Of a DNA stretch of 23,255 nt, positions 1-23,255 are shown piece after piece. Source of the DNA: a bacterium (GTDB lineage Bacteria; Zhuqueibacterota; Zhuqueibacteria; Oceanimicrobiales; Oceanimicrobiaceae); NCBI GenBank assembly GCA_046757025.1, contig JBHHXN010000079.1, positions 1 to 23,255 on the forward strand, in the 5' to 3' direction. Under the pieces are notes generated by a model. The model did not search any database and was not told where the DNA came from. It saw nothing but the letters and a program-made list of their open reading frames with translations. Numbering within the stretch: the first letter of the stretch is position 1; every line of letters begins with the position of its first letter. The translations under genes were made by a program, and so were the position numbers.

Positions 1-983
1 TGCACTTTGATTTCTGTTGCAAGAAACAGCTTGATCACTTCGATATTGGTCAACAGATGCCGGGTGATTTTCGGAGTTTCAAATGCAGACCGCCCCTCTG
101 CTAAGGCAAACGGAATCAGGATCTGGTCGGCTAAATATTCATCAAATACACCGCCGCTGGCAAAAAAAGCGAGCAATTTTTGTGCGGCTTCCCGGGCGAC
201 ATTTTCGGCCGGTTTGCCGGGCGCGCCCAGGGCGTCGTAACAGCACTGCGAATGCTCGTACTTTCCGAGCAGCAGCATCAGGGTGTTCTTACCAAACGCC
301 GGCATCTGCAGAATTTCAAGCTCCAGACCATCGATTTCATTTTGCAGCATCCTGCGGATCTGCTGGTTTTGCCGCTCGGCCACGCTGCGAGGGAGGTTGG
401 CGAAGGCTGAAACACCGTGAATGGACAACAAATTACCCCGCGTTAAAAGTGTCAACGGTTGAATCGATTTGATGGGTTTGATTTCAGCAATTATTTTTCC
501 TCTTCCTTTGGGATAAAAACCCGCTTGCTCCATCTGTAATTTTGCCCGGAATCCCAGCCGCTGCATAAACGGCAGCCACTGCCGCTGCAGGTAGTGAAAA
601 CAGGGCGCCCAGGGCACGTGGGTGCCGCCGGTTATCGAAATCGTTGAGTTTTGTTGGGCAAAACTGATCGGGTAAAATATCGTCTGCAGCACCAGGGAAG
701 TGGAGCCCGCGGTGCCGATTTCGAAATGATAATTGCCGGCCTTGATGGCGCCCGGGGAAAAAGTTAACCGGCTGGAATGCAGTCGATCGCCAGAGACCCG
801 GGCCTGGCAGATGGCGCCAGCCGCTTGCACACATTTGAGGTGCTGCGCCCGCAGACCGGGTTTGGGCCGATTTGCGCGGATATTTTTAATTTCAAAGGGC
901 TGCCCGGTAAGAGCAGAAAGCGACAAAGCCGTGCGCAGAATCTGGCCGCCGCCTTCGCCGGCGGCGCCATCGAGGATTATCAT
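1..983 (-). CDS. rtcA: RNA 3'-terminal phosphate cyclase (3' end runs off the window)
   Basis: Manual translation of the minus strand from ATG at 983 is stop-free to base 1: MIILDGAAGEGGGQILRTALSLSALTGQPFEIKNIRANRPKPGLRAQHL...GTAGSTSLVLQT...GGTHVPWAP...GFYPKGRG...DEYLADQILIPFALAEG...ITRHLLTNIEVIKLFL. These are RtcA signatures, including the catalytic His (T-x-H-x-x-TN). Probably absent from the ORF track because no stop lies in the window. Confidence 0.95.
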   Translation of the reverse strand, partial: MIILDGAAGEGGGQILRTALSLSALTGQPFEIKNIRANRPKPGLRAQHLKCVQAAGAICQARVSGDRLHSSRLTFSPGAIKAGNYHFEIGTAGSTSLVLQTIFYPISFAQQNSTISITGGTHVPWAPCFHYLQRQWLPFMQRLGFRAKLQMEQAGFYPKGRGKIIAEIKPIKSIQPLTLLTRGNLLSIHGVSAFANLPRSVAERQNQQIRRMLQNEIDGLELEILQMPAFGKNTLMLLLGKYEHSQCCYDALGAPGKPAENVAREAAQKLLAFFASGGVFDEYLADQILIPFALAEGRSAFETPKITRHLLTNIEVIKLFLATEIKV

Positions 984-997
984 TTCAGATTTTTTAA

Positions 998-2512
998 CTA
1001 AGATTCGATGAAGGCGTCCCGCAGCAGCTCGCTCTGCTTCTTAAACGCCGCACGCGGATCGGCCGGCGTTTTCATCAGGGCGATTTCCTGACTCAGGAGC
1101 CGGGCGAGATACATGGTATGGGTGGCTTTTTGTTTGGACTCTCTTTTGTACAACGGGTGGTCGCGGTTGATGTAGATGATCTGTCCCTCGGTGAAGCATT
1201 CGGGCCCGTCTTCGCCAAAGTAATCCAGGCAGCAGGAAACCAGCTGATCGCCCACGGATATTTTGCGCACCACCGCGTTGGGAGTGAGCCGCTTTACCAC
1301 GGGCGCTTTTTTTGGTTCGGCTGGCGACTGGTACTCTTCCTGCACATCGGCTACGGCGCCTTCTTTGTCCGCGTTGTTTTCGGGAGCGTCCAGCGACTCT
1401 TCCTCCGGGGCGTCGGCTTCGTTTTCCTGCTGAATTTCGCCGGGTTCACCCACTGCGTCGCTTTCCTCACCGCGCGGCAGCAGACCGGCTTCCACAAAAT
1501 CAGGATGCTTGATCAGCGCCTGCTGAATGCGTTCCATGGCTTCTTTCAAGGCGCGTTTCACTTTGCGAGTTTCTTTTCGGTCAGACAAAAGCCCAAGCTG
1601 CTTCTTTACATCTTCCAGGACGTTTTCCATGGTGGCCACAAACGCCGTATATTCCGGCGTATCGCTGCGAAACCCGCTGCGGTCGCTGGTGATGGTCAAA
1701 AAATCGGCGTTGACTTCTCCGCGAATGCGGGCGCCATCCTTGCCCCAGGTTTGAATACCAAAGTACTCTTTTTTCACCATCACTCCCTTGACCCGCACCT
1801 GCAAACCCATATCCTCGGCTGAGGCCTGCGACACGGGAACAATCACTACTTCTCCGTGCACCGGTCCGTACTGCGTGCCTTCTAAAAAAGGGATGCGGTG
1901 ACCGGGAATGCGGGTTAAAAACACCCGTTTACCGTTCACAAAAACTGCAAAATTTTTAGCTTGAATGGGCACGCTTTCTAGAATTTTCTGGCGGACCATG
2001 TCGGGCTCAAACGTGCGGTTCAATTTGGAAAGAATCACGGTAGTTCCGTCACCCCGCTGACGGTCGGGTTCCAGGATCTCCACCGGCAGCTCCCAGGCTT
2101 CTCCGCTTTGTGCCCAGTTTTGTTTGTCGAATTGTACGCGAGCGGCAAAGTTTTTCTTCTGCGTGTACACTTCAAAACAGTTGCACGCCGCCAGGCTGGC
2201 AAACTTGCCAATTCCAAACTGCCCGATGCGGTCGCGGTGATAAATTTCCGATTTGCTGTGCTGCACTTTTTCAGGCGAGCCAATGTTGAAATACTGAGTC
2301 AAACCCTGCCAGTCCATGCCGGTGCCGTCGTCTGCTATTTCGATCTGATCTTGCTGAATGGTCACTTTCACCTGCGTGGCGTCGGCGTCGTAGGCGTTGT
2401 TAACCAGCTCCCGGATGAGCTCGATGCTTTCGGTGTAAAGCCGCTCGCCCAGCGTGGTGATATGACTCTTATCAACGGTTATGGGAATGGTGGTTGGAGA
2501 CGGTTGTTCCAT
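998..2512 (-). CDS. GHKL-superfamily ATPase (HATPase_c_3 / prokaryotic MORC-like)
   Basis: GHKL motifs IRELVNNAYDA, IADDGTGMD, IGQFGIGKFA and GTTVIL. These are followed by an S5-like region (IRGEVNADFL..TSDRSGF), a helical segment, an acidic linker and a C-terminal YINRDHPLY domain. ATG 2512 is preferred over GTG 2560 because a promoter at 2564-2592 would start transcription near 2557. Confidence 0.8.
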   Translation of the reverse strand: MEQPSPTTIPITVDKSHITTLGERLYTESIELIRELVNNAYDADATQVKVTIQQDQIEIADDGTGMDWQGLTQYFNIGSPEKVQHSKSEIYHRDRIGQFGIGKFASLAACNCFEVYTQKKNFAARVQFDKQNWAQSGEAWELPVEILEPDRQRGDGTTVILSKLNRTFEPDMVRQKILESVPIQAKNFAVFVNGKRVFLTRIPGHRIPFLEGTQYGPVHGEVVIVPVSQASAEDMGLQVRVKGVMVKKEYFGIQTWGKDGARIRGEVNADFLTITSDRSGFRSDTPEYTAFVATMENVLEDVKKQLGLLSDRKETRKVKRALKEAMERIQQALIKHPDFVEAGLLPRGEESDAVGEPGEIQQENEADAPEEESLDAPENNADKEGAVADVQEEYQSPAEPKKAPVVKRLTPNAVVRKISVGDQLVSCCLDYFGEDGPECFTEGQIIYINRDHPLYKRESKQKATHTMYLARLLSQEIALMKTPADPRAAFKKQSELLRDAFIES

Positions 2513-2563
2513 GATTTTCGTTGATCTGGATTGGTTGCATGTAAATTGTTGAAATTTCACATA

Positions 2564-2592
2564 AAATTAAACAACTCATATTCTAATGTCAA
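2564..2592 (-). promoter_or_regulatory. sigma70-type promoter for the GHKL ATPase-rtcA genes
   Basis: Minus strand reads TTGACA-17 bp-TAATTT. Confidence 0.6.
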
Positions 2593-2615
2593 GATTTTTA
2601 ATCTCAATTTAAGTC

Positions 2616-2644
2616 TTGCTTTTATTTCTGAAAAAGGGTAATTT
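2616..2644 (+). promoter_or_regulatory. sigma70-type promoter for nadE
   Basis: TTGCTT-17 bp-TAATTT. Confidence 0.45.
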
Positions 2645-2690
2645 TTGGCGATGTGAACCTTTTTTATTCAAAAACATAAGTTCAAGATAA

Positions 2691-4427
2691 ATGGAATCGA
2701 CCGTTCGAATTGCCTTGGCTCAGACCAACACCGTGGTGGGTGATTTAGAAGGCAACTGCCAGAAAATCAAGCATTTTATCGAGAAAGCCCAAAAGATGGC
2801 GGTCGATATCGTCATCTTCCCGGAATTGACCATTCCCGGCTACCCGCCAGAAGACCTACTTTTGAAACGAAAATTTATTGCGGACAATCAATCATTTCTC
2901 GAGCAGCTTGCCAGAGAAAACCAAAAGCTCATGGCCGTTGTTGGCTTTGTTGACAACGGCGACAAACTCTGCAACGCCGCGGCTATTTTGTACCAGGGTC
3001 GAATCGCAGCGGTCTATCACAAAATTTGTCTGCCCAATTACAGCGTCTTCGATGAAAAACGCTATTTTCACGCTGGTGACCGTCCGCTGGTATTTCAGTG
3101 GAATGAAATTAAATTTGGCCTCAATATTTGCGAAGATATTTGGATTCCGGACGGCGTCACCGAGAGCCAGGCTTTTCGAGCCGGCGCCGAAATCATCCTG
3201 ACTTTGTCCGCTTCGCCTTACTACATGGATAAAAGAAAAGAGCGGCTAGCCGTGGGCATGACCCGTGCACGAGTGACCCGAACTTTTATCGTGCATGTAA
3301 ATCTGGTGGGCGGACAAGATGAACTGGTTTTTGACGGCAACAGTTTTGTGGTGGACCACCGCGGCGAAATCATCACCGAATGCCACCAATTTCAGGAAGA
3401 TTTCAAGATCGTGGATTTGGACATCCAGAGTTTGCGTGAATTTCGGGAAAGCGACCCCTCTTTCAACCTTTTTGCCAAAGAATTCAAGCCGCCTTATCAG
3501 GTGGATTTTGTGTCTCTGAGTGAGCCCGGGCGCGTCGTGGAAAAACCCGACATAGAACAAACCACGCAGAACCCTCTCGACCTCACCAAAGAAGTCTACC
3601 AGGCGCTGGTGCTGGGAACGCACGATTATGTCAGGAAAAACGGCTTCCAAAAAGTGGTGATCGGTTTGAGTGGCGGCATCGATTCGGCGTTGACGGCCTC
3701 GGTGGCGGTGGATGCTCTGGGCGCAGAAAACGTCGTGGGCATTCTCATGCCCAGCGAAATTACCTCGGAGACCAGCATTCAGGATGCCTTGACCTTGGCC
3801 GAAAATTTGAATATTCAAACGCAAACCATTCCCATTACGAATATTTTCAAGGAATATCGACAAACGTTAAAGGATGTTTTCTCCGGGCAAGCGGAAGACG
3901 CCACAGAAGAAAACATCCAGGCTCGTATCCGCGGTAACCTGTTGATGGCGCTTTCCAACAAGTTCGGCTGGCTGGTGCTGACCACCGGTAACAAAAGCGA
4001 AACCAGTGTGGGCTACTGCACTCTTTACGGAGACATGGCCGGCGGATTTGCCGTGATCAAGGACGTACCGAAATCCTGGGTGTATCGCTTGTGCAAGCAC
4101 AAAAACAACCAGGCCGTGAAAACCGTCATTCCTGACTCCATTCTCACCAAACCGCCAACGGCGGAATTGAAGCCGGGACAGCGCGATCAGGATACCCTGC
4201 CGCCCTACGACCTTTTGGACGACATTCTGGAAAAATTCGTGGAAAAAGACATGAGTGTGAAAGAAATCATCGAGCAGGGCTACCCCCGGGATGTGGTAAA
4301 AGCCGTGGCCCGATTGGTGGACACAAACGAATACAAGCGGCGGCAGGCTCCGCCGGGTATCAAAATTACCCCCAAAGCTTTCGGCAAAGATCGGCGCATG
4401 CCGCTCACTAATCGCTACAAAACCTGA
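2691..4427 (+). CDS. nadE: Glutamine-dependent NAD+ synthetase
   Basis: N-terminal nitrilase-fold glutaminase with the E/K/C triad (FPEL..GYPPEDL, FDEKRYF, ICEDIW). C-terminal synthetase domain with GLSGGIDS, ENIQARIRG, TGNKSE, GYCTLYGD and NEYKRRQAPPG. Confidence 0.97.
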   Translation: MESTVRIALAQTNTVVGDLEGNCQKIKHFIEKAQKMAVDIVIFPELTIPGYPPEDLLLKRKFIADNQSFLEQLARENQKLMAVVGFVDNGDKLCNAAAILYQGRIAAVYHKICLPNYSVFDEKRYFHAGDRPLVFQWNEIKFGLNICEDIWIPDGVTESQAFRAGAEIILTLSASPYYMDKRKERLAVGMTRARVTRTFIVHVNLVGGQDELVFDGNSFVVDHRGEIITECHQFQEDFKIVDLDIQSLREFRESDPSFNLFAKEFKPPYQVDFVSLSEPGRVVEKPDIEQTTQNPLDLTKEVYQALVLGTHDYVRKNGFQKVVIGLSGGIDSALTASVAVDALGAENVVGILMPSEITSETSIQDALTLAENLNIQTQTIPITNIFKEYRQTLKDVFSGQAEDATEENIQARIRGNLLMALSNKFGWLVLTTGNKSETSVGYCTLYGDMAGGFAVIKDVPKSWVYRLCKHKNNQAVKTVIPDSILTKPPTAELKPGQRDQDTLPPYDLLDDILEKFVEKDMSVKEIIEQGYPRDVVKAVARLVDTNEYKRRQAPPGIKITPKAFGKDRRMPLTNRYKT

Positions 4428-4442
4428 AAACGGTTGGTGGAA

Positions 4443-5396
4443 TTAACCGCCGGTTTCCTGCAGAATCTGCAAAACAAAGGCGGCCATTTTATCGGGCGCT
4501 TGCAGCGAAACGAAGTGATCCGTGCTGTTTAAAATCAAACGGTTTTCTCCACGGCCATGCGAATGGTAATGAAATGATTCCGCCAGCAGCGCCTCCACTT
4601 TTCGGCAACTCATCAATTTATCTTTTTTTGACAAAACAAAATACAAGCGGTGCAACAAGATCTCCGGCAAACCACTCAAGTCGAGCCGGCAAGCGGAAAC
4701 CGAGCGCGTATTTGCCACAGCCACCTGCTTTGCCGGCGCAAAATGCGCAACCATTTTCTGCAAATAATTTTTGGCCAGCCTGTTTTCCATCCTCCTGGCA
4801 AAAATCAAGTTGACAAAAAATTGCATGATCCGGCGCACACCGGCCACGTTGGCTAAATACGCAAGCGGCAGCAAACCTTGTGAGAACCAGGTCAGCGCGT
4901 TCCCAAAACCGGGATTCTCGAAAATCAAGGCTTTAAGTTCAGGGCACACTTCGAGAATTTCGGTACTGGCGCAGAACAGGGACGTGCCGCCCATGGAATG
5001 TCCCAGCACGGCTACCGCCTCCTTCACAAACGCCTGTTTTTTGAGTTCAGCCATAACTTCTTGAATTTGCCGGGCATAGTCCGTCACTGCAAAACCAGTT
5101 CTCTGTCGTGGCTGCGAGCCCGCGTATCCAAACAAGTTGATGGCCAGGCAGTCGTAACCGGCTGCGGTCAACAACTCGGCCACCGATTGAAAATAGAGAT
5201 GGTTTTCGCAGAATCCGTGAACACAAATGATCGTGCCAACGCTCTTTTTTGTTTGAGAAGGAAAGTGGAAAAAAGTTGTCCGGCCCGAGGCAGTGTGAAT
5301 ATCGCCGGAAGGCTGCGGCGTGTATTTTCGAATGGGTCTGAAAATTAGCACGCCTGCGCTGAGAATTAGTAAAATTAGCAGGAGACTCAATTCCAT
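4443..5396 (-). CDS. Alpha/beta-fold hydrolase with N-terminal membrane anchor
   Basis: Hydrophobic N-terminus, oxyanion motif VHGF, nucleophile elbow GHSMGG, candidate Asp (KKDKL) and His (STDHF). Confidence 0.88.
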   Translation of the reverse strand: MELSLLLILLILSAGVLIFRPIRKYTPQPSGDIHTASGRTTFFHFPSQTKKSVGTIICVHGFCENHLYFQSVAELLTAAGYDCLAINLFGYAGSQPRQRTGFAVTDYARQIQEVMAELKKQAFVKEAVAVLGHSMGGTSLFCASTEILEVCPELKALIFENPGFGNALTWFSQGLLPLAYLANVAGVRRIMQFFVNLIFARRMENRLAKNYLQKMVAHFAPAKQVAVANTRSVSACRLDLSGLPEILLHRLYFVLSKKDKLMSCRKVEALLAESFHYHSHGRGENRLILNSTDHFVSLQAPDKMAAFVLQILQETGG

Positions 5397-5425
5397 TTCA
5401 CACTACAGATTTCAGGCTGGGGGGA

Positions 5426-5471
5426 TAAAAAGCGTAAATTGCGAAATCCGCCCGGAATTTCGCAATTTACG
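5426..5471 (-). terminator. Rho-independent terminator downstream of the 5490-6554 gene
   Basis: Perfect 15-bp stem CGTAAATTGCGAAAT (5433-5447) / ATTTCGCAATTTACG (5457-5471), followed on the minus strand by CTTTTT. Confidence 0.7.
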
Positions 5472-5489
5472 ACTTAAACAGGAACTCAA

Positions 5490-6554
5490 TTAAGGGAACT
5501 TTAACTCGATACCGATGCGCGGCCGAACCTGCACATCCAATTTGAACGGATCCACTTCGCGGGTGATGGTATCGCCAATATTGAAACCGGATTTGAGTTT
5601 ATTGGCAAACTCCACGCTGATGCCGCCAAAAAAGTGTACTTCCACCGGGATGCCCGTGGGCAGGCCCAATCCCAAACCCACGATGGGCTCGATGTGATCG
5701 ACCAGTCTGAGGCCGGCTAACAGATGAAACGAGCTGCCCAGCGTGGGCGCTTTCGTATCCACCGCACTGAAATGATAGTTGATGACGCCGAACGCAGCCA
5801 GATCGCCGTGCGGTTTCGGCCGTACGATGATGCGGCCATCGCGACCGATGATAAACTCCACGTCGTCGGCCGTGGTGATGGCGGTGGCCATGCCGAAGCT
5901 CCAGTGCTCTTTCGCGGTGTTATCGTAAAGCGCGGTGGCTAAAAATTCCTCAGAACCCAGCTCTTTCTTCACGATGATGGAAATATCCGCATTCTTCTGG
6001 AATTTCTCCGGGATTTCGTATTTTCGGACGTCGATCCAAACCGTGGGCGGGCCGCCCAGAGCGCCGATGGGCAGGGGGATATCCAAAAACAACGACAGGA
6101 AATCCAGTAAATTTTCTTCAAAAGGCGACGCTTTGGAGGTGAGAACGGTGGAAAGGAACGAATCGGCATTTTCTCGTTTTGAGATGAAAATATAATACAG
6201 ATCGTCGTTGGTCAGGCCGTAAAGTCGCGTGTCGAGAAAATCCGAGCCGCCATGAAACATGCCGATGGGGCTAATTTTATCGGTGAAATTAGCCACGACG
6301 ATATAATAATCATTGTCATTCATCCGGAATCCGGAAAGACCGATGAGTTTTTTCAAACTGTCAGCCGCCCAGGCCACTTCGCCTTCGTAAAACCAGCGGT
6401 AAGCTTTACCGAAAAGGTCCTCGGCGTCGTTTACGCGAAAGGGAGCACCCGAAACGCGTTTGGGCACGGAAATGATTCGATCCTGCGAAAACAAATTGAC
6501 GGCGGTGAAACAGACCAAAAGCAGCGCCGCAATTTTTATTGATGAAACTTTCAT
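5490..6554 (-). CDS. Hypothetical secreted protein, possibly outer-membrane (C-terminal amphipathic beta-strands)
   Basis: Sec signal peptide MKVSSIKIAALLLVCFTAVNLFS|Q and an AAGGAG RBS. The C-terminal part has alternating strands ending RPRIGIELKFP. No family recognised. Confidence 0.75.
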   Translation of the reverse strand: MKVSSIKIAALLLVCFTAVNLFSQDRIISVPKRVSGAPFRVNDAEDLFGKAYRWFYEGEVAWAADSLKKLIGLSGFRMNDNDYYIVVANFTDKISPIGMFHGGSDFLDTRLYGLTNDDLYYIFISKRENADSFLSTVLTSKASPFEENLLDFLSLFLDIPLPIGALGGPPTVWIDVRKYEIPEKFQKNADISIIVKKELGSEEFLATALYDNTAKEHWSFGMATAITTADDVEFIIGRDGRIIVRPKPHGDLAAFGVINYHFSAVDTKAPTLGSSFHLLAGLRLVDHIEPIVGLGLGLPTGIPVEVHFFGGISVEFANKLKSGFNIGDTITREVDPFKLDVQVRPRIGIELKFP

Positions 6555-6672
6555 CTAATACTCCTTATTAGAAGATTCTTAAAATCAGTTAGTTAAATTT
6601 GGAAAGGAAATTTTTTGTGAATATGTGAGCGATTTTGATAATTCCCAACCCGGCATCTTACAAAGGCCGCTT

Positions 6673-6701
6673 AGTATAACGCTTCTATAGTAAAAAAGCA
6701 A
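6673..6701 (-). promoter_or_regulatory. sigma70-type promoter for the 5490-6554 gene
   Basis: Minus strand TTGCTT-17 bp-TATACT. Confidence 0.5.
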
Positions 6702-6780
6702 GAAAAAATATTAAATAAATGAAATAGGCCTGTTGGGTGGGGAATCAAACTCTCTTTGTCGTTTACACAAATTTTCATCG

Positions 6781-6809
6781 TTGATTTTGTTTATGGTTAT
6801 GATTATATT
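6781..6809 (+). promoter_or_regulatory. sigma70-type promoter for the metallophosphoesterase
   Basis: TTGATT-17 bp-TATATT. Confidence 0.45.
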
Positions 6810-6810
6810 G

Positions 6811-6834
6811 GATTCAAGAGGATTCAAGAGGATT
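6811..6834. repeat. 10-bp tandem repeat GATTCAAGAG x2.4
   Basis: gattcaagag gattcaagag gatt read directly. Confidence 0.7.
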
Positions 6835-6887
6835 GGGATCGATTTCCAAACACTGAAAATGGTAAATTCATTTCATCAAGGAAATAA

Positions 6888-8093
6888 ATGCCTGTTCAAT
6901 TCAGACACCTTTTATTTGTTTTTGTGTTGATTGCTGGCTGCAGCGAGACCCGACCTTTTTTACGAAAACCGGCACCTGACGCACCTCTCCAGATCGGCGA
7001 TCCAAATCTGCGACCAATCCATACTGAGGTATTAACATTTTATGCTTTAGGCGATTGGGGCTCGGGCGACGAAAACCAGCAGGCCGTGGCAAACGCCTTG
7101 CAAAGAAACGTGGCCGAAATTCCAGCAAACCGCAAAATTCCGCCGTTTGTGGTGGGATTGGGCGACAACGTATATGAATTCGGTTTAGCCGAAGGCTGGA
7201 ATCATCCCACCACCCGGCTCTTACTCGAAAAAACTTTCGGACAGATCTATCAGGACGTCCGATATCAAGGCCAAAAGCTGAACTTTCACGTTGTTCCGGG
7301 TAATCACGATTATAACGGCGTGGCCGGCGGCAAAAATGGCTGGGGGGACGTCATCCAGCAGGAGACTGCAGCCGAAAAATTATACTACCCAAACTGGCAG
7401 TATTATCCCATCGACCCCGCCAAAAATCGCGACTCCAACGACTCCACCGATTATTTTTTACTAAAAAAAGAAAACATATACGACCTCACGCTGCCAGAAA
7501 AAATCAATCTACCGACGGATAGTAAAATATCCGTAGTGGCGCTTGACACGCAGGTACTTCTGGAATTGTACAAAAAAAAGAACCACGATTTGCTGCAAAA
7601 ACACTGGCAGAGATTGGAATCGTTGCTGGAGGAAGACGCGGCCTGGAAAATCGTCATCGGGCACCATGCGGTTTCCTCGCACGGCCGACACGCCGGTTTT
7701 CGGGAGTGGTTCTGGTGGGTGCCGCCGATTATTCTGTACACCGTTATCGATAAACTCTTCATCAAAACTCTGCAGGATATGGACCACCCTGCTCATCAAC
7801 ATTTTGTCAACGATTTGAAGCAATTAATCAGGAAACACGATGTGACGCTGTATTTGTCCGGACATGAGCACAGTTTGGAATTCCTGCAAATCGACCCTGA
7901 CCACTTTCAAATCGTATCCGGCAGCGCCGGTAAACTCACGGAGGTTTCACATAAGAACGACACGATTTTTTCCCACGAAGCCTTCGGGTTTGTCCGATTC
8001 GATATCACAGACCATGAAATGTGGATCGAATTCTTTCAGGTAAAAAAGGATGCCAGTTTTGGTTCCACAGCCTTGTTCAGATTGACGAAATGA
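6888..8093 (+). CDS. Calcineurin-like metallophosphoesterase, purple acid phosphatase type, lipoprotein
   Basis: Lipobox IAG|C. All five PAP metal-ligand blocks are present: GDWG, GDNVY (Tyr ligand), GNHD, VIGHH, GHEH. Confidence 0.9.
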   Translation: MPVQFRHLLFVFVLIAGCSETRPFLRKPAPDAPLQIGDPNLRPIHTEVLTFYALGDWGSGDENQQAVANALQRNVAEIPANRKIPPFVVGLGDNVYEFGLAEGWNHPTTRLLLEKTFGQIYQDVRYQGQKLNFHVVPGNHDYNGVAGGKNGWGDVIQQETAAEKLYYPNWQYYPIDPAKNRDSNDSTDYFLLKKENIYDLTLPEKINLPTDSKISVVALDTQVLLELYKKKNHDLLQKHWQRLESLLEEDAAWKIVIGHHAVSSHGRHAGFREWFWWVPPIILYTVIDKLFIKTLQDMDHPAHQHFVNDLKQLIRKHDVTLYLSGHEHSLEFLQIDPDHFQIVSGSAGKLTEVSHKNDTIFSHEAFGFVRFDITDHEMWIEFFQVKKDASFGSTALFRLTK

Positions 8094-8145
8094 ATTTACC
8101 TGTGATTCCGCTTCAGCCATTATTTATTATGGAATTACATTTTTC

Positions 8146-8174
8146 TTGACATTTATTTAACAATTTTGTATTCT
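8146..8174 (+). promoter_or_regulatory. sigma70-type promoter upstream of the ECF-CHAT cluster
   Basis: TTGACA-17 bp-TATTCT. Confidence 0.6.
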
Positions 8175-8309
8175 ATTTCAGTCACGGGTCTTATCGATAC
8201 AATATTCTAATATTTTCAGCATTACCGCGCTTCAACTTTGACAGCCCAAGTCGCAGGAAGAAGGGCGTGTTCTGTTTCGGTTCTACATCACTAATCTAAA
8301 CTTCTAACC

Positions 8310-8954
8310 ATGGGCATAATCTTTCCGGGGTTCTTTCTGATCTGCAAACAGAATTTACGCGAGATCGCCTTTCCTGAGTTTTTGGATATTTTAGTTGATC
8401 GAAATCAACCGTGTTACCAAACAGCCTGGTACGAGTTTGAGCGTCGATATCAACAATTAATATTCCGGCAAATTCACGACCAGATGAAACGCTGGCACCG
8501 GGGCGGCGAGGTGGATCTCATGCAAGAAATTGCGGCCATGGTTCTCAACAGACTCATTGCACACGATTTCAGAGCCCTTACACTTTTTGAAAAAAGAGAA
8601 GAAGAAGGTCGGTTCAAAAAATATTTGCGCGTCATTTCAACCCGTCAGGCCATTGCGTATTTATCAAAACTCCATGAAACTGAAGATATAAATGAGAAGA
8701 CTCTGACACAACCTCAGGAAGATTTTACGCTTACGCTGGATTCCGAAACACACAAGGCCATGGTGAAGAGGATAAGAGACAGATTTGCTAACACAAATAA
8801 ATCTGATTTTTTTGTGGAAAGAGATGCGTTGATCTACACTTTGCGCACAGCGGGACTGAAATCCAAAGACCTGGGACAAATCCCTTTATTCAACATGAAA
8901 GCACACAATGTGGACGTCATCGTTGACCGCATAAAAGATAAATTTGAAAATTAA
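8310..8954 (+). CDS. Divergent ECF-type RNA polymerase sigma factor
   Basis: Region-2-like AWYEFERRYQQLIFRQI...DLMQEI...FKKYLRVISTRQAIAYL and region-4-like ERDALIYTLRTAGLKSKDLGQI...NVDVIVDRIKDKF. It is 214 aa and lies directly upstream of zinc anti-sigma genes. Start codon uncertain. Confidence 0.75.
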   Translation: MGIIFPGFFLICKQNLREIAFPEFLDILVDRNQPCYQTAWYEFERRYQQLIFRQIHDQMKRWHRGGEVDLMQEIAAMVLNRLIAHDFRALTLFEKREEEGRFKKYLRVISTRQAIAYLSKLHETEDINEKTLTQPQEDFTLTLDSETHKAMVKRIRDRFANTNKSDFFVERDALIYTLRTAGLKSKDLGQIPLFNMKAHNVDVIVDRIKDKFEN

Positions 8955-9044
8955 ATTAGCTGAGAGATTTCTGGTTTTAATGGTGTCTTGCTATATGAAA
9001 ACGTAAATGATATTTATTTTTGAACAAGGTAAGCAAAACGAAAA

Positions 9045-9440
9045 ATGGAAAACAATAACTCATCTCATTTATCCTGTGGAGAACTGATCGCTTTGGCCAT
9101 CATCGGGCAAAACATCGATGCCAGCCACCGAGTTAAACAGCATTTAACAGAATGTGACTCTTGTTCAAAAAAATATCAAATCGTTTGTAAAATCCAACAA
9201 AGTCTCCTAAAAAATTCCAACAACTGGCACCCTGCATTTTCAAACAATTGTAAACATACCGAGCCGGACTTCACTCAATCAACGCAAATTATGTTTGGTT
9301 TTTTAAACGTGAAATTAAAAAAGGCCGAGTCCTTAAAACTATTCCAGCACTTGAACGATTGTTTTAATTGTTTTCAGTTATTTGCCAGAAATTGGAGCGA
9401 CTTTTTAGCCATGAATCAATGTAAAGATAAGGACCAATGA
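9045..9440 (+). CDS. Soluble protein with two zf-HC2/ZAS-like motifs (putative anti-sigma or anti-anti-sigma)
   Basis: HLTECDSC and HLNDCFNC (HxxxCxxC), each with an upstream candidate His/Cys ligand. No clear TM helix. Confidence 0.75.
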   Translation: MENNNSSHLSCGELIALAIIGQNIDASHRVKQHLTECDSCSKKYQIVCKIQQSLLKNSNNWHPAFSNNCKHTEPDFTQSTQIMFGFLNVKLKKAESLKLFQHLNDCFNCFQLFARNWSDFLAMNQCKDKDQ

Positions 9441-9444
9441 CGCC

Positions 9445-10599
9445 ATGGAAACAGATATTAGACGTACTCAGACCCCGCATATAACCCATCAGTTAATCCA
9501 ATCAGCAATTAGCAAAGATTTCAAATCATTGGAATCGAAACCATTCAAACAACATCTGACTGAATGCGAACGCTGCAGAAGTTTTGTGGAAATCGTTAAA
9601 TATGCTCAGGAATGCTCCCGGGATGCTTATCCGGATGAACAGCCGCCGCACCTTTCCGAAGAAGAATTAGTTGAAACCGTGTATCAAATTTATGAACAAA
9701 GCCTGACTCGCAAAGAAGCGGCCAATTTTCTCAGCCATTTAAAATCGTGCCCGAGCTGTTTCGAACATTTAGAAACCGTATTTGATGAGACCTTTCGCCC
9801 AGCCACAGAGTTGGTAGAAAACGAGTTGGAGGATTATGCGGGAATTTCACTGGCAAAAATTGTGTTGACAGAAAATCCTCCGATAAGTCGAGAAAAAGAC
9901 CTGCAATTTGAAAACAACAAACTTACCATTCGGCAAAAAATTGCCGAATCAATCGATAAATGGATACCGCCTATTCGAATTCTGGCACCGGTAACGATGA
10001 TTCTCATTGCCGGCTTTTTTGTCGGAAAAGGGCCATTTATGACCTGGCGCGCCGGCTCGTACACTGCCGATGGTATGAAGCTTTTGCAAGAAAACTGGAC
10101 CATCACGGATGAGGATCTACGGCCTGCAGGTCTATTCCCGCGCAGCATGTTTTCAAGCGTTCATAGCAACGGCTCAGAAGATGAGGAAGCTGCGGTACAA
10201 TTTAAATTTGAAAAAGCCTTGAGCTGGGATGAAGAAAACGTGGAAGCAAAACACGGCCTGGCGATGTTCTGGTATTTCACAGGCCAATTAACGCCAGCCG
10301 ACAGCCTGTTAAACACTTTATTAGCGCACGATTCTCTCGATTATCAAGCCTGGAATATTTTAGGTCTGGTGGAAACAAAAAATGAAAACGAAAACAACGC
10401 TCTGCACGCATTTGAAACCGCACTAAAAATTAAACCAGATTATGCAGAAGCCGCTTACAACCGGGCATTATTATTACAACAAATGGGACTTCTTCCGGAG
10501 GCAAAGGAAGCCTGGCAGCACTACCTCACCATTGATCAGGAATCCGATTGGGCAAAAAGCGTGCGGCTACATATAGAGAACCTACAATCGGTCAACTAA
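9445..10599 (+). CDS. Membrane-spanning anti-sigma factor: 2x ZAS zinc finger - TM - TPR
   Basis: HLTECERC and HLKSCPSC, a TM segment ILAPVTMILIAGFFVG, and TPR repeats (QAWNILGLV..ALHAFETALKIKPDYAEAAYNRALLLQQMG..EAKEAWQHYLTID). Confidence 0.82.
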   Translation: METDIRRTQTPHITHQLIQSAISKDFKSLESKPFKQHLTECERCRSFVEIVKYAQECSRDAYPDEQPPHLSEEELVETVYQIYEQSLTRKEAANFLSHLKSCPSCFEHLETVFDETFRPATELVENELEDYAGISLAKIVLTENPPISREKDLQFENNKLTIRQKIAESIDKWIPPIRILAPVTMILIAGFFVGKGPFMTWRAGSYTADGMKLLQENWTITDEDLRPAGLFPRSMFSSVHSNGSEDEEAAVQFKFEKALSWDEENVEAKHGLAMFWYFTGQLTPADSLLNTLLAHDSLDYQAWNILGLVETKNENENNALHAFETALKIKPDYAEAAYNRALLLQQMGLLPEAKEAWQHYLTIDQESDWAKSVRLHIENLQSVN

Positions 10600-10804
10600 T
10601 CTATCTTTACTTCTTAAACCACAGCCTCTGGCGGGAATATAGCGAAAATCGACGGGGGAACCGTTTAACAGATTTTCTAAATTCAGTTTTTGAATCAACT
10701 ACAACTCGCATCACTATTTATTCAAACGCACCTGGTGTTTTCGTGATTAAACATACAGGTTAATTAATCATATTATATATCATTTCCAATCAGGAGGAGT
10801 CGCT

Positions 10805-12184
10805 ATGGTAAAAAATTTCAAGCTCCTGGATAAAAGGTCCCTGCTTTGGCCTGCCGAAAGACCTAACTTAGCCGTCATCAATTTCGCCATCACTTTGGGA
10901 CTGGTATGGGCGTTATTGGCGTCCATCATCACCATTTTAGGTAGGAATTTTTTGGTGCAGGATTTCATACAATTCCTGGAAAATTTTTACCCAGGGTACG
11001 GCAGACCATTAGGCGCTTTTGATTTTTTTCTCGCCGTTGTTTACGGTTTGGCGCACGGTTTTTTGTTTGGTCTGCTGGTATCCTACCTATACAATATCAT
11101 CAAAGGGCCCATTGATTGTGGAGTTGAATTGTTAAAACCGCAAAAGATTATCGAATCGCGGAATCCATGGATTTTGAGCGAAGGAAGTTCAAAAAACGGT
11201 AACGAGCCTTACACCATCGCCATTGTTGCTAACCCGGTACTGGAATCCGAGATACTTCCAGCAGACGAACCCTTAAAATGGCGAAGAGATCCTATTCTGA
11301 ATAAACCAGCTCTTTTTCAATCAAAAGTGGCCTGCATAATTGGCAGCCTTGCCAGCAATCAAATGATTCGAGAAAGGTTTCTGGATAACGACAAAATGCG
11401 AATCATCACCTATTTCAATCCGGACCTTGTACCGCAGGATAAGCTCATAAAAGATGGTAAAAACGCTCTCTGTCTGGAAAAAGATTTCGATATTATTATT
11501 GAACCGATACAAGCACAAAACGGCGAAAATCGTTTAAAGGACTTTCTTGAAAGGGAACTTGTGGATGAAACGAATACTCCGTATATGATTGATGTGGTTT
11601 TTGCAGTTACCGCTTCTGAAACACATACCCGTTCTTCTGCGCTATACACTATCGACAAAAATGACCCTCTTGGGCCTCTATACAAGTTTAGATATAAAGA
11701 AGGAAGTCCCGTGATCGAAAAACATCACGCTCCCTATCCTGATGTACCGGGATTGGTCGCCTATTCTGCCTGGGACACGCGTTTAAAAACGCCCCTGCAC
11801 GAATTCGCACACGCCATGTCCTCCACGGTCAATGGTTTGATCCACGATGAATATTATGACGACATCCCGCAACCTATCAAAGATGGTGATAGCCCATTTC
11901 CGTTAAATTTTAGAAACACCAATTTTCTCATCATCAATAAGCGGGCCGGTAAAACCACACCGGACGTTTTTGGAATTTACGCTTTTCGCGACCGGGAAAG
12001 AAAATTTTCTTCTGATCGGGCCGTTTTCAAACCATCCGATTACGAAGCCTTTGTGCCGGCGCGTTTGAATCCCAGCGTGCCCTGCACCATGGATATCTCG
12101 ACGGACCAGGATAGATTTGACCGATTTATCGAGATCTTTATGCATGACCGTTTGCAGGTAAAAAGCGAACGTGAAATCGTCTAA
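10805..12184 (+). CDS. Membrane-anchored zinc metallopeptidase (HEXXH...DEY, M64/M6-like) with an N-terminal two-helix membrane domain
   Basis: AGGAGG RBS and two hydrophobic segments flanking FLENFYPGY. Zinc motif HEFAHAMSSTVNGLIHDEYY (His codon at 11798) and a Met-turn-like PCTMD. Confidence 0.72.
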   Translation: MVKNFKLLDKRSLLWPAERPNLAVINFAITLGLVWALLASIITILGRNFLVQDFIQFLENFYPGYGRPLGAFDFFLAVVYGLAHGFLFGLLVSYLYNIIKGPIDCGVELLKPQKIIESRNPWILSEGSSKNGNEPYTIAIVANPVLESEILPADEPLKWRRDPILNKPALFQSKVACIIGSLASNQMIRERFLDNDKMRIITYFNPDLVPQDKLIKDGKNALCLEKDFDIIIEPIQAQNGENRLKDFLERELVDETNTPYMIDVVFAVTASETHTRSSALYTIDKNDPLGPLYKFRYKEGSPVIEKHHAPYPDVPGLVAYSAWDTRLKTPLHEFAHAMSSTVNGLIHDEYYDDIPQPIKDGDSPFPLNFRNTNFLIINKRAGKTTPDVFGIYAFRDRERKFSSDRAVFKPSDYEAFVPARLNPSVPCTMDISTDQDRFDRFIEIFMHDRLQVKSEREIV

Positions 12185-12201
12185 AAACAAGGAGCAATAA
12201 C

Positions 12202-13071
12202 ATGTTAAAACTCGATCCCGAATTTCGTGCTTTACTATTACAACATCATAGCTCTTTGAACTCCCAAACCCAGGACCGTCCGACTCTCACGCCTGCCATA
12301 TTGGACACCTATGAACAACGGGTGGGTCAAAAACTCACAATTCAAAGAGCGCTTGTTGGAAATTTTATTAAGTTTGATATTAATGAAAGACAAAATGAGT
12401 CACTTAAAAAAGCCCTCAATATCGTACAAGAAAATATAGAAAATATACAACGGAACAACATGCCGGATTTTCACCTGGTACACGCCAACTGGAGTGCAAG
12501 AAGACGTGCGGTTGTGTTAGCCAGGACCGAAAATACCTTCAACAAATCGTGGAAACAACCCTTTGACTTTGACAACCTTCGTCTCTGGTTTCCAAAAATT
12601 GTTTGGATAATTGCGACCATCGTTCTTTTAGGCTCCACAACCACCGGATTTTTAGGTACCGTAAATACAAAGGTGATGCCGCCAAGCGTTGTCGATAAGT
12701 TAGTTCCTCCAAATCCTGATTCAAACAATTTTCTTGATAAATCAGAAAAACAGATGCTGATGGAATGGCACAAAGGTGCCAAAACAGGTGAAAAGAATTA
12801 TCAGGCTGCTATTTTGCATATGAACGATACAGAAATTATAAATGTTGGATTTAAACTATACAATCAAGGTAGAGAATGGCTACAACTTAAATCAGACACC
12901 ACAGAAATCAAAACCCCGGCACAAGCCGACAGTGTAGTAGCTGAAGGAATGAATCGATTACACTGGGCTTGCGAAATCGGCACGGTCGTGGAACAATTCT
13001 GCGGCGACAAAGCCTTGTTGGAAGCTGTGATGCATCTGCGCGAAGAGCCTCCAATTCACACTAGAAAATAA
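12202..13071 (+). CDS. Hypothetical single-pass membrane protein whose C-terminal domain resembles the N-terminal domain of the adjacent CHAT protein
   Basis: AAGGAG RBS, a ~130-aa hydrophilic N-terminus, TM IVWIIATIVLLG, and a manual alignment to the protein region encoded at 13320-13553 (see findings). Confidence 0.75.
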   Translation: MLKLDPEFRALLLQHHSSLNSQTQDRPTLTPAILDTYEQRVGQKLTIQRALVGNFIKFDINERQNESLKKALNIVQENIENIQRNNMPDFHLVHANWSARRRAVVLARTENTFNKSWKQPFDFDNLRLWFPKIVWIIATIVLLGSTTTGFLGTVNTKVMPPSVVDKLVPPNPDSNNFLDKSEKQMLMEWHKGAKTGEKNYQAAILHMNDTEIINVGFKLYNQGREWLQLKSDTTEIKTPAQADSVVAEGMNRLHWACEIGTVVEQFCGDKALLEAVMHLREEPPIHTRK

Positions 13072-13127
13072 TTGTTTAAAAAATGTAAGTCCATTTTTAA
13101 AATAATTCCCTTTATTTTTGTATTTTG

Positions 13128-16103
13128 ATGAACAAAAAGAGCAATATTAAGAAAGGCATCATTATTTCATTGCTGACGGGCATTATTGCAATCAGCTTCG
13201 TGTCGATAGTGTGGTTTAGAATATCTGCTGCGGTAGATGTTCCACCTATAATAAAAAGCACATCACCGGATAGTTTACGAGCATTTTCGTTAAAACCAAA
13301 CATGCAAAGTTTTATCAAAGAGTGGGAAAGCTTTCAAAAAGGTGGTGAGCAGGATAGCTTGCACAATTTGATCCGAAATAACTATGTAGTGGCTCAGTCC
13401 ACAGGCCTGCTCCTGTTAGAACAAGCCACGCTTTTTCGACATCGTGGCAAGCAAGACATTGCCAACGCAAAAATAATCACGACCAGAGAAATTGCAGAGG
13501 ACCTTATCGCTGTCTTTCAGGATTCGTATTTACTCAAACAGGTCATTCACATCGAAACGCTTGACGACAAACAATTGCAACGGCGAGCCTTAGCCAGCGA
13601 GCTTTATGCCGCGGCGAGTCAAAAACTCCATGACGGTGATAGGGTCGAATCCAAAAAGCGATTTATATCGGCAAGGAACCTGGCGAGCAAAGCAAATGAT
13701 GAAAAACTTCAAGTAGAGGCTTTGAGTTTTCTACAGTGGTTCCTTGGAACCGAAAGAAACCATACAAAAGTCATTGAACTCGGTGAACAGATTATAAAAC
13801 TTGCGAGTAAATCAGGTTATAAGAGACGGTTAGCGATCGCTTTGCAGCAAAATGCCGAAGCCTTGCGGGAATTGGATCGGGATGAGCAGGCCATCGTAAC
13901 GATAGATAAAGCCATTCAGATAGCTAAACTCCTGAACGATGAATACGTATTAGCCAATTGTTATCTCATTAAGGCACAGATTTATAATCGCAGGCACGAA
14001 TACCAAAAAGCACTTAACATGCATGAAAAGGCTGCTGCCGTCAAAAGAGAGGGAATTTGGCTGGGAACCATCGATCTTTATGAAGGACAAATATTCACGC
14101 ATCTGGGAGAATATGGAAAAGCCCAAAACGCCTTTGAAAGAGCCATTGAAATTTTTAAACAACATGGACAAAGAGCGAAAACGAATTTAGCCGTTGCATT
14201 GAGTTCACTATCGGACCTTTACTTTCGCATGGGTGAATACGAGGCAGCTTTAAATTATGAGAAAATTTCTCTGGAAATCAAAACAGGAAATGAACGCAGA
14301 GCCTTATCATTGAGCCTTTTAGGTTTGAAATATTCCAAATTGGACAGTATTGATCAGGCTTTATCTGCGCATCAAGAAAGCCTCAAGTTGTGGCCAAAGT
14401 CGGGAGGCACACGCCACCCCACGGATTTTTGGCTCCGCCTGGGCGACGTGTATCTCAAAACAGGAAATTTCCCCAAAGCAAAAGATACCTTTTCCGAAGC
14501 ATTAAAATTGGCGGAACCTATCGAGTACAGGCTTGGTAAAGGCGGTGCATTGTTGGGTTTTGGACGCCTGGCAATCATTCAAAATGAAATGGACAAAGCC
14601 AAAACATATTTTGAAGATGCGCTTGCAATTTCGCAAGACATAGGAGAACCGCTTTTAAAAGCCGCTGCATTTTACGGTTTGGCAAATATTGAGAAGAAAG
14701 CGAATAATTGGCAAGCGGCTTTGACTTTTATTGATAACGCTATTTCAACAATTGAAGCACTCCGATCCACCATCCATCAAGATTCTCTGCGCGTGAGCTT
14801 TTTTGCAACCAATCAAGAGTTGTATGACGATGCCATTTTGATCTCATCTGCGCAAAACCTGGAAAATGTGGCCCTTCAATACGCTGAAAAAGCTCGCGCC
14901 CGAAGTTTATTCGACGCCATTGGACAATTCAACATAAAAGTCATGGCCCAATCTCAAAAAGATCTAGTGCAGACACCCATCCCGGCATTTGAACAAATGC
15001 AGCAAAAAATTCCCGACTCGGTTCAGATCATCGAATACCGCGTCACCGCCGATACGCTGATTATCTGGTTGCTCAGCAGAGATGACACACCAAGATTGCG
15101 CAAAGTACCCGTTTCCATTCAGCAATTAGAGCAAAAAGTGGAAAAATATTTAGTTAGCATTGGCGCCGAAGAACTTAAAGCATTTAGAAAGCGCGTAAGT
15201 AAAAATATTGCTGCGGTTTATGAAGAAAATAAAAAACTCGGAAAACAACTTTATGATTTATTAATCAAACCCATAGAGGAAGCCATCGTGCAAGACAATC
15301 GATTGATCATCTTGCCGGATGGCGTGCTCCACCGCCTGCCTTTTGGAGCGCTGGTCACAAACGAGGATTCTTTTTTTGATGAGCGTTATGTTTGGACAAA
15401 AGCCCCAAGTCTCAGCATCTTAGCTGAAACCCAAATGTGGCAGGATAAAATCGTTCAACCACAAAAGCCTAAATTTCTCATGGTCGCAGGCGATTTCCCA
15501 AGTAAGAAATCACAGATAAAAACCGTAAAATCCCTTTTCGAGCATGCTACCATCTTAGAAAACCGTTCAGCAAATTATAATAATTTGAAAAATCATCTAA
15601 AGCAAGGTTCAGAGATAGTTTATTTTTCTATTCACGCTGTGGCAGACGAAAGTCATCCCATGAACTCATTTATCGAGCTTTATGATGAGACTCATACAAG
15701 CGGCGATAATTCCTGGAAAGAAGTATATGCCCGCCAACTTCTTCAATTGGATTTTTCCCGTACCTGGCTCACGGTGTTGAATGCCTGTGAAACCAGCAGA
15801 GGGAAAATTGCAAAAGGTGAAGGGGCGCTAAATATGGTTCGGATATTTTCTATTTCCCGAGTGCCCGTGGTCGTAGCCAGTTTGTGGAAGAATGATGATT
15901 ATGCGTCGGCAAATATTATCAGTAATTTTTTCAAAAATTTGATCGCCGGGCAATCCACAACTGATGCCTGGCATCAGGCTAAAATACTCAGCATCCAACA
16001 ATTATTAAAAACTTCCGGTTATGCGCTGCCCTATTTCTGGGCCGCACTGGAAATCTATCAAAATAGCTGGTTTAATCCAGAATCCTTTATTACAAAGAAA
16101 TAA
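13128..16103 (+). CDS. TPR-CHAT caspase-like cysteine protease with N-terminal signal anchor
   Basis: Basic N-terminus plus hydrophobic helix, a long TPR array, then AEKARARSL, LYDLLIKPI, LPDGVLHRLPFGAL, YFSIHA (His codon 15633), VLNACET (Cys codon 15786), VVASLW and PYFWAA. Confidence 0.93.
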   Translation: MNKKSNIKKGIIISLLTGIIAISFVSIVWFRISAAVDVPPIIKSTSPDSLRAFSLKPNMQSFIKEWESFQKGGEQDSLHNLIRNNYVVAQSTGLLLLEQATLFRHRGKQDIANAKIITTREIAEDLIAVFQDSYLLKQVIHIETLDDKQLQRRALASELYAAASQKLHDGDRVESKKRFISARNLASKANDEKLQVEALSFLQWFLGTERNHTKVIELGEQIIKLASKSGYKRRLAIALQQNAEALRELDRDEQAIVTIDKAIQIAKLLNDEYVLANCYLIKAQIYNRRHEYQKALNMHEKAAAVKREGIWLGTIDLYEGQIFTHLGEYGKAQNAFERAIEIFKQHGQRAKTNLAVALSSLSDLYFRMGEYEAALNYEKISLEIKTGNERRALSLSLLGLKYSKLDSIDQALSAHQESLKLWPKSGGTRHPTDFWLRLGDVYLKTGNFPKAKDTFSEALKLAEPIEYRLGKGGALLGFGRLAIIQNEMDKAKTYFEDALAISQDIGEPLLKAAAFYGLANIEKKANNWQAALTFIDNAISTIEALRSTIHQDSLRVSFFATNQELYDDAILISSAQNLENVALQYAEKARARSLFDAIGQFNIKVMAQSQKDLVQTPIPAFEQMQQKIPDSVQIIEYRVTADTLIIWLLSRDDTPRLRKVPVSIQQLEQKVEKYLVSIGAEELKAFRKRVSKNIAAVYEENKKLGKQLYDLLIKPIEEAIVQDNRLIILPDGVLHRLPFGALVTNEDSFFDERYVWTKAPSLSILAETQMWQDKIVQPQKPKFLMVAGDFPSKKSQIKTVKSLFEHATILENRSANYNNLKNHLKQGSEIVYFSIHAVADESHPMNSFIELYDETHTSGDNSWKEVYARQLLQLDFSRTWLTVLNACETSRGKIAKGEGALNMVRIFSISRVPVVVASLWKNDDYASANIISNFFKNLIAGQSTTDAWHQAKILSIQQLLKTSGYALPYFWAALEIYQNSWFNPESFITKK

Positions 16104-16118
16104 AAACAGGAGGCAAAC

Positions 16119-16496
16119 ATGAACAATAGCGGTTTTGACCCCGTACCGACTCCCGAATCAGCCGAAACTCTTCCCCCACCAACCATCGAAGAACAACGGC
16201 AACTGTTTTTTCCCATAAAACCCTTTCGATTTTTTCCGATCGATTATGGTCTTGCACTGGGAATTGGGGCTGCGGTTTTTCTGCTTCTCTATATTTTTGT
16301 GGCTTCTATAAGCGGAACCTCAAGTAATCTGGTTTTCTTTGAAAACATTTTTCCAGGTTTTCATCTATCTTCCGCTTCAGGATTTTTAAGTGTCCTGACT
16401 CAATCCTTAATCGGATTAATATGGAGTTTCGCCTCAGGATTCGTACTCGGATTTCTGTTCGGGTTTGTTTACAACTGGCGCATGAACACAAAATAA
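16119..16496 (+). CDS. Small membrane protein (two hydrophobic helices flanking FFENIFPGF, ending YN), paralogous to the N-terminal domain of the 10805 gene
   Basis: AGGAGG RBS and a gap-free alignment with the 10805 N-terminus. Resemblance to DUF5676-like / holin-annotated small membrane proteins is from memory, not from a search. Confidence 0.78.
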   Translation: MNNSGFDPVPTPESAETLPPPTIEEQRQLFFPIKPFRFFPIDYGLALGIGAAVFLLLYIFVASISGTSSNLVFFENIFPGFHLSSASGFLSVLTQSLIGLIWSFASGFVLGFLFGFVYNWRMNTK

Positions 16497-16600
16497 AATA
16501 ATGATCAAGAAGCTGATTTCTTCCTAAATTGAACGATGGAGCCTTGAATTTATGATTCATCAATGGGTGAGAGGTTTGAAGCACCCCATTTAAGGTGGCT

Positions 16601-16613
16601 CCCCCCCCCCCCC
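16601..16613. repeat. C13 homopolymer
   Basis: 13 consecutive C read directly. Confidence 0.85.
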
Positions 16614-16940
16614 GACACACCGAGGCCCCTCTTAGAATCGCTCAATTCAGGCGTTTAGCTCCAAACATCGACATTTTTTTGTCGATAGGTCGAAGCGTGA
16701 AAAATCGCATATCGAAGCAAAATTGAGCATTTCAGCTTGCGGAATTCGGAAGGGTGTGTTTACAAACCATTGACCGGTAAATTCCAAAACCCGCATTCCC
16801 AAAATCACTAAAATTGCTCAAGATAATAGCGACATCTTACCAGCGATAACACGGGAGAATCCGGTTCGGCGCTGCTGCCAGGTGAATAAATTGCACCGAG
16901 CTCTCAATTAGGAAATGAAGGCTCTCCGGGTAAGATTTAT

Positions 16941-18068
16941 ATGCAAACCACGATCGAGAATAGACTGGAAATTTCAGAGAAAGCCCGCCAACTCACTGCA
17001 AACTGCCCGGTCATCGATCTGCACGTCGATGCGGTTTTACAGCATCTGCTTTTCGGTTATAATATCGCCGAAGAGCACAACGCGAGCTGGCTGCCGTCAA
17101 AACGTCGCTGGCTGTTTCAATTTCTCCAAAGCATTGGCAGGCTGCAACATTTTCATCGACCGTTTTTCAATCACATCGATCTGCCGCGCATGCAAAAGGG
17201 CGGTTACACCGCGGCAGGATTCGGTATCCATTACTGGCCGTTTCAATCCGAAAAAGGCTGGCACACCATTCTGAGGCAAATAGATTACCTGCATCAAAAA
17301 GCTGAACAAGTCAGCTATTTTAATCTTGCTAAAACGCCAGAGGCCATCCTGCATGCTGCTCAGAATAATCAACTGGCGGGATTCCTGGGCGTGGAGGGCG
17401 CGCATTGTCTGGGAAAAAGCGGTGAAAAATTCTGGAATTTAAAATTGCAGCGGGTGGAGGAATTATTCAATCAGCACGACGTGCGCTATCTCACTTTAAG
17501 CCATTTTTGTAAGAACGACGCCGCCACACCCTGCCTTGGTCGGGGCAGCAACCAGCGCGATGGACTGACGGCATTTGGAAAAGATCTGGTGCAGAAAATG
17601 AACGAGCTGGGCATGATCATCGACCTGGCACACGTCAATCATCCCGGCGTTTTAGACGCCTGCAAATTCAGCCGCAAACCGGTGGTGGTCACTCACACTG
17701 GCGTTAAGGCCGTCCATGATTTCCCGCGCAACATCAACGATGAAGCCATCTGTGCTGTGGCGGAAACCGGCGGAGTGGTGGGAGTGATGTTTGCCACCAA
17801 CTTTCTGTCGCCTGCTCAACCGCACGTCAACTCTGAAATTATTTTGGAGCACCTAGGGCACATCATCAATTTGGTGGGAGAAAATCACGCTGCCATCGGC
17901 TCCGATTTTGACGGCTGGATACCCCGCATTCCCATCGATATGACCGACGCCCGAGACCTGCCGATTTTAACCCAGCATTTTTTAATGGCCGGGTTTACGA
18001 AAAAAAGAATCGAAAAAATACTTGGGGGAAATTTTCTACGTGTTTGGAAAGAAGTATTAAACCATTGA
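16941..18068 (+). CDS. Membrane dipeptidase family (peptidase M19, amidohydrolase fold)
   Basis: DLHVD, DLPRMQKGG, GVEGAH, IIDLAH, THT, PRNIND, GSDFDG, KILGGNFLRV. Confidence 0.93.
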   Translation: MQTTIENRLEISEKARQLTANCPVIDLHVDAVLQHLLFGYNIAEEHNASWLPSKRRWLFQFLQSIGRLQHFHRPFFNHIDLPRMQKGGYTAAGFGIHYWPFQSEKGWHTILRQIDYLHQKAEQVSYFNLAKTPEAILHAAQNNQLAGFLGVEGAHCLGKSGEKFWNLKLQRVEELFNQHDVRYLTLSHFCKNDAATPCLGRGSNQRDGLTAFGKDLVQKMNELGMIIDLAHVNHPGVLDACKFSRKPVVVTHTGVKAVHDFPRNINDEAICAVAETGGVVGVMFATNFLSPAQPHVNSEIILEHLGHIINLVGENHAAIGSDFDGWIPRIPIDMTDARDLPILTQHFLMAGFTKKRIEKILGGNFLRVWKEVLNH

Positions 18069-18482
18069 GTTTGGTTCATTCACACGTTTAAACAAACGTT
18101 TAATCCACGGGAAAAGCAGATACACGCCCCATCCGAAAATCACCCCGGCGCCATCCGCCAAAAAATCGTGCACGGTGGCCATGCGGCCGGGCACAAATTT
18201 TTGGTGAATTTCGTCCGAAGCGCCATATAACACCCCGATCAAAATAACCGTCATTCCCAGCTTAAAATTACGGCGCTTGGGTGACTTAAGCAGGGCATGG
18301 GACAACAGGACACCAAAAATGGCAAACTCGATAAAATGCAAAAACAAATCCTTGACTTTGATGACTAATTTGGGTATGGATGCAGAAGGAATGGAGGAGC
18401 CAATAAAAATGGCCATCGCCCAGAGTATGGCAGGAAAGTAATATCGATAAAAGTTGTTTAGCGAATTAGCAGGCACGGTCAC
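18057..18482 (-). CDS. VanZ-like membrane protein
   Basis: LHFIEFAIFG...YGASDEIHQKFVPGR...DFLAD, with an AGGAG RBS upstream of the GTG start. Confidence 0.9.
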   Translation of the reverse strand: MTVPANSLNNFYRYYFPAILWAMAIFIGSSIPSASIPKLVIKVKDLFLHFIEFAIFGVLLSHALLKSPKRRNFKLGMTVILIGVLYGASDEIHQKFVPGRMATVHDFLADGAGVIFGWGVYLLFPWIKRLFKRVNEPNSMV

Positions 18483-18554
18483 GTAAATTTTTCTCCTTTC
18501 AACAAATTACTCATATTACGAACTTATATGAAAGACCAAACAGTCATGCATCGG

Positions 18555-18769
18555 TGCTCCCCGCTCGCGTTTTAACACAAAATATAATTATTATCTGCTC
18601 CCAATGCGTTGGATATTTTATTTCAAACAATTGCGACTCGGAATGTAACGTAAAAACTCGCATACGTGCTCCCATTTTAGTGAACCGTGATTCGGGAGCA
18701 CGCCATTGTAATGTTTATCGCACACAGTTGTTATTTTATGCTGTTTTTTAGTAACTTATGAATGCTCCC
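18555..18769. repeat. Cluster of TGCTCCC heptamers (4 direct, 1 inverted) with a 9-bp hairpin
   Basis: TGCTCCC at 18555, 18596, 18667 and 18763, GGGAGCA at 18694. Stem CGTGCTCCC (18665-18673) / GGGAGCACG (18694-18702). Confidence 0.75.
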
Positions 18770-18851
18770 GTTTTATCTCGCTGTCAGTCCACGATGCTTT
18801 GCTTCAAAGATTACCTACCTTGTCCAAAATTATGAAATAACCGATTAACGC

Positions 18852-19223
18852 TCACAATTTTTCCACCAGAACCACGGCAGCCGCGTATTCCTTTGTGTGA
18901 GTAAGGCTTAATTTTACTTTGCGCTTTTCCACCAGCTTTTTGGTGACCCCTTGCACCACGAATGCGGGCTTACCGCTGTTTTCATTGAACACTTCCACAT
19001 CGGTCCAGATGAAATGTTTGCACCAACCGTGGCCCAACGCTTTTGCCAGAGCTTCCTTGGCGGCAAACCGCGCTGCAAAACACTGAGCCTGGTTGGCTCT
19101 TTCGCTGCATTGCTGAATTTCACATGGAGTGAAGAGTCGGTGGGTAAATCGCTCCTCCCACTTTATTAGCATGCGATGGATACGTTCCACTTCGACGATG
19201 TCGATGCCGATTCCTGCTACCAA
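18852..19223 (-). CDS. acpS: Holo-[acyl-carrier-protein] synthase
   Basis: GIGIDIVEVERI, FAARFAAKEALAKALG, SGKP, LSLTH; 123 aa. Confidence 0.96.
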   Translation of the reverse strand: MVAGIGIDIVEVERIHRMLIKWEERFTHRLFTPCEIQQCSERANQAQCFAARFAAKEALAKALGHGWCKHFIWTDVEVFNENSGKPAFVVQGVTKKLVEKRKVKLSLTHTKEYAAAVVLVEKL

Positions 19224-19263
19224 AGGTATTTTCCTTTAATCCGCTTCGTGTTTTTTATCGATT

Positions 19264-19292
19264 AATTTATGTTTAATTTAAAGAAGATGCAA
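19264..19292 (-). promoter_or_regulatory. sigma70-type promoter for acpS
   Basis: Minus strand TTGCAT-17 bp-TAAATT. Confidence 0.45.
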
Positions 19293-19303
19293 ACATTTTC
19301 TGC

Positions 19304-19332
19304 TTGACAGTTACCAATTTTTGCCGTAATTT
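19304..19332 (+). promoter_or_regulatory. sigma70-type promoter for the ECF sigma at 19362
   Basis: TTGACA-17 bp-TAATTT. Confidence 0.55.
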
Positions 19333-19361
19333 TTTTTCTGAACAATTATAAGAAAAACCTA

Positions 19362-19934
19362 GTGCAAAACTCCAGCTCAGAATTAATCAAAAAAGCTATC
19401 GAAGGTGACGAAGCTGCCTATAAGCAACTGTTAGATAATTATCGTGGTGCAATTTTTAATCTCCTTTACAAGATGGTACGCAACAAAGAAGAAACCGAAG
19501 ATCTCGTTCAGGAAGCATTCATGAAGGCCTTCAAAGCGCTGCCTTCGTTCAATGAGGAATACGCTTTCTCAACCTGGCTGTACAAAATTGCCATCAACAA
19601 CTGCATCGACCACATGCGAAAAAAGAAGCTAAAAACATACTCCATCAACAAACCGGTGCAATCGAAGGACGGCGAGCTGGGACGGGAGTTTCCGGACATA
19701 TCCATGAGCCCGGACAAAAACATTCTTTCCGAAGAAAAATCCAGTCTCATCGAAAACGCCATCGCCGAGCTTCCCGAAAATTACAAAATGGCCATCATTT
19801 TAAGACACAGCGAAGAAAAGTCCTACGAGGAGATCGCCCAAATCATGAACATTCCTTTGGGCACAGTAAAAGCGCGCATTTTCAGAGCGCGTGAAATGCT
19901 CAAAAAAAAGTTGAAAGGCAAAATGCTTTGCTAA
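19362..19934 (+). CDS. ECF RNA polymerase sigma factor (RpoE/SigW-like)
   Basis: EDLVQEAFMKAF, FSTWLYKIAINNCIDHMRK, SYEEIAQIMNIPLGTVKARIFRAR. Confidence 0.95.
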   Translation: MQNSSSELIKKAIEGDEAAYKQLLDNYRGAIFNLLYKMVRNKEETEDLVQEAFMKAFKALPSFNEEYAFSTWLYKIAINNCIDHMRKKKLKTYSINKPVQSKDGELGREFPDISMSPDKNILSEEKSSLIENAIAELPENYKMAIILRHSEEKSYEEIAQIMNIPLGTVKARIFRAREMLKKKLKGKMLC

Positions 19935-20863
19935 AGTTTTTTTTGCTCTTTCACAAATTGGTTGAGCACGCCATAACGCAAACCGCGGTCGCTCACAATT
20001 ACCTGCTCCATTTTGAACGCTCTCATAATTTCCAATAAAATCATGCCTCCTGCTAAAATCACATCGGCGCGTTCCGGCTGCAGACCTGGCAGATTCTTTT
20101 TTTCTGCGAGGGTTTTGCTTTTCAACTCTTCAACCAAATGAGCTATCTGCAGCGCAGTTAAGGTCAATTTATCCACTTTCTCCGGCACATAGTTTGAAAG
20201 TTTGAGATGCATGGCCGCAAGCGTGGTGACGGTGCCTGCTACACCGACAAAATGGTTGGCATCAGTCTGCCACTCCGAAAAGTGTTGGTCGATCTGATTT
20301 TGAACGGCGCTTCTGAGCTGACGAAACTCGCGGTCACTGATCGGGTCCTTTTTGATGAACCGCTCGGTTAATCTCACCGAACCGATGTCAATACTTTTGG
20401 ATTTGTGAATGTTCAGGTTGTCTCCCAGGATACATTCGGTACTGCCGCCGCCAATGTCGATGAGCAATATTTCTCCCTGCAAATGCGGTTTGTTGGAAAG
20501 CGCCCCAAAGTAGGTTACCCGGGCTTCTTTTGCGCCAGACAATATCTGCAGCTCTACCCCGAATTCGGATTTGATTTGGTGAATCAACTCAGAGCGGTTA
20601 GCAGCATCCCGCACCGCGCTGGTGCCGGTGATCAAAACACGCTCGGCATGAAATTGGGCCGCCAAATGGAAATAGGCACGCAAAGCACGCAAGGTTCTGG
20701 CAATGGCTTGTTCGCTCAACTTTTTATTTTTGTCCACACCCTCGCCCAAGCGAACGATTTTTTCTTCTTGATATAACGGCCGTATTTCACCTTTGTCAGA
20801 AACTTCGGCCACCAGAAGTAATGCGGTGTTGGTACCAATGTCAATGGCTGCCAGACGACTCAT
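19931..20863 (-). CDS. Ppx/GppA family phosphatase (exopolyphosphatase, short form)
   Basis: AAIDIGTNT, VRLGEG, TSAVRDAAN, IDIGGGSTE, GSVRLTE, RADVI..G, VSDRGLRYG. Start moved to ATG 20863 (MSRLAAID), which has a GAGG RBS. Confidence 0.93.
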   Translation of the reverse strand: MSRLAAIDIGTNTALLLVAEVSDKGEIRPLYQEEKIVRLGEGVDKNKKLSEQAIARTLRALRAYFHLAAQFHAERVLITGTSAVRDAANRSELIHQIKSEFGVELQILSGAKEARVTYFGALSNKPHLQGEILLIDIGGGSTECILGDNLNIHKSKSIDIGSVRLTERFIKKDPISDREFRQLRSAVQNQIDQHFSEWQTDANHFVGVAGTVTTLAAMHLKLSNYVPEKVDKLTLTALQIAHLVEELKSKTLAEKKNLPGLQPERADVILAGGMILLEIMRAFKMEQVIVSDRGLRYGVLNQFVKEQKKL

Positions 20864-21755
20864 TTTTACTTTTTCCTCGAAAAACCAAACTCGCCCAGCC
20901 ATCTTGAATTCGCTCATCCAATAAAGTTAATCCGTGATTTTTTTCACCTGCTTTGAGTAGCGCTTCCCGCTCTTCCTGCAAAATACCTGAGATGATCAAA
21001 TAGCCGGAGCTGCTCAATCGAAGCCGCAATTCCTCCATCCAGGTTAAAATGACGGTTTTATTGATATTTGCCAGAATGAGATCAAACGATGGGCAATGGT
21101 TTGAAAGGGCGCTGAGCTCCCCGGCAAATAAAATCAAATTCGATTGAACCCGATTCAGCTTAAAATTCTCTTTGGCGCATTCTGCAGCCAGCGGGTCCAC
21201 ATCCAGGGCCACCACCTGACTGGCGCCCAGCTTGCCTGCGGTAACAGCCAGAATCCCCGACCCGGTTCCCACATCCAGCACGACCTGACCGGGTTTAAAA
21301 TAAGTTTCAAGAAACATCAAAGCCAGGCGAGTGGTCGCATGGTCGCCGGTGCCGAAAGCCTGTTTGGGATCGATTTCAATAATGCAGCCCTTAAAAGGTT
21401 GGGTCAAATTCTCCCAGGTTGGTTTTATCGCAATTTGGTCGGAGATGACGATGGGTTTAAAATGCCGGCGCCAGACGGCATTCCAGTCGAGCTTTTCGAC
21501 ACATTGAATTTTGATGGCAGCCTGCGGTACATCAAAACCCAGGCTCAATAGCTCGCTTAAATACTTTCTCATTTTTTTACGAAGGTCCACCGGCAAGTTT
21601 TGCTCGCAAAAGGTGGCCACCAACTTGTTTTCCAGCTCAAAACATCCTGCGCAACCCAGCTCGAAAAGATAATTGCTGACTCCTTCGGCAATCGCCGGAG
21701 AGATCGTCACATGCACTTCGTACCAGAGCGCGTCATTGTTCAAAGAGCGCCTCAT
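20841..21755 (-). CDS. prmA: Ribosomal protein L11 methyltransferase
   Basis: DWNAVWRRHFKP, IDPKQAFGTGDHATT, VLDVGTGSGIL, LILANI, LIISGIL. Confidence 0.94.
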   Translation of the reverse strand: MRRSLNNDALWYEVHVTISPAIAEGVSNYLFELGCAGCFELENKLVATFCEQNLPVDLRKKMRKYLSELLSLGFDVPQAAIKIQCVEKLDWNAVWRRHFKPIVISDQIAIKPTWENLTQPFKGCIIEIDPKQAFGTGDHATTRLALMFLETYFKPGQVVLDVGTGSGILAVTAGKLGASQVVALDVDPLAAECAKENFKLNRVQSNLILFAGELSALSNHCPSFDLILANINKTVILTWMEELRLRLSSSGYLIISGILQEEREALLKAGEKNHGLTLLDERIQDGWASLVFRGKSKNESSGSH

Positions 21756-22713
21756 CGTAGATCAAACCCAAAATAAGCGTGCCGATTTCTTTCAAACTCT
21801 CCGCACTACATTTATCCGGCGTGTCCTGAAGTGTATGCCAGTGTTCATAATCGAAATCGATGATATCGATGCACGGAATTCCACTTTTTAAAAGCGGAAG
21901 ATGATCGTCGGTCACCTGATACCCGGCCGTGGGAATGAAAGAATTTAATCCTAACGCCTGGGCCTTTTGCCAGACCCGGTCGACGATGTGGGGAGCGTAC
22001 TTTATGGAATTTTCTTCTTTGTAAATCTGCAAATTTTTGTCCCCAACCATATCCAGCAAAATTCCCAATGCCGGTCGATAGCGGAAGTCTTTATTCCTGG
22101 CGAAGAACTGCGAACCCAGAGCATAGGATTCGTCGTTGCCGGGCAATCCCGAATCTTCGCCGTCAAACAAAATGATGTCCACACCAAAGGGGGCAGCGAA
22201 TTCCTGCAGCACGCGAGCGACTTCCAGCAGCACCGCTACGCCCGAAGCGCCATCGTTGGCTCCGAGAATGGGTTTGTTCTGGTTTTCGGCAACCGTATCC
22301 TGGTCTGCCCAGGGCCGCGTATCCCAGTGGGCACAGAGCAAAATTCTTTTACCCTTATTCACCGCAAAGCTGGCGATGACGTTGGTCATGGTTACGTTTT
22401 TATGATTGTTCGTCGCCAGTGGCCTAGTAAAATTCTGCAGTGACACCTGTGCGCCAAACGATTTCAATTCGGAAGTTAAGAATTGTAAGCAGGCTTGATG
22501 CGCTTGCGTGCCCGGCACCCGGGGACCAAATTCGCACTGCTTCTCCAGGTAAGTAAATGCCCGCTGGCCATCGAAAGCTGAAACGGCCTTTTGAATATCA
22601 TTTCCGCAGGCTGTCTGTACCAGACTAAGAAAAGTAATCCAGATACAAAATACACTTTTGGTGGAATGATTCTTTTTGTTTTTGGAAGACACGTTAAATA
22701 ATAAGATACTCAA
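21733..22713 (-). CDS. Peptidase M28 family (glutaminyl cyclase-like), exported
   Basis: FGPRVPG, AHWDTRP, GANDGASGVAVLLE, FDGED, LDMVG, DDH.P, WHT..DT. The N-terminal hydrophobic segment ends TAC. Start may be GTG 22692. Confidence 0.92.
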   Translation of the reverse strand: MSILLFNVSSKNKKNHSTKSVFCIWITFLSLVQTACGNDIQKAVSAFDGQRAFTYLEKQCEFGPRVPGTQAHQACLQFLTSELKSFGAQVSLQNFTRPLATNNHKNVTMTNVIASFAVNKGKRILLCAHWDTRPWADQDTVAENQNKPILGANDGASGVAVLLEVARVLQEFAAPFGVDIILFDGEDSGLPGNDESYALGSQFFARNKDFRYRPALGILLDMVGDKNLQIYKEENSIKYAPHIVDRVWQKAQALGLNSFIPTAGYQVTDDHLPLLKSGIPCIDIIDFDYEHWHTLQDTPDKCSAESLKEIGTLILGLIYDEALFEQ

Positions 22714-22817
22714 GGTTCGCAGTTAGATAATTTAAACAAAATCAAATACGGTTCAGGCCGATGAATTCGTATTTCAGCAATTCATCAGAAAGAGATTTCA
22801 TGACTATTCCATAATTT

Positions 22818-22947
22818 GTGTCTGAACGAAAACTCATGAAACGCGCGATTTAAAAACCACTTTGCGAAGGCGTGCCCGCCAAGCGAGGCACAATTCACCC
22901 TCGGCCAGGAGGCCTTCGGGAAGATCAGGTGGTTTTCGTTCAGACAC
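22818..22947. mobile_element. 130-bp MITE-like element with perfect 16-bp terminal inverted repeats
   Basis: GTGTCTGAACGAAAAC (22818-22833) and GTTTTCGTTCAGACAC (22932-22947), with no recognisable gene inside. Confidence 0.65.
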
Positions 22948-22971
22948 TATTTACCTATTCTAATCTTTCTC

Positions 22972-23055
22972 TTTAACGCAGAGGCCGCCGAGGACGCAGA
23001 GAAAAATATCTCACTCTGCGAGACGCTCTGCGCTCTCCGCGGCCTCTGCGTTAAA
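22972..23055. repeat. 84-bp palindromic repeat built from CGCAGAG/CTCTGCG units
   Basis: Perfect 17-bp arms TTTAACGCAGAGGCCGC / GCGGCCTCTGCGTTAAA. Inner CGCAGAG at 22995, CTCTGCG at 23014 and 23026. Confidence 0.8.
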
Positions 23056-23255
23056 ATCAAAGGGGTTATTTGATAATCCGGTGTTCTGTGGCAAAGCGCC
23101 TTTTTTATCGAAAAACAAAAAGTCGATTGTAAAATGACTTCTTAAATAAATGGCTGCATTCTCCTATTTTCGAATTTTTGTAACTAAAATTATTATAACC
23201 AGCATTATAGTATTACTTCTGAACTTTTGCATTTTTTTACAAGAAAATGGCTAAA

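What the first reader, a model, noticed from the sequence alone, without database searches (positions are those of the whole stretch)
12763..13553. Gene 5 carries a protease-less copy of the CHAT protein's N-terminal domain (possible decoy, inhibitor or co-receptor)
SEEN by manual alignment, two gap-free blocks. Block 1: EWHKGAKTGEKNYQAAILHMNDTEIINVGFKLYNQG (gene 5, from 12763) vs EWESFQKGGEQDSLHNLIRNNYVVAQSTGLLLLEQA (CHAT, from 13320), 9/36 identical. Block 2: NRLHWACEIGTVVEQFCGDKALLEAVMHL vs AKIITTREIAEDLIAVFQDSYLLKQVIHI, 7/29 identical. Both domains follow a TM helix and a V(x)PP...PDS linker. Gene 5 ends shortly after this domain but has a ~130-aa cytoplasmic head that the CHAT protein lacks. 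INFERENCE: homotypic pairing through the shared domain could let gene 5 relay CHAT activation across the membrane, act as its substrate, or inhibit it like a caspase decoy (c-FLIP/CARD-only analogy).
Basis: partly seen in the sequence, partly recalled or inferred. Interest (0 to 1): 0.72.

Follow-up and report, generated by a model that had tools for sequence, protein, structure and literature searches.

The report
Membrane partner copying its protease's cap
Gene 5 ends in a genuine, long-kept copy of the front domain of the caspase-like protease encoded next to it, and in one relative gene 5's front part is fused to the whole protease, so gene 5 is likely the protease's membrane-spanning partner, with the copy as an optional docking piece rather than an inhibitor.

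Summary
The copy is real. The single pair is not significant (BLAST E 0.73), but the family profiles align at 98% probability over about 110 columns, and the predicted helices match in register. The 'V(x)PP...PDS' linker is not a shared motif.

Gene 5 sits in a conserved cassette: ECF-like sigma, zinc anti-sigma, TM-TPR, zincin, gene 5, TM-TPR-CHAT and a 2TM protein. Its constant part is the ~125-aa head; only 7 of 43 gene-5-slot proteins carry the copy. The copies form one clade, are under purifying selection (dN/dS 0.26 in one pair), are no closer to their own CHAT than to others, and were probably lost at least once. In one genome the head is fused through one TM helix to the full protease.

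Best reading (0.45): gene 5 is the protease's transmembrane partner and the copy is an accessory periplasmic docking piece. Rivals: in-trans substrate 0.2, passive cap 0.2, CARD-only-like decoy 0.15. Binding is untested.

Closest known system: DdvA/DdvS. The scan noted split sigma/anti-sigma/CHAT cassettes on other DNA; none of the notes I saw mentions this copy.

The parts
8146..8174 (+). sigma-70-type promoter-like site upstream of the cassette (TTGACA-17-TATTCT)
   Evidence: 10 of 12 matches, but the region holds no more sites than shuffles (23 vs 17.8 +- 4.2); a similar TTGACA...CAATTTTGTAT stretch lies upstream of the sigma gene in L015, L017 and L110 (read by eye)
8310..8954 (+). gene 1: divergent ECF-like sigma factor, 214 aa
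   Evidence: a profile of 13 orthologues hits sigma-E (1or7, E 9.9e-5); Sigma70_r2 in 3 of 13 members; TIGR02937 E 0.027
9045..9440 (+). gene 2: small soluble zinc-binding anti-sigma-like protein, 131 aa; paralogue of the N-terminus of gene 3
   Evidence: TIGR03988 E 9.6e-9, below cut-off; hhalign with gene 3 Prob 96.4
9445..10599 (+). gene 3: two zinc motifs, TM helix (about 173-197), TPR domain; membrane anti-sigma-like, 384 aa
   Evidence: zf-HC2 and TPR Pfam hits; hydropathy
10805..12184 (+). gene 4: 2TM hairpin plus zincin-type metalloprotease domain (HEFAH at 11798-11812), 459 aa; likely cytoplasmic
   Evidence: H332, E333 and H336 invariant in 10 of 10; no Pfam family for the catalytic part, no PDB sequence hit; glycosylation sequon depleted 0.59x
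12202..12576 (+). gene 5 head (residues 1-125): helical, conserved in the whole gene-5 family, likely cytoplasmic
   Evidence: 42 of 43 gene-5-slot proteins join by iterative HMM; model helices H6-22, 31-52, 62-86, 90-118; matches in 39 of 167 phylum genomes
12577..12663 (+). gene 5 TM helix (about 126-154)
   Evidence: hydropathy; homologous to the C-terminal TM of head+TM forms such as L044 (by eye)
12688..13050 (+). gene 5 residues 163-283: copy of the CHAT protein's five-helix N-terminal cap, with a 14-aa insertion; gene ends at 13071
13128..16103 (+). gene 6: signal-anchor TM, five-helix cap, TPR superhelix, CHAT protease (H836 at 15633, C887 at 15786), 991 aa; likely periplasmic
   Evidence: PF12770 E 3.6e-41; His and Cys present in 36 of 36 relatives; model matches separase, Csx29 and DdvA
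13245..13562 (+). CHAT N-terminal cap (residues 40-145), the source of the copy
16119..16496 (+). gene 7: Pro/Gly-rich N-terminal peptide plus 2TM hairpin; paralogue of the N-terminus of gene 4
   Evidence: hhalign with gene 4 Prob 98.8; DUF5676 E 2.5e-4 and holin_4 E 5.2e-7, both below cut-off; peptide repeats in L016, L043, L046 and L106

Best explanation
Gene 5 carries a real copy of the CHAT protein's N-terminal helical cap after its transmembrane helix, and it likely acts as the protease's transmembrane partner subunit, with the copy likely serving as an optional periplasmic docking piece that would hold gene 5's cytoplasmic head in the protease complex. SHOWN: the head is the constant part of the family. 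The copy arose once and has been kept under selection. Elsewhere the head is fused through one TM helix to the whole protease. INFERRED: the cap and the copy lie in the periplasm, while the head and the zincin lie in the cytoplasm. The copy binds either the CHAT cap itself or the cap's normal partner (gene 3's TPR domain or a second CHAT chain). The head then passes the protease's state to the cytoplasmic zincin or to the zinc anti-sigma/sigma pair. Which cytoplasmic partner the head touches is unknown; the zincin is the first guess, because the fusion locus keeps zincin, head-CHAT and gene 7 with no sigma or gene 3 found in the 15 kb fetched.
For: Homology. Architectures of 43 gene-5-slot proteins: 13 head only, 9 ending at the TM, 11 with a 17-33 aa tail, 3 with an unrelated ~160-aa domain, 7 with the copy. 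Fusion in L115 (G011): 1297 aa, ribosome-binding site before the head's Met, head HMM 21.3 bits with 0 of 1000 shuffles as high, one TM at 282-313, CHAT part 29-32% identical to free CHATs from residue ~320, dyad intact; found again independently at E 4.3e-6 in a 1332-aa frame. No sigma or gene 2 hit in L115; the one gene-3 HMM hit is a multi-TM ORF on the other strand, downstream. One origin: 8 copies form one clade, 99/96. Selection: dN/dS 0.26 for the copy against 0.15-0.22 for the other domains of the cassette, in the L015/L016 pair. Topology: the D(S/T)(A/I/L/V/M/T) sequon, glycosylated in extracytoplasmic proteins of Bacteroidota (PMC10897501, passages), is enriched 5.1x in CHAT caps, 3.2x in CHAT TPRs, 4.6x in gene-3 TPRs and 5.1x in other gene-5 tails, but is 0.47-0.60x in gene-3 N-termini, zincins and sigmas. 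Precedent: DdvA dimers are stitched partly through the membrane-proximal stem (PMC11506125, section 7).
Against: No experiment or model shows a contact. The copy is absent from 36 of 43 proteins, and 13 have no TM helix, so docking in the periplasm is not needed in most loci. The fusion is 1 of 46 matches, lies in a distant subfamily, and rests on one assembly. The cap also occurs in a sigma-gene 3-CHAT locus without genes 4, 5 and 7 (L045), so gene 5 is not its original partner. The sequon test is weak: genome-wide only 1.13x vs 1.01x, and 1.73x vs 0.82x among TPR proteins; it is uninformative for the copy itself (3 vs 1.4) and 1.9x enriched in heads. The positive-inside count was not decisive. 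One head (L118) has two ASH/Ig domains inserted, a type I recall mostly from exported proteins.
Confidence: 0.45

Rival explanations
1. In-trans substrate, as proposed for DdvA. Cap-to-cap pairing would bring gene 5's periplasmic linker to the CHAT active site; the cut would remove the copy and let an intramembrane protease free the head.
For: In DdvA the active site faces the partner's TM-proximal linker, and truncated DdvA is an RseP substrate (PMC11506125, passages). The dyad is intact in 36 of 36 CHATs. A conserved (L/F/N/A)xPP stretch follows the TM in 7 of 8 copies. A separate gene 2 is present in 9 of 9 assessable loci whose gene 5 has a folded periplasmic domain of either kind, and in 0 of 27 loci with a short gene 5.
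Against: Head-only and head+TM forms (22 of 43) offer no periplasmic site to cut. The gene-2 link has a counter-example: L121 has gene 2 and a short gene 5, making 1 of 30. These loci are kin and represent about two lineages. Gene 3 is the more obvious site-1 substrate. DdvA self-cleavage is itself only proposed.
Confidence: 0.2
2. Passive cap. The copy is a stable folded remnant of a duplication or of a fusion that later split. It shields gene 5's TM helix or stabilises the protein, without specific binding; any folded domain would do.
For: Three loci carry an unrelated ~160-aa domain in the same place. The copy evolves faster than the CHAT cap (30% vs 38% mean identity) and has the highest dN/dS in the cassette. 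It has lost CHAT-conserved W81, Y86, Q90, E98, S133 and F134. Copy-less loci nest among copy-bearing ones (p-AU 0.03).
Against: The copy has conserved residues of its own (R252 8 of 8, W226 7 of 8, K218 7 of 8, E182 7 of 8, W255 6 of 8) and was kept in every copy-bearing lineage across two families. These residues could also be repair of an exposed core.
Confidence: 0.2
3. Decoy inhibitor, like CARD-only proteins. The copy would compete with the CHAT cap for a dimer partner or for gene 3 and so raise the threshold for activation.
For: Same mode of origin as CARD16/17/18: duplication of the N-terminal domain of an adjacent caspase-family gene, patchy retention, inhibition by competition (PMC11630849, passages). 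The copy stops exactly before the first regular TPR helix. The cassette holds two more such pairs.
Against: Copies are no closer to their own CHAT (20%) than to others (20%), whereas CARD16/17 track CASP1 by gene conversion and EADs are closer to lineage-specific paralogues (PMC11630849, PMC7159879, passages). The copy is fused to a head that exists without it. The fold is TPR-like helical (best Z 7.5, not decisive). Nothing shows that the cap is a recruitment domain.
Confidence: 0.15

Closest known systems
DdvA/DdvS of Myxococcus xanthus (PMC11506125; PDB 8rot, 8rw5)
   Same: ECF sigma, zinc-binding anti-sigma domain, TM helix and periplasmic TPR-CHAT with a His-Cys dyad; the CHAT model matches 8rot at E 6.6e-13, TM 0.46/0.50. 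The L115 fusion has the same layout: cytoplasmic domain, TM, scaffold, TPR-CHAT.
   Different: Here anti-sigma and protease are separate genes. There is a zincin, a second zinc protein, a 2TM peptide protein and gene 5. The cytoplasmic domain joined to CHAT is the gene-5 head, not a zinc anti-sigma domain. Whether the cap equals DdvA's stem was not shown (rmsd 23.8 over the whole chain; 8rot is not among the 50 rows shown). No CRISPR or CBASS genes were recognised in the window.
Craspase Csx29/Csx30/CASP-sigma (type III-E CRISPR; PMC10028731, search listing only)
   Same: TPR-CHAT fold (Z 30.9, rmsd 8.0, 587 aligned to 7y9x_B), with a neighbouring gene as candidate substrate and a sigma factor as output.
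   Different: Csx29 is soluble and RNA-activated through Cas7-11, and its match starts at model residue ~305, so it lacks the cap. That Csx30 is not a copy of Csx29 is recalled, not tested.
CARD-only proteins CARD16/17/18 (PMC11630849); c-FLIP (recalled)
   Same: Protease-less duplicate of the N-terminal domain of a neighbouring caspase-family gene, restricted to some lineages and lost in some.
   Different: No evidence of a death fold; membrane-anchored and fused to a separate head; no tracking of the cognate protease's sequence; inhibition untested.
Effector-associated domains (EADs) of bacterial conflict systems (PMC7159879)
   Same: The same domain on two neighbouring genes, proposed to couple them by homotypic contact. 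This cassette has three such pairs.
   Different: The domain is likely periplasmic, is not closer to its in-locus paralogue, and in 167 genomes was found only on CHAT-type frames and gene 5.

Membership tests
CHAT (caspase HetF-associated with TPR) protease, gene 6 | CHAT domain after TPR repeats, with a His-Cys dyad | tested here: met
   PF12770 E 3.6e-41; H836 and C887, present in 36 of 36 relatives
DdvA-type anti-sigma | zinc anti-sigma domain, TM helix and TPR-CHAT in one chain | tested here: not met
   gene 6 has about 7 residues before its TM; the zinc motifs are on genes 2 and 3
DdvA-type anti-sigma | encoded with a cognate ECF sigma | tested here: met
   gene 1 profile hits sigma-E and sigma-H structures; binding not tested
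DdvA-type anti-sigma | dimer through the periplasmic scaffold, active site facing the partner's linker | not tested
   no homodimer model was run; the structure searches do not place the cap on DdvA's stem
CARD-only / c-FLIP decoy (gene 5) | protease-less paralogue of the N-terminal domain of an adjacent caspase-family protease | tested here: met
CARD-only / c-FLIP decoy (gene 5) | death-fold domain | tested here: inconclusive
   no Pfam hit; best structural rows are TPR proteins at Z 7.5 and 7.1, and no death-fold entry is among the 50 rows shown
CARD-only / c-FLIP decoy (gene 5) | binds the protease's recruitment domain and inhibits activation | not testable with these tools
   needs binding and protease assays
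Effector-associated domain pair | same domain on two genes of one locus | tested here: met
   7 of 43 loci
Effector-associated domain pair | in-locus copies closer to each other than to copies elsewhere | tested here: not met
   identity to own CHAT 20%, to other CHATs 20%; copies form their own clade
Type III-E Craspase module | Cas7-11 and Csx30 encoded with the protease | tested here: inconclusive
   no PADLOC match for cassette genes 1-5 and 7, only a generic TPR hit for gene 6; the other window genes were not scanned against PADLOC
Peptidase M64-like zincin (gene 4; label recalled) | HExxH followed by a G-L-x-D-E-Y-type motif and a family-profile match | tested here: inconclusive
   HEFAH...GLIxDEY is conserved, but there is no M64 Pfam hit in 10 members at E<=1

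The most novel reading that the evidence does not exclude
A modular bacterial transmembrane protease switch in which each protease or regulator is paired with a truncated paralogue of its own non-catalytic domain: CHAT cap with gene 5, zincin 2TM hairpin with gene 7, zinc anti-sigma domain with gene 2. Gene 5 would be a protease-dead protomer that pairs with the periplasmic caspase-like enzyme through the copied cap, is cut or held by it, and hands the signal to a cytoplasmic zincin. That would be a bacterial, membrane-spanning counterpart of caspase-8/c-FLIP pairing, and the free, copy-bearing and fully fused forms would make it testable.
Probability: 0.25. Interest if true: 0.8.

Novelty: new variant of a known kind. 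Interest (0 to 1): 0.55.

Why it matters
How periplasmic TPR-CHAT proteases are triggered and what they cut is open even for DdvA, where cleavage in trans is only proposed (PMC11506125). This family offers a natural series of one partner protein: head alone, head+TM, head+TM+copied cap, and head fused to the whole enzyme. That lets pairing, substrate and decoy models be separated with simple truncations. It also defines an unannotated protein family (the gene-5 head, matched in 39 of 167 genomes of the phylum) and an unannotated membrane zincin. Three paralogue pairs in one seven-gene cassette point to a repeated route for making regulators by partial duplication.

Tried and rejected
Complex prediction of CHAT 40-400 with gene 5 160-285 gave 'no answer', which is no evidence either way.

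Searches for distant relatives found little. Single-sequence search found only gene 5 itself. A head-profile search of 267-2000 aa proteins found 4 proteins of about 290 aa and missed the fusion. A metagenome scan with gene 5 found nothing. The ESM Atlas gave no usable hit for gene 5, and the Atlas search for gene 4 did not complete. The search of 1.84 billion representatives was still queued at the end, so the range outside this phylum is unknown.

Structure searches of the gene-5 model gave nothing clear: no Foldseek match at E<=0.001, VIA best Z 7.5, no PDB sequence hit. The head is not a sigma fragment, and the copy is not a generic TPR match.

Rejected: chance similarity; recent locus-by-locus duplication or gene conversion; neutral decay (one pair only); the 'PDS' linker as a homology marker; a strict link between gene 2 and a long gene 5 (counter-example). 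The positive-inside count was uninformative. No cassette-specific ECF promoter was seen by eye upstream of genes 4, 5 or 6.

Literature: searches found no description of this cassette or of a protease-less copy of a CHAT N-terminal domain. The library lacks most subscription journals. I did not read supplements (for example table S7 of PMC11506125 or the source data of PMC7159879), which might list such loci.
Full report
OBSERVATION. Gene 5 (12202-13071, 289 aa) and the TM-TPR-CHAT gene (13128-16103, 991 aa) hold the two blocks exactly as described, 9/36 and 7/29 identical. The pair alone is not convincing: BLASTP E 0.73; 440 of 1000 shuffles as good at full length, 123 of 5000 after trimming. 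Relatives settle it. Gene 5 has matches in 6 of 23 genomes of the order. Six further loci carry the same gene order, some cut by contig ends. Their gene-5 proteins hit the window's CHAT N-terminus directly, down to E 2.5e-8. Profile against profile gives Prob 98.4, E 6.4e-15, 110 columns. The match is specific: it is the only hit on the whole CHAT profile, with none on gene 3's TPRs. An HMM made only from 17 CHAT N-domains of copy-less loci finds all 7 copies above every shuffle. The two AlphaFold models show the same five helices in register, ending just before the first regular TPR helix. Shared invariant or near-invariant positions include L178/L55, W189/W66, G216/G93, Q222/Q99, D269/D132 and L272/L135. 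In CHAT, DS(L/V/I) fits the Bacteroidota O-glycosylation sequon (PMC10897501, passages read).

THE CASSETTE. From 8310 to 16496 on the + strand lie a divergent ECF-like sigma, a small zinc protein (gene 2), a zinc-TM-TPR protein (gene 3), a 2TM zincin with HEFAH (gene 4), gene 5, the CHAT protein and a 2TM protein with a Pro/Gly-rich N-terminus (gene 7). The dyad H836/C887 is present in 36 of 36 CHATs aligned. There are three paralogue pairs: gene 5 with CHAT, gene 7 with gene 4's 2TM hairpin (Prob 98.8), and gene 2 with gene 3's zinc region (Prob 96.4). Sources label some relatives as candidate division KSB1 and one as Calditrichota; I did not determine the window's own phylum directly.

TOPOLOGY (inferred). 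The glycosylation sequon is enriched 3-5x in the CHAT cap, the CHAT TPRs, the gene-3 TPRs and other gene-5 tails, and is below chance in zincins, gene-3 N-termini and sigmas. This fits a periplasmic protease and a cytoplasmic zincin and head. The marker is only modestly valid in this genome: 1.13x vs 1.01x overall and 1.73x vs 0.82x among TPR proteins. It says nothing for the copy itself (3 vs 1.4), is 1.9x in heads, is 0.75x in the CHAT catalytic domain, and the sequences are related.

WHAT GENE 5 IS. I collected 43 proteins from the slot between zincin and CHAT, from genome searches and a metagenome scan. L049, L053, L060, L065, L069, L071, L105 and L115 were left out of this count because they were cut by a contig end, hidden by the ORF filter, broken, redundant or without a separate ORF. 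42 of the 43 join one family through the head. Architectures: 13 head only, 9 ending at the TM, 11 with a 17-33 aa tail, 3 with an unrelated ~160-aa domain, 7 with the CHAT copy. Six more loci fetched later gave no further copy. So the head is the core and the periplasmic part is variable. In 167 genomes, the CHAT-cap profile matched 36 places; the six in short, complete frames are all gene-5 copies, and the rest are CHAT-length or cut frames.

HISTORY. The 8 copies (7 loci plus P0008) form one clade, 99/96. Mean identity is 30% among copies, 38% among the cognate caps, and 20% between a copy and its own or any other CHAT. One old duplication fits; repeated duplication or gene conversion does not. 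Copy-less loci nest among copy-bearing ones in the zincin tree and in the CHAT tree, where monophyly of the copy-bearing loci is rejected at p-AU 0.03 (quick tree; L017 is only 29% filled). The copy was therefore probably lost at least once. In the one pair close enough to test, dN/dS is 0.26, against 0.15-0.22 for the other domains. The copy has dropped several cap residues (W81, Y86, Q90, E98, S133, F134) and fixed its own (E182, K218, W226, R252, W255).

A FUSION. In L115 (G011, 99% complete) one 1297-aa frame between the zincin and gene 7 begins with a gene-5 head, has one TM at 282-313 and continues as TPR-CHAT with the dyad intact. The head scores 21.3 bits against a best shuffle of 7.1 in 1000, and carries the family's LWIARR motif. 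An independent genome search finds it at E 4.3e-6, as 1 of 46 matches in 39 genomes. No sigma or gene 2 was found in the 15 kb fetched, and no gene 3 upstream. The head plus TM has thus been joined to the CHAT N-terminus twice, in different subfamilies: once to the whole enzyme and once to the cap alone. Conversely, L045 has sigma, gene 3 and a capped CHAT without genes 4, 5 and 7.

MECHANISM. The most economical reading is that gene 5 supplies the cytoplasmic domain that the protease lacks, either free, tethered by the copied cap, or fused. The copy would dock on the CHAT cap or on the cap's usual partner (0.45). In DdvA, the one characterised membrane TPR-CHAT, dimer contacts include the membrane-proximal stem, and the active site faces the partner's linker (PMC11506125, section 7 and passages). 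That makes an in-trans substrate role the next option (0.2). A separate gene 2 accompanies 9 of 9 assessable long gene-5 forms and 0 of 27 short ones, with one later exception (L121); these are few lineages. A passive cap (0.2) fits the unrelated domain found in the same place in three loci. A decoy (0.15) fits the CARD-only mode of origin but not the lack of tracking of the cognate sequence (PMC11630849, PMC7159879, passages). All steps after homology, distribution, selection and fusion are inferred.

KNOWN SYSTEMS AND NOVELTY. The CHAT model matches separase, Csx29 and DdvA. The cassette works like a split DdvA/DdvS but is not a DdvA, since the anti-sigma domain is not on the protease chain. 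Five literature searches found no account of this cassette or of a protease-less CHAT cap. Papers seen: PMC11506125 (abstract, outline, passages, section 7); PMC10897501, PMC11630849 and PMC7159879 (passages); PMC10028731, PMC6061681 and PMC8195603 (search listings only); no supplements. Earlier notes of this scan describe split sigma/anti-sigma/CHAT cassettes in other genomes and gave me the DdvA lead; look-ups by sequence, words and place found no note on this locus type. Verdict: observation confirmed, interpretation partly supported, a new variant of a known kind, interest 0.55.

Noticed in passing
L115:7750-11643 (G011:C30): Natural fusion of gene-5 head, one TM helix and a full TPR-CHAT (1297 aa), flanked by the zincin and gene 7, with no sigma found nearby.
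   Followed up: yes
window 16119-16496 and 10805-11110: Gene 7 is a paralogue of gene 4's 2TM hairpin (weak DUF5676 and holin_4 hits). Its N-terminus is a Gly/Pro-rich peptide, tandemly repeated in L016, L043, L046 and L106; it may be the zincin's substrate or a processed signal.
   Followed up: partly
window 9045-9440: Gene 2 is a free copy of gene 3's zinc region. It is present with nearly all long gene-5 forms and with 1 of 30 short ones.
   Followed up: partly
L043:12750-13649, L044:12314-13150, L050:1593-2375, L052:126-1055, L054:4565-5350, L055:5522-6316: The sigma factors of these gene-2-less loci have one or two predicted N-terminal TM helices, several after a shared KPTxxxKWG start: possibly membrane-anchored sigmas.
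   Followed up: no
L114:4357-4782, L117:10222-10620, L056:5207-6674: A 132-141 aa partial copy of the sigma N-terminal half lies between sigma and gene 3 in two loci, and L056 has two full sigma genes: a fourth kind of partial duplicate in this cassette family.
   Followed up: no
L063:4306-5289, L068:4318-5313, L110:8265-9251: Gene 5 ends in an unrelated ~160-aa domain, beta-rich by eye, with no Pfam or NCBIfam hit and no paralogue in its own locus.
   Followed up: partly
L118:3430-4770: Two ASH/Cep192-type Ig domains are inserted in the variable loop of the gene-5 head. In this locus the CHAT gene and the zincin gene each appear as two frames.
   Followed up: partly
L043:6347-9332: The CHAT gene of G154:C24 is in two overlapping frames (frameshift or assembly error); its gene 5 is head-only.
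   Followed up: no
window 10100-10170 (gene 3, residues about 219-242): A conserved periplasmic loop, W-x-I-T-D-x-D-L-R-P-x-G-x-F-P-x-S-x-F-S, with an invariant Arg (R226, 13 of 13), is a candidate CHAT cleavage or ligand site.
   Followed up: no
window 5490-6554 (-) and 6888-8093 (+): An unannotated 354-aa exported-looking protein and a metallophosphoesterase flank the cassette in the same order in L015 and L016; the former is 72-74% identical there, more than any cassette gene.
   Followed up: no
L008:8224-10288, L010:5697-10605, L011:347-5642 (own genome): The genome holds other sigma / zinc-TM / CHAT-type loci without genes 4, 5 and 7; tblastn finds CHAT-like frames on at least six other contigs.
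   Followed up: partly
L052:4661-6618, L055:9444-11739, L054:7885-9351: Extra genes are inserted inside the cassette (between gene 5 and CHAT, or between gene 4 and gene 5), including a Cys-rich TM protein shared by L052 and L055.
   Followed up: no
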